64,000 nucleotides of DNA, taken from positions 4,279 through 68,278 of the IMG/VR virus record IMGVR_UViG_2854727110_000001; one strand, 5' to 3'. A program made the translations under genes and the position numbers. A model generated the notes under the pieces. It was not told the DNA's origin and did no database searches. It worked only from the letters and a program-made list of their open reading frames with translations. Below are positions 1 through 64,000 of this stretch, piece after piece (the first letter of the stretch is position 1; each line of letters opens with the position of its first letter). Source of the stretch: a virus. Its lineage: Duplodnaviria; Caudoviricetes.

Positions 1-259
1 TGTAATGCCGCTGGCGCCGGCCAATGCGCCAATGGAAGCGATCAGGCAGGAAGTCGTTAACGACCGCGTCGAGCAACGCGGCGGCGCCGACAGCCATCAG
101 CAGCCAGATCAGCACGGCGCCGTCGCGCGTCGAGGCCACCAGGTACATCAGCGAGCGCGGGTCGGTCATGGCCACATACCAGGTGACGATGGCATTGCCG
201 CCGACGTACATGCGGAAGACTGAGCCGGCGCGGTCGACGCCGTTGTGCGGGGCGCCCAT
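1..259 (-). CDS. Phage membrane protein, partial (runs off the left edge); possibly the start of the lysis module
   Basis: Not in the ORF track. ATG at 259 overlaps the fibre stop (TGATG). Reads MGAPHNGVDRAGSVFRMYVGGNAIVTWYVAMTDPRSLMYLVASTRDGAVLIWLLMAVGAAALLDAVVNDF..., with hydrophobic segments. Confidence 0.65.
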   Translation of the reverse strand, partial: MGAPHNGVDRAGSVFRMYVGGNAIVTWYVAMTDPRSLMYLVASTRDGAVLIWLLMAVGAAALLDAVVNDFLPDRFHWRIGRRQRHY

Positions 260-1503
260 CACACCGCCTTGACCATCACATACGCCCGGCCATCAGGCTC
301 GATCGAGATCACACGCCCGACCGCGCGCAGGTACTGCGGCATGGTGATATCGTCCGCGTGCACGGCGATGCCGGCAATGCCCTCGCCATCATGCACCGGC
401 ACAATGTAATCGCCAGGCTGGGCGCCCAGCACATTCACCGGCACGCGGCCGGCGATGGCGATGCGGTCCACTTTCTGGCGCTCGATCTCCAGGGCGGCCT
501 CGAACGTGGCCATAGCCTTGGCATCCTGCTGCACAGCAGCGGCGTGCACGGCCAGCGCTGCAGCATAAGCAGCCTGTTTCACCGCCCACTCGGCGTCGGT
601 GTCGCCAGGCGTCACTACGTCGTGATATTCCTGTGGATTGGTGCCGGGCAGCGGCTGCTGCTCGGTCACATCAAGACGACGCGGCGGCTGGACTGGCGCT
701 GGGCCAGCTTGAGGGTCCGGGCGCGGCCCGATGCTGCTCGCCCATGTATCACCACCGACGAATGATGGCAGCGTCGATTTAATAGCGAACATGACCGCAG
801 GCGCCCACTGATCGGTGATCGTGTTTTCTGCCGTGATTCCGACGATCTGCCCCTTTTCGACAGGGCCGCACGCCGCCGATTTGACGATATATTCGGCGTA
901 GTCGTTGCCCATGGTATTGACGGTGCCCATCACATCAATCCCGCGATCTGTAACGGAATTTTTACCCACAGACAGCACTGTGGCCCCCTGGGATGGAATC
1001 ACGCCATTCCCAGCCCATGCCACTACAGATGGGTACTCCGGACTGACGCCAGCGCGAATCAGGCGCTGGCCCTGCAGACCACCCGGGAAAAACCCGGCCA
1101 TCCCCGCGACCTGCAGACGATCAGCACCACTATCGGACGATGTGCCAACGCCCAGATTACCGCTGGGGAATAATTTCATTTTTGCCCCGAAACCACCGGC
1201 GCCGAAAATCAATGTATTTTCTGCGCGGATTCCCATGTCAACGTCCACCCCACCGCCTGTAGTGGCCGTGGCCTGCCCTATAAACGCGTACGTAACAGAG
1301 CTAAACGCCATCGACAGATATGCATTTCCGGCAGCGTTGCCGTTGTACCGACCGTAAATGCTGGGCGAATTGATGTTCACAGGGCCAGTGACCGTCCCGC
1401 CCGTGAGGGGCAGCGCGTTATAGGGTCCGGCCGCAAATGCGTCCCACATCTGGTTAAGTACCTCGACCACGTTTTTCATACCGGCTGTAAATTTCAATGC
1501 CAT
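259..1503 (-). CDS. Tail fibre/spike with C-terminal intramolecular-chaperone (peptidase G2/S74-like) domain
   Basis: LPLTGGTVTG and GNLGVGT fibre motifs; C-terminal DYAEY...GQIVG...AGRVPVNV...GDYIVP...VGRVI pattern. Confidence 0.75.
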   Translation of the reverse strand: MALKFTAGMKNVVEVLNQMWDAFAAGPYNALPLTGGTVTGPVNINSPSIYGRYNGNAAGNAYLSMAFSSVTYAFIGQATATTGGGVDVDMGIRAENTLIFGAGGFGAKMKLFPSGNLGVGTSSDSGADRLQVAGMAGFFPGGLQGQRLIRAGVSPEYPSVVAWAGNGVIPSQGATVLSVGKNSVTDRGIDVMGTVNTMGNDYAEYIVKSAACGPVEKGQIVGITAENTITDQWAPAVMFAIKSTLPSFVGGDTWASSIGPRPDPQAGPAPVQPPRRLDVTEQQPLPGTNPQEYHDVVTPGDTDAEWAVKQAAYAAALAVHAAAVQQDAKAMATFEAALEIERQKVDRIAIAGRVPVNVLGAQPGDYIVPVHDGEGIAGIAVHADDITMPQYLRAVGRVISIEPDGRAYVMVKAV

Positions 1504-1505
1504 TT

Positions 1506-2360
1506 TTAAATTCCTTCGATTTGGAGTGGTGCTGCATAGGTTTCGTAGTACGGCGTGCTGACCGCGTCGAGGTTGGCCACGCGCCCGTACAGCATGTGGT
1601 CCTGCTCGAGCACCGGATCTGCATGCTCAGGGAACAGGCTGAACAGCAGTGGCCGCACCGGGCCGCACTCGCGCAGGATGCGCATCAGGCGCGCCCGGTC
1701 AGGCGCCGTCAGGTGCGCCAGGTTGATTGCCAGTTTGTCGCTGGTGGTGCCCACTGCGGTTTTGGCAGTGCCAGCGGCAGTGCGATAAACCTCGGTCGTG
1801 TCCTGCAGCTGCAGGCTGGCGCCGTATTCGGCGTTGTTCTCGGGCGACCAGTAATTGCCGGCAACCAGGCGCGATATCTCGATGTAGCCGGCCGGCAGGT
1901 CCGGGCAATACACGTCGATCACCAGGCTGCGCACGAATACCGGCGCGAACCAGGCCACAGCATCGGCGCCACCACCGCGCGCCCAGGTGTTCGTGCCGCC
2001 CCATTGGTAGGCATTCCAGCCCAGCGGCAGCTCGCCGAACGGGTAGCTGTCCAGCGCCGCCTCGGGGCAAGGCATCATCCAGCCCGTGTCGATCACCGGC
2101 GCCGCATCGCCCGGCTGGCCGTAGCCGCGCACGCGCATGCGCGCGCTGCTGGTTGCGTTGGTGAAAATGAGCGCCACGCAGGCGATGCACTCCTGCGTGG
2201 GCCATGCGGCGGTGATGGTTTGCGTCGTACTGGTCGCGCGCAGTACCGCGCCCTTAGCGTCCCGCTGCAGGTTGGTCGGGCCGAGCGTGCCGGCCTGGCT
2301 CGATGCCGTCAGCGTCGCACGGTCGGAGGCGTTGTCATGGATGATGCGAAGATTCGGCAT
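1506..2360 (-). CDS. Tail tip structural protein
   Basis: Start trimmed to MPNLRIIHDN (ATG 2360); tail-module position; GYIEISRLVAG.YW.P..N..YG pattern typical of siphophage tail-tip proteins. Confidence 0.6.
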   Translation of the reverse strand: MPNLRIIHDNASDRATLTASSQAGTLGPTNLQRDAKGAVLRATSTTQTITAAWPTQECIACVALIFTNATSSARMRVRGYGQPGDAAPVIDTGWMMPCPEAALDSYPFGELPLGWNAYQWGGTNTWARGGGADAVAWFAPVFVRSLVIDVYCPDLPAGYIEISRLVAGNYWSPENNAEYGASLQLQDTTEVYRTAAGTAKTAVGTTSDKLAINLAHLTAPDRARLMRILRECGPVRPLLFSLFPEHADPVLEQDHMLYGRVANLDAVSTPYYETYAAPLQIEGI

Positions 2361-2367
2361 GGTGTCC

Positions 2368-3081
2368 TCATGGTAAAAACTGGCCGTCGACGACAAAAAA
2401 CGGGGATTTCTCGGTGAATGTCGAGTCCGCCGGCGGCGCGCCACTGCTGCTGCCGGACCGAAACATCAGACCCGGCGAGTAGGCGACGACGTTATCGCTG
2501 GATCGCAACGCAAACTGGCGCCGATCTGTTTTTATGTAGCCTGGCTCCAGGTCGGTATAGGTAACGTCGTAATACGGACTGCTGCCAATGACAACTGGGC
2601 GCCCAATGCCAGGCGGCACGACTGCGGCAATGGACAAATCGCCTGCTGCGATGGGCAGCGTAATATTTGGCGCCATAAAATCGTGAGTGATAATGCCGGC
2701 ACTGTTTCTCAGCCTCAGTCCTGAGGTGCTGCCCGTGCTCGCTGCAGTAATCATGGAAAACGCCCAGATATCGACAGGAAACTGCTGGTCGAATCCGAGA
2801 GAATTTGGATTGTCGCCACAATAGGCGCCGATTGTGTACACGCCGTTGGCGTAGCCAGTATCGATAATGCCTACACGTCGCCCCACTGGTAGATCGATTG
2901 CCCAGATGATCGGGAGGTCGGACGCGAACGTGTGGCGAGAATAGCCGGCAATATTGGCGCCACCGGATGTAGATGGCTGCACCACAGCAACGAGCGACGC
3001 GCGGCCGATACAGGCGGTGCCGCGCGCCTCGCTGTGGACAACTAGCTCCCGGGCGCCGTTTCTAATTTTGAGGCCCCTCAT
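2368..3081 (-). CDS. Minor tail/fibre-associated protein
   Basis: Two GL(K/R)(I/L)RN..G repeats; translationally coupled in the tail operon. Confidence 0.55.
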   Translation of the reverse strand: MRGLKIRNGARELVVHSEARGTACIGRASLVAVVQPSTSGGANIAGYSRHTFASDLPIIWAIDLPVGRRVGIIDTGYANGVYTIGAYCGDNPNSLGFDQQFPVDIWAFSMITAASTGSTSGLRLRNSAGIITHDFMAPNITLPIAAGDLSIAAVVPPGIGRPVVIGSSPYYDVTYTDLEPGYIKTDRRQFALRSSDNVVAYSPGLMFRSGSSSGAPPADSTFTEKSPFFVVDGQFLP

Positions 3082-3359
3082 TTGAGATAGATTCCTGCGC
3101 TGGTTCGTGTGTTCGGCGCAACTGCTGTGGCAGGGAACGTAAATCGCGGATATCCCATTACCTCGTCGTATTGCCAGGTGCTGCGCACCGCACCATCGCT
3201 GAACAGCACAATTGGCGTGTGCCCAGTCGAGAACGCTGGGAATGAATACACACTCGCCGTACCTGTTATCGCAACGATGCCGAGGCAGACACCGCCGACA
3301 GCCAACGTCGAGTCAAACACCACGCGCCCCGATTTTCTAATTTTCAGTCCCTTGGTCAT
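3078..3359 (-). CDS. Small tail-associated protein
   Basis: MTKGLKIRKSGRVVFDS; ATGA overlaps with both neighbours. Confidence 0.55.
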   Translation of the reverse strand: MTKGLKIRKSGRVVFDSTLAVGGVCLGIVAITGTASVYSFPAFSTGHTPIVLFSDGAVRSTWQYDEVMGYPRFTFPATAVAPNTRTSAGIYLK

Positions 3360-5992
3360 GTGATGTACTCTCCTAACTCGACACACGGCAGTGCGTTCAC
3401 GCCATCGTAGAAATACAATCCGGTACCGGTAAGGTCATACCCTGAGCCGCTGCCCGCGTTGCCGGCCGGACCGGAACGAGTAGGGCTGCGAACCAGATGG
3501 AACGATCCTGTGACGCCAGACAACTCGCCACCGAATCGAGCAACGCCGTTGGTAATATCAAATCCCGGCGCATGCACATCACCCGACGGATATACCTCGA
3601 AATATTTTCCGGTCGGGTAACTCCCCATCCGGAAAACGTCCGGACCCAGGTAAAACCCGCCTCCAGTCGCCGGCCAGTTCACATCGGTAAATGATCCTCC
3701 GCGAATCGATACGCCATACATATCGCCAGCATTGACATTGCCCAGGTTCGCAGACAAGGCGGACAGTCGATCGACGGACATCGCTGCGGCGGCAACCGTG
3801 CCACTGACCAGCAGTCCGCCATCGATATGCGTACCCATCAGGAGCCAGCTCCCGTTATCGAAAAACTTGGTCAGGGTAAATGTCGGCGCCGAGATGATCG
3901 GACCGTACAGCGTGACCACATCTCGATTGATGGGCGCACCGAAGCCGGCGGCGGTCAGTTCAGCGGCGGCCGACGCATCGGACCAGGTCGAGTACCCGCC
4001 AGCCACCACCGTCTTGGTGCCGCGCTGTCCCTGCGGGCCGGTGGTGCCAGGAACTCCTTGATCGCCCCGGAATTTCGACCAGACGTAATCTTCCTTGTTG
4101 CCGCTTTCTGACTGCACCGCCCGATTTACAGACAGACCGATATACATCGTGGTCGGGCCTGGAATATCGTATAGGCCGGCGCCATCGGCATAATCAGCGT
4201 ATTTAATCCAGGTATAGAGCGATAGCCCGTCCGCGCCTGGTGCGCCAGGCACTCCATCGACACCCTTGATCAGCGACCAGGTGTACTGCGCAGGATCTGT
4301 GCCTTCAATTGCAGTCGTCTGGTTGTAGGCCAGTCCGATGAATGCCTTTCCAGCAGGGTTATCGGTCAGGCCCGCACCAGCGGCGCTGTCCGCGTACTTT
4401 ACCCACGTGTACAGCGCCGGCGCCGCCGTGCCGGGTACGCCCTGGTCACCCTTGAATTTCGACCACACGTAATCGGCCGGGTTACTGCCCTCGACTTGGC
4501 TGGTGCGATTGGTCGAGAGGCCCAAGTACAGCGTATTGGCGTTCGGTGTGTCGTACATGCCGGCACCGTCCGCGACGTCCGCATACTTGATCCACGTGTA
4601 GAAGGTCTGGCCGTCGGCACCTTTCACGCCAGGCAGGCCATTTGCACCGTCGGTGCCCGGCACGCCATCAGCGCCACGAATCAGTGACCATGCGTAATCG
4701 CCTGCAGACAGGCTCTCCACTGGCGTCAGTTTGTTATAGGCAAGCCCGATCCAGGCCTTGCCGGTAGGATCGTCGACCAGGCCAGCGCCTGCGGCCGTAT
4801 CGGCATACTTCACCCATGTATAAAGTGTCGGCGCAGCCAAGCCTGGGGTACCAGGCACACCTTGATCGCCCCGGAATTTCGACCAGACGTAGTCCGTCTT
4901 CACCAGGCTTTCAACGGCCGTCGGCCGATTGGTTGCCAAGCCGATATACAGCGTGCCGTCGTTTGGCACGTCATACAAGCCGGCGCCATCAGCCTGGTCG
5001 GCGTACTTGATCCACGTGTAAAGGGTGGCTCCATCGGCACCCTTGGTGCCGGGAATGCCATCCGTTCCTTTGATCAGCGACCAGGCATAGTCACCAGGCG
5101 CTGAACTTTCAACGGGCGTCGTTTTATTGTAGGCCAGACCAATATATGCTTTACCGGATGGATCATCAGATAACCCAGCACCAGCGGCGCCGTCAGCGTA
5201 TTTGAGCCAAGTGTAATAAGTTGTCGCTGCAGCACCAGGCACGCCTTGGTCGCCCTTGAATTTCGACCAGGTGTAGTCCGCCTTGTTGTCACTCTCCACC
5301 GAAGTAGTCTTGTTGGTCGCCAGTCCCAGATACAGCGTGGCGACCGTTGGCACATCGTACAGCCCGGTACCATCCGGAAGATCCGAATATTTGATCCACG
5401 TGTAAGTCGTCAGCCCATCGGCGCCTGGCGCACCCGGTACGCCGTCCGTACCTTTGATCAGCGACCAGGTGTAATCCGCTGGGTTCGTCCCCTCGACCGG
5501 TGTTGTTTTGTTGTAGGCCAAACCGATAAACGCTTTGCCCGCAGGGCTATCCGACAGTCCTGCGCCTGCTGCGCTGTCGCCGTATTTGACCCAAGTGTAG
5601 TACGTTGCGCCATCGACACCGGCGGCGCCATTGACACCGTCGAACACCTTGCTGACCACGGCCGAGCGCAGAAACTCGACGCCGGACTCGGCGTCTTTGA
5701 CCTTGGCCTGCACGAAGGCCACATCGACCGACATATCCACAAACCGCAAGGTGGCCACTTTGCCGTCGACGGCCAGCGCCGCGCCGGCAGACACGCTGAA
5801 TTCCACAGTGCCGGTAATGCTCACCAGTTCCGCAGTGATCGTGATCGCTGCCGGCGTAGGGTTGCCGGTCCGGCTGACGGCAAACACCGGTGTACTCGCC
5901 TGCAGCAGCAATGTTTTCTCCACCACCGACACAAAATAACGCGGCACCGTATTCATGATCAGGCGGTCGCGCTCGCCCAGCAGCGCGCTCAA
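3356..5992 (-). CDS. Tail fibre/host-specificity protein with 8 tandem YTWxKY repeats and collagen-like linkers
   Basis: 878 aa; repeat array; C-terminal VDRLSALSANLGNVNAG motif resembling central tail fibre J proteins. Confidence 0.8.
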   Translation of the reverse strand: MSALLGERDRLIMNTVPRYFVSVVEKTLLLQASTPVFAVSRTGNPTPAAITITAELVSITGTVEFSVSAGAALAVDGKVATLRFVDMSVDVAFVQAKVKDAESGVEFLRSAVVSKVFDGVNGAAGVDGATYYTWVKYGDSAAGAGLSDSPAGKAFIGLAYNKTTPVEGTNPADYTWSLIKGTDGVPGAPGADGLTTYTWIKYSDLPDGTGLYDVPTVATLYLGLATNKTTSVESDNKADYTWSKFKGDQGVPGAAATTYYTWLKYADGAAGAGLSDDPSGKAYIGLAYNKTTPVESSAPGDYAWSLIKGTDGIPGTKGADGATLYTWIKYADQADGAGLYDVPNDGTLYIGLATNRPTAVESLVKTDYVWSKFRGDQGVPGTPGLAAPTLYTWVKYADTAAGAGLVDDPTGKAWIGLAYNKLTPVESLSAGDYAWSLIRGADGVPGTDGANGLPGVKGADGQTFYTWIKYADVADGAGMYDTPNANTLYLGLSTNRTSQVEGSNPADYVWSKFKGDQGVPGTAAPALYTWVKYADSAAGAGLTDNPAGKAFIGLAYNQTTAIEGTDPAQYTWSLIKGVDGVPGAPGADGLSLYTWIKYADYADGAGLYDIPGPTTMYIGLSVNRAVQSESGNKEDYVWSKFRGDQGVPGTTGPQGQRGTKTVVAGGYSTWSDASAAAELTAAGFGAPINRDVVTLYGPIISAPTFTLTKFFDNGSWLLMGTHIDGGLLVSGTVAAAAMSVDRLSALSANLGNVNAGDMYGVSIRGGSFTDVNWPATGGGFYLGPDVFRMGSYPTGKYFEVYPSGDVHAPGFDITNGVARFGGELSGVTGSFHLVRSPTRSGPAGNAGSGSGYDLTGTGLYFYDGVNALPCVELGEYIT
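4020..5610 (-). repeat. Array of 4 x (A+B) coding repeats, each about 63-74 aa
   Basis: A units YTWxKY.D.AAGAGL.D.P.GKA.IGLAYN....E.....Y.WSLI alternate with B units YTWIKY.D..DG.G.YD.P...T.Y.GL..N....E.....DY.WSKF.GDQGVPG. Confidence 0.9.
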
Positions 5993-7458
5993 ACCATCAC
6001 CCCGACGGTCACGCGGCCGGTCAGCCAGTAGCGCGACAGCAGCACCACCACGCCAGCGGCGCCATCTTGCAGGCCATAGCGCGCATCGGTCAGGGTCACG
6101 GCCTGTCCCAGTTCCAGCATCATCATCTCGGGTTCTCCATCAAATTCGTAGATCGTGCGCGGCACGCTGTTCAATGCCAGGCGGCGGGCCGCTTCGGCAT
6201 GCGCGTCGGCGCGGGTTTTCAGGCAGGTTTCGACCTGCACCGGGTCGTCGCTGATGCGGTACCGCGCACGCACGGCCTCGTCGGTGACGGTCTCGGTCAA
6301 CCACTCGGTGGCGTACAGGTCGGCGTGCTCTGGCGGGATGCTGGTCGTCAGGCTGGCCTGCACGGTGTAGTTGCGGTCAAAGGCAATTTTCACAGCAGCC
6401 GCCACCGGCAGGCGCTGCACCGGGTGCAGGCTGCGCTCGCGCATGTGGTCCGGCCCGATCTGCACCGGCACGCCCAGGCCCGGCAACGCGACCTGCACCA
6501 GGCGCAGCTGGCCGGTGCGCGACATGATCGCCTGCGCGCCCACGCTGGCCGCCAGCTGCTGGATGGCCTGCGCCTGGTTGGTCCGGTCAGCCACGTACAG
6601 GCCCACCAGCTGCGGGTGCGCCGCGTCGAATGCGGCCAGGTTGGCCAGGTCCAGATCGGTGGCGGTGAAGCGATCAGCCGCCTTGCCGTAGCCGGTGGCG
6701 ATGCGCTGCACCAGCGGCGCGATGCGCGGCGCGTAGCCGGCCACGTTGTCGCCCTGCACGCTGACGGTGATCACTTGGGCCAGCGGGTTGGTGATCAGCG
6801 TGAAGCGGCCTGCCGCATTATTGATCGTCGCGCCCACCGGCTTGCCGTTGGCGCGCACCTCGGCAATCGACTCGACCGCGCCGAGGAATCCGTATTCCAA
6901 GGTGGCCGGGTTGGTGGCCAGCGGCGAAACGTTGTGGCATTCGCCGAACGGCACCGGCAACACCGCGTCCTTGTTCTGCGTGGCGCCGCCCAGCTTGGCC
7001 TCGGTGATCGGCGTATTGAGGCGCTGGAGCTTGTCGCGCAGCGCCAGGTTGATCGATTCGCGGCCCGACACGCCCACGTCGGCGATGATGCCGTCGAACA
7101 CCAGGCGGAAGTCGGCGCGCGCCCAGGCCGGATCGCCGACCCAGACTCGGATCGCCCGATTGGACCACACGTCGACCAGCCAGCCGTCCAGCGCGCCGTC
7201 GGCGTTGTCCAGCTCGATGTCGCCGCCGGACAACCCGGCCTCACCGGTCAGGCTGACCTGCTCGGTGAAGGCCAGACCGCCGGTGACCAGCGGCTGGTAC
7301 TCGACGTTGGCCGGCGTGTCGGCCGGGCCGGTGGTGTACAGGCGCGACGCGAGGTAACGCGTTACCTCGACGCCGGCCACGTTCACCTGGGCCTCGATCA
7401 GCACCATGCGCGTGGCGGCGCTCTCCTGCAGCCACGCCAAAAACTGTGCATCTGTCAT
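5989..7458 (-). CDS. Tail tip/baseplate hub-like protein
   Basis: 489 aa directly downstream of the tape measure gene; P.PFG.C.NV.P motif. Confidence 0.65.
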   Translation of the reverse strand: MTDAQFLAWLQESAATRMVLIEAQVNVAGVEVTRYLASRLYTTGPADTPANVEYQPLVTGGLAFTEQVSLTGEAGLSGGDIELDNADGALDGWLVDVWSNRAIRVWVGDPAWARADFRLVFDGIIADVGVSGRESINLALRDKLQRLNTPITEAKLGGATQNKDAVLPVPFGECHNVSPLATNPATLEYGFLGAVESIAEVRANGKPVGATINNAAGRFTLITNPLAQVITVSVQGDNVAGYAPRIAPLVQRIATGYGKAADRFTATDLDLANLAAFDAAHPQLVGLYVADRTNQAQAIQQLAASVGAQAIMSRTGQLRLVQVALPGLGVPVQIGPDHMRERSLHPVQRLPVAAAVKIAFDRNYTVQASLTTSIPPEHADLYATEWLTETVTDEAVRARYRISDDPVQVETCLKTRADAHAEAARRLALNSVPRTIYEFDGEPEMMMLELGQAVTLTDARYGLQDGAAGVVVLLSRYWLTGRVTVGVMV

Positions 7459-10400
7459 TTTTGATACTCCACTGGTTTTCCCCAGGCCGATGTCTTGGCC
7501 GATTTTTCAACGCCAGCAACGACCGTTTTTGCGGCGCTGGCGTTCGACTCGACCGTGGCCTGAATAGTGGCGCCGGTCTGCTTTTTCTGGTCTTCACGCA
7601 AGCCCTTGATTTCGACGGTTTGAGCATCGAGACGTGAGTTCAATGCGCGGATCTCAGCGACCAGCGCATCGGAGCCAACATTGGAACCGGCCGAATAGCG
7701 CGTGGCATCGAATACCACCGGCACCGGCGCGCTGGTCATGGCGGCCTGCACGGCGACGGCTGGTGCATTCGTGAATTCCACGCCCAGCCCATTCGATACG
7801 CCCATCGCCACTTGCAGGTTGGCGATCGCCTGCGCCACCGTCAGCACGCTGTCGTTGATGGTGATCAGACCCAACACCTGAGCCGTCAGCGCATCCAGGC
7901 TGGCCTGCGCCACATCGACCTGCGTCGATGCCCAGCGCATGGCCTCGTCGTTGGCAGCCATCACGCGCGCGTAATCGGCCACGTAGCGCGCATCGGATGC
8001 ATTGACCACCTGCGAGGCCGACAGGAAAGCCTGCTCGGCGGCGGACAGGCCGGACTGCGCCGTGCTGTCACCGGCGTTTGCTGCCGCCAGGGTTTTCTCG
8101 AACTGGGCTCGTGCCTCGGCATATTTCTGCTCCGGCGTCAGGGTCGACTGGGCGCCCAAGGCCATGCTGGCGTTCAAGCCGTTGAGGGTGACAACCCACG
8201 ATTTCGACTTATCCAGTGCAGTCTTGGCAGCCGTCGATTCCGTTTCGTATGCCTTGGCGAGCGCATCCTTGGCTGTCACCACGGCCTTGGCAGCCTGCAC
8301 CTGGTCGAACAGCGCCCGGTTGACGGAAGCCAGGCCGGCACGCTGGATAGCCAACAGTTCGTTTTCGCTTTTCGTCAGCTGGTTCAACTGCTGCTGCAGG
8401 TCACGGTGCTCGCTGGCGATCTCTGAAGCGGTTTTCGCTGCAACGGCGAACTCGCCCGTCGCAGCTGCCAACTCGGCCGCGTAGTCGGCCGCCTTCTTGA
8501 ACGGCTCGGCGATCGCGATCAGCTGCGCATACATGGACTGGCCCGCCGTCGTGCTGAGGTCCTGCGCCAGCACCAAGGCCTTGAACTGGTCGACCGTGGT
8601 CACGCCCGATGCGCCCAACTTGCCCATGGCATCGTTCGCCGATTTGGTGATCGGTGCCATGCGCTCAGCTTCAGTCAGGAAGTTTTCGACAAAGTAGCTG
8701 GTACCGCTGGTCAGCTTGTCGAGGCCGCCGGCCGCATTGATCAGCCCCTCGCTCAGCGACACGGCGGCCAGGCCGGTGACGCCGAACGATTTATTCAACA
8801 CGGAAAGGACATCGCTGACCTGCATATAGTCGTTCGACACGCGCGCCAGCGTTTCAAGATAACCCTCGCCGACGGCCTGGTATTGCTCCAGGCCAGCCAC
8901 GCCGAAGCTGGCCATGTCATCACCCAATTTGCTGAACGCGGCTTCGAGCGCTTTCTGCAGATCGTCACCACTCAGCCCCTTGAGCGACACATCCAGGCCG
9001 ACCACAAACGAATTTAATTTCGCGGAGAATGCATCGCCGCCCAGGCCCAGCGCCGACGCCGCAGAACGCACGGTATCGCTCAGACCCATGATGATTTTGG
9101 CAAACTGGCCGTTTGCCTCGGCGCCGAGGCCGGACAGTGCGCGATGATATTTATCGCTTGAGAACCAGCCGCCGGAAGTCTTCGTGTCCGTGTACTGGCT
9201 GGCCGAGACCCCGCCCGCCTGAATACTGGCCAGCGACGTTTTCCCGAAAGTGACGCCAGTATCGAGCGTCGTCGTTTTCCCGCCGAAAATCGAGCCGATC
9301 AGGCCGCCGACGGTTTTGCCCAGCAGCCCACCGATCAGCGGAATTTTCCCGAGCACGCTATCCGCGAATTTCTGCGCGGCACCGAGCGAATCCGGCGCCG
9401 TGGCGCCAGTCACGCCCGCATTGCGCACCAGCAGACTGCCCAGCCCGCCGATGCCCTGCACGATCTGGTGCAGCGAGCCGACCATCTGTGCGCCCTGGGC
9501 CAGGCCCAGGCCGGAGTTTTTCTCCATGATGGCCAGGCTGTGAGCGATCGATTCGGACTTCGCGGACGAATTGCCCAGCACCGAGCCGGTACCGGTGGCG
9601 GCCTGCCGGTCTTTGGCGGTCGTGTCAGCACCCCCACCGCCTCCAGCAACAGCAAAGCCCAACGCCGCCATCACGGCCGCCATCGCTGCCATGCGCGCCC
9701 AGGCAGAATACGGATCGCCCTGTGCCTGGGTTGCCACGCCCACGGCTGCGGCGGCAGCGCCCTTGGCCGCAGATGCAGCCAGGTCCGGTGCCACGCTGGC
9801 CACCGTCGCCGCTGTTTCAGTTGCTTTAGCAGTCACAAACAGGCCCGTGAATGCCGTAAGCAGTCCGCTTTTGGTGACCATGCTCTGGATGGCCATGGCC
9901 ATTTCGAACGCGCGGTAAGCTTTCTCTGCGCCTTCCAAAGCCCTGTAGCCGGCGCTGTTTTCCTTGAAAAATCCCTTGGCGGCGCTGGCCATGTCGCCAT
10001 AGCTCTTGATCTGCGCCTGGGCGCCCTGCTGTGCCGCCATGCCCTGGGCTTTGGCAACCTTGTCGCGATCGCCGTGAGCGTCTTGGATCGATGACTTTAA
10101 TTGCGCAGCGACGGCCGCTTGCGTGCGCTCGTAGCCCGTCAGTGCAGTAGTCAAACTGCCGATGGCTTTGCCGACGGCTCCGAATGATTCGGCCATGCCG
10201 GTGGCAGCAGCCTGCGCCGCCGTGTCGACGGCCGTCAGAATATCCAGCAGTTCCTTGGCCTTGGCGACGTCGGTGCCTGCCTCCTGGGCCTGGGAGATGC
10301 CTTGCACGGCACGAAGGCGTTTCAGACCATCAATTTTCAAATTGTTCAGTTCAATGGTTTTTTCAGCGCCGGCGATGCCAGCCAATGCTGCGTTCTTTTC

Positions 10401-13007
10401 CGCGATATCAGCGATCATCACGGCCGTCTTGGCCGCTGGCAGCATGCCGTAGGTTCGTATCTGCATTTCAACGGCCGCCACTTGGTCATTGATCGACGCG
10501 ATTTCCTTGTTCGCGGCATCGGTGGCAGCCGTCGCAGTTGCCGCCTGGCGCAGGCGCTCTTCCTCGTCGCGCATAAAGCTCGCGTCGAAAAAGGCCTTCT
10601 CGGCCGCGTCGCGTTTGCCCAGGATCTCGTTCAGCTCCTTCTGGTGCTTGGCCGCCTCGGCTTTGGTCGCGCTGTTGTGCCCTTGTAGTGCGCCGATCTC
10701 CTGGTCAAAAGCATCGATCTCGGCCTCGTAGGTTTTCAGGGCGTAGTCGCGCTTGTTCTGGTAGGCCTGCTGTACGGACAGCTCGCCACCCTTGAGGTAC
10801 ATGTCATCGAGCTTGCCCAGGGCGTCGTAGTGCGCTTTGGCAGTTGCCGCTTCCTTCGCGTATTGCTTGATTTGATCGGCGAGTTCAGTGTTTTCGACCT
10901 GATCAGCTTTCGGTTTGGTCTGCTCTGTGTGCGCCTTCGTTCGGGCAGCGATACCGGCGGCAACAGCTTCAGGCGTGAGTAGTGGCGAATCCGGGTCGAC
11001 AGCCCTGATTGCCTCGCGATTCTGCTTGTAAGCATCCAGGGCAACCGCCAACTCACTCATTCCCTTCTTCTGCATGCGGATATCTTCGGCGTGGATCATT
11101 GCGGCAGCATGAACAGCGCGAGAATTATTTTCCACGGTCTTGCCTTGTGCAATTGCGGCAGCATCGGCTTGATTCAGCCGGTCAACAGCATCAACCAATT
11201 TAAGAACAACTTCAGCGCGCTTTTCCTGAAATGCAGGAATAGGGAAATCAGCAGCGCGGCCATATTGTTTATTCTCAATAGCCATTTTCGTATCAAGATC
11301 CGCCAGCCATCCGCTATAAGCCTTTACATCACGCCCTGGAGTATCTTTTTTTCCATATTCGCCAATTGCGTCCATCGCCTTGCCAATTGCCGCAGTAATC
11401 CCATGCCATGCCTTTGCTACACTGCCGAGATTTTCGATCATTTGATCAGCGCCATCCTTGGTGGCCCTTGCAAATTCGGCGGTGGCTACTGCTGATGCGG
11501 CCTTTGCATCGCCATCCTTCTCCAGTGCTCGAATCTGCTCATAAACAGAGAGCGTCAAAAAGTGATACGTATCGTCAAGCTTGACGGTCGCACGAGTGAT
11601 CACCTCCGTAGCGCGATTGGTGCTACCAGTCGACTGAACGGCCAGGGATTCGAATTCTTTGATGGTTTTTTTGACAGAGGTTCCAGTCGCATATTCAAGA
11701 GCGATGACAGCATCGGTGATGTATGCGATCTGGTCGCCGGTAAATTTACCCGTGCCAGTCAACTCCGTAACAACCTTTTTAGCCTCGCCAATACTCCCAT
11801 GCGCAGCAGTCGCGGCATGCGCCAGTTCATTCAGCTTGTCACTGGTGACGCCTGCATAGTTGTTGGTCGAGATCAGGGCGTTATTCATCTCACGCTGCTC
11901 GCTGGCACCTTTGATCATCGCGTACGCTACCGTGCCCAGGGCGGCGGCGAAACCCAGCACGGCCAGGCCGGTGCTGCTGAACAGCAGCCCGGCAGCGCCG
12001 GTTTGTTCGCCGAGAACCATCATCGAACCGCCGAAGCGCTGGAATTGGCCCTGGCTCAGTTCGTGGGCCAGTACCAGCAATTCGCGCTTGGCGCTGGCCG
12101 ACTGGAAGCTGAAGCCTTCCATGTGTCCGCCGGCCTTCTTGGCCCCCTCTCCCGTCTCGGCCAGCTTATTGATCAGCGGCGCTGCAGCGTCGGAAACTCC
12201 CAGCTGGGCTGCGCGGTACGTTTGCAGTTGCTGTGTCGTCATGCCCAGCGTGGCCACCTGATCTTGTAAGCTTTTGATAAAGCGATCGCCGGCGGCAGCT
12301 GCGCGATCCTGCGCGCCAGCGGCATCACGCGCGGCCCGCTCTTCACGGTGCATCGCATCGATGCTATTGCCCAGAGCTGCCGCTTTGGTCTGGGCTGCAC
12401 TACCCAGGCCCAGCTCGGCAGCACGATAACGCTCCAGTTCGCCGCGCGCCATGCCGAAGGTGTCAATCTCGCGCTGCAGCTGCACCAGCATCTTGTGATT
12501 CGACTCTTCGAGAGTGCGCGCGGCTTCGGCAGCCTGGCGCATGAGGCGGCTCGTGTCGGCCATCGCGCCGTTGTAGTCGGCCTGCTTTTTCCATGTACGC
12601 TCCGTAGAGGCACCGAGGCTGTCGATGCCAGCGGCGGCGGCCTCGCTGCTGCGCCAGACGCCCATTGAGGAACCCATGAAGCCATCAAGCGTGTTACTGC
12701 CGCCGAGGAAGACAGTTCGAATACGGGTAGCGGTGGCGCCCATAGCGTCAATGGAGGTGGTCGCCGCATCGACTTTTGGCACCAAGCGCGCGCCGGCCTC
12801 GCCGATGGCGTCCACGGCCGCAGCGCCTTCGGCAGTTTTCCCCTTCGCGTCAGTACTGGCTTTGCCAAGTTTGTCAATGGCCGTCGTCGCGCTATCAACC
12901 TTCTTCTCGACACCCTCACTTGCGGCACCGAGGCGGTCCATAGCCTGGGCGCCTTGCTCCAGTTGGCGCGTATCAATCGAAAGTCTTAGTTCAGCAATGT
13001 CTGGCAT
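7455..13007 (-). CDS. Tape measure protein
   Basis: 1850 aa, Ala-rich and helical; lambda-type TMP motif (SAKRELLVLAHELSQGQFQRFGGSMMVLGEQ); follows the tail chaperone genes. Confidence 0.93.
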   Translation of the reverse strand: MPDIAELRLSIDTRQLEQGAQAMDRLGAASEGVEKKVDSATTAIDKLGKASTDAKGKTAEGAAAVDAIGEAGARLVPKVDAATTSIDAMGATATRIRTVFLGGSNTLDGFMGSSMGVWRSSEAAAAGIDSLGASTERTWKKQADYNGAMADTSRLMRQAAEAARTLEESNHKMLVQLQREIDTFGMARGELERYRAAELGLGSAAQTKAAALGNSIDAMHREERAARDAAGAQDRAAAAGDRFIKSLQDQVATLGMTTQQLQTYRAAQLGVSDAAAPLINKLAETGEGAKKAGGHMEGFSFQSASAKRELLVLAHELSQGQFQRFGGSMMVLGEQTGAAGLLFSSTGLAVLGFAAALGTVAYAMIKGASEQREMNNALISTNNYAGVTSDKLNELAHAATAAHGSIGEAKKVVTELTGTGKFTGDQIAYITDAVIALEYATGTSVKKTIKEFESLAVQSTGSTNRATEVITRATVKLDDTYHFLTLSVYEQIRALEKDGDAKAASAVATAEFARATKDGADQMIENLGSVAKAWHGITAAIGKAMDAIGEYGKKDTPGRDVKAYSGWLADLDTKMAIENKQYGRAADFPIPAFQEKRAEVVLKLVDAVDRLNQADAAAIAQGKTVENNSRAVHAAAMIHAEDIRMQKKGMSELAVALDAYKQNREAIRAVDPDSPLLTPEAVAAGIAARTKAHTEQTKPKADQVENTELADQIKQYAKEAATAKAHYDALGKLDDMYLKGGELSVQQAYQNKRDYALKTYEAEIDAFDQEIGALQGHNSATKAEAAKHQKELNEILGKRDAAEKAFFDASFMRDEEERLRQAATATAATDAANKEIASINDQVAAVEMQIRTYGMLPAAKTAVMIADIAEKNAALAGIAGAEKTIELNNLKIDGLKRLRAVQGISQAQEAGTDVAKAKELLDILTAVDTAAQAAATGMAESFGAVGKAIGSLTTALTGYERTQAAVAAQLKSSIQDAHGDRDKVAKAQGMAAQQGAQAQIKSYGDMASAAKGFFKENSAGYRALEGAEKAYRAFEMAMAIQSMVTKSGLLTAFTGLFVTAKATETAATVASVAPDLAASAAKGAAAAAVGVATQAQGDPYSAWARMAAMAAVMAALGFAVAGGGGGADTTAKDRQAATGTGSVLGNSSAKSESIAHSLAIMEKNSGLGLAQGAQMVGSLHQIVQGIGGLGSLLVRNAGVTGATAPDSLGAAQKFADSVLGKIPLIGGLLGKTVGGLIGSIFGGKTTTLDTGVTFGKTSLASIQAGGVSASQYTDTKTSGGWFSSDKYHRALSGLGAEANGQFAKIIMGLSDTVRSAASALGLGGDAFSAKLNSFVVGLDVSLKGLSGDDLQKALEAAFSKLGDDMASFGVAGLEQYQAVGEGYLETLARVSNDYMQVSDVLSVLNKSFGVTGLAAVSLSEGLINAAGGLDKLTSGTSYFVENFLTEAERMAPITKSANDAMGKLGASGVTTVDQFKALVLAQDLSTTAGQSMYAQLIAIAEPFKKAADYAAELAAATGEFAVAAKTASEIASEHRDLQQQLNQLTKSENELLAIQRAGLASVNRALFDQVQAAKAVVTAKDALAKAYETESTAAKTALDKSKSWVVTLNGLNASMALGAQSTLTPEQKYAEARAQFEKTLAAANAGDSTAQSGLSAAEQAFLSASQVVNASDARYVADYARVMAANDEAMRWASTQVDVAQASLDALTAQVLGLITINDSVLTVAQAIANLQVAMGVSNGLGVEFTNAPAVAVQAAMTSAPVPVVFDATRYSAGSNVGSDALVAEIRALNSRLDAQTVEIKGLREDQKKQTGATIQATVESNASAAKTVVAGVEKSAKTSAWGKPVEYQK

Positions 13008-13018
13008 AGATCGCCCAT

Positions 13019-13074
13019 AAAAAAAGCCACCCGAAGGTGGCTATGCACGAAAAAAAAGCCAGCAAAAGCTGGCT
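13019..13074 (-). terminator. Two tandem intrinsic terminators downstream of the moron
   Basis: AGCCACC-cgaa-GGTGGCT (13025-13042) and AGCCAGC-aaaa-GCTGGCT (13057-13074), each followed by a U-tract on the minus strand. Confidence 0.8.
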
Positions 13075-13084
13075 CGGAAAATTA

Positions 13085-13669
13085 TTAGGGCTTTTCTTTG
13101 ATTCCCCACTCGACTAATGTCCAGTAGTTATGATCACTGCGCTTCATATCGGTTTGCGCTTGCACTGCCGTCGATAGTGAAATTTGCATGACATTGTCTT
13201 TCACTTGTAAAACGGTCCATTTCTGATTTGCTTTCAAGTTTCCGCCATGAAAACAGAATGGATCGTTGTTTACGATCGTAGCCCAAGCGGTAAGTTCGCC
13301 AGCATCCCGATGCTGCAATGCTTTGGAAAAGGCGGATGGAAATTCACAGCCATACGACGATTCCATCATCGATACCACATCGTCGGCATGAATCGCATTT
13401 GGGTCGTTTGCAATAGCTTTCCGCTTATTCGAATCCGCAATGCCGAAAATGATCGCACTGCCCAAAAAAAGAACGACCAAGACCGCAACTGCCCATGCAA
13501 CATAGTAGAAAATCCCACGGGACTTCCTTGCAGGCAATCCGTCGGGCGACGCGACCGGAGTAGAAAACTGCGCCTCCACGCCGGCTACTTGCGGGTGGCC
13601 ACATTTCGGACAGGCATTTGCCAAGTTACTTATTTTGCTCCCGCACTCAGTACAGTCGATTAATGCCAC
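13085..13669 (-). CDS. Moron: zinc-ribbon + single-TM membrane protein (possible superinfection exclusion)
   Basis: GTG start at 13669 with GAGGAGG SD; N-terminal CTECG...CPKCG; TM segment IFYYVAWAVAVLVVLFLGSAIIFGI; AT-rich; own terminators. Confidence 0.7.
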   Translation of the reverse strand: MALIDCTECGSKISNLANACPKCGHPQVAGVEAQFSTPVASPDGLPARKSRGIFYYVAWAVAVLVVLFLGSAIIFGIADSNKRKAIANDPNAIHADDVVSMMESSYGCEFPSAFSKALQHRDAGELTAWATIVNNDPFCFHGGNLKANQKWTVLQVKDNVMQISLSTAVQAQTDMKRSDHNYWTLVEWGIKEKP

Positions 13670-13790
13670 AACACCTCCTCGTTTATCAAGGGGCAATGTT
13701 ACACCAATGCCATCAAGCAATATAACCTGACCATACCAAATCTCGCATGTTGTGTCATTTTTCTGACGATGGCTTTTGCATCTGTGGCAA

Positions 13791-14147
13791 CTAAGGCTCG
13801 TTTTGGTGGTACATGAACAGCGCATCCAGGCGATCAATCACGCCTTCCTCGAACGGATCGAAGCGAATGCCGTGGCGCGCCTGCCAGGCCAATATCTCGG
13901 CGCTGGACAGCGCATTGACTGCCATACCGCACTGTCGTTTCTGGTTCAGCTGGGTGAACCAAGTCCAGAGGTATGCCAGCTCGGGCGGAAGTTGCGGCAC
14001 TGCCGGCGCCTCGGGTGCGCGGTACAGCGGGTTTTGTCTGGCAGTATCCAGGTGATCGCCCTTGGCGTTGCCATCGCCTGCCACTGTCGCGCGATCGAAC
14101 AGGTGATCGGCGTACAGCAGCAGGGCCTGGATCAGACCTTCAAAAAA
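13791..14147 (-). CDS. Tail assembly chaperone C-terminal part (gpT-like, reached by -1 frameshift)
   Basis: The -1 frame after T TTT TTG is open (FEGLIQALLLYADHLF...PPELAYLWTWFTQLNQKRQCGMAVNALS..EILAW). Confidence 0.8.
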   Translation of the reverse strand, partial: FFEGLIQALLLYADHLFDRATVAGDGNAKGDHLDTARQNPLYRAPEAPAVPQLPPELAYLWTWFTQLNQKRQCGMAVNALSSAEILAWQARHGIRFDPFEEGVIDRLDALFMYHQNEP

Positions 14148-14596
14148 TTGGCGTCGTTTTCCAGGGCGGCCGTTACGCGCTCTTGCCAGGTCGGGTATTT
14201 GTCGAACGCCGCGGCGATCATCGACTTGTCGAACGCAACCGGTGCGCCGTTGCTGGTGAAACCGTACCAGTCGACGGCCACTGCCAGCGCCAGGCGCTTC
14301 TGGTTGTCATCGATGACGGTCACCAACTGGTTAGAGCCTTCGTCGGTCGAGGCATCGATGGCGGTCTTGCGCTTGGCCGACTTCTTGTAGCCTTCGGCGC
14401 GCAAGGCGTGGTTTTCCTTGCGGTATTCGTCGGAATTCTTGCCGACGATCTTGATGCCGGCCACGGGCTCGCCGTCGGCGTCAAAGATCACGGGCACGTC
14501 GAAGGTGACGCGCGCGGCCGGCGCGGACAGGTTGGCGATGTCGAAGCCGGCGACTGCCAGGGCTTGAGCGGTGTTCAAGGAAGCGATGGTATTCAT
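14132..14596 (-). CDS. Tail assembly chaperone (gpG-like)
   Basis: Start trimmed to MNTIAS; lies between tail tube and TMP; ends ...DANFLKV on a slippery site. Confidence 0.8.
   Translation of the reverse strand: MNTIASLNTAQALAVAGFDIANLSAPAARVTFDVPVIFDADGEPVAGIKIVGKNSDEYRKENHALRAEGYKKSAKRKTAIDASTDEGSNQLVTVIDDNQKRLALAVAVDWYGFTSNGAPVAFDKSMIAAAFDKYPTWQERVTAALENDANFLKV
14141..14147 (-). other. Programmed -1 ribosomal frameshift site T TTT TTG
   Basis: AAT TTT TTG just before the gpG stop; the downstream ORF is exactly in the -1 frame. Confidence 0.8.
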
Positions 14597-14722
14597 GGAT
14601 ATTGCCTTTTCGTGGGATGGAGAATAAGTGCCCGTGCCGGCCGCCGCGCCCACGAAGGCGACAGCGACCGGTCGGTGCTGGGGTGGCGCATGCGCCAAAA
14701 GAAAGCCCGGCGCTTGACCGGG

Positions 14723-15229
14723 TCAGGAAAGAAGTGATGGTTGAATCTGGTTACTGATCTGATTCAGTCGTTCGGTGAGCGGCGGCTTGCGCGTCTTGTG
14801 CTCGCTCAGGCCTTTGCCGCACATGCTGGCAAAACGGTCTTGGTCATCGGCAGCAGCCTTTGCCTTGAACCACTCAACCATCAGCGAGTGCTGCGGCACA
14901 CCCTGGCGCTCCGCATGCTCGAGCTGATCGAGCACCCAGCGGCGGAATGCCACGCCATTCGATGTTCGTGCAAACATGCCGACAAGGTGCGCGCCACGCA
15001 GGCTAAAGAGCCGAATATCGGATGGCGGCGCGCCACGTCCCAAACTGACGGCCTGAAAAACTGTCGTCATCGAGGTGGAAAATTCACGCTCGTGACGCTC
15101 AAAAATCCGCGAGACCTGGTCGCTTCGCTTGTAACCCAGTGCCACGGCGATATCGGCAGCGCTAAGCCATGTTTTGCCGTCGTGTTCGACCAAGGAAAAG
15201 TTGTGGTTATTGAATTTCAATTCATGCAT
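14723..15229 (-). CDS. Bro-N family (antirepressor-like) protein inserted in the tail operon
   Basis: WLSAADIAVALGY...IRLFSLRGAHLVGMFART..G.AFRRWVLD. Confidence 0.8.
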   Translation of the reverse strand: MHELKFNNHNFSLVEHDGKTWLSAADIAVALGYKRSDQVSRIFERHEREFSTSMTTVFQAVSLGRGAPPSDIRLFSLRGAHLVGMFARTSNGVAFRRWVLDQLEHAERQGVPQHSLMVEWFKAKAAADDQDRFASMCGKGLSEHKTRKPPLTERLNQISNQIQPSLLS

Positions 15230-15274
15230 GGCAGAGCCTTTCATTGAACGCCCGGCGCGCAGCCGGGCAAAGGG

Positions 15275-16480
15275 TTACACCAGGCTCGTATCCTGGAACG
15301 CCACGGTCGTGGCCTCGTGTTGCGCATCAGTGCCCTGGTAGCGGAGGATGTCAAAAGCGCACGTGACGATCTTGTTCTTCTCGCCGTCATCGACCTTGGC
15401 GCTGGTGATCTTGATGCGGCCCATGGCGATGGTCATCACCTCGGCCAGCGGCGCCGTGCTAGCCGCCATGGCGTAGGCCAGCGGCAGCTCGACTTCCTGC
15501 TTGAAGTAGTCGATGTATGCCGAATCCTGCATCAGCACCGTGAACTGCCCCGAGCCCAGCACCTTGCCGCGCGAGGCGGCGGTAGCAAACTTGGAGCCGA
15601 TCACGGGATCGATCTTGACCTGGCCGTCCAGCGACAGCGACATGCCAGTGCAGATTTGCGACGGGATGCCGGCGACCGACAGCATCGCTGTGGCGCCGGA
15701 GAACTTGCCGGTACCAGGCGTGGCGGCAGGCGCATTGAAGTAGGCGGCCGGTGTCGTCGCGCCTTCCAGCTTGCCCATCAGGGTGAAGTCCATGCTGGTG
15801 ATGCCGTTCGGCTGCACAGCAATATCGACCTTGCTCACCAGCTGGTCGATGAAGCAGCGATTCACCGCGATGCCCGGATCCTGCACTTCTGCAGTGAACC
15901 AGTCGGTGGTGTGGCCGGTCAGCGGCGTGAAGGAGCGCTTGCCGGTCGCGGTTACGGTCACCGGGTCGCCGGCGGCTTTGACCGTCATCGCCGAGCCGTC
16001 CATGAACTGACCTGCCAACACCAAGGCAGTCACCGAGGTAACGAAGAAGTTCTTGCCGTTGTTGGTGGTGGCAGTGGTGGCAAAGCCGCCGATGCGCACG
16101 ACGGTACCGGCGCGGTGGCCGTCGGCGAGCCAGGAGCCAGCACTGCGCGTCAGGCCCGTCGCACCCGATGCGATGGTGGTTTGCGCCGTGGTCAGGCCGC
16201 CAGCCGTGAAGTCGCGGCGCAGCAGCGCGGCCAGCAGCACGGCGTAGGTACCGCACGAGGCCTCGCCCTTGATGGCGCCGGAGGTGCGGAAGTTGCCCAG
16301 GCGGGTGTCGCCCTGTTGCTGGCTCGGGTCGATCTCGTTGCTCGAGTACTTGTCGGCGTCCGTGTCGAACGTCGCGGTCACACGCGGGTAGAGCCGGCCG
16401 TTGGCGGCCAGGGCCTTGCTGCCTTCCGCTGGTTGCTTGCCGATAACGAGCAGGCTGTCGATGCCGTTTGCAGTGGTCAT
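15275..16480 (-). CDS. Major tail tube protein
   Basis: 401 aa; S.EI...Q..D.RLG motif; position upstream of the tail chaperone. Confidence 0.8.
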   Translation of the reverse strand: MTTANGIDSLLVIGKQPAEGSKALAANGRLYPRVTATFDTDADKYSSNEIDPSQQQGDTRLGNFRTSGAIKGEASCGTYAVLLAALLRRDFTAGGLTTAQTTIASGATGLTRSAGSWLADGHRAGTVVRIGGFATTATTNNGKNFFVTSVTALVLAGQFMDGSAMTVKAAGDPVTVTATGKRSFTPLTGHTTDWFTAEVQDPGIAVNRCFIDQLVSKVDIAVQPNGITSMDFTLMGKLEGATTPAAYFNAPAATPGTGKFSGATAMLSVAGIPSQICTGMSLSLDGQVKIDPVIGSKFATAASRGKVLGSGQFTVLMQDSAYIDYFKQEVELPLAYAMAASTAPLAEVMTIAMGRIKITSAKVDDGEKNKIVTCAFDILRYQGTDAQHEATTVAFQDTSLV

Positions 16481-16547
16481 GGTGGGGATTGCCTTTCTTT
16501 GGTCGAAAAAAAAGACCGCCGAGGCGATCTGTGTGGGGTGATGCGGG

Positions 16548-16949
16548 TTACAGGTTGCAGAAATACCGGATCTTCACTGGCACCATCCAGCGGTCGCCAT
16601 CCTCGCGACCATCGGCAATTTCCGGCGTGCGCTCGATCTGCACGGTCACGTCGTTCTTGGTGAAGCTGGCACCGCGGTGAAACAGAGCCGCGATCATCTC
16701 GGCGCGCGCACCTGCGGTAGCAGTACCCTGCCCTGGCGGATACATCAGGCTAACTTGGAAGATGCCGCGCTCCTGGCGCGAGCCATCGCCCATGGAATAG
16801 TTGTGCGGCGCAGCTGGTAGCAGGTAGGCCGCCTGGTATGGCCGGCCGGTGACTGGCGTGTACGGCACGTTCTGCCATGCGGTATCGATTGCCGGCGCGA
16901 GGCTGGCCAGGGCCGCCTCCAGCGCAGCGCGGATTGTTGGTTGGCTCAT
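16548..16949 (-). CDS. Tail terminator-like protein
   Basis: AWQNVPYTP...GIFQVSLMYP.G.G motif (DUF4128-like). Confidence 0.75.
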   Translation of the reverse strand: MSQPTIRAALEAALASLAPAIDTAWQNVPYTPVTGRPYQAAYLLPAAPHNYSMGDGSRQERGIFQVSLMYPPGQGTATAGARAEMIAALFHRGASFTKNDVTVQIERTPEIADGREDGDRWMVPVKIRYFCNL

Positions 16950-17446
16950 AATTTGTATGTCGAATAGCCTTGGGCGAAGTCACTTTCACTCGTACCGCCA
17001 CGCAGTTCGAGCACCGACTTATCGACTATTTTTTGAAAATTCAGCACAGTCAACATGACAACACCTATCGGCGCCCGGCGCGCCCATCCATCCTCTATTC
17101 GCTTAGCATAAGGTAAATTATTGACGAGATAAATGACATCCCCTGCTTTCGCAGCCCTCATCGCATCGCCATGGGCTGCTATCGTGGCTGCACCATCTTT
17201 ATCGATACGATCAAGGACGGCAGTAGCCGGTGAGCCAAGCGATAATTGCCAATTGCCCCTAAATCTGCCGCCAGCGTAACCAGGAGGCGGCTTGCGCTTC
17301 CAATATATGGCATCGCCAACAGGCGACCTACTGTCGATTTCTTTAGAAATCCCCATCGTAATGGAGCGTACAAGCAGATCTTGACTCGCCTTGGTCTTGG
17401 CGATGAACTCGCCGATCTGCATGGAAAATGAACCCTTAGCCATCAA
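16946..17446 (-). CDS. HK97 gp10-like tail-completion protein
   Basis: SPV...GRFRGNWQ...IYLVNNLPYAKRIEDGW...AP.G motif. Confidence 0.8.
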   Translation of the reverse strand: MMAKGSFSMQIGEFIAKTKASQDLLVRSITMGISKEIDSRSPVGDAIYWKRKPPPGYAGGRFRGNWQLSLGSPATAVLDRIDKDGAATIAAHGDAMRAAKAGDVIYLVNNLPYAKRIEDGWARRAPIGVVMLTVLNFQKIVDKSVLELRGGTSESDFAQGYSTYKL

Positions 17447-17817
17447 ATCCCCCTGAGTTGCAGCGTGTGCAGCACGGCCACGTCGACCGGTTCGGTCTTG
17501 CCCGCGTTCTGGATCGTGTAGCTGACGTCGCCGAACAGCACCAGGTCAGCCGTGGTCGGCGCCGGCATTGGTAAGCCGTTGCGCTGCAGCGCCGACAGCA
17601 GCAGCTTCTGGTCGCCCGCCTGAATCAGCGTGCCGTCGATGTTTTCGGCCTCGTAGGCGATTTTCACGCCCGTGCCTTCGTAGTCGGTCGTGGTGCTGGG
17701 CGCTGCGCCCACGTCGGGATCGTACACGCCAGTCACGACTCGGCGCAGCACCACGATGCCGCCCTTGCGGCGCAGCGACTGGTCAGCGCGCGCGGCGGTT
17801 TTGACGTAGTCGGTCAT
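17443..17817 (-). CDS. Head-tail joining protein
   Basis: YDP...IDGTLIQAGD motif; neck-module position. Confidence 0.7.
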   Translation of the reverse strand: MTDYVKTAARADQSLRRKGGIVVLRRVVTGVYDPDVGAAPSTTTDYEGTGVKIAYEAENIDGTLIQAGDQKLLLSALQRNGLPMPAPTTADLVLFGDVSYTIQNAGKTEPVDVAVLHTLQLRGI

Positions 17818-17820
17818 AAG

Positions 17821-18192
17821 CTATGGCACTTTCACGTAGTCATACGGCGGCGTCTCAGCGAAGCGCACCGCCCTGATCGTGGTCTTGCCGTCGATCAGCG
17901 CGCGCAGCACCCGGTGCCAGCCGTCCATAATGAAGCCCTGCTGGCACATGATGATCGGGTAGCTGGTGTCGACGTCGAGCGCGCGGCGCACGTGGTGCGC
18001 GATGCCGTAGGCCGATCCGACAGGGGTCCAGACCTCGCTGCCGGAGTAGATCGCCGACAGCGGCAGGTCGAACGGGACGAGATCCTTGGCGCGTGCGATC
18101 AGGTTGGTGACGATCCACACCTTGTCGCCCTCGCGGTAGGTGTTATCAGCGACGAAACAGCCGTCGATCTTCACTGCCGGATATGCGCTCAT
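17821..18192 (-). CDS. Stand-alone ParB/Srx N-terminal-like protein
   Basis: YPII.....IMDGWHRV.RA...G...I motif. Confidence 0.65.
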   Translation of the reverse strand: MSAYPAVKIDGCFVADNTYREGDKVWIVTNLIARAKDLVPFDLPLSAIYSGSEVWTPVGSAYGIAHHVRRALDVDTSYPIIMCQQGFIMDGWHRVLRALIDGKTTIRAVRFAETPPYDYVKVP

Positions 18193-18701
18193 GCTCGTGT
18201 CACCTTCATCGAATTGCCACCACCGGTTGCGCCAAAGTACGGCACAAGGAGCGCGTCCACGGCCACGAAGCGCTCGCGCGCGTCCGTGGTGTTCTGGAAG
18301 TACTCCGTTTCCAGCGGCCCGGTCTTATCCTTCTTAATGGCGTTCGAACCGGTGTCGAGGTCTGGCAGCAGATCCTCGCCGTTACCGGCGCGCACGGCCA
18401 GGTCGATGCAGGCATTGATCACGTCGACCGGCACCGTGGTGCTTGGCACGGTGAAGCCGTCCACTGCCACGTTGTAGCGCGGCCAGTCCAGCGCCTGGCG
18501 CTGATATACGCGGCGGCCGGCCCAGCGCGTGCGGTAGGTGGCCATGAACAGCGTCGCCTTGCGCAAGGCGATCTCTTTGGAGGACTCGGCCAGCGCCGCC
18601 CAGGCGATCAGGCCCAGGCTGGCGCAGCGCGCATCAGCTGCGGCGACGCTGGCATAGGATTCGGCATTGGCCAGGCCGGCGCCGGTTTCAGTGATGAGCA
18701 T
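18189..18701 (-). CDS. Head-tail connector (family often annotated DnaT-like ssDNA-binding)
   Basis: ETG.GLANAESYASVA...QALDWPR...P..V..A..LA. Confidence 0.7.
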   Translation of the reverse strand: MLITETGAGLANAESYASVAAADARCASLGLIAWAALAESSKEIALRKATLFMATYRTRWAGRRVYQRQALDWPRYNVAVDGFTVPSTTVPVDVINACIDLAVRAGNGEDLLPDLDTGSNAIKKDKTGPLETEYFQNTTDARERFVAVDALLVPYFGATGGGNSMKVTRA

Positions 18702-18747
18702 GATGATCCTGATATGGAAAGCCCGCGCGCGGCAGGAGGTGCTGCAT

Positions 18748-19143
18748 TTATGCCTTGGCGGCTTTTGCTGGCTTTTCGGTCGAGGCGGCCACCGCTGCGG
18801 CGGATGCCGCTGCAGCGGCTGCGACCGCAGTGCTCCGCTCGGCTTGGATGGTTACAAGCTCGGCGCTCAAGCGCTGCGCCTCGACTTCGTTGACCCGCGC
18901 CTGCTCGGCAACGCGCTCCTCCGCTTCGGTCAGGCGCTGGGAGCGCTCGTCCAGCGCGCGCTCGCGCTCCAGCATCTGGTCGCGGGCAGCGAGCAATTCG
19001 ACCTTGGTCGGGACGTACTCAGCAACCATCGCCTCTCCTGGCGGCGCCATAGTGAAGCCGTTATGCAGGCACGCCTCACGCGCGTCGATCGGTTCCTTCT
19101 GATGCGGACTTCCGTCCGGATCGTAGCAAGTTACTAATGCCAT
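18748..19143 (-). CDS. Hypothetical head-associated coiled-coil protein
   Basis: ORF with GGAG SD in the head module. Confidence 0.55.
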   Translation of the reverse strand: MALVTCYDPDGSPHQKEPIDAREACLHNGFTMAPPGEAMVAEYVPTKVELLAARDQMLERERALDERSQRLTEAEERVAEQARVNEVEAQRLSAELVTIQAERSTAVAAAAAASAAAVAASTEKPAKAAKA

Positions 19144-19199
19144 GTGATTCTCCAGGTAAAACGAGCCGGATTTCTCCGGCCCTTGAGTTGTTTGACGGC

Positions 19200-19613
19200 T
19201 TAGCGCTTCGCCAGGAATGCCGAAAAGTTGATACCGGTAGCGACGGTACCAGCCACCAGCGTGCTCAGGCGGATGTAGCGTTTCAGCACGCCATTCTCTT
19301 CATTGCGGAAGGGGACGACGAAGCGACCAATGCCGGTGGGGTTATCCATCGGCACAACCAGGTTGCCCAGCACCTTCTTGGCCAGGCAAACACCCAGCGA
19401 GGTCATTGCCGCAACGCTCGATCCCTCCACCGATACGGTGTAGATTTCGTCGCCACTTGCCACCTCGATCGCCGAGACGTCCAGTACCAGGAAGCCGTCG
19501 AACAGGCCTTCGCCAAGATCGAGGATGGCGCCATCGGTGGACGCCGCGATCAGACCAGCCGCTTTCAACACGGTGGCCGCGTCGAAGGTGAGCATCGAAT
19601 ATTGATTTGCCAT
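19200..19613 (-). CDS. Putative capsid decoration/cement protein
   Basis: Immediately follows the MCP; beta-rich, DLG...RYIRL motif. Confidence 0.6.
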   Translation of the reverse strand: MANQYSMLTFDAATVLKAAGLIAASTDGAILDLGEGLFDGFLVLDVSAIEVASGDEIYTVSVEGSSVAAMTSLGVCLAKKVLGNLVVPMDNPTGIGRFVVPFRNEENGVLKRYIRLSTLVAGTVATGINFSAFLAKR

Positions 19614-19641
19614 GATGTTTAATCCTTATCTTTGGCGGTAA

Positions 19642-20685
19642 TTAGGCGACGACAGGAGCGTCGGCAATGGACCACAGGCGAGTGGCGGCGCGGCCGTTGA
19701 ACACGGCGAAGCCGTTGTACCACTCGACGCGGGTGCGCAGCACTGGCGAGGTTTGCAGCTCGCCCAGGTCGCGCACGTCGACGCCACCGTTCTGAATACC
19801 TTGCACGCCACCTTCACCCAGCGAAACGACGTAGATCGAAGTCGCCGTCGCAGTGCCGGAAGTGGCCGCTTCGGTGAATGGCAGGATCGGATTTCCCAGG
19901 TGGTCCAGGTCGACCACGATAAACGGCAGGCCGTTGTACATCTCGACTGGCTTGCCGAAGGCGTCGACACCGTAGGTCAGGAAGCCGCCCACGCTGGTAT
20001 TGCGCGCGGCCTGGGTCAGACGGCGGCGCATGGCCTTCGACATGACCAGATGGGTCGGATTCAATGTCTGGTCGATCGCTTCGTCCAGCTTCGACAGCGA
20101 CAGCGCCGTACCGCCGGCCGTCGAGCCGGCAGCGATCATCTGGCCGCCCGTGATGCGCACCTGCAAGCCATCGAATTCACGCGGATCGGACTGGCTGTCG
20201 CCCTTGATGAATTTCTGCGTCCAGGCCAGCGACAATGCGCGCACCTTCATCGCCTCGTGCACTGAGCGCTGCTGGGCGCCCATGGTGTCGATGATGAACT
20301 TGTCGACGTCGAGGTCGCCGCCAGCGATCACCAGCGATTCGGTGATCGGGTTCAGGATGCCGGTCGACGCCGTGTAGGCTTCGTTGACGCCACGGAAGCC
20401 GACGCCAGGAAGCGATGCCTCGCGGTTGTATTTCATCGCATTACCGCTGATGGTATCGAATGGCAGGTTCATCAGGACGCCCGACGATCCGGCGTACAAC
20501 TCAATAATTGCCTGGCGGATAACGTCGCCAGTTTCCAGTTTGGCCGCCTCCACCAGCGTCAGCGCACACTTGATCAGCCCTTGCCGGTACATGAACTGGC
20601 TGACCTGTACGTATGCGATTTCGCGGAGGTCATGGACGATCGCGGCCATGATGGCCGCAGCCACCAGGAAGAGTTTTTTGAACAT
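19642..20685 (-). CDS. Major capsid protein (HK97 fold) with N-terminal leader
   Basis: ALTLVEAAK...IIEL...LPF..I.G....YNRE..LP...FR.VNE...FIKGD...EFDGL. Confidence 0.88.
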   Translation of the reverse strand: MFKKLFLVAAAIMAAIVHDLREIAYVQVSQFMYRQGLIKCALTLVEAAKLETGDVIRQAIIELYAGSSGVLMNLPFDTISGNAMKYNREASLPGVGFRGVNEAYTASTGILNPITESLVIAGGDLDVDKFIIDTMGAQQRSVHEAMKVRALSLAWTQKFIKGDSQSDPREFDGLQVRITGGQMIAAGSTAGGTALSLSKLDEAIDQTLNPTHLVMSKAMRRRLTQAARNTSVGGFLTYGVDAFGKPVEMYNGLPFIVVDLDHLGNPILPFTEAATSGTATATSIYVVSLGEGGVQGIQNGGVDVRDLGELQTSPVLRTRVEWYNGFAVFNGRAATRLWSIADAPVVA

Positions 20686-20696
20686 GGAATTACCCT

Positions 20697-21470
20697 TTAT
20701 TTTGCCCCCGCGCGTGCAGCGGTCAGCCGCTCCGTCGGGGAAAGTTTTGAGAGGTCAGCGCCACCGGCGCCGGCCTTGCCACCTGCAGCACCACCGCCGG
20801 AAGCACCCGTACCCTTGAGGATTTTGTCCTTGTTCGGGTACTGGTTGACGATAACCTGCAGCGCTTCTTCGAAATCAGCGTGCTCACCATGCCGGGTTGC
20901 GGAGAAAATCGGGTTGCCGCTGTGATCCAGTGGCACCAACTTCCCGCCTTCGACCTTGAAGCGATCGCCGAACACCTTCTGCGCGATGTCAGCGGGGATG
21001 GCCAGCTTGTCGGCAATGAACGCCGAGCTGGAGAAACTGCCCCCGATGATGTGGTCGTTCAGATTGGAAGTGAGCTTGGCGTTCTCGTCAGCCAGCGATT
21101 TCTCGCGGGCCTCAGCTGCTCGCGTGGCATCCGCCACAGCCTGTTTTGCAGACGCTGCTGCTGCGTCCTTGATCTCTTGCACCTTACCGGCTGCGATCAG
21201 GTCGCCTTCCTTGATGTTCTTGGCCAGTTCCAGCGCCTTGCGGGCCGCCTCGCCGTCTTCAATGCCGTCGAAAGCCTTCAGCTTGCCTTCGGCCAGCTCG
21301 GCACGCTCACGGTGACCTTTTGCTTCACCGTTCAGGCGCGAGATGGACGCAATCGTGCTGTCAGCGTCGAATGGAGCCTCACGGCCGTCGCCATAAACAA
21401 AGATGGGTTGCTTCTTATCACCTTCGCCGGTGGTGACGATATTGCCGTTGGCGTCGAATTTGAATGGCAT
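20697..21470 (-). CDS. Capsid scaffolding protein
   Basis: Start trimmed to MPFKFDANG; coiled coil; Gly-rich C-terminus; directly upstream of the MCP. Confidence 0.75.
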   Translation of the reverse strand: MPFKFDANGNIVTTGEGDKKQPIFVYGDGREAPFDADSTIASISRLNGEAKGHRERAELAEGKLKAFDGIEDGEAARKALELAKNIKEGDLIAAGKVQEIKDAAAASAKQAVADATRAAEAREKSLADENAKLTSNLNDHIIGGSFSSSAFIADKLAIPADIAQKVFGDRFKVEGGKLVPLDHSGNPIFSATRHGEHADFEEALQVIVNQYPNKDKILKGTGASGGGAAGGKAGAGGADLSKLSPTERLTAARAGAK

Positions 21471-21618
21471 GGTTGTTTCTTTCTGGGCATCCGCCCTATC
21501 AATGACCTTCCGGCCGTGCACCGCGTCGCGTCCGCTTGCGGCAATAAAAATGCCGCCTCAGTAGGCGGCACGGTAAATCGTTGGTCATAAAATGCCCGCC
21601 GGAGCGGGCTTCATGGAT

Positions 21619-21771
21619 TCAGATATAGGGGTGGAAGCTGGATTCACTCAGCCAGTCGAAGTAAGCGCCCCGGGGAGTTCTCCCGTTTCCTTCTTTGCCG
21701 AGGCCGATACACGACCAGCCTAATGCGTTGCGCACGATGAGCGGTTTAATGATCATTTCATCTGATTCCAT
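21619..21771 (-). CDS. Small hypothetical protein (50 aa, below the ORF-track cutoff)
   Basis: AAGGA SD + ATG 21771; MESDEMIIKPLIVRNALGWSCIGLGKEGNGRTPRGAYFDWLSESSFHPYI; followed by hairpins. Confidence 0.5.
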   Translation of the reverse strand: MESDEMIIKPLIVRNALGWSCIGLGKEGNGRTPRGAYFDWLSESSFHPYI

Positions 21772-21806
21772 TGAATGTCCTTGTTCTGGCGCGCGACTTG
21801 CGACCG

Positions 21807-23003
21807 TTATTTGTACTTCGCCTGCAGTTCCTCCAAGGTCAGCTTGCGCCCCTTGAGGTTCATCAGGTCATTCAAGGTGATCTTGCCCGCCTCGTACATC
21901 TCGGCGCGACCCGGCCCCAGGTATTCGGCCCGCCAGGCCTTGTCCTTGCTGGCCAGAAAGTCTTTGAAGTTCATCTTGCTGCTAACCGGGCCGCCATCAC
22001 TGGGGCGCGTGCTCTCGCCGGGCTCGTCCAGATCGATGCCTAAGTCCTTGAAAGACTTGGTGCGCGTGCTGAGCACACAGCGGCAGCTGAAATGAATGGC
22101 GCCCGGCCCTCCTGCCCACTCGTGTGTGTGATTAATCGGCTCCTGCCCATCCAGCGTGTACTCCTGCAGGTCACGCATGGCGCACAGCAGGCAGGTATGC
22201 GAGTCGAGCGTCGACAGCCAGACCAGGCACTCGATCAGATCGACGTTTTGCTGGAACGATGCGAGCCGCGCAGCATTGGCCACGGCCTGCACCGAACTGT
22301 GCACCAGCGCGCGCGCATTTGCGGCTGACGTTTTCAGGATGCCCTGCTCGCCCGGCGCAACAGGATCCGGCGCGGCGCCAGGCGCCGTTTGCGGGGGCGC
22401 TGGCGGTGCGCGCAACAAAGCTGCCACCTTGCTCGTTGGCGGCGCTGCAGGCGCACCAGCCTTGCCAGCCCCCAGGTCAGCAGCCTTCACGCTCTTGCCC
22501 AACACGCGCGACACGATCTGCGACGTCGTTTCACCCTGCGCCGCACCGAGGCGCACCTGGCTGGCGAAGCGGAATTGCGTATCGAGCGCCTGGCGCTTCC
22601 ACCAGTCCGCCGACGGCGCGCCCTTAATCAGCGTGTCGCCGACCAGCTTTTCGAGGTAATTCGCCGGCGGCAGCTTGGCGCCCAGTTCGATCTTCAAGGC
22701 CTGCGTCAGCACCTTTGCCGTGTAATCGGCCTCGATGCGCACCATGCCGGTCAGGTTCCGGGTCATTTCGGCCTGCATGCCAGTGTAATGCGATGCGATC
22801 ACCGCATTCGACTCGCGCAGCAGCGCGCCCAGGCGCTGCTTGCCATACGTGGATAACTCGCCCTCGTTCAGCTTGGCCGTGAGCTCCTTCGACATAGCTG
22901 CCATCAGCAGCAGGATCTTCTCTTGCGTGCCGGCAGAAAAGCGCAGCAGATTCAGGGAATGCACGAGGAACATCTCGGCAATCCACTCTTCGAGCGCGCC
23001 CAT
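21807..23003 (-). CDS. Minor head/head morphogenesis protein (SPP1 gp7/Mu gpF-like)
   Basis: WLSTLDSHTCLLC..RD...P...HFSCRC motif; follows the portal. Confidence 0.85.
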   Translation of the reverse strand: MGALEEWIAEMFLVHSLNLLRFSAGTQEKILLLMAAMSKELTAKLNEGELSTYGKQRLGALLRESNAVIASHYTGMQAEMTRNLTGMVRIEADYTAKVLTQALKIELGAKLPPANYLEKLVGDTLIKGAPSADWWKRQALDTQFRFASQVRLGAAQGETTSQIVSRVLGKSVKAADLGAGKAGAPAAPPTSKVAALLRAPPAPPQTAPGAAPDPVAPGEQGILKTSAANARALVHSSVQAVANAARLASFQQNVDLIECLVWLSTLDSHTCLLCAMRDLQEYTLDGQEPINHTHEWAGGPGAIHFSCRCVLSTRTKSFKDLGIDLDEPGESTRPSDGGPVSSKMNFKDFLASKDKAWRAEYLGPGRAEMYEAGKITLNDLMNLKGRKLTLEELQAKYK

Positions 23004-24377
23004 CTATGCCGCCATCAGAGTGGGAGTAGCCGACAGGATCCGCTCCTGCTCCGCTTCCCAGTCAAGATCCGGGGAAAGGATGCCGCGCCGCTTGAGTTCG
23101 TTGAAGTAGCTTTCAGCTGACAACAGGCCGGTCGACGCGCCTTTGAACAGAAGCTCAGCGCTGGCCTCGGCCAATGTTGCGGCGCCGAAGTCTTTGTAGA
23201 CGGTGATGTGGCCACCCTCTTTTTCACCGACCCATTCAGCCATGAACTGCAACGCCTGATCAGCCGAGTCCTCGATGTTTTGCGCAACCTTCTGCAGTGC
23301 ACAGGCGCCTTGTTCGTTATCGGCAATGGTCTGGGCAACGCTGGTGCCGCCGGGCTTGATGACGAGCAGCTCGGCGCCAGACTGGCGCATCTGATCCTCC
23401 AGGTCCAGCAGCACTTGCCGACCAGCAGCAACCGCAGCACCAGACATTTCGACGTACTTCATGTCAGCCTCGGGATGATCGGCCTTGACCGCGCTTCCCG
23501 CGCCAACTGCGATCTCTGCTGCCTCAAGCATTTTGGCAAACAGGATCGGCACGCTCAGTATGTGTAAGTTGGTCTGCCGGTCGCTTTTCGTCTGCCAGTG
23601 CTCGACGTTGGCATACGCCAATTCCAGCAAAGCTGGCTTGGCACTCATAAAACCCAGGCGGTTGCCGTAGACCGGCACGAATGGAATGCGGCTGATGGTG
23701 GTCACGCCACCATCGAACACGGCCCAGTCATCGCTCTTGGCACTGTCAAGCTTGCGCCATACCTGCCAACCGCCACGGTGCAGCACGCGCACTTGCTCAA
23801 TGCTCTTGGTGGCGAACTCGCCGTCCTGCACCTTGACGACTTCCAAGAGGCGCAACTGCGACAGGCCCGCCGAATCATCAAGCCAACCCAAAATGTTTTT
23901 TGGGTGGATTTGCACAAAATACGGGCGCACAGCAGCGGCCAGCTCTTCTGCCTTGGTAACGTACAGCGGCTTGCCGTCCTTATTGCGCGTGGGAGGGTGA
24001 TCGACCAGGATGCCGCTGAAACCGAAGCCCAGCGCCTCTTGACCGACCTCCGCCAGGAAAGAATGCAGGTTGCGACCTGTGCGATCAACATCCTCGCACC
24101 AGGCTTTGAGCTTCGCCGGCACGTCATCGCCGTAGGTGACTGGCTTGCTGAATGGTTTCGCACCAAGCACCTCGATCGTGCGACCGTATGCGGGAAACAA
24201 GGTGGCGACGGCCAAGCGAATCGTATGGGCTTCGCGATCCTCGGCTGGCCATCGCGGCATGTGGGTCTCGCCGGCAGCGCGCATGGCCTTCGTGCCGCCG
24301 AGCAGCGCTTCGATCAGGTCGCAGTGCTCATTCAGCACAGCGGCCTCTGGCGATTGCTTGCGTACGGGATGGGTCAT
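23004..24377 (-). CDS. Portal protein (DUF4055-like)
   Basis: LLGGTKAMRAAGE..MP.W..E...IPFVP.YG...P.LL.LA..N..HWQ. Confidence 0.85.
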   Translation of the reverse strand: MTHPVRKQSPEAAVLNEHCDLIEALLGGTKAMRAAGETHMPRWPAEDREAHTIRLAVATLFPAYGRTIEVLGAKPFSKPVTYGDDVPAKLKAWCEDVDRTGRNLHSFLAEVGQEALGFGFSGILVDHPPTRNKDGKPLYVTKAEELAAAVRPYFVQIHPKNILGWLDDSAGLSQLRLLEVVKVQDGEFATKSIEQVRVLHRGGWQVWRKLDSAKSDDWAVFDGGVTTISRIPFVPVYGNRLGFMSAKPALLELAYANVEHWQTKSDRQTNLHILSVPILFAKMLEAAEIAVGAGSAVKADHPEADMKYVEMSGAAVAAGRQVLLDLEDQMRQSGAELLVIKPGGTSVAQTIADNEQGACALQKVAQNIEDSADQALQFMAEWVGEKEGGHITVYKDFGAATLAEASAELLFKGASTGLLSAESYFNELKRRGILSPDLDWEAEQERILSATPTLMAA

Positions 24378-24391
24378 GTAAATCCTTGTTG

Positions 24392-26590
24392 TTACATGCG
24401 CAGCGGCGATACCGTGGCGCCCTTCTTTGTGATCGGGTAGCGCTTCACGAGGAAGTAGCCGTTCGCGTCGCAGTTCGAGACAATTGGCGATTGCGCATCT
24501 AGCTTGAAGCAGCCGAGATCAGGCACTGTCAGGCAATACACCTCGCGAACGTCTTGCAGGGAAACATCCGTCACAAGACTTCCGCGTGCTGTAACGATTT
24601 GCCTCGAACGATGCACCGCACTTCCCGCAGATGCGAGTAACGTTGTCAAATCCGCTCTGCCGTCTGGCATGGGCTTTACATGCCTTGGAGCAGAATTTGA
24701 CATCGCTGTTCTTGACGGTGCTGCTTGCGGCGAACTGCTTTCCACAGCATGAGCAAGCGGCTGGAGCTGTTGCTCGAAGAGCTGCAACAGTTTTTTGATA
24801 TTGCTCTTGGTGCCACTGCTTACCGGCGTCCGATGCGTGCCATGCTTTCGTCCGCGATTGATAGGTTCTACCCATTTCGGCAATTTCATCAGCCCGCTCA
24901 TAACCATGTTCGCGGTTATGCTCGTCACCGGGCAAGCACAGCAAGTTTTCAGGCTGGTTGTTGCTGCGGTCGCCATCGACATGGTGTACGTGATGATCTC
25001 CCTGAATTGCTCCGTGCCACGCAATCCAGACTGCACGGTGGAGCCGCTTTTCTCCGTCGGACACTGAGTCTTGGAAGTATTTCCCGCAAAGGTAATAACG
25101 CCTGCCCTCAAATTCTTGACAGGTTGCACTAACGACATGCACTCGTGGCCCATCAGGTCTTTCGCTTGAATCCATTCGCCGCTCCTCACAAGAAAAAGAT
25201 GATCTTGCGAGCATTCTATAACGTAACCATTCGCAATCGTGATCTTAACTGTGCGTTTGGCACCAGTCTTGCCTGCGCCACGGTAAGGCACCCACTCGCC
25301 ATCAGGGCCAAGAACCTCGCCGGCGACGGGCAATTCATCGAACCGATATCGACCTGCGCGCGTCTGCACCATTGTGCTGGCGGTGAAGCAGGCGTGGTCA
25401 TGGCCAGACTTCTTGTCCGGCTGGCCGTCGGCGCCCCACACCTGCTGCTCCAGCGCCTCGGTCGTAGTCGGGCACAGGTCGGTATTGATCTTCCAGCGGC
25501 GCTCACCCTGGGCGTTCAGGATCATGCCGTTGTAGGCGTTGACCCGGTCCTTGACCGCAGGGTTTGAGTGGTTCACTTCGAGCAGGAAGCCCGCCTGGCG
25601 CAAAATGGACAGATCGGACTCGCTGGCGTTCTTGCTGCTGGTGTTCTGGCCGGAAGCATCCGGGAAAATCTTCACTTGGTGGCCCTTGTCCTTGAAGTCC
25701 TCCGTCAGGATCCTGGCCATGGCCGGCGTATCGCGCACTTTCACACGCTCGGCCAGTGTCATCGGCTGGCCCTCGCGAACCACGTTGATGCACGCCGTCA
25801 TGTTCAGCACGTTGAAGTCGAGGCCCACCTGCAGCGGCTCACCAGGCAGAATGATCTGCGTCGTGCGGTTTTTGAAGCGGTCAAAGTCCGGATAAACCGA
25901 GCCGCTGGTCAAGTTCGTGAACTTGCCGCGCAAGTAGGCATCGATCAGCGCTGGCGGGTAGCTGGCCAGCAGCGACGGAATGTAGTCGGCGGGCAGATTG
26001 AGCTCGTTGTCGAACGTGCTCGCCTGAATCAGGCCATACAGCGTCGCCAGCTCGGGCTTGTCGCGCACCGCCTTCACGAACTGCTGGTAGACGAACTTAA
26101 AGCCTTCCGGCGTGGTCGTCACGTCGATGCCGTTGAGCAGGCCCGGCACGTTGTAGCGCATCCGCGCGATGATCTTGCGCCAGGCCGTTTGTGCCTTGAG
26201 CATCGGCATCACGTCCAGCTCATCGATCAGCGCGTGGCCGATCTTGAAGCCGACGATGGTTTCAGGCTTCTCCATAGAGCGGCAGATGACCGTGCCGCGA
26301 TATAGCCGCCCCTCGTACACCTCGACCTCGTGATCTCCCTGCTTCACCTTGATGCGCAAGCCCATCGCATAGGCCACCTCCTCCATCGTGGGATAGAAGA
26401 TGTCGCGGATCTGCGGATAGGTCGGCGCGAAGTAACCTTGGCTGATGCCTGGCCACTGCCAGAAATGCATGCAGATACCGACGCAGCCCACGAAGGTTTT
26501 GCCGGAGCCGAAACCCGCGACATAGGCCTTGTACTTATGGGGCAGGTTCAGGAAGGCAGCCTGCGGGATATTCAGGTCAAGCTGGATCAT
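24392..26590 (-). CDS. terL: Terminase large subunit, intein-containing (about 426 aa after splicing)
   Basis: Walker A AGFGSGKT, Walker B ALIDELD, TTTPEG, nuclease-domain GLDFN; splicing restores GHDHA|CDANGY. Confidence 0.93.
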   Translation of the reverse strand: MIQLDLNIPQAAFLNLPHKYKAYVAGFGSGKTFVGCVGICMHFWQWPGISQGYFAPTYPQIRDIFYPTMEEVAYAMGLRIKVKQGDHEVEVYEGRLYRGTVICRSMEKPETIVGFKIGHALIDELDVMPMLKAQTAWRKIIARMRYNVPGLLNGIDVTTTPEGFKFVYQQFVKAVRDKPELATLYGLIQASTFDNELNLPADYIPSLLASYPPALIDAYLRGKFTNLTSGSVYPDFDRFKNRTTQIILPGEPLQVGLDFNVLNMTACINVVREGQPMTLAERVKVRDTPAMARILTEDFKDKGHQVKIFPDASGQNTSSKNASESDLSILRQAGFLLEVNHSNPAVKDRVNAYNGMILNAQGERRWKINTDLCPTTTEALEQQVWGADGQPDKKSGHDHACFTASTMVQTRAGRYRFDELPVAGEVLGPDGEWVPYRGAGKTGAKRTVKITIANGYVIECSQDHLFLVRSGEWIQAKDLMGHECMSLVQPVKNLRAGVITFAGNTSKTQCPTEKSGSTVQSGLRGTEQFREIITYTMSMATAATTSLKTCCACPVTSITANMVMSGLMKLPKWVEPINRGRKHGTHRTPVSSGTKSNIKKLLQLFEQQLQPLAHAVESSSPQAAPSRTAMSNSAPRHVKPMPDGRADLTTLLASAGSAVHRSRQIVTARGSLVTDVSLQDVREVYCLTVPDLGCFKLDAQSPIVSNCDANGYFLVKRYPITKKGATVSPLRM
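24473..25390 (-). mobile_element. Intein (306 aa) in the TerL nuclease domain
   Basis: Block A CFTASTMV (Cys1 at 25390), block B ECSQDHLF, W..A.DL, block F VYCLTV, block G IVSN followed by the +1 Cys. Confidence 0.9.
24519..25175 (-). CDS. HNH homing endonuclease with zinc fingers, encoded in a second reading frame inside the intein (218 aa)
   Basis: GAGGAG SD 6 nt before ATG 25175; LHRAVW...HHVHHVDGDRSNNQPENL...EHNREH; CSCC..CSKAC and CGKC..CDGC. Confidence 0.85.
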   Translation of the reverse strand: MDSSERPDGPRVHVVSATCQEFEGRRYYLCGKYFQDSVSDGEKRLHRAVWIAWHGAIQGDHHVHHVDGDRSNNQPENLLCLPGDEHNREHGYERADEIAEMGRTYQSRTKAWHASDAGKQWHQEQYQKTVAALRATAPAACSCCGKQFAASSTVKNSDVKFCSKACKAHARRQSGFDNVTRICGKCGASFEANRYSTRKSCDGCFPARRSRGVLPDSA

Positions 26591-27038
26591 CGTTCTTTCG
26601 CGCCCCATCCTTGACGCCGATGATGATTTGCACGGGCGTCGGCAGCTGATCGCTCGGCTCGGCCTTGCCCTTGTTCACGTAGATATCGCCCACTTCCTTG
26701 GCGGCCTGCTCGTAGAGACTGGCCACCAGCGGCAAGTTGCGCATGTTCTCGGCCTTCTGTGCCAGTCGGGCCAGGCCGCGCAGGCGAAATGCCTTGCTGG
26801 CGATCGGGATTTCCTCGGCAGTGGCGCGGAACTTGGCCCGTGTCTCTTCGAAGATCGTTCGCCATTTCTGGCTCAGGTTGCGGCCGACGTACGTGTTCGG
26901 GTCGTACAGCGACACCTGCTGGCGCGGCACATCGAGGCCGAATTCTTCCTTTACTGCAACAGATACTTGCGTCGGCGAGTCGAAACAGGCCAGCGCTGTG
27001 ACGACGTACAGCTTCACCTCGTCCTTGAGTGCGGCCAT
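26577..27038 (-). CDS. terS: Terminase small subunit-like protein (DUF2280 family)
   Basis: MAALKDEVKLYVVTALACFDSP..V...VKEEFG...YDP; directly upstream of terL. Confidence 0.75.
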   Translation of the reverse strand: MAALKDEVKLYVVTALACFDSPTQVSVAVKEEFGLDVPRQQVSLYDPNTYVGRNLSQKWRTIFEETRAKFRATAEEIPIASKAFRLRGLARLAQKAENMRNLPLVASLYEQAAKEVGDIYVNKGKAEPSDQLPTPVQIIIGVKDGARKNDDPA

Positions 27039-27068
27039 GTTTTAGTTTCCTGTAAAGCAACGTAAAGC

Positions 27069-27707
27069 CTACGCAGCCTTCAGCAAACAGGTTCCGCAAG
27101 CCCTCGCGATGTTGATTCTCGCCACTTCGGGCGGTGTCTTTGCTGCATCGATCATGCGCTGCACGTCCTCGCTGGCGCCGTAGCGGCGGACCACGCCGAT
27201 GAACTCTTCGACATCGTGCGACCGCATGCACAGCTTCGGCAATCCGTACTTGTTGAATGCTGGCGCGCCGAATTCATCCATCTCTTGGGCGATGTGATAA
27301 AGCTCGTGTTCGACCAGGGCGCAGAATTCGGCGTCGCTGCAGGCCAAGCAATACGATGCGTCCAGGGTGATGAGGAAGTCCGGCACCATGCCGAACCAGT
27401 CGGCCATCTGCTGTTGCTGGCGGCCCTTTTGCCACGGCCCGCAGCGGAAGGTGACCTCTTCGCACTGACCCAGCACAGTGCGGCCCGCCTTCACGAACCC
27501 TTCCGGCGCCCACAGGAACTGCACGTCGGCATATTCCAGGTGGGCGTGGTCTTTGTTGTAGAGCGCGCCGCCTTCGGTGAGGATGGTTGCGCGCGCCCAC
27601 TTGAGCACCTCGGGCGCGGGCAGATAGCGGTTGTTCAGTGGGTCGGTGAATTCGGGTGGCGGTACCGGGCGGCCTATGCCTGGCGCAGTTGGTTGTCTGC
27701 GCGTCAT
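27069..27707 (-). CDS. Putative phage metallopeptidase
   Basis: CALVEHELYHI zincin motif and HDVEEFIGVVRRYG. Confidence 0.8.
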   Translation of the reverse strand: MTRRQPTAPGIGRPVPPPEFTDPLNNRYLPAPEVLKWARATILTEGGALYNKDHAHLEYADVQFLWAPEGFVKAGRTVLGQCEEVTFRCGPWQKGRQQQQMADWFGMVPDFLITLDASYCLACSDAEFCALVEHELYHIAQEMDEFGAPAFNKYGLPKLCMRSHDVEEFIGVVRRYGASEDVQRMIDAAKTPPEVARINIARACGTCLLKAA

Positions 27708-27708
27708 G

Positions 27709-27957
27709 CTATTGAGCGCCGTCGACGTCGACCATCACGGGCGGCATCGCTACGCCCATCACCCACAGCCGGACGGCGCGGCCGGCGTTCAGCGCGGCCA
27801 GTTCGTCGGCATCAGGGCGCCAGTACGACAGCACGGCCGGCAGGTCACCGACGTGCGTGCGCGTGACCGGCAGCGCGCTACATGGCAGTTCGCCCTGATC
27901 CCAACCTGCAGGTGCGCCGAGCACGTCGGTGTTCGATGGGTGTTGGATTTTTTGCAT
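27709..27957 (-). CDS. Hypothetical phage protein
   Basis: LGAPAGWD...C..LPV...S.WRP..ELAALNAG. Confidence 0.6.
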   Translation of the reverse strand: MQKIQHPSNTDVLGAPAGWDQGELPCSALPVTRTHVGDLPAVLSYWRPDADELAALNAGRAVRLWVMGVAMPPVMVDVDGAQ

Positions 27958-28094
27958 ACTGGCTTTCAATGTGTCACCGCCCGTGCCAAGCAGGGCCGCG
28001 ATGAATTGCGGTGGAGCCTCTTGGCCATGATGCGTCGGTGACTGCGCCCGTTTTTCAAAGCCCTGCCACTGGAGCGCGCTGGCAGTCGCAAGTG

Positions 28095-28409
28095 TCAGTT
28101 GTATGGGATGCCGCCGCGCCGGGCGTGCTTCATCATGGCCAGGTGTGCAGCCTCGGTGCGCTCGCGCATCCAGGCGTCAAAGCCGTCATCAGCGTGGCAT
28201 TGGGCGATGAATACCGACACGCTTCCGTGCGCGGTCTCTGCCAGCGCATCGCCGGTTGCCTCACTGATGAGAATGTGCCCCGCGCGATCTGTCGCGTAGA
28301 CGATGACCTCGCCACGCTCCTCATCGGCCATCGTGCACATGGCGATCGGCGCGCCGTTGAAAAATACCGTAGCCCGGTATGCGTCCGGGTCGCCTACTGT
28401 GATGCGCAT
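28095..28409 (-). CDS. Hypothetical protein
   Basis: AAGGAG SD; ORF in the late leader. Confidence 0.55.
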   Translation of the reverse strand: MRITVGDPDAYRATVFFNGAPIAMCTMADEERGEVIVYATDRAGHILISEATGDALAETAHGSVSVFIAQCHADDGFDAWMRERTEAAHLAMMKHARRGGIPYN

Positions 28410-28418
28410 GAGATCTCC

Positions 28419-28565
28419 TTATGCGGTGAAAGCGTGCAGCGTCGGCTTGGCCAGTGCCCACAGCCAGAGCCAGGCCAGCAGCACGAGCGCGACGATGGTG
28501 CCGCCGATCAGTGCGCCTAAGCACACCAGGGCGATGAACATGGCGCGGAAGTCGATATCGAACAT
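28419..28565 (-). CDS. Small single-TM membrane protein (48 aa)
   Basis: MFDIDFRAMFIALVCLGALIGGTIVALVLLAWLWLW; GAGG SD. Confidence 0.55.
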   Translation of the reverse strand: MFDIDFRAMFIALVCLGALIGGTIVALVLLAWLWLWALAKPTLHAFTA

Positions 28566-28641
28566 GCTGGCCTCAAATAGAAAAGCCGCAAGCGCTGTGA
28601 TGCGGCTGGCGGCGAAACCCGGCGTGCCGGGCAAGGAGAGC

Positions 28642-28715
28642 TGGAGCGGGTGAAGGGAGTCGAACCCTCGTGGAAAGCTTGGAAGGCTTCCGCTCTACCA
28701 TTGAGCTACGCCCGC
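28642..28715 (-). tRNA. tRNA-Gly(TCC)
   Basis: GCGGGCG TA GCTC AATGGTA GAGC G GAAGC CTTCCAA GCTTT CCAC GAGGG TTCGACT CCCTT CACCCGC T CCA; full cloverleaf, one C-A mismatch in the acceptor stem, encoded CCA. Confidence 0.93.
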
Positions 28716-28993
28716 GAAATCTGGTTGCCGGTTACAGCGTCCGGCGCCGAATAGCCACGGTTACAACGCGCGTCGGCTGGGTGATGCATATCCTGCTCGT
28801 GGTTTTGGGCTGATTGATGCGCTAAGGCCTCGCCAGTGCCAAACTACCCGCTGCGCCGATGGCTAAATGCGCGGTAAGTCGCCTTCACATTTGCGCCGCT
28901 TGGCGCTGGGGATGGATTCTGCGCTACTTCATGGTGCACCTCCTTTTCAGGCCTGCGGCGGCATGCTCGCGCGCGCATCCGGCCAGTTCAGAT

Positions 28994-29389
28994 TTATACG
29001 GTGTGAGTACCCTCGACGCCGCGCCGCATCCGTTCGATGGTGCGCTGTTGCAGCCAGTGCTGGGCTTCTTCAATGTGCGTCAGAGCGCAGGCGTTCGCCT
29101 TGCATGCAAACGGCCCGGCTTGGAAGCTGCGCAGGCGGTCGGCCACGATGGCCAGCAATACCTCGTGCGTGACGCCGTTGGCGCCATTCTCGGGAATCGG
29201 GCCATTCTGGAACATGAGTACCAGTTCGGAGTCCGGCGCGCCGACGGTGCTGCACGACACGTTTTTGCTGGCGTCGAAACCACCGATCTCGTAGCGATGG
29301 TTGGCGCCACCACTGCCCGGTGCATCGGTGACGGTGATCGAGATCGTATCGTTCGCAGGGTTGATCTTGTGCTCGTTGATGGTGCGCAT
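28994..29389 (-). CDS. tad1: Tad1-like anti-Thoeris / cyclic-nucleotide sponge protein
   Basis: GSGGANHRY...FQNGP...GV...LLAIVADRLRSFQAGPF.C..NACALTHIEEA..WL..R...R..RGVEGT matches the Tad1 family pattern as I recall it. Confidence 0.75.
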   Translation of the reverse strand: MRTINEHKINPANDTISITVTDAPGSGGANHRYEIGGFDASKNVSCSTVGAPDSELVLMFQNGPIPENGANGVTHEVLLAIVADRLRSFQAGPFACKANACALTHIEEAQHWLQQRTIERMRRGVEGTHTV

Positions 29390-29431
29390 AGCAATCCTTA
29401 TTTGTGCCGCACTGGCCGGGCGGCGTACGGG

Positions 29432-29593
29432 TTATCTGTCGCGCTCGGCTTGCGCCTGACGCTCTGCGGCCACCAAGACCCATCCAAGTTCGCGGCGCAC
29501 CTCTTCGCGCGTGGGGAGCGGCTCGGGCGGCGGCGTGCGGCGCTCCAGGTGGGCGCGGTCCAGGTGGCGAGGTGGTTTGGTGATGTGCGCCAT
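29432..29593 (-). CDS. Small hypothetical protein
   Basis: MAHITKPP...PLPTREEVRRELGW; GAGG SD. Confidence 0.55.
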   Translation of the reverse strand: MAHITKPPRHLDRAHLERRTPPPEPLPTREEVRRELGWVLVAAERQAQAERDR

Positions 29594-29621
29594 GCCGGCC
29601 TCGAAAAGTGAATCGCCAATG

Positions 29622-29647
29622 CAAAAAGCCGACTCAAGGTCGGCTTC
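29622..29647 (-). terminator. Putative tR'-like intrinsic terminator of the late leader
   Basis: AAGCCGAC-cttga-GTCGGCTT followed by TTT on the minus strand, about 170 nt downstream of the putative late promoter. Confidence 0.7.
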
Positions 29648-29814
29648 TATCTGCTCCAGCGCTATCTGCGAAGTGAGCAATATCTACGATTTTCAGGGCG
29701 AGCAGGTCCGGCGCTGGGTCGGGGTGCTGCCGCAAGTTCCGGGTATGGGCGCCCTGGCTTTCACCATGCGTAACGATTCCGGAAGAATTTTACTGAAAAA
29801 CGAGTTAGGCAATA

Positions 29815-29847
29815 ACTATACACGAAATACTGTGTTTACAACCAGTG
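29815..29847 (-). promoter_or_regulatory. Putative late promoter overlapped by a LexA (SOS) box
   Basis: taCTGTgtttacaaCCAGtg (core 29830-29845) fits CTG-N10-CAG; minus-strand -10 TATAGT at 29820-29815. Confidence 0.6.
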
Positions 29848-29861
29848 CACACGAATATTTT

Positions 29862-30392
29862 TCAGTCTGCCGTGCGCAACTTTGCGTTGGCCCGGCGCGC
29901 GTGGCTGTCGCACAACGCCGTCAACTCACTCACCATGTCGAGCGCCAATTTTTTCTCGTACTCGCGCATGCCGGTGATCTCTCCGGTGCCACTGCCCTTG
30001 CAGGCCGTGCACTGGCGGTTACCCATCAGTGCAGTGACGCCAGTTCCCGCGCATTTCTTGCAATGACTATCGAGCCAGTGCGCGAGCGAGGCCTCGGCCA
30101 CGCGCTTGAACAGTGGGTAGGCGAGTTGCAGGTCGGAGGACTTCACCCAGAAGCGCGCCTTGCCCTTCTCGGCCACGGCGGCGATCCAGATGCGCAACAG
30201 CTGCGCCAGGTTCTGCTGATTGCCCTCGAACTGGCGGTTGATCGTGCCGTCGGCGTACTTCACGCGGCACAGCAGCGCGCCGATATCGCCGGCTAGCGCT
30301 GCGGCGGCCAGCGGCTCAGTTTGGTGGTGCAGCGCGTCGTCCAGCAGGTTGGACGATCCGATTGAAGCGATGTAGCGGTCAGCGAATCCCAT
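29862..30392 (-). CDS. Late antiterminator Q-like protein
   Basis: CKKCAGTG...CTACKGSG zinc finger; last gene of the early right operon. Confidence 0.7.
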   Translation of the reverse strand: MGFADRYIASIGSSNLLDDALHHQTEPLAAAALAGDIGALLCRVKYADGTINRQFEGNQQNLAQLLRIWIAAVAEKGKARFWVKSSDLQLAYPLFKRVAEASLAHWLDSHCKKCAGTGVTALMGNRQCTACKGSGTGEITGMREYEKKLALDMVSELTALCDSHARRANAKLRTAD

Positions 30393-30464
30393 GGGTGCCT
30401 TTCATTTGTGAGCCAATGTTAACACCCATTCCCGATTTGAAATAGTGCGTTCTACGATGATTTT

Positions 30465-30890
30465 TCATACCCTCAATACCCCTGTTTTATTGAACTCGCG
30501 GATCGCCGCAAGTGACGCCCGGGAAATGTCAAAATTTGACACCGTGCGCAGGAAAACCATCGTTTTGCCAATGCCCTCGCGCAGCACGCGCATCTCGTCG
30601 CCGTTGACGCCAAAGGTGCCGGTGCGCTGGGCGCGCGCCTGGATTTCGGCGATCGCTTCGACCATGGCCTGAGCCACCGGCAGGATCTCGTGGCCGTCCG
30701 GCGCCGTGCGCCGCGTCATGTCGGCGTTGCTCAGCAGGTCGTAGACGTGCTGCTCCCGAAAGTGGTTTTTGCCCATCGCCTCGCTGGCCTGGAATCCCGG
30801 CATTTCGAAGGCGATGTCCTTTCGCAGCCCGGCCGGCAGCACGGCCGGCTTCTGCACGTACCGCTTGCGCGGCTTCTTGTTGCCGCTCAT
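30465..30890 (-). CDS. Hypothetical phage protein
   Basis: Real start is MSGNKKPRKRY (ATG 30890), overlapping the rusA stop. Confidence 0.6.
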   Translation of the reverse strand: MSGNKKPRKRYVQKPAVLPAGLRKDIAFEMPGFQASEAMGKNHFREQHVYDLLSNADMTRRTAPDGHEILPVAQAMVEAIAEIQARAQRTGTFGVNGDEMRVLREGIGKTMVFLRTVSNFDISRASLAAIREFNKTGVLRV

Positions 30891-31249
30891 GCTGAGCCGC
30901 CGATCTCGATGCGTACCGCGCCCGGCTTGGCGCCGTACTCGCGCCGCAGTGTGACCGGGTCGAATCTGGCATCGTTGACGCCCAGCGCATCGGCCACGCC
31001 ATCCAGCGAAGGCTTCAACGCCGCCAGCAGGTTGTCGCGGTCGCGCGCTCGGCGGTCGGGCTGGATGAATGTGATGGTCAAGGCAATGGCGCCGGCGCTG
31101 ACGACCTGGCCTTGCATCGCGTTTTTCGTGAGAAGCGTGGCGCAGTCGCGCGCCTGCTTGCGCAGCGCCGATGTGGCGCCCCAGTGCAGACCCTTGCTGC
31201 GGTTCGGGTTGAGCTTGGCGCTCGGCCAGGGCAAGGTGAAGGCGATCAT
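30887..31249 (-). CDS. rusA: RusA-like Holliday junction resolvase
   Basis: LPWPS..LNPN...PDRRARDRDNLLAALKPSLDGVADALGVND. Confidence 0.8.
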   Translation of the reverse strand: MIAFTLPWPSAKLNPNRSKGLHWGATSALRKQARDCATLLTKNAMQGQVVSAGAIALTITFIQPDRRARDRDNLLAALKPSLDGVADALGVNDARFDPVTLRREYGAKPGAVRIEIGGSA

Positions 31250-31602
31250 TGGCCAGCCTCCAGCTTGGAGGCCACGGCCAGCGTAAGCGCCATGCGCGTC
31301 GCCGCATCCCGGTCGTCGGCGATGTGGTCGACCGCCGCCCGCGTCGCGCAGTTGGCCCCAGCGCCCCAGCGGCCATACACACTACCCCAGTTGTGCAGCA
31401 CGTCGACCTGGTGGTCGGCTGCCAGCCGCCCGATTGCCGCCCAGTCGCCAGCCCAGTCCGGCACCAGCGCCTGGCCACGGCTTTCGGCCGCGCCCGCCGG
31501 CGGCGTGCCGACCAGGGCGCCGTTCACCTCGGCGATATTGGACCAGCCAAGCAGCTCGGCAAGGCGTTTGTTTGCTGCGATTTTATTTTCTTGATTTTTC
31601 AT
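31246..31602 (-). CDS. Hypothetical nin-region protein
   Basis: NKRLAELLGW...PDWAGDWAAIG.L motif (NinX-like). Confidence 0.5.
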   Translation of the reverse strand: MKNQENKIAANKRLAELLGWSNIAEVNGALVGTPPAGAAESRGQALVPDWAGDWAAIGRLAADHQVDVLHNWGSVYGRWGAGANCATRAAVDHIADDRDAATRMALTLAVASKLEAGQ

Positions 31603-32453
31603 TTTGAGCCTTTTGAGGCGTTTTTTTGATTGCGGATGACCTCGGGTAGCGGGCCGCTATCGTTCGTCGCGTGGCGGCCCGGCACGTGGGCGCGGCGCAG
31701 TATTTGCTGTGGGTCAGAAGCCTGCATTTCGGCGTGCGGATCAATTTGACGCACGCGATCGTTCGTCGCGCGCTTGAATTCGATGTCAGCCAGGCGCTGC
31801 TCTTCGACGGCAGCCAGGCGGGCCGCGTCCTTGGCAGCGGCGGCATCGAGCTGCATCTGCTTGATCTTGGTCAACTGCGCGCGCGCCGCTTCGTCCGGCG
31901 TTGGATCTTTTTTCCCCGCCAGAAGGCCGGCCACGGCCGGTGCGGGCAGCAGTCCCGCCCTCACCGCGCTGTCTAGCACCTCGACGTGCCGGGTCTTGTC
32001 CCATCCCACCGAGGCCACCCACTCGGCCGGGCGCCGCGCCAAGCGTGCAGCCGCCACGATGCGCTCGTACGCTTCCAGGAACGGCTTGCGCGCGCTGATC
32101 GCGCCGCTGGAGTCGAGCACCGGCCGGCAGATCCGGAACGCCTCGGCGATCTCGGTCGTCCAGACCACGCTGGCCATTTCGTCCTGGCTGGTCAGCGCGA
32201 TGGCCCAGGCCTCCTCCGCACCTGGCCGGCCGTCCATGAGCTTGCAGCGCTTGGCGATGCCGGCCGGTACCGGCGCAAACTCACCGTTTTCGTCCTGGTA
32301 GGCCTGCATGGCGGCCTGCACCGTGCGCAGCGGGTAAGGCTCAAGGTTAGCCAGCCAGGCGCGCACCATGGCGGGCTCGGGAAGCGACTTGCCGTAGGCG
32401 GCTAGCGTTTCGGCCAGCAGTTGCATGAAGCGCGGGGTGTCGGCGGCGTTCAT
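31599..32453 (-). CDS. Replication protein (P-like helicase loader/accessory)
   Basis: Directly downstream of the initiator; W...L..YP...V..A...F.P.PA.I...GRPGAEEAW. Confidence 0.6.
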   Translation of the reverse strand: MNAADTPRFMQLLAETLAAYGKSLPEPAMVRAWLANLEPYPLRTVQAAMQAYQDENGEFAPVPAGIAKRCKLMDGRPGAEEAWAIALTSQDEMASVVWTTEIAEAFRICRPVLDSSGAISARKPFLEAYERIVAAARLARRPAEWVASVGWDKTRHVEVLDSAVRAGLLPAPAVAGLLAGKKDPTPDEAARAQLTKIKQMQLDAAAAKDAARLAAVEEQRLADIEFKRATNDRVRQIDPHAEMQASDPQQILRRAHVPGRHATNDSGPLPEVIRNQKNASKGSK

Positions 32454-33361
32454 GCGGGCACCATGTCGATGATGTCGCCGGCCGGCGTGGCGGTGCCCAG
32501 CAACTCACGCATGACCCGCTCGTTCGTCTGCTCGATCGTCTCGCTGCCGGCGCTGGCGCGGGCCTGGCCGGCGTCGTTGCGGATGAAGCGATCGATGTGA
32601 TCAGCATCGCGCAGGATCAGGTCCAAGCCATTGAACTTCGTGTTGCGGTCGTTCTGGCCCATGTTGTGCGGCGTCTTCGCGCAGCCACGGATGGCCCTGC
32701 AGATGTCGGCCGGAGAATAATTTTTGAGCGCCTTGGCGATCAGGCGCTTTCGTTTGCCGTCCAAGGCCGACTTTGGCGAGTCCATGACTTTTTGCCAAAA
32801 CGCGAAGATCGTTTTCACGGGGTCGAGCTGGGTTTGCTCGACAAGGGGGTTTTTCTTCTGCTCTTGTTCCTGTTCTTGTTCCTGTTCCTGTTCTTGGCTT
32901 CGAAGGGGCTTGCAAGGGGCTTCGGAGGGGCTACCGAAATCCCGCATGTTTTTCATGTGAAAAAAGGGGGCATATTTCTCGTAGAAGCCGCGCAGATGCT
33001 CGCTCTCCGGCAGATCGTTGTAATCGTTTTGAATGCCGATGCAGCGCTTGTCGTCCGGCTTCAGTTGGTCGGCGATCTGGTACGCGGCCATTTCGTAGAC
33101 CCAAACTACCTCCGCTTCGTGATCGTAGGCGCAAAACCCGGCTTCAATGGCTCCTTGAAGGCCCTTCGAAGCCCCTTCCATGCCCAGGCCTGTTTCGTGC
33201 GCGACAGTGACGATCGACAGGTAATACAGGCCGAGCATGTTTGAAGTAGGTGCCGACATCAGGTACATGCCGACGACCAACGATTCCATGCCCTGCTTGC
33301 GCAGCGCCTTGCCCGTCTTGCCGATCCAGAATTTAGGGCTGACCTTTGCATAGTCACGCAT
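32450..33361 (-). CDS. Replication initiator (O-like)
   Basis: MRDYAKVSPKFW; EQEQEQEQEQ linker; internal iteron-like repeats. Confidence 0.8.
   Translation of the reverse strand: MRDYAKVSPKFWIGKTGKALRKQGMESLVVGMYLMSAPTSNMLGLYYLSIVTVAHETGLGMEGASKGLQGAIEAGFCAYDHEAEVVWVYEMAAYQIADQLKPDDKRCIGIQNDYNDLPESEHLRGFYEKYAPFFHMKNMRDFGSPSEAPCKPLRSQEQEQEQEQEQEQKKNPLVEQTQLDPVKTIFAFWQKVMDSPKSALDGKRKRLIAKALKNYSPADICRAIRGCAKTPHNMGQNDRNTKFNGLDLILRDADHIDRFIRNDAGQARASAGSETIEQTNERVMRELLGTATPAGDIIDMVPA
32898..32930. repeat. Three 11-bp tandem repeats (putative origin iterons)
   Basis: CTTCGAAGGGG CTTGCAAGGGG CTTCGGAGGGG inside the initiator gene, next to an A/T-rich stretch. Confidence 0.6.
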
Positions 33362-33677
33362 GGCCGCCCTCCTGCGCACGCGCTGCGCCGAACAGTGCAA
33401 CCACCGGTGGCTCACCGTCCAGGCGCGGCTGTGTAGCGATCAGATGCGCCCACGTCTCGCCTGCAAGCACCTTTTCTACGGTGCGTACGTGCACGCCCAT
33501 GCGCGCGGCCAGCGCCCCATTGCTCAAGTTGTCGCGGATGTGGGCGCGCAGGTCCTGGCGCTTTTCCTGCGCCGAGCGAATCTCGCGCACCTGGTCATCC
33601 GTCAGTTTCGTTTGCGAAAGCGCCTGGCCGCGCGGCGCGAACTCATATGCGCGCATCAGGTAGTCATCACGATTCAT
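33354..33677 (-). CDS. Small HTH protein
   Basis: KLTDDQVREIR...LAARMGVHVRTVEKVL...W. Confidence 0.6.
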   Translation of the reverse strand: MNRDDYLMRAYEFAPRGQALSQTKLTDDQVREIRSAQEKRQDLRAHIRDNLSNGALAARMGVHVRTVEKVLAGETWAHLIATQPRLDGEPPVVALFGAARAQEGGHA

Positions 33678-33685
33678 GGCGGCTC

Positions 33686-36313
33686 TCACGATTCACGCTC
33701 CGCATCCAGCGCCTCGAAGTCAAACAGTGTAGGCATGCTCACCTCGCGCTCCATCGCCTGGCAGTAGTGCACTTGGTCGGTGAAATATGCCGGGTTCAGT
33801 TCGCTGCCGGCGCCGCGGCGGCCCAGCTTCATCGCGCGCACGGGCACGGTACCCAGGCCGCAGAATGGGTCGTAGATCACCTCGCCCGGGTTGCTGTAAC
33901 GGCCGATGAGGCGGTCCACAATATCGATCTGAAACGGGCAAACATGCTTTTCGACCGCGCGCGCCGACTGCTCGCCGTTCAAGGTGCGCATGCGCACGAT
34001 GTCGTGCCACACGCCCGGATCGGCGCTGCCCGGCGCCAGGCTGAGATAATCCGCCGGCAAGGCCTTCCCGGCCAGCAGCGCCTCGCCCACCTCGACGTGG
34101 TATTCGTAGTTGTAGACGTTGTCCAGAGACATGCTGGTGAACATCTTGGCCAGCTTGCCCGGGCCAAAGCTGGCCAGCTCGGCCGCGCCCAGCAGGCGAT
34201 CGCCACTGGAGCGCCAGAACGCATGTGCGTCGACCTGCCAGCGCGCGACGCTGTAGCCGGTGCCGGGAATCGGCGCGGCCTTGCGATCAAACGGGATCCG
34301 GTCGCCGGCATCGTCCAAGCACATCGGCTTCGCCTTCGTGACCGGCGTGTCGGCATAGCCGCGCGAGCGGTCCGTCTGCGGTTTGTGGAACAGCAGGATG
34401 TACTCCGGCGAGCCGACGCCCATCTTCGTGCCGTCCTTGCACACCTCGGAATAGCCCAGGCGGTAGGTCTGGTTGTTCTCGCGCACGACGTCGGTCACCA
34501 CCGTGATCATGCCCATGTAGTCGAAGCCGTGCTTGATGCCGTGGAAGATCGCCTCGGCGTGGAACGGGCTGACCGTCGGGATGCCGGCGCCGGTCACGTT
34601 GCCGAAGTTGATGCGGTCCTTGACGTGGCATGCGTAAATGCGGCCCGGCTGCAGGATGCGCAGCAGCTCGGGCGTCAGGAAGTCCATCTGCGCCCAGAAG
34701 TGGTCATTGTCCTGGGTGTGGCCGAAATCGTTGTAGCTGGGCGTGTATTCGTAATGGTTGGCGAATGGAACGCTGGTGATGATCATGCCCACCGAATTGT
34801 CCGGCTGCTGCATGGCTTCCAGCACGCAGTCGTTATTGGCCACCGAGAAACGTTCGCCGGCCACCACCGCGCGCTCGACGCCGATGGTGCGCGCCAGCGA
34901 ATCTTGCATCGACAACTGGTCCAGGCCGTAGTTGCGGATGATCTTGCCCATCGTTTCCTGCATTTCGTCGTGGCGGCGCCATTTCTCCATCAGGTCGGCC
35001 AGCACCTTGCGCTCTACCTCCGTGTGGATGATGTCGATGCGCACGGCGTGCTGCTGCTGGAAGCGCTGGACGCGGTGGACGGCCTGGATAAAATCGTTGA
35101 ACTTGAAGCCGATACCCGCGAAAATCTCACGATGGCAATACACCTGGAAGTTGCAGCCGCTGCCGGCGATGATCGGTTTTGTCGACAGATCCTTGATCTT
35201 GCCGTCGCTGAAGTCAGCGATGCGCTGCTCGCGCTGCTCCAGGTCCTGCGTGCCCCACACGCTGACCACGCCGGGCACGGCCGCCTGGATGGCGTGGCGC
35301 TCGTCCTCCAGGTCGTGCCAGATCAGGAAGTGATCATCAGGATCCTCGGCCATGATCTCGACCACCTTGGCGACGCGCGCGGCCATGCTGTCGCGCTTCT
35401 CGCCGGCGGCGGCCGACAGGCCCATGGCCACGTTCGGGATCAGGAGGCCCTGGCCGTTCTTCTCGGCGCCGGCAGTGTCGTAATTGCTCGGCACCTCGTG
35501 GAAGCGCACGTCCAGCGCCGGCAGGTCGTAGCCTTCGTCCGAATGGCCCAAGTCGCTCGGGCGCTGGATGAAGACGGCCCAGCTGGCAACCCACAGCCAG
35601 AATTCCTGTTCCTTGTGCGGGTACAGCGTCAGGTTGCCGGCCTTCTCGCTGTCGCGCTGGAAAAAGCGCGTCAGGGCCTGGCCCGTGTCCATCACGCCCA
35701 GGAAGCCCGCGTAGTGGATCAGTTCCTTGAAGCGGTTCGGCGACGGCGTGGCCGTGTAGACGAATTTGAACTCGACCTGCTCGAACAGCGGCAGGAACTC
35801 CTGATAGGTCTTGCTGCCGTAGCTGCGCAGCACGCTGGCCTCGTCCAGGCCGACGGCGCGGAACTTGCGCACATCGATCTTGCCCTCGCGCACCGATTCG
35901 TAGTTTGTCAGGTAGACGACGTCCTGGCCGTCGATCTCCGCGTCCGTGCGGATAAACCGCACCTGCACCTCATATTCGCCGGTGAAGCGCTTCGCGGCCT
36001 CGCGGATGAACTCCTGGCGCACGCCGAGCGGCAGCACGATCAGGCGCAGGCCTGGCCGGTGAATGCCGATCTGGCGCATCACCTCCAAGTTGGTCGATGT
36101 CTTGTGCAGGCCGAACGAGGCGAAGATGGCCCGCTGGCCGCCAGCCAAGGCCCAGCGGACGATGTCGCGGGTGTGCGGCTTGAGGCCGGGGTGGATATCG
36201 GCCAGTGGCACGTCGAAGCCTTTGCGCTGCGCCAGCTTGATCTTGGCGCGCAGGAATTCGCTGTACGCGGCTTCTTTCAGGTGTTTTTGCTCTTGCGGGC
36301 TAAAGGCGCTCAT
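33686..36313 (-). CDS. SNF2-like helicase / N4-N6 DNA methyltransferase fusion
   Basis: N-half FGLHKT, LDEAS, TATPSPN, QAVHRVQRF; C-half ITSVPF (motif IV) and YDPFCGLGT (motif I). Confidence 0.85.
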   Translation of the reverse strand: MSAFSPQEQKHLKEAAYSEFLRAKIKLAQRKGFDVPLADIHPGLKPHTRDIVRWALAGGQRAIFASFGLHKTSTNLEVMRQIGIHRPGLRLIVLPLGVRQEFIREAAKRFTGEYEVQVRFIRTDAEIDGQDVVYLTNYESVREGKIDVRKFRAVGLDEASVLRSYGSKTYQEFLPLFEQVEFKFVYTATPSPNRFKELIHYAGFLGVMDTGQALTRFFQRDSEKAGNLTLYPHKEQEFWLWVASWAVFIQRPSDLGHSDEGYDLPALDVRFHEVPSNYDTAGAEKNGQGLLIPNVAMGLSAAAGEKRDSMAARVAKVVEIMAEDPDDHFLIWHDLEDERHAIQAAVPGVVSVWGTQDLEQREQRIADFSDGKIKDLSTKPIIAGSGCNFQVYCHREIFAGIGFKFNDFIQAVHRVQRFQQQHAVRIDIIHTEVERKVLADLMEKWRRHDEMQETMGKIIRNYGLDQLSMQDSLARTIGVERAVVAGERFSVANNDCVLEAMQQPDNSVGMIITSVPFANHYEYTPSYNDFGHTQDNDHFWAQMDFLTPELLRILQPGRIYACHVKDRINFGNVTGAGIPTVSPFHAEAIFHGIKHGFDYMGMITVVTDVVRENNQTYRLGYSEVCKDGTKMGVGSPEYILLFHKPQTDRSRGYADTPVTKAKPMCLDDAGDRIPFDRKAAPIPGTGYSVARWQVDAHAFWRSSGDRLLGAAELASFGPGKLAKMFTSMSLDNVYNYEYHVEVGEALLAGKALPADYLSLAPGSADPGVWHDIVRMRTLNGEQSARAVEKHVCPFQIDIVDRLIGRYSNPGEVIYDPFCGLGTVPVRAMKLGRRGAGSELNPAYFTDQVHYCQAMEREVSMPTLFDFEALDAERES

Positions 36314-36846
36314 GGGTGTTCCAATGTAGGTGGTGTGGTGACAGGCGCTGCTGCAGCGTCCCGCTGTTCAAATAAGAGTTGCGCGCACTCATCCATCAGC
36401 TCGGCCTGCGTGCCGTAGCGCGTTTCGAAGCGGGCCTTCCATGGATGAACCGCAATCAGGGTTTTATCTTCGCCGGTGCCGTCCTGGTGGTGACCGGCGC
36501 AAAGCGGCAGCACGAGCTGGTGGCAGCCAGGCTTCGTGCGGCCGTCGACGTGATGGATGCTGACGTGCGTATTGAAATTGCCGTCTTTCTTGCAGGCGAC
36601 GCAGCCCAGCGCGGCAAGGCGGGACCACAGCAATTTCTCGGCGGCCGTTACGGCGCGCTCTTTCGATTTCAAGCCGGCCTTGCGCTTCGGCGCCGTGCGC
36701 TGGTGCGACTGCAGGGAGAGCATGCCGGTGCTGGCCATGGGCGAGGCGCGCTTGAGCTTTGACACTTCGCGCACCTCGATGCACTCGCCACGGGCGAAGG
36801 CAGTGCGCTTGAGGCCGGCGCCTGGCTTCATGGGTGAGCGCTTCAT
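36310..36846 (-). CDS. Ref-family HNH nuclease (recombination enhancement-like)
   Basis: LGCVAC...IHHVDGR...HQLVLPLCAGHHQ...H...FE..YGT. Confidence 0.75.
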   Translation of the reverse strand: MKRSPMKPGAGLKRTAFARGECIEVREVSKLKRASPMASTGMLSLQSHQRTAPKRKAGLKSKERAVTAAEKLLWSRLAALGCVACKKDGNFNTHVSIHHVDGRTKPGCHQLVLPLCAGHHQDGTGEDKTLIAVHPWKARFETRYGTQAELMDECAQLLFEQRDAAAAPVTTPPTLEHP

Positions 36847-36903
36847 CGACGAGCCTCCCTGTCATCCGGTCGTGTTACGATTCCATTTTGCTTAGGAGGA
36901 GCC

Positions 36904-37230
36904 ATGCAAAATGAGCGAGATTCCTGTCGCGCTGATTGCGAGCGAAGGGGAATAGCCTGGGCGCGGGCAATTCTCCCAACTATGGTTGAGGGTGTATCCA
37001 AGACTGCTGTGCATGAATGGATCGAAGAAACGGATCGCGCAGAGAAAGCTGCTACCGATGCCCGGCAGTTCGCTCTTGCGGAGCGAAGCACTCGTGCGTC
37101 CGAAACGTCATCGCAGGCATCTGTCGAGTCTGCCAAGACCTCTGGCACCGCAGCTCGTGCTGCCATTTTCGCCGCCGCAGTTTCGTTCTTTGCGCTCGTG
37201 GTCGCGGTAGCGGCGTATTTCAAGCAGTAA
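36904..37230 (+). CDS. Counter-oriented accessory protein with C-terminal TM anchor
   Basis: AGGAGGA SD before ATG 36904; coiled region then AAIFAAAVSFFALVVAVAAYF. Confidence 0.65.
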   Translation: MQNERDSCRADCERRGIAWARAILPTMVEGVSKTAVHEWIEETDRAEKAATDARQFALAERSTRASETSSQASVESAKTSGTAARAAIFAAAVSFFALVVAVAAYFKQ

Positions 37231-37231
37231 C

Positions 37232-37351
37232 TCATCGCACCACCGCCAATCTCGCTGCGGCAATCCCGCGCGCCATGACGTTGTAGCGCGCAAAGCGGCT
37301 CGCGCTGTGGTCGCCGCCATCGTGGAGGGCGTAGGCCTTGAGTGCCCTCAC
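37232..37351 (-). pseudogene. Probable truncated gene remnant (39 aa)
   Basis: GTGA-coupled ORF MRALKAYALHDGGDHSASRFARYNVMARGIAAARLAVVR stops abruptly against the counter-oriented gene. Confidence 0.35.
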
Positions 37352-37779
37352 GATTGATCCTCCATCGCGCGCTTGATGCCAGCGCCATCAAGGCCTGCAG
37401 CCTTGCAGCCCAGGCGAGTAGCATGGAAGTAGGTCATTTCGTTGGCGGCGCGGCCAGCCGTGGCGAGGCCAGCGGCCACCAGGCGCTGCATGGCCTCGTG
37501 CGCCTGCCCACCGCCGGCGGCATAGTAGTTACGCCAGCCCCACTTGGATTTCGGGTATTGCTTCACGGCGCCCAGCATGTGCTGCAGCTTGGCGAGGTCG
37601 CCAGGCATGATGGCGTCGCGGACGGCCGCCAGCGCGCAGGCGGCGCATTTGCCGTGCTGGGATAGTTGCTTGGCGGTGCTGGCCTTGCCGCAGGCGCAGA
37701 ACTTGCGGATCAGCGAGAAGGCGGGCGCGGCCTGGTTTGCGATGTGGGCGCGATCATTTCTTGCTAGGTCGTACATCAT
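37348..37779 (-). CDS. Hypothetical phage protein
   Basis: LQHMLGA...WGWRNYY...LVAAGLA...F.AT..G. Confidence 0.6.
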   Translation of the reverse strand: MMYDLARNDRAHIANQAAPAFSLIRKFCACGKASTAKQLSQHGKCAACALAAVRDAIMPGDLAKLQHMLGAVKQYPKSKWGWRNYYAAGGGQAHEAMQRLVAAGLATAGRAANEMTYFHATRLGCKAAGLDGAGIKRAMEDQS

Positions 37780-37811
37780 GCTAAGATTCCTTTTTGATAA
37801 GGACTGGTGAT

Positions 37812-38090
37812 ATGCGAATTTCTCAAGAATGCGGACACGATGGCTGGGACATATACACAGCATGTCGCGAAGACAACCCAGAGAACTGGAAGCCAGGTGA
37901 CCCGATCAGATTTGCCGCACATGGCTTTGCTGAATTCGCACGCCCCCATCATTTCAGCGGCACTTGGTCCGATAAGAAACGCCAAAATCATCCGCTTAGT
38001 GGCGAGTTGCACTTTTACGAGTTCAATGAGGCGCACAATGCTATCGAAGCAAAATTGCGCGAAATGGTCGACATGCTTAAAGTGAAGTAA
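37812..38090 (+). CDS. Counter-oriented AT-rich hypothetical protein
   Basis: AAGGA upstream of ATG 37812; stop abuts the MTase stop. Confidence 0.55.
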   Translation: MRISQECGHDGWDIYTACREDNPENWKPGDPIRFAAHGFAEFARPHHFSGTWSDKKRQNHPLSGELHFYEFNEAHNAIEAKLREMVDMLKVK

Positions 38091-38092
38091 GG

Positions 38093-40441
38093 TCATGCTG
38101 CCCTCCCAGCAATCTCACGCTCATGAGCGAAGTTGGCGAGGATCAACGCCTTGGCCATGGGTGGGCAGACCGAATTGCCGCACATGCGTACTTGGGCCGA
38201 CTTCGTCAGTTTCAGGCCCTGGGCGGGGTCGTCGCCGATGATGTAATCGTCGGGGAAGCCCTGGGCCCGGAACAACTCGCGCGGCTGCAGCATGCGCAGG
38301 CCGATATCCACGATCTGATAGTCCTGGCCTTGAATCGTCACCAGACCGAACCTGTCTCGGCTCGTGACCGTATTGAGGGGATCGGTAAGGCTGTGCGTCT
38401 CGCTGGCGCCGTAGTAGGCCAGCAGGAACGAGCGCACCTCGGCGTGGTGCTGTCCGCCGGCGCTGACCGTGCCCAGCGGCTCGTCGGTACCGGCCGCCGT
38501 GCTGGTGCCGCGCAGCTTGATCATGTTGCTGGTGACCAGCGCCGACTTGCCGCCACCGCCGGCCGTGACCGTGCCAAGCGGCGCATCAACGGCGTGGCCG
38601 ACGCTGGCGCCCATGTCGCGCTGGATGTGTGCCGTGACGATGCCAAGCGCATGCGGTGCGCCAGCCGGGTTTTCTTTCGGCCCGGCTGTGATGGTCGGCA
38701 GCGGTGTGTTCATGTCGCTGCCGGTGGCGCCGGTGCGGAATTTGGTGATGTGCGCCGACACCATCGAGAAATGCCCGCCCTTGACCTGGGCGCAGATCGT
38801 GCGCAGAGGCGCGTCGGCCGGCATCACGCGCTGATTGCTCGCGTTGGCGTGCTCGGTCAAGAAAGCCGTCACCAGGCTGTGGTGGTCGCATGCGGTGACT
38901 GTGCCGATAGGATCGGTCAAGTCGGATCCGACGACGCCCGTGTAATGCTTGGCCAGGAATGCGGTTGCCACGGCCTTGTTGCCGCTGGCCGTCACTGTAC
39001 CCAGCGGCGCCTCGACGTCGTGCGCGCCGGTACCCCACCGCTTCACGCCGCTTGGCGATACTTCGCCGTGGGCGGCGTCGACCAGCACGGCCGTGACCAA
39101 CGCCGCGTCAGCCTTCGATGTTGCTGTTGCCGTCGGCTCGCCCACGCCGCGCGGGCGGCTCCGGCCAGCACGGCCGCCAACACCAGTCAGCAGTGCTGAT
39201 ACCAGAGCCTGGTTGCCGGCAGCGGTAATGGTCGGCACCGGCATGTCGGCGCCAGCGCCGGGATGTCCGGTGGTGTTGGTCATCACGAATGGCACAAGCT
39301 CGGCCTCGACCAGCGCATGCTTCGCGGCCCCGCCCACAACCGTGCCCAGCGGCTTCTCGATATCCAGAGCGCGCGGCGCCTGGCCCTCACGCTCCCCGTA
39401 TCCCACCTGCACCAGCGTCGCCACTCCCAGCGCCTTCTCGCCGCGGTGCGCGCCGGTGATGGTGCGGAATGGCTCGTCGATCGATTCCGTGCGATCGCCG
39501 CCCTGGTGCGTGACCGGGACGATGGTAGGCAGCACGACAGCGCGATGGTTTTCAGTGGTCAGTGTGCCGAATGGCTGGTTTGCCGACACAGGCTTGCCGC
39601 CGTACACCGGGCCGCCCTGGCCAACGATGAACGGATCCGCCGCGTCGACCACGTAGCGCATGATGCCCTTGGCGATGCGGCGCAGCGTGGCCGGCGCCAG
39701 CGGCCGGTCGCGCTCGAAGATCGACGGGCATGGCAGGCTGAAATCGATGCACTCGGCCGCCGTTCTGTACGGCCTCAGCTTGCCGGCGCGCACCCCGATG
39801 CTGTCCGGCGCGCCATGAGTTGGCTCCGGCCACTTGATGGTAATGCCGTCGCGGCGCGCCACCAGGAAGAAACGCTTGCGGATGGTTGGCGTGTCATGGT
39901 CGCAGCCGCGCATTTCGCGGTAGTCGACGGTGTAGCCGTGCGCGCGCAGCTGGCGAATGAAGCTGTCGAAGGTCTTGCCCTTCTTCGCCGGGTCAGGCTT
40001 CGCGCTGCCGTCGGCGGCGATCAGCAGCGGACCCCACGTTTTGAATTCCTCGACGTTCTCCAGCATGATCACGCGCGGCTTGCACTTCGCCGCCCAGCGC
40101 AACGTCACCCAGGCCAGACCGCGAATCTTCTTCTCGACCGGCTTGCCGCCCTTGGCCTTGCTGAAATGCTTGCAGTCGGGCGACAGCCAGACCAGGCCCA
40201 CCGGCCGGTTGTTTGTGACCTTGATCGGGTCGACGTCCCACACGCTTTCGCACAGATGCGTGGTATGCGGGTGGTTCGCCGCGTGCATGGCCAACGCCTC
40301 GGGGTCGTGGTTGATGGCGATATCGACCGGGCGGCCGAACGCCTGCTCCAGACCGGTGCTGGTTCCGCCACCACCGGCAAAATTATCTATTATCAATTCG
40401 CTACCAAGATCGAGCGACAAGGTGAAGAGGTCGCGCTTCAT
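38093..40441 (-). CDS. DNA (cytosine-5) methyltransferase with expanded repeat region
   Basis: DNFAGGGG (I), SPDCKHFS (IV), ENV (VI), RKRFF (VIII), LRML.PREL..AQGFP (IX), GNSV (X). Confidence 0.92.
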   Translation of the reverse strand: MKRDLFTLSLDLGSELIIDNFAGGGGTSTGLEQAFGRPVDIAINHDPEALAMHAANHPHTTHLCESVWDVDPIKVTNNRPVGLVWLSPDCKHFSKAKGGKPVEKKIRGLAWVTLRWAAKCKPRVIMLENVEEFKTWGPLLIAADGSAKPDPAKKGKTFDSFIRQLRAHGYTVDYREMRGCDHDTPTIRKRFFLVARRDGITIKWPEPTHGAPDSIGVRAGKLRPYRTAAECIDFSLPCPSIFERDRPLAPATLRRIAKGIMRYVVDAADPFIVGQGGPVYGGKPVSANQPFGTLTTENHRAVVLPTIVPVTHQGGDRTESIDEPFRTITGAHRGEKALGVATLVQVGYGEREGQAPRALDIEKPLGTVVGGAAKHALVEAELVPFVMTNTTGHPGAGADMPVPTITAAGNQALVSALLTGVGGRAGRSRPRGVGEPTATATSKADAALVTAVLVDAAHGEVSPSGVKRWGTGAHDVEAPLGTVTASGNKAVATAFLAKHYTGVVGSDLTDPIGTVTACDHHSLVTAFLTEHANASNQRVMPADAPLRTICAQVKGGHFSMVSAHITKFRTGATGSDMNTPLPTITAGPKENPAGAPHALGIVTAHIQRDMGASVGHAVDAPLGTVTAGGGGKSALVTSNMIKLRGTSTAAGTDEPLGTVSAGGQHHAEVRSFLLAYYGASETHSLTDPLNTVTSRDRFGLVTIQGQDYQIVDIGLRMLQPRELFRAQGFPDDYIIGDDPAQGLKLTKSAQVRMCGNSVCPPMAKALILANFAHEREIAGRAA

Positions 40442-40911
40442 GGGCGCACCTCGTCAGCCGGCCCGAACAGCGCCGCCACCAGCGGATCGCGCATCACCGA
40501 TTGGCGGTTGATGCGGACTGCGAAATGGGTATCGTCAGCCATGATATGGAAGCTGCGGCCTGGCAGTACAGGCAACGCGCGCACCGGCGACGCCGGGATG
40601 CGCGGCTGGTGCTTGTCTTGCTCGATCTGACCCAGGAACTCGCTCACGAGCAGCGGGTCGCTCACCAGGCGGTAGCGGGCCTTGCCCAAGTAGGTCGCTG
40701 TGCCGTCAGCGTAGCGCGCCAGCACCGCCACGCCAGCGGCGCGCAGGTCGGCAATGTATTTGCGTGCGCCGGATGGCGACATTTTCAGATGGGCGCAGAT
40801 ATCGTCGGCCTGCATTTCGCGGGCAGCGAGTTCTGCGACCAAGCTTTTGAGGTTGGCAGTGCGCTGCTCGGTCATGGTGGTGCAGCGAGTGCGCATGGCT
40901 GGGGCGGTCAT
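40438..40911 (-). CDS. Winged-HTH hypothetical protein
   Basis: ADDICAHLKMSPSGARKYIADL; C-terminal RDPLVAALFG. Confidence 0.55.
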   Translation of the reverse strand: MTAPAMRTRCTTMTEQRTANLKSLVAELAAREMQADDICAHLKMSPSGARKYIADLRAAGVAVLARYADGTATYLGKARYRLVSDPLLVSEFLGQIEQDKHQPRIPASPVRALPVLPGRSFHIMADDTHFAVRINRQSVMRDPLVAALFGPADEVRP

Positions 40912-40972
40912 GGATGCCCCGCAGTGAGGGTAATCAGTGCGCGCTGGCGCGCCGAATGAGTTGGTCGGCTAT

Positions 40973-41731
40973 TCACAAGGCCACCTCGCCCAGCACCGAG
41001 TCGCGCCATTTCACCTGCTGGATCGGTGCGCCGCTGCCGTGCGCCTTGCCCGTGTCGAACACCACAGCATGCGCGCGCCCTTTCGCCGTCGGTACCCAGT
41101 GGCCGGCAATCTGCTCTTGCAGGCCGGCCTGGGCCAGCAGCTGGTTGAAGTCCTTGGCGCTTTTGACAAAGCGGCGGCCCATTTCCGTGGGCGTGAAGCA
41201 GATATCCTGCTCGGGCGTGGCAAGGTGCGTGCGCTCCATCAGCTGCAGCATGTTGACGCCGGTCAGCGCCGCCGTGCCCTGGTTCGCACTGATTGCTGCG
41301 GCATTCTTGTCCAGGCCGATCAGGCGTGCGATGCCGAAGATGGCGCGGAACTCCTTGGCGGGTGAGATTACGCTTCGCGCTGGCGCGGCAGCTGGCGCCT
41401 GGGCAGTGACCAAGGCATCGAAGGTCCGGATCACTTGCAGGTGGAACTTCGCGCTGATCCACATGGCATAAGCGTAGACCAGTTCCTTGCACACGTAGGT
41501 GCCGCCATTGCGGCCCGGCGTGGTCACGGTCGTGAAACTCTGCTCCGGCGCAGAGTTTAATTCCGCCTCCAGGTCCTGGGTTTCTGGACGACGGAAGAAG
41601 AACGCAGGCTGGTGCCGGCTCTCGGCGCCGGCGGCTTTGTGCAGATCGTTGAGGCAAAAACGCCCCACGCTGTCGACCGCGATCAGCGTTTCGGCGATGG
41701 TGATGCCTTTATGTTGTACAATTGATGCCAT
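40973..41731 (-). CDS. KilA-N domain antirepressor-like protein
   Basis: GRFCLNDLHKAAG...HQP..F...GGTYVCKELVYAYAMWISAKFHLQVIRTFD. Confidence 0.85.
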   Translation of the reverse strand: MASIVQHKGITIAETLIAVDSVGRFCLNDLHKAAGAESRHQPAFFFRRPETQDLEAELNSAPEQSFTTVTTPGRNGGTYVCKELVYAYAMWISAKFHLQVIRTFDALVTAQAPAAAPARSVISPAKEFRAIFGIARLIGLDKNAAAISANQGTAALTGVNMLQLMERTHLATPEQDICFTPTEMGRRFVKSAKDFNQLLAQAGLQEQIAGHWVPTAKGRAHAVVFDTGKAHGSGAPIQQVKWRDSVLGEVAL

Positions 41732-41786
41732 AAATTCTTTCGCGAATTTGTTGTCTTAAGGAAGCCAGCCTGCCAGCTGGCTTTTT

Positions 41787-41975
41787 TCATTTCTGGCCCA
41801 GCAATTCGGCGAGCATTGCGCCGTAGTGCTCCCGTGCGCGGACATGGCAGGGGTCCGGGTCGTGCGGCCGCACGTAATCTGGATTCGGATCGACCTGGCC
41901 CTGCTGCGCGCCCTGCCCGGCCTGCCCGGCCTGCGCCGGCGCGCCACCTTCCGGCTGCAATGTCTTCCAGGTCAA
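41787..41975 (-). CDS. Small hypothetical protein
   Basis: Coupled to the upstream stop (TTGA). Confidence 0.4.
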   Translation of the reverse strand: MTWKTLQPEGGAPAQAGQAGQGAQQGQVDPNPDYVRPHDPDPCHVRAREHYGAMLAELLGQK

Positions 41976-42247
41976 ACCGCCACCTCTGGCGCGGCCGGCG
42001 TGGCAATGGCCTTCAATTCGCGGATCGCAATATCGGTCACTTCGTGCATGCGGATCAGCAACGTGGCGCCGACGGGCAGGCGGCCGCGGCGGATCTTGCC
42101 GATGACCGGCGGCGCCACTTCAAGCGCGCGCGATAACGCCGCATCGTTCTTCAGGCCCAGCTTCGCCATCACGGCGTCGAGCAGCTGGCAGTTGCCGGCG
42201 GCGTTGTCGAGCGCTTGGCTCGGGGAATGGATAGGGGTTTGCGACAT
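41972..42247 (-). CDS. HTH DNA-binding protein
   Basis: LLDAVMAKLGLKNDAALSRALEVAPPVIGKIRRG; AGGAG SD. Confidence 0.7.
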   Translation of the reverse strand: MSQTPIHSPSQALDNAAGNCQLLDAVMAKLGLKNDAALSRALEVAPPVIGKIRRGRLPVGATLLIRMHEVTDIAIRELKAIATPAAPEVAV

Positions 42248-42323
42248 GTCATGCTCCTGATTGATGGTGGATAAATCGGCCGCCAGGCGGCCGTGTGATG
42301 CTGTAGCTGTCGGGTGCAGCCAT

Positions 42324-42539
42324 TTACGGCGGTTCGCGGCGCGGCACTTCGTACTTCCGCGCCACCCTGTCTGTGGCATCGCGCCATTTCTGGCGCGCTT
42401 CCTTGTGTGCGGCCTTCGCCGCGCTCTCGCCCTCCCCGTCTCTGGCCACCTGCAGGTCTTTCTCTGCCTGGCGGTAAATCATCGAACGCTGGAAGACGAG
42501 TTCTTTTTCCTCGGCCGTGACCTCGGGTTGTTTATTCAA
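42324..42539 (-). CDS. Hypothetical protein
   Basis: GGAGG SD + TTG start. Confidence 0.5.
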   Translation of the reverse strand: MNKQPEVTAEEKELVFQRSMIYRQAEKDLQVARDGEGESAAKAAHKEARQKWRDATDRVARKYEVPRREPP

Positions 42540-42556
42540 TAGCCGCCTCCATGCCG

Positions 42557-42844
42557 TTAAACCCGGATCCGCATGCGGGGAACAACGCCGTAGCTCGGGC
42601 GCGGTGCCGGGCCAAAGTGGGCCCGGTTTTCCCGTGATTTGGGTCTAGCGCCGCCAGAAAACGGCGGCGTATCATTCCGTTTCGGCCGGGTGTCGTGGTG
42701 GTCGCGGATGATCACGATCGTGCATTCGTTCAGCACGTCACTGACGGATTTACCCTTGGCCACGCAGGCGGCTTGCAGTGCATCTTTGTGTTCATCGGTG
42801 ACATAGCCCTTGACGAGCGCGGTGCGTTTTTGTTTCAACTTCAT
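42557..42844 (-). CDS. Ribbon-helix-helix-like regulator (cII position)
   Basis: VKGYVTDEHKDALQAACVAKGKSVSDVL; AGGAG SD. Confidence 0.5.
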   Translation of the reverse strand: MKLKQKRTALVKGYVTDEHKDALQAACVAKGKSVSDVLNECTIVIIRDHHDTRPKRNDTPPFSGGARPKSRENRAHFGPAPRPSYGVVPRMRIRV

Positions 42845-43051
42845 GGTTTTCTCCTGGTGGTCGGTGTTACAGGGTTTGGGTACAGCGAAATTGCAGGGCG
42901 AGGCTCGGCGCGTGTTACGGCGGCCGGTCTTCTTCAAGCGCTTTCAGGCACTCATCGAACGGCACGCCGGGCGGCAGCTCGTGCAGTTCGAGTAGCGGGA
43001 TGCGCACGAGGTCTTCCGCCGGGCGCGGCGGGGAAATGAGGATCAGGCGGA

Positions 43052-43405
43052 TCATGGAATTGCTCTCGCGTCGATGCCAACAGCAGCGCGGTCTGGCACG
43101 GTGTCGAGAATGCCGTTCGTCGTGGGCGGCTGGCGGCCGGCGTGGCCTGGTGCTGGGACGGGATCGGTGGTGCGGTGGGCTTGGCGGCGCTTTTGCTCTC
43201 CGAATGTCGGGGGAAGCAACTCAAAGCGCGTGACAGCACCACCAACGGCAGCCTCAACGCTGGCGCATCGCTCCGTAGGTGGATGGCCCTTCTTAATCCA
43301 CTTGTAGACGGCCTGAAAGCTAACGCCGCAGGCGTCGGCTAAAGGGATTGCGCCGCCAGCTATCTGCACTGCGCGCTCAATTGGGGTGGGGTTTTTGGCG
43401 TCCAT
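43052..43405 (-). CDS. cro: Cro-like repressor
   Basis: GGAIPLADACGVSFQAVYKW..KG.PP.ERC..VE.A..G.VTR.EL; divergent from cI. Confidence 0.85.
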   Translation of the reverse strand: MDAKNPTPIERAVQIAGGAIPLADACGVSFQAVYKWIKKGHPPTERCASVEAAVGGAVTRFELLPPTFGEQKRRQAHRTTDPVPAPGHAGRQPPTTNGILDTVPDRAAVGIDARAIP

Positions 43406-43410
43406 GCGTA

Positions 43411-43482
43411 ATTAAACCACAGGTTGAAATTTAATTCAACCCCAGGTTGGTTGATCTTCAACCATATTCAACCGATGATTGA
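43411..43482. promoter_or_regulatory. OR operator region with PR
   Basis: TCAAC-N5-GTTGA-like sites at 43413-43427, 43436-43450 and 43468-43482; minus-strand TTGAAT-17-TTTAAT ending 5 nt before the cro ATG. Confidence 0.8.
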
Positions 43483-43485
43483 AAA

Positions 43486-44196
43486 ATGAACGCACCAGGA
43501 CAAACAATCAAATCAAGGCTCTCCGCGCTGGGAAAAACGCAGGGGTGGCTTGCCGAGCGAGCGGACGTTTCCCACAATGCGGTCTCGAAATGGATCAAAA
43601 CGGGGAAGATTTCGCGTGAAAATGCAATACTGGTCGCCCAAGCCTTATCTTGCAGTGTTGATGAGCTACTGCTTGGTGAGGGCGATGATTCAATTTCGAC
43701 GGCGAGGGCCGCCGAGCAACCGCGCTCAACCGCGGTAAATGAAAGTGGATTCGACCAGAATGCTAGGCCAATCCCACTCGGCACGCGGGCGATCCCGGTG
43801 ATCTCGGCCATACAGGCCGGGGCCATGAAGGAAATCACCGTCCCATATGCTGCTGGAGATGGTTACGCGACGATTTATGTAGATGACACCTATTCCCAAT
43901 GGGCCTTTGGCCTTGAGATCGATGGTGACTCGATGGTGCCGGATTACCAGCCAGGCGACATTGTGATCATCGAACCTGAATGGCAGCCCCGCCCCGGCGA
44001 TTGCGTTGCTGCAAGAAACGGCAAGCAGGAGGCGACATTCAAGAAATATCGACTGCGCGGCATCAATGCCGATGGCAACGACATATTTGAACTGGTCCCG
44101 ATCAATGAAGACTACCCAACTGTGCGCAGTGATGAGACGCCACTTACGATAATTGGCGTCATGGCGGAATCGCGTCGGAAGATAAAAAGGCGTTGA
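43486..44196 (+). CDS. cI: CI-like repressor (HTH + S24 autoprotease)
   Basis: TQGWLAERADVSHNAVSKW HTH; QAG cleavage site; GDSM and TFKKY catalytic motifs. Confidence 0.93.
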   Translation: MNAPGQTIKSRLSALGKTQGWLAERADVSHNAVSKWIKTGKISRENAILVAQALSCSVDELLLGEGDDSISTARAAEQPRSTAVNESGFDQNARPIPLGTRAIPVISAIQAGAMKEITVPYAAGDGYATIYVDDTYSQWAFGLEIDGDSMVPDYQPGDIVIIEPEWQPRPGDCVAARNGKQEATFKKYRLRGINADGNDIFELVPINEDYPTVRSDETPLTIIGVMAESRRKIKRR

Positions 44197-44289
44197 AAGC
44201 GAAACGGCACGCCCTTACGCGCCGAACACTAGGCTAAGTACATTCCTATAATCGATTTGGCGTAGCGAATAAATAAACCGGACCTCCGT

Positions 44290-44994
44290 ATGTATCGAAA
44301 ATTATTATTGCTATGCCTAACGTCGAGTTATTTTTTTTGCTCCTATGCGCATGCACAATATTCATCAGTGAGTCAAGATAGAGGATCTTTAGAAAAAACG
44401 AGGCAATTAGCACTGGAGGCCGACCTCGAAAAATTAATGGGACGGAGATTCTGGATTACCCCCAACCCCGCAGCGACAAGAAGAAAAGAATTTATCTCTG
44501 CCGAGGATGATGGCACGTTTGGCAGTGAAAAATTTGTAGTGACGGAAGCGACTAGTTTTACGATTAGCGCGTTTGTGCATAAGGGATATCAAGATTACGT
44601 AAAAATTACTTTCCCAGATGGAAAAATGGCGTATTTGGAGGAAAATATCTTATTTCGGAGCAACCGGAGAGAATACGGCATTTTTAAAGACTTGTATCGA
44701 CCAGGGGATACCAAATTCGATTTCATTGAGTACATACTTCCGGCATCTCCAGAGGAGTTGCGCATTGCGGAAAAAAAGGCCAAGGCTAAGGCAGCAAGTG
44801 CAGCCGCAGCATGGAAAGCTCGTGGCGGAGTGCGTATTGGAATGACTGCTAAGCAGGTTCGTGCATCCAACTGGGGTGGGCCGGAGAGCATCAATCGCAG
44901 CACTGGATCATACGGCACACATGAGCAGTGGGTTTATGGTGGCGGCAACTACATTTATTTTGAAAACGGCATCGTATCTTCAATTCAAAATTAG
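44290..44994 (+). CDS. Exported accessory protein with SmpA/BamE-like C-terminus
   Basis: Signal peptide (AHA|); IGMTAKQV...WG.P...EQWVY...YIYFENG.V; AT-rich. Confidence 0.7.
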   Translation: MYRKLLLLCLTSSYFFCSYAHAQYSSVSQDRGSLEKTRQLALEADLEKLMGRRFWITPNPAATRRKEFISAEDDGTFGSEKFVVTEATSFTISAFVHKGYQDYVKITFPDGKMAYLEENILFRSNRREYGIFKDLYRPGDTKFDFIEYILPASPEELRIAEKKAKAKAASAAAAWKARGGVRIGMTAKQVRASNWGGPESINRSTGSYGTHEQWVYGGGNYIYFENGIVSSIQN

Positions 44995-45080
44995 TAGCAT
45001 AAGAACTTCACCAACAGGCTGCAGCGTCACTTCGCTGACGGTGGGTGTGCGGCTCGTAGAATACATGACTTAGTGAAAAT

Positions 45081-45281
45081 ATGCGACCACTTGACGATAC
45101 CGCGCGCCTCACCCTCATCGCCGCCATCACGGTAGCCAACGACCATCACCAAGCCAACCCCAGCGCCTGGTCGCGGGACGGCTACTTGATGTGGCCTGAT
45201 TCGGTTTGCGGGAGTTGCGGCCGGGCTGGGCTGAGTGAGTCGCGGTGGTGCGGATGCTGCGGGAAATTAGTTGGCCAATAG
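45081..45281 (+). CDS. Small zinc-ribbon protein
   Basis: CGSCG...WCGCCG. Confidence 0.4.
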   Translation: MRPLDDTARLTLIAAITVANDHHQANPSAWSRDGYLMWPDSVCGSCGRAGLSESRWCGCCGKLVGQ

Positions 45282-45333
45282 ATGATCGGTTGACAGTGCT
45301 ATTGAAATACAAACCTCATACGCAATCTTTGGA

Positions 45334-46236
45334 GTGGAAATGCCTGATAGTGGACGCGAAACAATAAACACCCCGATATTTTTCAAGACCGTTGAGCAGT
45401 TTTGCAGAAGGCCGGGATATGTTTTGGACCTGCGTTGCGAAAAAGAAGATTTCGATCAAATCATTGGAAAATATGAGCGTCCACATAATAATCAAATAAC
45501 GTGTGAATTGAATGGCTGCGCCACGATGCACATGCGAGGCTATATTATAAGCACCAAGGACGGCCGAGAGACAAATTGCGGAAATACTTGCGGCCACCGG
45601 GAATTTGGTGTCGCATTTAAGGATGTAGAGGCGCGATATTTGGCAGCAGAAGATACGGAGCGTCGTAGAAATATGCTCGATGCAGTCATTAAAGACAGAG
45701 CCGAAATGATTGCAATTGCAAACTCCCTTCAGCTAGAAATCGCTGTGGCCGCAGAATGCGTAGCGAAAATAATGGCAGAAGTCGTCAAGGATCCATCGCT
45801 TGAGCGAGCACTTACAGGCTGCCTGCGCGACGGTGGTGCCATTCGAGTCGAAGACAAAACCGAATCGCCCTTGCCTGGATCAAAAGGCAACCTACACACG
45901 ATCGCGACGATCCGTGGAGGCGAGGCGGTGTACAGACACGTCACTATCGTGCGTGCCATCAGATACGATATTATTGATCCACTTTACGCCCTCGATAGCG
46001 CCGATCTTGCGACTATGACGTCAAAAGAGCTGGCAGTCAAAACGCTGCAGTTAAATACTCTCTCGCAAGCCATGGTCGGCGCCAGGACTTTTTTAAATGA
46101 CGCAAGGGCATTCTGCTCAAAGCAAAACCTCGCTGAGTTTGAAAAGCTCCGACAGTTGATGTCTTCAAAAAATCATACGGCCAGACTAAATCGAATCCTC
46201 GATCGTCTTCCTGCTCTTGTTGACTATGGTAACTAG
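45334..46236 (+). CDS. AT-rich hypothetical protein with Cys/His metal-binding motif
   Basis: CELNGCATMH..G......G..TNCG..CG; lies in the immunity accessory region. Confidence 0.65.
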   Translation: MEMPDSGRETINTPIFFKTVEQFCRRPGYVLDLRCEKEDFDQIIGKYERPHNNQITCELNGCATMHMRGYIISTKDGRETNCGNTCGHREFGVAFKDVEARYLAAEDTERRRNMLDAVIKDRAEMIAIANSLQLEIAVAAECVAKIMAEVVKDPSLERALTGCLRDGGAIRVEDKTESPLPGSKGNLHTIATIRGGEAVYRHVTIVRAIRYDIIDPLYALDSADLATMTSKELAVKTLQLNTLSQAMVGARTFLNDARAFCSKQNLAEFEKLRQLMSSKNHTARLNRILDRLPALVDYGN

Positions 46237-46497
46237 CTCAACTTGATTCATCCCTGTGGAACTAGTAATGATACCGCCCGGAACGACGCGCATAGCCCGA
46301 ATTTGCGCATCCAACACATCTCGCGCCCAGGCTAGTGACTTCGCGAGGTGGGTGCTGCACGATTGCGGCTCGTTGTATTCGAAGCCATGCACGCACACAC
46401 CAACGCCGCCGAATTCCTGACTTGGCTGGATTTCGATTTTGCCGATCTTCTTCATGCCCGAATAGTCAAAATCACAGATCACCAAGCTGATGTCATT
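46186..46497 (-). CDS. Hypothetical protein (convergent)
   Basis: GGGAG SD before MNDISL; 51-nt convergent overlap with the upstream gene. Confidence 0.45.
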   Translation of the reverse strand, partial: NDISLVICDFDYSGMKKIGKIEIQPSQEFGGVGVCVHGFEYNEPQSCSTHLAKSLAWARDVLDAQIRAMRVVPGGIITSSTGMNQVELVTIVNKSRKTIEDSI

Positions 46498-47017
46498 CAT
46501 TATTCGAACTCCCCGCATTATCAGCCCCGCCAGCCGGGGATTTTTTTTGCCCCAGCGGGGCCGATTTATTTTCCACTATGCTTTCCCTAATAAAAGGTAC
46601 TCAAAAATCAGTATCTTACTCTTGAAGTAAGCTTTTGATCTTGCTTTTCCAAGTTCTAAAGCTACTGCTTTGAAGCCTATGCCCTTGGAGGCTCGGTTCC
46701 TGAGCAGCACTCTCCCAGTAGCCAAGCAACAAAGCTTAGCCCCGTGAGAACGCTGAATGCCCCTCTTCGACTTCGGACACTGCGCATAGGGGAGACTTTG
46801 ACCGCTTGCGGCCCCCGACTCGACTCTCCCCACTATCACCCATCGTCGCCGCCTGTCGTCCTTCTTGCGGCACTTCCACTACGCCCGTTTCGCGTTAATA
46901 CCCTGGGTACTGCGTAGCGTTCGCCGGCTCCATCTATCTGGACATGCGCAACCCGGCGAGATTCTGTCCAAGCTTCCGATCGCTTTTGAGGCGACCGAAA
47001 AATTATCTCACAATAAT

Positions 47018-47058
47018 TCAACTTAAGGTTGACTGCATAATTCAACCTGTGGTTTAAT
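47018..47058 (+). promoter_or_regulatory. OL operators with PL
   Basis: TCAACTTAAGGTTGA (47018-47032); TTCAACCTGTGGTTTAAT (47041-47058) is an exact reverse complement of 43411-43428; TTGACT-18-TTTAAT. Confidence 0.8.
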
Positions 47059-47090
47059 GCATTCATCGAAAGCAAACACAGGAGTACGAC

Positions 47091-47180
47091 ATGTCCCCAG
47101 CAGAGCTCGCAGCATTCGCAGCGGTCCTCATCGCCAACGGCGAAGTGATCCCGGCAATCGTCATCCCAGCGCGCGGCTGA
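47091..47180 (+). CDS. 29-aa hydrophobic peptide, first PL gene
   Basis: AGGAG SD; MSPAELAAFAAVLIANGEVIPAIVIPARG. Confidence 0.45.
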   Translation: MSPAELAAFAAVLIANGEVIPAIVIPARG

Positions 47181-47185
47181 TCGCC

Positions 47186-47560
47186 ATGAGCGCCCGCGAC
47201 CACGACGCCGCCGAACTGCGCGAGGAAATGATCACCAACCTGGCAGCTGAGAAAAATGCAGCCGCTCGCACCATCGTGCTGACCGGCGGTGCCGGCTCCA
47301 GCGGGATCGCCAACATGCTGCTCGACGCGCTGGCAGCACCTGGTGCCATGAATATGCTGGCGCGCACCGCCTTGGCATGCGATGCGACCACTGCTGGCAA
47401 CGCGTTCCGGGAATTTGTCGCCGACAGGATCTACGCCGATGCGCTTGCGGTCGCCACCAGAGAAATCGACGGCGCTGCGCAGTTGGCGCGCGACGATCCG
47501 GCCAGTTGCCAGGCCAAGAGTCGCGCGCAGGCCGTGGCGCTGGAGAGATTGCAGATTTAA
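47186..47560 (+). CDS. Hypothetical protein
   Basis: Start trimmed to MSARDHD. Confidence 0.55.
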   Translation: MSARDHDAAELREEMITNLAAEKNAAARTIVLTGGAGSSGIANMLLDALAAPGAMNMLARTALACDATTAGNAFREFVADRIYADALAVATREIDGAAQLARDDPASCQAKSRAQAVALERLQI

Positions 47561-47610
47561 CGGTCGACAGCCGCACGAACCTGGTCAACAAAAATAAAGC
47601 GAGGTGTGTG

Positions 47611-47931
47611 ATGGATCGGATTGTGGTGAATGGAATCGAGTATGTGCGTGCCCAGCCAGCAGTCAGCGCGGCGCCGGCAATCAGGCGAATCCCGCAGCCG
47701 AAGATGGTCGAGCGCAAGTGCCGGTGCTGCCGCTCAACGTTTTGGGCGCGCGCAGCTGACGTAAAGCGAGGCTGGGGCCTGTACTGCTCGAAGTCCTGCA
47801 AGGCCATCAGGCAAGAGGCGCGCACCGGGCAGTACCAGGCATATCAAGATCGACGTGATGGGCATGAAGGCGGCGAATTCACCAACGCGCACCAGTTCAG
47901 CAACGAAGAGCACGACTGCAACAAGGATTGA
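47611..47931 (+). CDS. Zinc-finger hypothetical protein
   Basis: GAGGT SD; CRCC..F.ARAADVKRGWG.YCSKSCKA. Confidence 0.65.
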   Translation: MDRIVVNGIEYVRAQPAVSAAPAIRRIPQPKMVERKCRCCRSTFWARAADVKRGWGLYCSKSCKAIRQEARTGQYQAYQDRRDGHEGGEFTNAHQFSNEEHDCNKD

Positions 47932-48372
47932 ATCGGTCGCCCGCGCCGTAGCTCAAGGCGGGACGGGGCTGGCAGCCAGAAAAACTGCCCGATGGCACAG
48001 AGTGGCCCGATTGATCTTCGACAGGATCTGGAAGCCGGGGAAGACCGGCGCCAACAAAGCAAGGGATGGGCGTGAACTTCGCCTCGATCGTCGCGCAGCA
48101 AAAGCGAAGACCGGCCTTGAAGCAGCTGGGTTTGTGACCAGCCCCTTGCTTTGTTGGCGGCCCACCAGCCGCAGGAATCACACGCCCGACGGATTGACCG
48201 GGTCGTCAACACCACGAATTGCGTCAGCGGGCACGCGATGTACCAAGCGCCGGAGTTACGACCCGCACCGGCCGCGCTTCCTGGCGTACGCAGGATTGAA
48301 AGCTCCGGAGTGGCCTTGTTGTCGGACAGTGCGGCCGGCAACAGCAGGGTTCGATTCCCTGCCGGGGCGCCA
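47932..48372 (+). ncRNA. Putative structured non-coding RNA block ending in a tRNA-like element
   Basis: No convincing ORF; perfect 17-bp stem 48049-48065/48143-48159; several GC hairpins; tRNA-like 48302-48372 with T-arm and CCA. Confidence 0.55.
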
Positions 48373-48395
48373 GATCATAACCAGAGGAGCAAGAC

Positions 48396-48809
48396 ATGCG
48401 CCAAGTTCAAGTTTTCAAGTGGGAGCAGCAAGTTATCGATGGTTGCCGCCAGAGTGTAAAGGTACCGGACTTTACGGCGAATTTTCACCAATTCGGCCAG
48501 GAGGCTGACGGCGAAGGTCAATCTAATCCGGTTGCCATCGTTGAAGCCTCCGACGGTCAAGTGCACTCGATCTATCTCAGCTTGGTGCAGTTCATCGAAT
48601 CTGCTGCGACAGCGGGCGATGCGACTACTTTGCGCGACTACTTCGCGGCCAGGGCGCCGGTCATCATTGGTGATGCAATGCTGCGCTGCGGATTCTGCGA
48701 GGAGTCTATCGGAATGTTCGAACTGGAATCCCGCGTGATGATTTTTACTGCGCTGTCCGAAATGCGCGGTGAATATGCCGACGCCATGCTTGCCGAGCGT
48801 GCAGCATGA
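48396..48809 (+). CDS. Hypothetical phage protein
   Basis: GAGGAG SD; FHQFG...PVAIVE..DG; TLRDYFAA...YADAMLAER. Confidence 0.65.
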   Translation: MRQVQVFKWEQQVIDGCRQSVKVPDFTANFHQFGQEADGEGQSNPVAIVEASDGQVHSIYLSLVQFIESAATAGDATTLRDYFAARAPVIIGDAMLRCGFCEESIGMFELESRVMIFTALSEMRGEYADAMLAERAA

Positions 48810-49030
48810 TCGCCGCCCGCAACGTCACCGCCGGCCGCCAGTCCCGCCTGGCCGTGTCTGCCGCCCTTGCCTTTGCCCACCAGGATGCTGGCGTCGAATC
48901 GGCGCTGAACAGCGGCTGCCTGGACGCGACCGAGCAGATTCCGTGCGGTGCCTGTTACGGCGTGATGGCCACGGCCAATCGCAACGGTATCCGCGTGCTG
49001 CTGGCTGGCCGTGAAGGGAGTGCATCGTGA
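48806..49030 (+). CDS. Hypothetical protein
   Basis: ATGA coupling. Confidence 0.5.
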   Translation: MIAARNVTAGRQSRLAVSAALAFAHQDAGVESALNSGCLDATEQIPCGACYGVMATANRNGIRVLLAGREGSAS

Positions 49031-49157
49031 GCTACGTCATCACCACCTGCACCGCCGCCGGCAGCCAGCACACCTACGCCGGCACCGGCAGCCCTGACGC
49101 AACCCTCGCCGCGCTGCCGGAAGACGAGCCCATGAGCATCACCGTGCTGGTGTCGCC

Positions 49158-49391
49158 ATGACCGCCCTCTTCCGCCGTCTGCTGGCCGCCCACCGCTTCT
49201 ACCAAGCGCGGCACCAGCACAACATGAACAAGATGCGCTTGGCCGGCGTGCGCCGCGAGCTGGCTGGCCTGGACGAAGTGCGCAAGGAATTGATCACCGC
49301 GCAGATCGAAGCGCTGATCGACCTGGACGCATCGGCAGCGCAGTTGCAGCGCGCCGGCCGCGCACACCGGGAGGCGCAATGCGTGCAGTAG
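49158..49391 (+). CDS. Hypothetical protein
   Basis: Coupled small ORF in the PL operon. Confidence 0.45.
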   Translation: MTALFRRLLAAHRFYQARHQHNMNKMRLAGVRRELAGLDEVRKELITAQIEALIDLDASAAQLQRAGRAHREAQCVQ

Positions 49392-49491
49392 GCCAGGCCT
49401 TTCGCAACTGGCGCGCCGGCCACGCCATTGGTCACGCCGTCCGCCTGGCGCTGTTGAAGGCAGAAATTATAAAACTCACAAGGAAAACGTC

Positions 49492-50430
49492 ATGAACGCA
49501 GTTACGCAAGAAAGCCGCACCGCCATGCAGGCGACGCATTACGAACAGGGCGACATGCCCGTCGTGGCCACCAGCAGCGCCTCCCTGATTCTGGACAGCG
49601 CGAGCATGGACAGCATGATGCGCCTGGCCGACATCATGGCCAAGGGCCGCGCCACCATCCCGGAGCACCTGCGCGGCAGCCCGGCCGACTGCGCCGCCGT
49701 CATCATGCAGGCCATCCAGTGGCGCATGAATCCCTTCGCGGTGGCGCAGAAAACGCACCTGGTCAACGGCGCGCTCGGCTACGAGGCGCAGCTGGTCAAT
49801 GCCGTGATCCAGTCGAGTGGTGTGACGGCCGACCGATTCAATTACGAATGGTACGGCCCGTGGGAAAAGATCATCGGTAAATCCAAGGTCTGCACCGTGC
49901 CGGCGAAGGGCACGAAGGGCGCTGCGGATTACAAGAAAGAATATCAGTACCGTGTGCCCGACTACCAGCTGCAGGACGAGGATGGTTTGGGTGTGCGTAT
50001 CTGGGCCACGTTACGCGGTGAGACTGCGCCGCGCGTGCTCGAACTGCTGCTGGTGCAAGCCAGCGTCCGCAACTCCCCACTGTGGGCAACCGACCCCAAG
50101 CAGCAACTGGCCTACCTGGCGGTAAAACGCTGGACTCGCCTGTATTCCCCTGACGTGATCCTGGGCGTCTATACGCCGGACGAGTTGGATGAAGTGAACC
50201 GCGAAATGCGCGATATCACGCCCCAAGCAACGGTAGCGACGCAGAACGTGATCGATAGCCTTCCGGAATGCACCGACGAGCTGTTCCAGCAGAAAACGCC
50301 GGAATGGCGCCAGACCATCCTCAGCAAGAAGAAAACGCCGACGCAGCTGATCGCAATGCTCAGCACCCGGGCGACCTTCACCGAGGCGCAAAAAATGACT
50401 ATCGACAGTTGGGCGCACGAAAACGACTAA
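49492..50430 (+). CDS. recT: RecT-family single-strand annealing recombinase
   Basis: IPEHLRG.PADC.A..MQA.QW.MNPFAVAQKT...GYEAQL...W..DP.QQL.YLA...W.RLY.PDV.LGVY..DE. Confidence 0.88.
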   Translation: MNAVTQESRTAMQATHYEQGDMPVVATSSASLILDSASMDSMMRLADIMAKGRATIPEHLRGSPADCAAVIMQAIQWRMNPFAVAQKTHLVNGALGYEAQLVNAVIQSSGVTADRFNYEWYGPWEKIIGKSKVCTVPAKGTKGAADYKKEYQYRVPDYQLQDEDGLGVRIWATLRGETAPRVLELLLVQASVRNSPLWATDPKQQLAYLAVKRWTRLYSPDVILGVYTPDELDEVNREMRDITPQATVATQNVIDSLPECTDELFQQKTPEWRQTILSKKKTPTQLIAMLSTRATFTEAQKMTIDSWAHEND

Positions 50431-50465
50431 TCGCAGCACCACATAAAAATCACCAAGGACACATC

Positions 50466-52442
50466 ATGCAACGCGAAAACACACTCACCCGCGAAATTCA
50501 CAACCTGCTGCAGGGCAGCGACGACTGGCACGTATTCCGATTCAACCACCACGGCGCCAGCGAGGCGGCCGCGATGCTGGGCCTGTCGAAGAAGGTAACC
50601 CGCAGCGAACTGGTGCGCATGAAGGCCACCGGCCTGGCCAAGGAGTTCAGCGACTGGGTGCAGGAAAACATTCTGGACTACGGCCACGAGGTCGAAGCGC
50701 TGGCGCGCCCGCTCGCCGAACGCATCATCGGCGAAGACCTCTACCCCGCCACCTTGTCGCTGGGTCGGGAGAGCGCATCCTGCGACGGCCTGAACATGGC
50801 CGAAACGATCGGCTTCGAGCACAAGCAATGGAATGCCGAGCTGGCCGCATCGGTGCGTGCCGAAGTGCTGCCGGACGAGCACCAGCCGCAGGTCCAGCAG
50901 CAACTGATGGTGACCGGCGCCGAGAAGTGGCTGTTCATGGCATCCGATGGCACCGAAAACAATATGGTCTGGATGTGGGTCTATCCGGATGCGGCCTGGT
51001 TCGAGCGCATCGTCGCTGGCTGGGAACAGTTCGACATCGATGTGGCGAACTACGCGCAGGTTGACCATGCGGTGAAGCCAGAGGCAGCGCCGGCCGCCGC
51101 CCTGCCCGCGCTGGTCGTGCAGACCGAAGGCAAGGTCGTCAGCAGCAACCTGATGGCCTACCAGAAGGCGGCCGAGAAGTTCCTGTCGACCATCAAGACG
51201 GATCTGCAGGACGACCAAGACTTCGCGGATGCCGAATACAACGTCAAGTTTTGCGGCGAGGCCGAGGCCAAGCTGGAGCACGCCAAAGCGGCGGCGCTGG
51301 CGCAAACCTCGACCATCGACGAGGTAATGCGTACGGTCGACCACATCAAAGCCCAGTTCCGCGCCAAGCGCCTGGAACTGGAAAAACTGGTCAAGACCCG
51401 TAAAGAGCAGATCAAGGAAACGATCCTGAACGACGGTCGCCGTGCTTACGCTGCTCACATTGCCGGGCTCGAAGCTGAGATCGCCCCGATCCGCCTGCAG
51501 CTGGCCACGCCTGACTTTGCCGGCGCCATGAAGGCCAAGCGCACGCTGGCCAGCCTGCACGATGCGGTCGGCACAACGCTGGCCAATGCCAAGATTGCGG
51601 CAAACACGCAAGCGGCCGACTACCGCGCCAAGCAGACCTGGTGCCGCGAGCACGCCGCCAACTACGGCTTCCTGTTCATGGACATGGCCAGCATCATCGG
51701 CAAGCCAATGGATGACTTCCAGCTCGTGATCAACACCCGGATCGCTGAGCACAAACGGGCCGAAGCTGCCAAGCAGGAAGCGCTGCGCGCCAAGATCGCG
51801 GCCGAGGAAAAGGAAAAGGCCGAAGCAGCCGCTGCCGCCGAACTGGCCGCCCAGCGCCGCGCCGACGCCGAGCGCCAGGCTGCCGAAGCCAAAGCCGCCG
51901 CGGAACGTCAAGCCGCTGCGGACCAAGCCGAGCGCGAGCGTGTCGCCGCTGCGACCAAGGCGCAGATGGAGCAGCAGGCCGCCCAGGTTGCCGCCGCCCG
52001 CGCCACCCAGGCCGCAGCCGACCGCGCCGCCGAGGCAGCGCAAACCATCCACGAAAACGCCCTCGCCGCCGCGCGCCAAGGTATTGCCCAGGACCAGGCC
52101 GCCGCACTGGCCGACCAAGGCCGCCTGACCGACGCTGCCGAAGAGCTGGCCGCCGCCAAGGCTTCGCCGGACGGCGCCAACCTCTCGCCAGCAGCGCAAG
52201 ACCTGTTCGAGCAAGAGGGAGCTACAAACTTTGAGCGCGCACACACGCCGCCGACGCTGCGCCTGGGCCAGATCAGCGACCGCCTGGGTTTCACGGTCAC
52301 TGCCTCGTTCATGGAATCCATCGGCTTCGCGCCGGCGGCCACGGACAAGGCCGCCAAGCTGTACCACGAAGGCGACTTCAAGAGCATGTGCGCCGCTATT
52401 TGCCGCCATATCAGCGCCGTTCAAGTCAAACACGCCATTTAA
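50466..52442 (+). CDS. YqaJ-like exonuclease with long coiled-coil C-terminus
   Basis: QGSDDW...R...GASEAAAMLG...GHEVE..AR...SASCDG....GFEHK...QVQQQL.V. Confidence 0.85.
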   Translation: MQRENTLTREIHNLLQGSDDWHVFRFNHHGASEAAAMLGLSKKVTRSELVRMKATGLAKEFSDWVQENILDYGHEVEALARPLAERIIGEDLYPATLSLGRESASCDGLNMAETIGFEHKQWNAELAASVRAEVLPDEHQPQVQQQLMVTGAEKWLFMASDGTENNMVWMWVYPDAAWFERIVAGWEQFDIDVANYAQVDHAVKPEAAPAAALPALVVQTEGKVVSSNLMAYQKAAEKFLSTIKTDLQDDQDFADAEYNVKFCGEAEAKLEHAKAAALAQTSTIDEVMRTVDHIKAQFRAKRLELEKLVKTRKEQIKETILNDGRRAYAAHIAGLEAEIAPIRLQLATPDFAGAMKAKRTLASLHDAVGTTLANAKIAANTQAADYRAKQTWCREHAANYGFLFMDMASIIGKPMDDFQLVINTRIAEHKRAEAAKQEALRAKIAAEEKEKAEAAAAAELAAQRRADAERQAAEAKAAAERQAAADQAERERVAAATKAQMEQQAAQVAAARATQAAADRAAEAAQTIHENALAAARQGIAQDQAAALADQGRLTDAAEELAAAKASPDGANLSPAAQDLFEQEGATNFERAHTPPTLRLGQISDRLGFTVTASFMESIGFAPAATDKAAKLYHEGDFKSMCAAICRHISAVQVKHAI

Positions 52443-52469
52443 GCCATTTCCAACCACCAGGAGAACATT

Positions 52470-53225
52470 GTGAGCGCCATTCCCCAAATCGTCATGCACC
52501 AGGTCGAGTCCAGTCAGTTTGCAGCCATCGGCCATGCGCCAGAACTGAACCTGCTGGCCATCCAGTTCCACCCGAAGAAATCGACCGGCCAGAGCGACAT
52601 TTACCACTACCAGAATTTCAGCGCCGCCCTGTTTGCCGAATTCCTGGGCGCCGAGTCGCAAGGATCCTTCTTCATCCAGCGCATCAAGAAGTTTGCCGAC
52701 CAGTTCCCATATTCGAAGATCGATCAGGCGGCGTTCAGCCACACAGCGCCGCAGCCGACCGTCAAACCGGCCAGCCTGGCCGAGGCCCCGCCGGTCAAGT
52801 TGAGCAAGGAACTGCTGGCCTGCCTGCTGACGGGCCGCGAGTACGGCAAGGAAATGCTGAAGGAAGAAGAAATGCAGGCCAAGACGGCCGGCCTGATCGT
52901 CATCTTCGGCGCCAGCGACGACCTGATGGAGCTGCGCGGCGCTATCGACGGCGAGCAGTACTGCCCCGACGGAGGCACGGCACTGATCGATGCGCGCGGA
53001 CTCCTACTGGACCGCGACAACATCGAGAGCGATGTTCACCTCCGGGATTTCTTCGCGCGCGAGCCGCTGGCGCGCAAGGTTGAGGCGCTGTGGGACAAAG
53101 AGGACGGCATCAGCTGGACCTACCGCACCGACGTGCCGCACGCCACGTTCGAAATCGAGGAAGACGGCGAGACGTATTGCCGCGGCATCGTGATCGACGT
53201 GGCCGACCTGGCGCCGGCAGCGTGA
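52470..53225 (+). CDS. KTSC-domain fusion protein
   Basis: N-terminal VESSQ..AIG...L.IQF...YHY.N.....F..FL.AES.G.FF; second conserved-looking domain GASDDLMELRGAI. Confidence 0.75.
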   Translation: MSAIPQIVMHQVESSQFAAIGHAPELNLLAIQFHPKKSTGQSDIYHYQNFSAALFAEFLGAESQGSFFIQRIKKFADQFPYSKIDQAAFSHTAPQPTVKPASLAEAPPVKLSKELLACLLTGREYGKEMLKEEEMQAKTAGLIVIFGASDDLMELRGAIDGEQYCPDGGTALIDARGLLLDRDNIESDVHLRDFFAREPLARKVEALWDKEDGISWTYRTDVPHATFEIEEDGETYCRGIVIDVADLAPAA

Positions 53226-53253
53226 CAGCCTGGCGCCGCGCGGGAGCACCGCC

Positions 53254-53715
53254 TTGACAGAAATCGTGCTCATGAAAACGGCCAATGTCCTCGTCCCCCA
53301 CGACGAGGCGGCGGCCGACTTCATTCAGAAAATGAAGGTTGGCGCGCTGATGCACGCCGACTTCAAGAAGGTGCGGAATTATAAATTCCACAAGAAGTAC
53401 TTCGCCTTGGTGTCCTTCGCCTTCGACCAGTGGGAGCCGCGCGGCGGCCTGACCTACCAGGGCCAGCCGGTGGCAAAGAACAAGGAGCGTTTCCGGAAAG
53501 ACGTGGCGATTCTGGCTGGCTTTTTCGAATCGACAGTGAACCTCAAGGGCGAGGTGCGGCTGGAAGCGAAAAGCGTTTCGTTTGCACAGATGGACGAGAT
53601 CGAGTTCGAGGCGCTGTATAGCGCGACCATCGACGTGATCTTGTCCCGGATTTTGACCAAATACACCAGGCAGGACCTGGACAACGTAATTAACCAGCTG
53701 CTGGCATTCACCTGA
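53254..53715 (+). CDS. DUF1367-like protein
   Basis: RNYKFHKKYFAL...FRK.V.I.AGF...KS.SFA.MD..EF..LY. Confidence 0.75.
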   Translation: MTEIVLMKTANVLVPHDEAAADFIQKMKVGALMHADFKKVRNYKFHKKYFALVSFAFDQWEPRGGLTYQGQPVAKNKERFRKDVAILAGFFESTVNLKGEVRLEAKSVSFAQMDEIEFEALYSATIDVILSRILTKYTRQDLDNVINQLLAFT

Positions 53716-53742
53716 AAGCCAGCAGCAGCAACGGAGAAGATC

Positions 53743-54453
53743 ATGGATCAGTTGAAAGAGGCGGTAGCGGCAGCGTTTGACAAGGTAGTCGCATCCGGCG
53801 CCATCGAGGAAGCCATTCACAAGCAGATCGGCGCGGCCGTCACCGCCGGCATCAACGAGCACCTGCGCGAATACAGCGATTTCGGCAAGGCGCTCAAGGC
53901 AAAGATCGGCACGCTGATCGAAGTCGACCTCGACACGATCGACCTGCCGTCGTACCGCCAATTGGTAGGTGACATCATCAAGAAGCGCGTCGGCGCGGTC
54001 ATGAGCACGGAGTTCACCGAGAACCTGGATAAGGACATCGCCGAGTTGCTGGCGCCGGCGCCGGCCACGATCACGCTGCAGGCGCTGCTGGACGAGTTCA
54101 TCGAAAGCAAGAAAGACGCTTGGAATATACACCAACTGCGCGGCGAAAAATTCACGCTGAACATCAACCGCAGCGAAAACTGCGATGGCTATGTGGATGT
54201 TTCAATCGACGAAGATCCGAACCAAGGGCGGCACTCGTCCTGCGCCATCCACCTGCGGATCCGCGGCGACGGTGAAGTTTGGGCACTCAGCCTCGGCGGT
54301 GCCGACATCAAAAACAAGATTTTCGTCGGACCACTCTTCAATTTTGAAAAACGCCTGTTCCAAATGTACACGGCAAAGACGCGCCTGATCATCGACGCAG
54401 GCGCGGAAGCCGGCGACTTCGACACCACCTTCCCGTACAACGACAACGATTAA
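53743..54453 (+). CDS. Hypothetical phage protein
   Basis: GGAG SD; YSDFGK.LK. Confidence 0.6.
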
Positions 54454-54466
54454 GCGAGCAGCCGCC

Positions 54467-55687
54467 ATGTTTTTCAAGAACCTCCAGATTTACCGCTTGC
54501 CTGCGCCATGGGCAATGACCGCCGCGGCGCTTGAGCAGGCACTGGCGCCGCAGCAGTTCACGCCCGCCACCAGCATGGACCTGGTGCGCCAGGGCTGGGC
54601 CCCGCCGCGCGCCGCCGGCACGCCGCTGGTGCATGCTGTCGGCGGCCAGTTCCTGCTGCAGTTGAAAACCGAGAAGAAGCTTCTGCCGGCGACCGTGATC
54701 AACCAGGTCGCCGCCGCCCGCGCGCTGGAAATGGAAGAAGCCCAAGGCTTCCCACCCGGCAAAAAGGCCATGAAGGAACTGAAGGAGCGTGTCACCGACG
54801 AGCTGTTGCCGCGCGCCTTCGCCATTCTCAGCACCACGGCCGTCTGGATCGACCCGGTGAATGGCTGGCTGGTGATCGACGCGGCCAGCCCGGCCAAGGC
54901 TGATGACGTGGTCAAGCTGCTGCTGAAATCCGTAGACAAGCTGCCGCTGGAAAGCCTGCGCGTGCAGCGCTCGCCGGTCGGCGCCATGACGGAATGGCTG
55001 GAAACGGGTAATGATCCGGCCGGCTTCACGGTCGACCAGGACGCGATCATGCGCGCCACCGGCGAAAGCAAGGCCCAGGTGGCGTACAAGCGCCACACCC
55101 TCGAAGCGGACGATATCCGCCGCCACATCGCCGCAGGCAAGCAGTGCACGCGCCTGGCCATGACCTGGAACGACAAGATTTCCTTCGTGCTGGACGAGAG
55201 CCTGGCCATCAAGTCGGTGAAAGCGCTGGACATATTGCGGGAATGCGCGATTGGCGAAGCAGCCGACGAGCGCTTCGACAGCGACTTCGCCCTGATGACC
55301 GGCGAGCTGGCAAAGATGCTGGCCGACCTGGTCGAGGCCCTGGGCGGCGAGGCTGATGTAGCGGCGCCAGCGCCACGCCCGGCGGCGGACGCGGGACCGG
55401 CCAAGGGCGATGAGCCCGTGCGCCCGGCGCGCCCGGTGCTGCAGCTGAACGGCGAAGCGCTGGGCGCCGTGCCGCCCGGTGACGGCAGCGCGAGCGATGC
55501 GCTGTACGAACAAGCCGTGGGAATCGTTCGCGCCAGCCAGCGTGCGTCCATCGCCCTGGTGCAGCGCCACCTGCGCATCGGCTACAACCGAGCGGCCCGG
55601 CTGATCGAGGTGATGGAAACCGCCGGCGTGGTCAAGGGTACGCAGGGCATCTATACGGTGGCGGCAGTGGCGGGAGTGGAAGCATGA
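54467..55687 (+). CDS. rdgC: RdgC recombination-associated protein fused to an FtsK gamma (winged-helix) domain
   Basis: [11 protein letters not shown]...EKKLLP..V...LLPRAF; C-terminal DALYEQAV..V....[28 protein letters not shown]. Confidence 0.88.
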
Positions 55688-56214
55688 GTGCCGCCTTCTA
55701 CAAGACCAGCGACCCGGCCGTGCTGGCTGCGATGGCGGCGTACGAAGCCGAAGCAAAGAAAGTCTCGATGGTCGGCAAGGTGTTCGCCGACCACTTCGGC
55801 GGCAAGCTGCTCACAAACTCGACCGCTCACGGCCGTAGCGTCGCAGGTATCTGCTTCCATCCCGCCAAGGACGATCCATTGTGGACAAAGCCCGATGCCC
55901 AGCGCGCCAACATTCAGTATCCCCGCGCCTCGCTGCGGAAGTCTACGAAGGGGCAGCGCGCGGCGCTGAGCGAGTTGCAGGCCGAATGGAGGGCGCGCTT
56001 CCCGACCGAGAAAGCCGACCTGGCGCCCGTACTGGCCTCAATGGGTACCGACTGGGGCGGGCTGTTATTCGGCGGCTTCGCCATGTTCCAGCACGACGGC
56101 GGCACCGTCTACGTGTCCACCGGCGTGAAATTGGCGCCATGCATGGTTGAGATTGTGGCCAGCGAGTACATCGCCGCGAAAGCGGAATTTGAAAAGGCAA
56201 AGGTGGCAGCATGA
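55684..56214 (+). CDS. Hypothetical phage protein
   Basis: ATGA coupling; EI.ASEY motif. Confidence 0.55.
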
Positions 56215-56528
56215 TCAACCGCCTCTACACCGTCAGCGCCACCCTGACGGCCGTCATTATGGCCACCAGCGAATGGGAAGCCGAAATCCGCTTTAAGTCG
56301 AGCTTTGGCGAGATCAAGGACCAGCCCATCGATGCGGTGGCAGATCAGGAAATCCGGACCGAGGCCGACCTTCCTGACGACTGGACCGTCGATTGCCTGC
56401 CGTATGGCCCACGCGACAACACGCTGACCATCGGCGAATTCCTGGACGTGCTGCCGCCGCTGGTGGTGCGCGATACCAAAACCGTCGATATGTTTGCGGC
56501 AACTTCCGAGAAAGCGACTGCAGCATGA
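56211..56528 (+). CDS. Hypothetical protein
   Basis: ATGA coupling; C-terminal RDTKTVDMF (clamp-binding-like). Confidence 0.55.
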   Translation: MINRLYTVSATLTAVIMATSEWEAEIRFKSSFGEIKDQPIDAVADQEIRTEADLPDDWTVDCLPYGPRDNTLTIGEFLDVLPPLVVRDTKTVDMFAATSEKATAA

Positions 56529-57658
56529 GCGAAAACAGCAAAATCGAATGGTGCGATCACACGTTCAATCCGTGGGAAGGATGCCAGAAAGTCGGCCCAG
56601 GTTGCGATCACTGCTACGCCGAGACGCGCAACGCTCGCTTTGCCGGCGGCATGGCCGTGAACTGGGGCCCGGGCGCGCCGCGCCGCCGCACCAGCGCCGC
56701 GAACTGGAAAAAGCCGCTCGCCTGGAGCATGACCAACTTCGTCGAGTGCGAAGCATGTGGCCATCGCGGCGCCGGCGTTCCGTGGCGAGACGTCGGGCCG
56801 AACATGGGCATCATCGACGACGGTCACCAATGCGCTGCATGCGGATCCCGCAACGTCGAGCCGACCCGGGCGCGCGTGTTCTGCGCCAGCCTGGCCGACG
56901 TGTTCGACAATGCTGTCGATCCGCAATGGCGCTTCGACCTGATGCGCCTCATTGAGCAGACGCCGAATCTGGACTGGCTGCTGCTGACCAAACGAATCGG
57001 CAACGCTGCGACCATGCTCGATGAAGCCGTGCTGGCGATCAACCATGGTCGCTGGAACTGGCGCGACAACGCTTTCCCGAATGTCTGGCTCGGCGCCACC
57101 GTCGTGAACCAGGCCGAAGCCGACCGCGATATCCCGAAGCTGCTGGCCGTGCCAGCTGCGCGCCGATTCTTGAGCATGGAGCCTCTGCTGGGGCCGGTCA
57201 ACCTGACGGCTATCCCGATGAGTGGAAGCGGGCACCACGAGTTCGATCCCATCATCACCGCCAACGTGCTGCGACGCGCCGAGGCGTATCCGCCTCTTCC
57301 ATCGCTGGACTGGGTCATCGTCGGCGGCGAATCAGGCCCCGGCGCCCGGCCAATGCATCCGTTGTGGGCGCGCAACCTGCGCGACCAGTGCGCGGCCGCC
57401 GGCGTGCCGTTCCTGTTCAAGCAATGGGGCGAGTGGTTGCCGGGCGGCCATTACACCACCGAGTTGGCTATCAAGGATTCAAACCCGGGCGAGAGCAAGT
57501 ATCTCTGCGCGCTGTGGACGGGCGCGACCTGGAATTTCGGGCGCTTTGGCCCGGACGAAATCCATTTCGAGGCTGAGCCGATGTACCTGGTGGGCAAGAA
57601 AGCATCCGGCCGCGAATTGTACGGCCGCACTCATGATGAATTTCCGGAGGCAGTATGA
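56525..57658 (+). CDS. Gp37/Gp68 (DUF5131) family protein
   Basis: SKIEWCDHTFNPWEGC.KV..GC.HCYA; VFCASLADVF; LLLTKR; EPLLGP; WVIVGGESG; FKQWG. Confidence 0.88.
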   Translation: MSENSKIEWCDHTFNPWEGCQKVGPGCDHCYAETRNARFAGGMAVNWGPGAPRRRTSAANWKKPLAWSMTNFVECEACGHRGAGVPWRDVGPNMGIIDDGHQCAACGSRNVEPTRARVFCASLADVFDNAVDPQWRFDLMRLIEQTPNLDWLLLTKRIGNAATMLDEAVLAINHGRWNWRDNAFPNVWLGATVVNQAEADRDIPKLLAVPAARRFLSMEPLLGPVNLTAIPMSGSGHHEFDPIITANVLRRAEAYPPLPSLDWVIVGGESGPGARPMHPLWARNLRDQCAAAGVPFLFKQWGEWLPGGHYTTELAIKDSNPGESKYLCALWTGATWNFGRFGPDEIHFEAEPMYLVGKKASGRELYGRTHDEFPEAV

Positions 57659-58341
57659 AAGAGCGCCCTATCCTCATGAACAGCGCCATGGTGTGCGCCA
57701 CCCTGGCCGGCACCAAGACGCAGACCAGGCGGATTATCAAGTTGCCGCCGGCACCGGCGGCGCTGGGCGAGTGGCAGGCATCGACCATCGGCGGCGAGAA
57801 CGGCGGGCGGACGGCGGCCGGCAATGAAGTGCCCCTGCGAGCGGTTATCTGGCACACACGCACCGGCAAGACCATCAGTTGCCCACACGGCCAGCCTGGC
57901 GACCGCCTGTGGGTGCGCGAAACGTGGGTGTGCGACGATTTCCGAGTGCAGGCCGGCCCCTACCTTGAAGTGCCAGGCGCGCGGGAGGCGCTTTTCTATC
58001 GCGCCGACAACGAGCAGTCATTTGAAGCGCCGGAAGGAAAGTATTGGAAGCCTTCTATCCACATGCCGCGATGGGCCAGCAGGATCCTGCTGGAGATCGT
58101 GTCGGTGCGCGTCGAGCGGCTGAACGACTGCAGCGAGGCGGATGCAATAGCGGAAGGCGTACGCAAGTTCACCGACTCCTTCATGCGTGGATTACCCGGC
58201 TGGGAAGGCTACCCCGGCGCATTCGCACGGCCGGACGCTTACACCGCCTATTACGACCTGTGGGAGAAGATCAACGGCGTCGGCAGTTGGGACGCTAACC
58301 CATGGGTGTGGGTAATCGAATTTAAGCGAGTGACGCCATGA
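57655..58341 (+). CDS. ASCH/PUA-like phage protein
   Basis: MKERPIL...GTKTQTRR...GDRLWVRETW...WKPSIHMPRWASRI.LEI...NPWVWVIEF. Confidence 0.8.
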   Translation: MKERPILMNSAMVCATLAGTKTQTRRIIKLPPAPAALGEWQASTIGGENGGRTAAGNEVPLRAVIWHTRTGKTISCPHGQPGDRLWVRETWVCDDFRVQAGPYLEVPGAREALFYRADNEQSFEAPEGKYWKPSIHMPRWASRILLEIVSVRVERLNDCSEADAIAEGVRKFTDSFMRGLPGWEGYPGAFARPDAYTAYYDLWEKINGVGSWDANPWVWVIEFKRVTP

Positions 58342-58772
58342 ACCCGCGCATCTACAAGAAGCAGGCAAAGCGCGCCGTCCAGCTGCTGCGGAGCTTTGGC
58401 GACAAAACCAAATATGCGCCAAGTAGCGAGCCGGGTGTCATCGACATGCCGATGCGCTGGCCGCGCCAGCAGTGGCTCAAGCGAGCAAATCCGGCGCGCT
58501 ATCAGCTCTGGAACCGCATCAGCAGCATACCTGAGTGGCACCAGTGCGGATGGGACGGAGACGCAGAAGGCGGCGATGCGCGCGTGGACTGGGTATCCCA
58601 TTACGGTTACGCACGCTTGCCTGAAGGCTTCTTCGACGGGCCGGAATGGGATAACGGCGGAAAACCATGGCCGCGCATGACCACCAGCCAGCGCATGGGC
58701 ATGTGGCGATTCAGCCAGATTGCACCAGGCTGGCGGTGGCGCGGCGGTCGCGCTGTGCAGGTGGCGTCGTGA
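58338..58772 (+). CDS. Hypothetical protein
   Basis: MNPRIYKKQAKRA; coupled. Confidence 0.55.
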   Translation: MNPRIYKKQAKRAVQLLRSFGDKTKYAPSSEPGVIDMPMRWPRQQWLKRANPARYQLWNRISSIPEWHQCGWDGDAEGGDARVDWVSHYGYARLPEGFFDGPEWDNGGKPWPRMTTSQRMGMWRFSQIAPGWRWRGGRAVQVAS

Positions 58773-59140
58773 GCGCAATGATCCTGCGCAGCGTGGCGGA
58801 AACGCTGCCGCGCTTCGCCTATCGATTCGCTAACGAGGTCGCACTGCACGAGGGCATGGCGCAGGTGCTCGCCGAAGCCGGAATCGAGTTCCAGCGCGAG
58901 GTGGTGGCCGGGCCGAGGGATCGCTTCGACTTCCTCGTCGCGCCAGGCATCGTCATCGAGGCCAAAATTAAAGGTTCGCTGTCGCAGGCGCTCACGCAAA
59001 TCGCCCGATACGCCGCCCGGCCCGACGTTACAGCCGTGGTGCTGGTAACGACCAGGTTCTGGGGCAGCGCGGGCGCCAAGGTCGACCAACTGCACGGCAA
59101 GCCAGTGCGCATTATCAAACTGACAGGAGCATCGTTTTGA
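58769..59140 (+). CDS. Small PD-(D/E)xK nuclease
   Basis: E..L...L...GI.F.REV.....R.DFLV...IVIEAK......Q..RY. Confidence 0.7.
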   Translation: MSAMILRSVAETLPRFAYRFANEVALHEGMAQVLAEAGIEFQREVVAGPRDRFDFLVAPGIVIEAKIKGSLSQALTQIARYAARPDVTAVVLVTTRFWGSAGAKVDQLHGKPVRIIKLTGASF

Positions 59141-60891
59141 CTTCGACATACGGAACCATCAACTACACCGAGCGCTTCTGGCTAATCCAGGGCGAGCCGT
59201 TCGTGCGGGCGCGACTCAAGCGCGTTTTCCCAAGGGTGCCGCAGCACGCCGCGAAGCACATCTGCATTTCGGTGACGCCCGAGAATACGCGAGAGCTGGC
59301 CTGGTTTATCGACAGGTACCCGATGGACGTCGACCGCCGCGACATCATGGACCGGTTGGCCGATCAGCACCGGGATTGCGAAACACGACTGGCTGACCTG
59401 ATGGCCGGCCATGTGGCGCCTTTCGAGATCAAACTCGCCAAGCCGGCGCGCGAGTATCAGGCCTTCGCGGCGCAGATGCTCGAACTGAAAGGCGGCTTCT
59501 TGCTGGCCGACGACCTGGGCCTGGGCAAAACGGTCTCAGCGATCTGCGGCATGGTGCGCACTGAGAACCTGCCCGTGGTGGTAGTCTGCCCGGCGCACTT
59601 GCCGCGCCAGTGGCGCGCCATGATCAAGGAATTCGCACCCGACTTGACCGTGCACATTCTCAAGAAGGGCTCGCCATACGACCTGATGCCCCGCTCGCGC
59701 TCGAAGCAGATTGAACTGATTCCGCCGCGCCTGCCGGACGTGATCATCACCTCGTATCACAAACTGCGCGGCTGGGCCGAGACTTTGCACGGCGTGGCGA
59801 AATACGTGGTCTATGACGAATGCCAGGCACTGCGCAGCCCCGGCACCGCTATCTACCAGGCTGCCGCACACCTTGGCGCCGGTGCCGCGCGGCGCATGGG
59901 CCTGAGCGCGACGCCGATCTACAACTACGGCCACGAGTTTTATCACGTGCTGAACGTGGTGGCGCCCGAGGCGCTAGGCGAGTACGACGAATTCGTGCGC
60001 GAGTGGTGCTCGACCGAAGTGGACGGCAAGGCCAGGCTGGCCAACGCCAAGGAATTCGGCGCCTACCTGCGCCGCGAGGGCATCATGCTGCGCCGCACGC
60101 GCGCCGACGTCGGCCGCGAGCTGCCCGACCTGTCGAAGATCGTGCACGAAGTGGATGCCGACGAGAAGGCGCTCGACGCCCTGCACAGTGATGCGATCTC
60201 CCTGGCCAAGATCGTCTTGCGCCATAACGAGCAGTTCCGCGGTGAAAAGATGCAGGCCGCCGGCGAGTTCGACGCGCTGATGCGCCAAGCTACTGGCATC
60301 GCCAAGGCGCCGTACGTCGCCGAATTTGTCAAGCTGCTGCTCGACAGTGGCGAGCCGATCGTGCTGTTCGGCTGGCACCGCGCGGTCTATAGCATCTGGA
60401 TGGAGGCGCTGGCCAGCTTCAACCCTGTCTTGTACACGGGCAGCGAGTCAGCAAACCAAAAGGACGAGGCAGTCAGCGCCTTCCTGACCGGCAAGGCCCA
60501 GGTGCTGATTATGTCGCTGCGGTCCGGCGCCGGCGTCGACGGCCTGCAGGGCTACTGCAACACCGTCGTGTTCGGTGAGCTGGACTGGTCGCCTGGCGTT
60601 CATGAGCAATGTATCGGGCGCGTGCACCGGGATGGACAGGATGCGCCCTGCTCTGCCTACTTTCTCGTGTCGGACAGCGGCGCCGACCCGATCATGGCCG
60701 AAGTGCTGGGCGTGAAGCGTGAGCAGATCGAATCGGTGCGCAATCCGGACTCGGCGCTTGCCGAACGGATCAACACCGGCGAGAACAACATTCAGCGGCT
60801 CGCGCGGGAATTTTTGGCGCGGCGCGGCGAGGCGTTGGCGCCAGTCGAGACGGTGGCCGCACTTCCAGGCGCTCCAGGAGCTGCGCCATGA
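59137..60891 (+). CDS. SNF2-family helicase
   Basis: LLADDLGLGKT, YDECQ, LSATP, ELDWSP..HEQCIGRVHR.GQ. Confidence 0.9.
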   Translation: MTSTYGTINYTERFWLIQGEPFVRARLKRVFPRVPQHAAKHICISVTPENTRELAWFIDRYPMDVDRRDIMDRLADQHRDCETRLADLMAGHVAPFEIKLAKPAREYQAFAAQMLELKGGFLLADDLGLGKTVSAICGMVRTENLPVVVVCPAHLPRQWRAMIKEFAPDLTVHILKKGSPYDLMPRSRSKQIELIPPRLPDVIITSYHKLRGWAETLHGVAKYVVYDECQALRSPGTAIYQAAAHLGAGAARRMGLSATPIYNYGHEFYHVLNVVAPEALGEYDEFVREWCSTEVDGKARLANAKEFGAYLRREGIMLRRTRADVGRELPDLSKIVHEVDADEKALDALHSDAISLAKIVLRHNEQFRGEKMQAAGEFDALMRQATGIAKAPYVAEFVKLLLDSGEPIVLFGWHRAVYSIWMEALASFNPVLYTGSESANQKDEAVSAFLTGKAQVLIMSLRSGAGVDGLQGYCNTVVFGELDWSPGVHEQCIGRVHRDGQDAPCSAYFLVSDSGADPIMAEVLGVKREQIESVRNPDSALAERINTGENNIQRLAREFLARRGEALAPVETVAALPGAPGAAP

Positions 60892-61003
60892 ACGACAACC
60901 ACGAAGTCCCGAACAGCGAGCGCAGGCCACGCGCGGCACGTGTGGCGACGGCCCTGATCCTGATTTACGTAATCGCCAGCGTGACCGGCGCCTGGTGGGC
61001 GGC

Positions 61004-61237
61004 ATGAGCGCCCGCACGCCGGCGCCAGCCGAATCGCCGCGCGATCTGGCCGACCAGCACGACCTGCGCCTGCACCGCGCAAAGCAACTGGCCAGGCCGG
61101 TCGGCTATCAGGGCCTGAACTGCTTCATTGCCGGCTTCTGCTGGCACAAGGGCGATGCTGACATGACTGTGTACATCGAGGGCCTGGCCGAACCGGTCGC
61201 GCCCGCCGAATTAACCATATTGGAGCAACCACAATGA
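61004..61237 (+). CDS. Hypothetical protein
   Basis: Coupled to the next gene. Confidence 0.5.
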   Translation: MSARTPAPAESPRDLADQHDLRLHRAKQLARPVGYQGLNCFIAGFCWHKGDADMTVYIEGLAEPVAPAELTILEQPQ

Positions 61238-62553
61238 TGAATAACGAGCAACACAAGCAAATCAGCAATGCACTGATGATGGCGGCCCTGGGCTGCGGGC
61301 ACACGATCGACAGCAGCTGCATCACCCTGCAATGCGATCCTGCAAAGCCAGGCAATGCGCTGGCCCAACTCTCCGGCCGCCTGCTGGATGCATATTTGAC
61401 GGCAGTTGGCGCAAGCGCCGCGCCCCAAGGCCAGCCGATCATCGGGCGCCTAATGGATCAAATCTCCGCGTTGCCGGTGCTGTGGGGCCTGAACGAGCCG
61501 GGCGCGCTGCTGCGCAACAGCGATGTGTTCCGCGTGCTGGCCGCTGCTGGCCGCGAGCAAGCCGCCCTCGCAGCCGCCCCGGTGCAGGCGCAAGAGCCGG
61601 TGGCGTGTGATTGCGAGGGCGCTGGAGGTTGCAGTAAATCGTTTGAATTGGCCGCCGGAGAATTTTGCAAGGCGTCTTGCTTTTCAGCTGCTGAACAGAT
61701 GGCTTTTTGCGACCCGGTGCAGCCCGTGGCCGTGACGACGGATGGTGACATCTACCAATTGCGGCTGGAAAACGGTTTATGGAAAGACGTTGATGAGGGA
61801 ATGTTTAAATACGAATCTAAACGCGGCGCCAATGGTCGCGTTGTCCATATCGCCGCCCCAGCAGCGCAGGGCGATGCCACTGATACCCGCGCAGCGCAGA
61901 TCGGCGCCACATCGCACCTGATCGCCGAGCAGATATTCAACATCGCTACGCCCTACTTCCTGTGGACGAAGGACGGTGCCGCGTGCGACGGCTGGCAGCG
62001 TGCTACAGCGGGAGCCATCGGAATGCCTGGCCTTTTGTCTTTCGCCAAAGCTTTGATCGAGGCCACCCAAATGCCTGCCGTCACCAATACCTGCGCCGAA
62101 ATGCGCGCGCTGTGCAGCGCATGCGGCGGCACGGGCGACGTGCACAACATAGATGGCGAATGGCGTGGCCAATGCACCTGCGTCCATGCATGGCAACAGC
62201 GCGCCGAGAAAGCCGAGGCCGACTGCCAAATCATTGGCGATAAAAATGATCGGCTACTGAAGTGCGTGGAACATCATCAAGCGATCGCTGATGATTGGCA
62301 GGGCAAGGCGGAAGATGCGCTGGACCGAGTGAAGGAGTTGGAGGCGCAGCTTGCGCGGCGCGGTGTTCCACTCTCGCCCGAAACGCAGCAGGCCATCGCC
62401 GCCGCGCGCGCCGCTGGCCAGTCGATCGCTGCAACGCCGGGCGGCCTGGTCTTCATGAACGACGGCGCCGAGCCTGGCAACGGTGAGCTGGACTGCCCTG
62501 CTTGCGGCGGCAGTGGTCACGCCGGCGACGTGACGACAGGGAGCGCGCCATGA
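61234..62553 (+). CDS. Mosaic (Ea22/Ead-like) protein with two CxxCxGxG zinc motifs
   Basis: Ala/Pro linkers (AAPVQAQEPVA), CSACGGTG, CPACGGSG, coiled coil; position before xis. Confidence 0.55.
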   Translation: MMNNEQHKQISNALMMAALGCGHTIDSSCITLQCDPAKPGNALAQLSGRLLDAYLTAVGASAAPQGQPIIGRLMDQISALPVLWGLNEPGALLRNSDVFRVLAAAGREQAALAAAPVQAQEPVACDCEGAGGCSKSFELAAGEFCKASCFSAAEQMAFCDPVQPVAVTTDGDIYQLRLENGLWKDVDEGMFKYESKRGANGRVVHIAAPAAQGDATDTRAAQIGATSHLIAEQIFNIATPYFLWTKDGAACDGWQRATAGAIGMPGLLSFAKALIEATQMPAVTNTCAEMRALCSACGGTGDVHNIDGEWRGQCTCVHAWQQRAEKAEADCQIIGDKNDRLLKCVEHHQAIADDWQGKAEDALDRVKELEAQLARRGVPLSPETQQAIAAARAAGQSIAATPGGLVFMNDGAEPGNGELDCPACGGSGHAGDVTTGSAP

Positions 62554-62885
62554 ACATGGGCGAGCACGACATGGTGGCCAAGCTGGTCGAGACCATCGAG
62601 CGCAATGCGCGCGCAGCAGCCGCCAAGGCGGAGGCGCAGCGTCAGCCTCTGGCCTGGGTAAAGCTGGAGCGCTACGTCGAGATATCAGGTGATTCCGTTG
62701 ATTCCGTGCAGGCTCGCCGCAAGGCGGGCAAGTGGTTCGACGGTGTTCAATGCAAAATTGTAGACGGTCGGTTGTGGATAAATCTGCCGGCTGTAGAAGA
62801 ATGGGTTGAAAAATGGGAACAAAACAGTCGGGGCCTCCAGGTGTTGAACTCCGGTCGGGGGTCAAAAGCGAATCGATCAGAATAA
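62550..62885 (+). CDS. xis: Excisionase
   Basis: WVKLERYVEISGDS..SV..RRK.G.W..G.......GR.WINL..VE.W; overlaps int. Confidence 0.75.
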   Translation: MNMGEHDMVAKLVETIERNARAAAAKAEAQRQPLAWVKLERYVEISGDSVDSVQARRKAGKWFDGVQCKIVDGRLWINLPAVEEWVEKWEQNSRGLQVLNSGRGSKANRSE

Positions 62886-64000
62886 AGTTCATGTATCGTG
62901 GCGCCGAGTGCAGGGAGACATTGAAGCTCGCCCATACGAAGGCGAATATCAAATACGCCGAGCGCCTGCGCGGCGAGATCCTGAACGCGATTCAGCTCAG
63001 GACTTTTTCATATGCGGAGTATTTCCCCGAATCGCCGCAGTTGAAAAGGCTGGGCATGCAGCCCAAGCAGCATCAAATGACCGTAGGCGACCTGATGGAA
63101 GATCAATTCCGATTGTATGAGCGCACGCTGTCGGCCAGAACCCTCGCAGTCTATCGCCGGATTTACCAGACAAAGCTCAAGCCGAAATGGGGGAAGGCCC
63201 TGCTTTCAGAAGCCACCCCGGCGGCACTTCGAGCATGGATTGGTGAAATGTCAGTCTCGGCACGATCAATTCGCCAAGTTCTTATCCCCCTTCGCGGGGC
63301 GTTTGATCTTGGGGTCAATGACGATCTGATAGAAAGCAACCCGCTGGACCGGGTGAAGCTGAAGAAAATCCTTGATAGGGACGCTCACGAAGCCAAGTCA
63401 GTGACCGATCCATTTAGCGCCGATGAAATCCAGGCGATTTTACGGGCTAGCGACGGGCAATGCCGCAATGTGTTCGCTTTCGCCTTTTCGACCGGCATGC
63501 GGCCAAGCGAGTACATTGCGCTCAAGTGGGGGTCTGTCGACTGGATCGAGCACACCATCAAGGTAGAGCGAACGAGGGTCAACGGCGACTCCAGGGATGA
63601 GGTGAAGACAAGGGCCGCGAAGCGGCTCATTGACATGCGACAAGGCGCTTTAGAGGCGCTTGTTGCGCAGCGACCACATACTGCACTTGCAAATGACGAA
63701 ATATTCCATGATCCGATAACTGCTCATGGGTGGTTGACATCGCAGCGCGTGGCGCTGTTCTGGGAGGCGGCGCTAAAGCGAGCCGGCGTCAGATACCGCA
63801 ACCTCTACCAAACGAGACATACTTTCGCGTCTACGTTGCTGTCGACTGGCGAGAATTTGTTCTATGTTGCCAAGCAGATGGGGCACACAGACACCACCAT
63901 GATTACCCGGACATACGGGCGCTGGATAGAACAGGAAGATGGTGTCTTGCCGGTTTTTTACGAACGTGTCAACGCGAGGAAAAAGACAGCGGCACTGTAA
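62813..64000 (+). CDS. int: Tyrosine integrase with N-terminal arm-binding domain
   Basis: TGMRPSE (R), YQTRHTFAS, QMGH...YG.W; N-terminal SIRI.F.YRG..CRE.L. Confidence 0.95.
   Translation: MGTKQSGPPGVELRSGVKSESIRIKFMYRGAECRETLKLAHTKANIKYAERLRGEILNAIQLRTFSYAEYFPESPQLKRLGMQPKQHQMTVGDLMEDQFRLYERTLSARTLAVYRRIYQTKLKPKWGKALLSEATPAALRAWIGEMSVSARSIRQVLIPLRGAFDLGVNDDLIESNPLDRVKLKKILDRDAHEAKSVTDPFSADEIQAILRASDGQCRNVFAFAFSTGMRPSEYIALKWGSVDWIEHTIKVERTRVNGDSRDEVKTRAAKRLIDMRQGALEALVAQRPHTALANDEIFHDPITAHGWLTSQRVALFWEAALKRAGVRYRNLYQTRHTFASTLLSTGENLFYVAKQMGHTDTTMITRTYGRWIEQEDGVLPVFYERVNARKKTAAL

What the first reader, a model, noticed from the sequence alone, without database searches (positions are those of the whole stretch)
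24473..25390. Terminase intein whose homing endonuclease is a separate gene in a second reading frame (dual-coding intein)
Seen in sequence: the TerL frame contains a 306-aa intein (CFTAST...ECSQDH...VYCLTV...IVSN|C) and stays open for all 918 nt. Its central ~190 aa are Ser/Thr-rich with no recognisable motif. Over the same DNA, a shifted frame (25175-24519) encodes a 218-aa HNH endonuclease (LHRAVW..HG.I...HHVHHVDGDRSNN..ENL...EH.REH) with two Cys4-type zinc fingers. It has its own SD, GAGGAG, 6 nt before the ATG. Both SD and ATG are embedded in the intein codons V-R-S-G-E-W (gtg agg agc ggc gaa tgg), and the TGA falls inside block F. Established: canonical inteins carry the endonuclease in-frame between blocks B and F. 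Inference: here the nuclease is translated independently from an internal RBS, which uncouples it from splicing, while the intein frame is kept stop-free so TerL can still be made. This gives about 650 nt under double constraint. Alternative-frame intein nucleases may have been reported in other phage groups; I cannot check that.
Basis: partly seen in the sequence, partly recalled or inferred. Interest (0 to 1): 0.92.

Follow-up and report, generated by a model that had tools for sequence, protein, structure and literature searches.

The report
Terminase intein with out-of-frame HNH gene
A prophage packaging gene carries a self-splicing intein whose homing nuclease is a separate gene in a shifted reading frame; this rare layout has been described before, but this nuclease family, found in many phages, had not been reported in it.

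Summary
The prophage terL gene (24392-26608, minus strand) holds a 306-aa intein (24473-25390). A 218-aa HNH_3/zinc-ribbon endonuclease ORF (24519-25175) lies inside it in the +2 frame, with its own GAGGAG and ATG.

It is not a sequencing artefact. Four independent public runs show no indel in the intein. The same layout, with a stop-free TerL frame, is seen in 27 of 27 embedded loci, four of them cultured phages, and in 47 to 51 of 80 loci chosen by HNH similarity.

Substitutions in the centre fall on HNH third positions (83/180 against 18/180 and 14/180). So there the TerL frame is only kept free of stops. Real double constraint covers about 50 + 70 nt, not 650.

AlphaFold gives a Hint fold for intein residues 1-89 and 268-306, an unstructured 178-aa linker, and a confident HNH model. 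Intein-less alleles joined exactly at the intein borders occur in two of the four runs.

The start codon and SD are conserved, and slippery sites are lacking. This favours independent initiation over -1 frameshifting.

The kind is already in print (Gorbalenya 1998 as cited; Gogarten-lab papers 2025-2026). I found no report of this HNH family in this layout. Translation, splicing and homing remain inferred.

The parts
24392..26608 (-). terL (terminase large subunit) precursor ORF, 738 aa including the intein
   Evidence: Pfam Terminase_6N 3.7e-27 and Terminase_6C 4e-10. phrog_2 and phrog_10250 'terminase large subunit'. 58% identical to the intein-less 431-aa TerL of Pseudomonas phage AUS531phi.
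25391..26608 (-). N-extein (TerL residues 1-432, ending GHDHA)
   Evidence: Alignment with the intein-less TerL stops at DH(A/P). Intein-less contigs join here.
24473..25390 (-). Intein, 306 aa, Cys1 ... Asn306
   Evidence: C1, H64, N306 and V284/C286/L287/T288 are invariant in 13 aligned inteins. Foldseek probability 1.00 to solved inteins.
25124..25390 (-). N-terminal splicing domain (intein residues 1-89, blocks A and B: C1, S61-Q-D-H64)
   Evidence: pLDDT 75-93. Substitutions peak at TerL third positions (29/71 against 14/72 and 9/72).
24590..25123 (-). TerL-frame read-through linker (intein residues 90-267): stop-free, unconserved, predicted unstructured
   Evidence: pLDDT below 50 for residues 90-267. 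52% identity in the TerL frame against 83% in the HNH frame versus L002. No family match.
24473..24589 (-). C-terminal splicing domain (intein residues 268-306, blocks F and G: VYCLTVPDLGCFKL ... IVSN)
   Evidence: pLDDT 85-93. Conserved in A2 and A4.
24519..25175 (-). HNH endonuclease ORF (218 aa plus TGA), +2 frame relative to terL: HNH_3 core followed by two zinc-ribbon Cys clusters
   Evidence: Alignment A3 has invariant H46, H64, H65, H86, W112, H113, C141, C144, C162, C166. AF2 mean pLDDT 86.9. The profile hits I-HmuI 1u3e at E 0.0044.
25182..25187 (-). Shine-Dalgarno-like GAGGAG, 6 nt upstream of the HNH ATG (25173-25175), inside intein codons V-R-S
   Evidence: An SD-like core of at least 4 nt occurs in 17 of 27 embedded loci, against a 13.7% background.
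25127..25175 (-). N-terminal overlap where both frames encode conserved sequence (true dual coding)
   Evidence: 2/49 differences versus L002, against 21-24% elsewhere in the intein.
24519..24586 (-). C-terminal overlap (HNH tail against the start of the C-splicing domain and block F)
   Evidence: 9/68 differences versus L002. The stop codon lies in P290/D291.
24392..24472 (-). C-extein (Cys+1, DANGYFLVKRYPITKKGATVSPLRM, stop)

Best explanation
This is a real non-canonical intein. A mini-intein (Hint domain) sits in the nuclease-domain motif GHDH|xDAxGYF of a prophage terminase large subunit. The loop where canonical inteins carry an in-frame endonuclease domain instead holds a complete HNH_3/zinc-ribbon endonuclease gene of the free-standing type, in the +2 frame.

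Two proteins come from one mRNA.

(a) Ribosomes starting at the terL start read straight through the HNH gene in the TerL frame. This produces a roughly 178-residue stop-free, sequence-unconstrained, unstructured linker between the two splicing halves. The halves fold together and the whole 306-aa insert is removed by protein splicing, giving a 432-aa TerL.

(b) Ribosomes starting at the internal GAGGAG-N6-ATG make the 218-aa HNH protein. It most likely nicks or cleaves intein-less terL alleles of co-infecting relatives and so drives homing of the intein plus HNH cassette.

Shown here: the frames; their conservation; frame-specific purifying selection; selection against stops in the TerL frame; conservation of the start codon and SD; predicted folds; and exact presence/absence polymorphism.

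Inferred: internal initiation, splicing, and nuclease and homing activity.

The layout most likely arose when a terminase-adjacent free-standing HNH gene invaded a mini-intein. The +2 register is the one that is nearly stop-free by chance.
For: Real, not an artefact:
- There is no indel against the 77%-identical IMG/VR relative L002.
- Contigs from 4 runs of 4 different studies span the intein with no insertion or deletion inside 24473-25390 (tables 4 and 8).
- All 6 protein-database relatives of the intein region are full length, 720-757 aa.

Conserved layout:
- In 28 of 32 locus rows with both an N-intein and an HNH hit, the HNH is in relative frame 2 and the TerL frame runs past the HNH stop.
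- The TerL frame has 0 stops across the HNH ORF in 22 of 22 de-duplicated loci, while the third frame has 4-35 stops. Synonymous shuffles expect 0.3-4.3 stops.
- The same holds for L004 and for the cultured phages TJE1, Highwayman, phiCDHM19 and LS06-2018-MD07.
- Free-standing homologues have 1-12 stops in that frame in 7 of 7 cases.
- In an HNH-selected sample of 80 IMG/VR loci, 47 are contiguous with both halves found, HNH at +2 and 0 stops. Four more are probably so.

Selection:
- In the centre, differences fall 83/180 on HNH third positions against 18/180 and 14/180. HNH-frame identity is 83% and TerL-frame identity 52%. The N-splicing part shows the TerL-frame pattern.
- HNH catalytic and zinc-binding residues are invariant in 23 ORFs.

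Initiation:
- The start is ATG in 24 and GTG in 3 of 27 loci.
- An SD of at least 4 nt occurs in 17/27 (background 13.7%) and of at least 5 nt in 12/27 (background 2.8%).
- In the 7-member close clade the ATG is always made of a third-position A plus the invariant Trp codon, although the residue encoded by the preceding codon varies: E, K, S, S, K, K, L.
- An HNH-frame stop lies no more than 10 codons upstream of the start in 17/27.

Folds:
- The HNH model has pLDDT 86.9.
- The intein model has residues 1-89 and 268-306 at pLDDT 75-93 and residues 90-267 below 50. It matches solved inteins at probability 1.00.

Mobility:
- The intein-less TerL of AUS531phi aligns across the site.
- Contigs in runs X4 and X6 skip 24470 to 25394 with 5 replacement letters, a net loss of 918 nt. 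The joined codons read by hand as Pro-Asn in place of Ala-[intein]-Cys.
- The HNH ORF is 53.6% GC against 60.7% for the extein.
Against: - There is no direct evidence of translation of either product, of splicing, or of cleavage. No RNA or ribosome data were examined.
- Ten of 27 loci have no SD-like motif before the start. The loci are related, so the binomial figures overstate significance.
- The intein scores below the curated cut-offs of Pfam Intein_splicing (26.2 against 35.8 bits) and TIGR01445 (18.8 against 24.5).
- It has Cys rather than Asp at the block-F position and Ser rather than His as penultimate residue, so splicing chemistry may be atypical.
- The whole-model Foldseek match of the HNH to I-HmuI is weak (E 0.27).
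- The joints were found at 88% likeness with sides of 30-39 letters. They therefore come from related terL genes, not necessarily from the same phage.
- Presence/absence polymorphism fits precise loss as well as homing.
Confidence: 0.8

Rival explanations
1. Programmed -1 ribosomal frameshifting. The HNH frame is the -1 frame of terL. A fraction of ribosomes would slip near the end of the N-splicing domain and make an N-extein/N-intein/HNH fusion rather than a free HNH.
For: The +2 frame is the same as the -1 frame, so the geometry allows it. An SD-like element inside a coding region can stimulate frameshifting (general knowledge, recalled). In the window the HNH frame is open for 23 codons upstream of the ATG.
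Against: No X XXY YYZ heptamer lies in the TerL frame between the last upstream HNH-frame stop and the HNH start in 24 of 27 loci, including the window. The three hits (L018, L028, L039) are at non-homologous places. In 17 of 27 loci an HNH-frame stop lies within 10 codons of the start, and within 0-1 codons in L019, L022, L043 and L054. A start codon is kept in 27 of 27 loci, and by third-position conservation in the close clade. Split relatives express the same HNH as a stand-alone ORF.
Confidence: 0.04
2. The nested HNH is mainly the phage's terminase-associated HNH (a packaging or cos-cleavage cofactor, or a nickase acting with terminase) rather than a homing endonuclease. Its position inside terL would reflect co-expression with the packaging genes.
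For: The 7 free-standing homologues fetched all lie within two genes of terL or terS: PAE1, SN1, vB_EauM-23, Poludnitsa, BP10 and Shemara. The unannotated Ec1-ASingh was not checked. Xu and Gupta 2013 (PMC3592412; passages read) describe zinc-ribbon HNH nickases next to terminase genes and speculate about a packaging role.
Against: The intein-less relative AUS531phi (TerL 58% identical) has no HNH_3 match anywhere in its 48,430 bp (other HNH families were not searched). Intein-less alleles coexist with intein-bearing ones. Adjacency to terL is also what 'intron-less homing' of free-standing nucleases predicts. The best solved relative is the homing nuclease I-HmuI. The HNH ORF has lower GC than its host gene.
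Confidence: 0.12
3. Sequencing or assembly artefact: a canonical in-frame HNH intein with two compensating indel errors.
For: The frame switches coincide with the domain borders, as two errors at the borders would produce.
Against: The same register appears in 27 of 27 embedded loci from unrelated assemblies, including four isolated phages, and in 47 to 51 of 80 further loci. There is no indel in four independent runs or against L002 and L015. The overlaps carry meaningful sequence in both frames.
Confidence: 0.01
4. Decaying element: either the HNH is a dead relic, or the intein no longer splices and the prophage terL is non-functional.
For: Prophages often decay. The intein scores below curated HMM cut-offs. 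None of 100 related genomes carries it.
Against: The HNH frame is under purifying selection and its catalytic and zinc residues are invariant. The splicing residues C1, H64, N306 and Cys+1 are invariant. Plaque-forming phages carry the same layout in their only terL. The neighbouring portal, head-morphogenesis, major-head and tape-measure genes are intact ORFs with strong PHROG matches.
Confidence: 0.04

Closest known systems
[quoted passage not shown]
   Same: Same strand and same relative frame (frame 3, i.e. +2). They occur in terminase large subunits among other hosts. The in-frame translation of the HEN region is unstructured in predicted models. The HEN is related to free-standing phage nucleases. 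Origin is proposed to be invasion of an intein by a free-standing HEN.
   Different: The nuclease family differs. Theirs is InterPro IPR004211, matched to 1E7D over residues 1-67. Here it is Pfam HNH_3 plus two zinc ribbons with I-HmuI as the nearest solved relative. tblastn with this HNH and with the TJE1 HNH listed no mycobacteriophage-type records among those shown. Their supplements were closed, so homology could not be excluded. Their survey is limited to PhagesDB. Start-codon and SD analysis, the stop-avoidance test and split relatives are not in the sections I read.
Cyanobacterial DnaX intein with a +2-frame LAGLIDADG ORF (Phillips, DeSimone and Gogarten, bioRxiv 10.64898/2026.09.14.751524; abstract and sections 14 and 17 read; they cite Gorbalenya 1998 for the first proposal, a paper I did not see)
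   Same: An out-of-frame (+2) HEN lies between the splicing domains. Selection is frame-dependent: the HEN frame is constrained and the host frame relaxed in the overlap. Intein-free and intein-bearing alleles coexist. Secondary invasion of a mini-intein is proposed.
   Different: The host is a cellular dnaX gene. The nuclease is LAGLIDADG, not HNH. The lineage is cyanobacterial, not phage.
ShiLan-domain 'hidden' out-of-frame HNH inside a mycobacteriophage DNA methylase (Arsenault et al. 2025, PMC11855218; abstract and section 19 read)
   Same: An HNH gene is nested out of frame in a host ORF that stays stop-free. The question of how it is translated is raised.
   Different: That case has no splicing domains, so the insert stays in the host protein. 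It has a GTG start with no detectable RBS, and leaderless-type initiation is proposed. Here a Hint intein removes the insert, and SD plus ATG are common.
Fractured genes: split inteins with a free-standing endonuclease gene between the halves (Dassa et al. 2009, PMC2677866; search listing and abstract only)
   Same: Relatives of this very element have that layout. Lactobacillus phage CL2 and IMG/VR loci such as L094 and L104 have an N-intein ORF, an HNH ORF and a C-intein ORF. 22 of 80 HNH-selected loci have intein halves with an interrupted host frame.
   Different: In the window the host frame is contiguous, so splicing would be in cis. Dassa's endonuclease family is a different one, according to the abstract and to Gosselin's summary.
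I-HmuI-type HNH homing endonucleases and terminase-adjacent zinc-ribbon HNH nickases (PDB 1u3e; Xu and Gupta 2013, PMC3592412, passages read)
   Same: They share the HNH catalytic core (profile E 0.0044 over positions 36-96) and C-terminal Cys4 zinc ribbons. Free-standing homologues at 41-49% identity lie next to terL in phages PAE1, SN1, Shemara and Ec1-ASingh.
   Different: Those are ordinary stand-alone genes or intron ORFs. Here the gene is nested out of frame inside an intein.

Membership tests
Intein (Hint domain, class 1-like) | N-terminal Cys/Ser nucleophile, block B (T/S)xxH, C-terminal Asn followed by Cys/Ser/Thr | tested here: met
   C1, S61-Q-D-H64, N306 and Cys+1 are present. C1, H64 and N306 are invariant in A2 and A4, and the +1 Cys is invariant in A1. 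The motif names are recalled.
Intein (Hint domain, class 1-like) | Hint fold formed by the N- and C-terminal parts | tested here: met
   In the AF2 model, residues 1-89 and 268-306 have pLDDT 75-93. Foldseek gives probability 1.00 to Ssp DnaE, MchDnaB-1, Npu DnaE, gp41-1 and other inteins, with 25 chains at E <= 0.001.
Intein (Hint domain, class 1-like) | Score above the curated HMM cut-off | tested here: not met
   Pfam Intein_splicing scores 26.2 bits against a 35.8 cut-off. TIGR01445 scores 18.8 against 24.5. The E-values (8e-6 and 0.0024) are still suggestive.
Intein (Hint domain, class 1-like) | Precise in-frame insertion relative to intein-less homologues | tested here: met
   738 - 306 = 432 aa, against 431 aa for AUS531phi TerL, which aligns on both sides of the site. 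Natural contigs lack exactly 918 nt net.
Intein (Hint domain, class 1-like) | Protein splicing activity | not testable with these tools
   Inferred only, from conserved residues and from viable phages carrying the same layout in terL.
HNH endonuclease (Pfam HNH_3, His-Me finger) | Profile match above cut-off and conserved His/Asn/His core | tested here: met
   HNH_3 scores 45.4 bits against a 24.8 cut-off. H46, H64, H65 and H86 are invariant and N72, N73 and N77 are at least 90% conserved in 23 ORFs. I-HmuI is hit at E 0.0044.
HNH endonuclease (Pfam HNH_3, His-Me finger) | DNA nicking or cleavage, and site specificity for the empty terL allele | not testable with these tools
   Not tested.
Non-canonical intein with out-of-frame homing endonuclease | Complete HEN ORF between the splicing blocks, same strand, different frame, with the host frame stop-free | tested here: met
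Non-canonical intein with out-of-frame homing endonuclease | Purifying selection in the HEN frame and relaxed selection in the host frame over the overlap | tested here: met
   (83/180 against 18/180 and 14/180; 83% against 52% amino-acid identity).
Non-canonical intein with out-of-frame homing endonuclease | Sporadic presence/absence consistent with mobility | tested here: met
   An intein-less homologue exists. Intein-less joints occur in 2 of 4 runs laid. 0 of 100 related genomes carry it. Homing itself was not shown.
Split intein / fractured gene | Host gene broken into two ORFs, each with one intein half | tested here: not met
   The window's terL is one open frame. The feature is met in relatives CL2, L094 and L104.
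Programmed -1 frameshift site | Slippery X XXY YYZ heptamer in the zero frame at the frame junction | tested here: not met
   None in the window; present in 3 of 27 loci, at non-homologous positions.
Class 3 intein (WCT motif; definition recalled) | No N-terminal nucleophile; Trp in block B, Cys at block F position 4, Thr in block G | tested here: not met
   Cys at the block-F position is present and invariant (VYCLTV). But Cys1 is present and the block B and G positions are Phe and Val.

The most novel reading that the evidence does not exclude
This one HNH lineage moves repeatedly between three states: a free-standing gene beside terL, a stand-alone ORF between the halves of a split terL intein, and an ORF nested out of frame in a contiguous intein. 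It would therefore be a living series for the long-proposed origin of composite inteins, in which a mini-intein is invaded by a free-standing nuclease. The near-universal +2 register is explained by arithmetic: the host frame that reads HNH codon positions 2-3-1 is expected to hold only about 0.3-4 stops, against about 5-30 in the other frame. Only that register is easily rescued, which would also explain why the published actinophage and DnaX cases use the same register. A bolder extension is that nesting lets the nuclease be made only while terL is translated late in infection, when co-infecting target genomes are present.
Probability: 0.4. Interest if true: 0.7.

Novelty: new member of a known kind. 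Interest (0 to 1): 0.55.

Why it matters
Inteins are usually taught as single in-frame fusions of a splicing domain and a nuclease domain. Cases where the nuclease is a separate overlapping gene show how such composites can form, and they show that splicing and homing can be genetically uncoupled.

This window belongs to a large family of that type spanning several phyla. It contains 47 to 51 of the 80 best HNH relatives kept from 472 in IMG/VR. It includes isolated phages of Tetrasphaera, Acinetobacter and Clostridium, and one labelled Rhodobacteraceae. Their records annotate only a long 'terminase'.

The practical consequence is that gene callers miss the nested nuclease, and the terL products are mis-sized.

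The family also offers matched contiguous, split and free-standing forms. These can be used to test how overlapping genes are initiated inside a translated ORF, and how much junk an intein loop tolerates.

The concept itself is already published, so the gain is breadth and a cleaner test system rather than a new principle.

Tried and rejected
- Related genomes: the intein protein was found in 0 of 100 relatives, so there is no within-genus comparison.
- Genome-contig scan: 9 loci were returned, but only L007 carries the HNH family. The other 8 share only the N-splicing domain and were not used.
- L047/L048 and L052/L053 have a distantly similar HNH segment in frame with the intein. These look like canonical HNH inteins. 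They were not analysed further and are not counted as the same family.
- Foldseek of the whole HNH model against PDB gave no hit at E <= 0.001; the best was I-HmuI at E 0.27. I rely on the sequence-profile hit instead.
- NCBIfam gave nothing for the HNH ORF.
- L004 was first treated as a free-standing control. It proved to be nested in another terL intein and was moved to the embedded set.
- CL2 (L064) was also first counted as free-standing and was re-classed as split.
- The extein comparison with L015 was ungapped and is meaningless, so it is ignored.
- The SD binomial P values treat related loci as independent and are only indicative.
- Read laying used assembled contigs at 88% likeness. 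There is therefore no expression evidence.
- The shares of 0.30-0.41 were not used for habitat claims.
- The supplements of the Gosselin preprint were closed, so I could not compare their endonuclease VII-like sequences with this HNH.
- Five literature searches found no paper describing this HNH family nested out of frame in terL inteins. The library lacks most subscription journals, and Gorbalenya 1998 was not seen.

Full report
**What is there.** The minus strand of the window carries a 738-codon open frame at 24392-26608.
- It matches Terminase_6N (3.7e-27), Terminase_6C (4e-10) and PHROG terminase large-subunit families.
- It sits in a phage morphogenesis block: a terS-like ORF, portal, head morphogenesis, major head protein, minor tail protein and tape measure protein.
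- Residues 433-738 begin CFTAST and contain ...IVSN followed by Cys. The 918-nt, 306-aa stretch at 24473-25390 has no stop.
- In another frame of the same strand lies an ORF at 24519-25214, which is 218 aa from the ATG at 25175. It scores Pfam HNH_3 at 45.4 bits (cut-off 24.8) and phrog_15471 'HNH endonuclease' at 5e-38.
- GAGGAG lies 6 nt before that ATG, inside the TerL codons for V-R-S-G-E-W. The TGA lies in intein residues P290/D291 of the block VYCLTVPDLGCFKL.

**Not an artefact.**
- The closest relative in IMG/VR (L002, 77% nucleotide identity) aligns over the intein and both flanks without a single gap.
- I laid contigs of four public runs from four different studies on 24000-26000. Single contigs span the intein: X4 covers 24432-25417 with 67 differences and no gap, and X3 covers 24372-25454. 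The only insertions or deletions listed lie at 24409-24431, outside the intein.
- All six database proteins that match the intein region are full-length TerL of 720-757 aa.

**A conserved layout.**
- An intein-based scan of IMG/VR and of species-representative genomes gave 32 locus rows with both an N-splicing hit and an HNH hit. In 28 of them the HNH lies in relative frame 2 (+2, equal to -1), the C-splicing hit where found is back in the TerL frame, and the TerL frame runs past the HNH stop. The other four have a distant HNH segment in frame.
- I dropped the duplicates L003, L023, L025, L032, L036, L044 and L046. L037, a fragment with no N-splicing hit, is not among the 32 rows and was not used. 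This left the window plus 21 loci, and the TerL frame has 0 stops across the HNH ORF in all 22. The third frame has 4-35 stops. Shuffling synonymous codons within each HNH ORF predicts 0.3-4.3 stops in the TerL frame, with stop-free outcomes in 0-68% of 2000 shuffles and 5% for the window.
- L004 has the same layout. So do four isolated phages whose records annotate only one long terminase gene: Tetrasphaera phage TJE1, Acinetobacter phage Highwayman, Clostridium phage phiCDHM19 and Rhodobacteraceae phage LS06-2018-MD07. That makes 27 of 27 embedded loci.
- Seven truly free-standing homologues have 1-12 stops in the same relative frame.
- In a second sample, chosen by HNH similarity rather than by the intein, I kept the best 80 of 472 confirmed IMG/VR relatives (some are near-identical, and seven repeat contigs of the first sample). 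The classes were:

| Class | Loci (of 80) |
|---|---|
| Contiguous, both halves in the frame that puts the HNH at +2, 0 stops | 47 |
| Probably the same, one half not detected | 4 |
| Contiguous, HNH at +1, in a GC-rich contig (L090) | 1 |
| Intein halves found but host frame interrupted | 22 |
| No intein half found | 5 |
| Frame break inside the N-splicing domain (L139) | 1 |

- No locus with both halves in the +2 register had a stop.

**Which frame is selected where.** I compared the window with L002.
- In the N-splicing part, differences peak at TerL third positions: 29/71 against 14/72 and 9/72.
- In the central 540 nt they peak at TerL second positions, which are HNH third positions: 83/180 against 18/180 and 14/180. 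Amino-acid identity there is 83% in the HNH frame and 52% in the TerL frame.
- The comparison with L015 gives the same picture: 59% against 30%.
- Only the 49-nt N-terminal overlap (2/49 differences) and the 68-nt C-terminal overlap (9/68) evolve more slowly than their surroundings (21-24%), as true double coding predicts.
- So the centre of the TerL frame is constrained to be open, not to encode anything in particular.

**Predicted structures.**
- With an alignment of 23 nested ORFs, the HNH protein folds with mean pLDDT 86.9. Its profile finds the HNH homing endonuclease I-HmuI (1u3e) at E 0.0044 over the catalytic core. The whole-model Foldseek match to the same entry is weak, at E 0.27.
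- H46, H64, H65, H86, W112, H113 and the first Cys4 cluster are invariant.
- With 13 inteins aligned, the TerL-frame product has residues 1-89 and 268-306 at pLDDT 75-93 and residues 90-267 below 50. It matches solved inteins at probability 1.00, with 25 chains at E <= 0.001.
- C1, H64, N306 and the +1 Cys are invariant.
- The intein falls below the curated cut-offs of Pfam and TIGR01445. It also has Cys at the block-F position and Ser as penultimate residue. This is a caveat for its chemistry, not for its identity.

**How the HNH is made.**
- A start codon precedes the conserved HNH N-terminus in 27 of 27 loci: ATG in 24 and GTG in 3.
- An SD-like core of at least 4 nt at 3-13 nt spacing occurs in 17 of 27, against 13.7% of all positions in the same loci. 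A core of at least 5 nt occurs in 12 of 27, against 2.8%. The loci are related, so these are indications, not probabilities.
- In the seven-member close clade, the ATG is always the third-position A of a codon plus the invariant Trp codon TGG of the intein. The residue encoded by that preceding codon varies (E, K, S, S, K, K, L). The purine-rich SD core persists while the TerL residues over it vary.
- Because +2 equals -1, a programmed -1 frameshift is the obvious rival. But 24 of 27 loci, including the window, have no slippery heptamer in the relevant interval. In 17 of 27 an HNH-frame stop lies within ten codons of the start.
- Split relatives encode the same protein as an ordinary ORF.
- I therefore favour internal initiation (about 0.8) over frameshifting (about 0.04).

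**Mobility.**
- The TerL of Pseudomonas phage AUS531phi is 431 aa and 58% identical. It aligns up to ...DH-P and resumes at N-DAAGYF, so the insertion is exact. That phage has no HNH_3 match anywhere in its genome. This argues against the nuclease being needed by this type of terminase.
- In runs X4 and X6, contigs join 24470 to 25394 with five other letters between, a net loss of 918 nt. Read by hand, the joined codons give Pro-Asn where the window has Ala-[intein]-Cys, which is the same empty site as in AUS531phi. These joints have short sides (30-39 letters) and come from related terL genes.
- The HNH ORF is 53.6% GC against 60.7% for the extein.
- None of 100 related genomes has the intein.
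- All this fits a homing element but does not prove homing.

**Origin.**
- In a FastTree of 35 HNH proteins, free-standing and nested genes interleave (SH-like supports, midpoint root).
  - The free-standing gene of Acinetobacter phage BP10 pairs with the nested one of Highwayman (support 0.98).
  - The Ec1-ASingh gene is sister to the window's clade (0.97).
  - The Poludnitsa gene is nested in an embedded clade (1.0).
- Free-standing members lie next to terL or terS.
- Lactobacillus phage CL2, and loci such as L094 and L104, have the 'fractured gene' form. A terL ORF ends with an N-splicing domain, then comes the HNH ORF, then a short ORF with the C-splicing domain and the C-extein.
- The host frame that reads HNH codon positions 2-3-1 is expected to hold few stops (0.3-4.3), while the other frame holds 5-30. 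This gives a simple reason why nearly all contiguous forms use the +2 register. The one exception is GC-rich.

**What is known.**
[quoted passage not shown] They also describe antisense LAGLIDADG and VSR-like HENs, and propose invasion by free-standing HENs (bioRxiv 10.1101/2025.01.02.630785; abstract, sections 8 and 15 and passages).
- Phillips et al. describe a +2-frame LAGLIDADG ORF in the cyanobacterial DnaX intein, with frame-dependent selection, and trace the idea to Gorbalenya 1998 (bioRxiv 10.64898/2026.09.14.751524; abstract and sections 14 and 17).
- Arsenault et al. describe an out-of-frame HNH in a methylase without splicing domains (PMC11855218; abstract and section 19).
- So the kind is known.
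- Five searches found nothing on this HNH_3/zinc-ribbon family in that layout, on its breadth outside actinophages, or on TJE1 or phiCDHM19 inteins. The supplements were closed and Gorbalenya 1998 was not seen.

**Verdict.**
It is overstated on the extent of double constraint and, implicitly, on novelty.
- I file it as a new member of a known, rare kind.
- My confidence that the layout is real and selected is about 0.98. For the full mechanism (internal initiation, cis-splicing and a homing role) it is about 0.8 overall.

Noticed in passing
L064 (Lactobacillus phage CL2, KR905067.1) 1-2257: terL is split. One ORF ends at 1437 with an N-splicing domain (AHDH|CLTGDTIV...). The annotated HNH gene follows at 1450-2073. 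An unannotated ORF at 1973-2257 then holds the C-splicing domain plus the C-extein (...FIVHN|CMDATRYF...). This is a 'fractured' terL with a split intein in an isolated phage.
   Followed up: partly
L092-L144 (22 of the 80 loci), e.g. L094 186-2576 and L104 1-2536: The same split layout is common in IMG/VR. L104 and eight near-identical loci have two extra small ORFs (68 and 75 aa) between the N-intein ORF and the HNH gene.
   Followed up: partly
L090 3-2570: This is the only contiguous nested case with the HNH at +1 instead of +2. It lies in a GC-rich contig where that frame also happens to be stop-free.
   Followed up: partly
L139 1598-1634: The terL frame breaks inside the N-splicing domain, with the text around TDRGFV repeated in two frames. 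This is a frameshift, a pseudogene or an assembly error.
   Followed up: no
window 38093-40441 (-): This 782-aa C5 cytosine DNA methyltransferase has its Pfam match split in two stretches. About 470 residues between them are made of roughly ten repeated modules ending in P-L-G-T-V-T-A-like motifs. They may be tandem target-recognition modules. It is not an intein by Pfam.
   Followed up: partly
window 24519-25175 against the flanks: The HNH ORF is 53.6% GC. The terL extein is 60.7% and the whole window 61.2%.
   Followed up: yes
window 28642-28715 (-) and 27069-27707 (-): A tRNA-Gly(TCC) and a PhageMetallopep-family ORF (PHROG label 'transposase') lie just upstream of the packaging genes.
   Followed up: no
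phage records MG592610.1, MG592603.1, MG592604.1 (hits H49-H53): Vibrio phages 1.245.O and 1.238.A/B have a distant relative of this HNH under features annotated 'hedgehog/hint domain protein' and 'terminase large subunit'. These may be further nested or split cases.
   Followed up: no
L047/L048 3001-4080 and L052/L053 2938-3564: These inteins have a distantly similar HNH segment in the same frame as the splicing domains, i.e. the canonical in-frame form.
   Followed up: no
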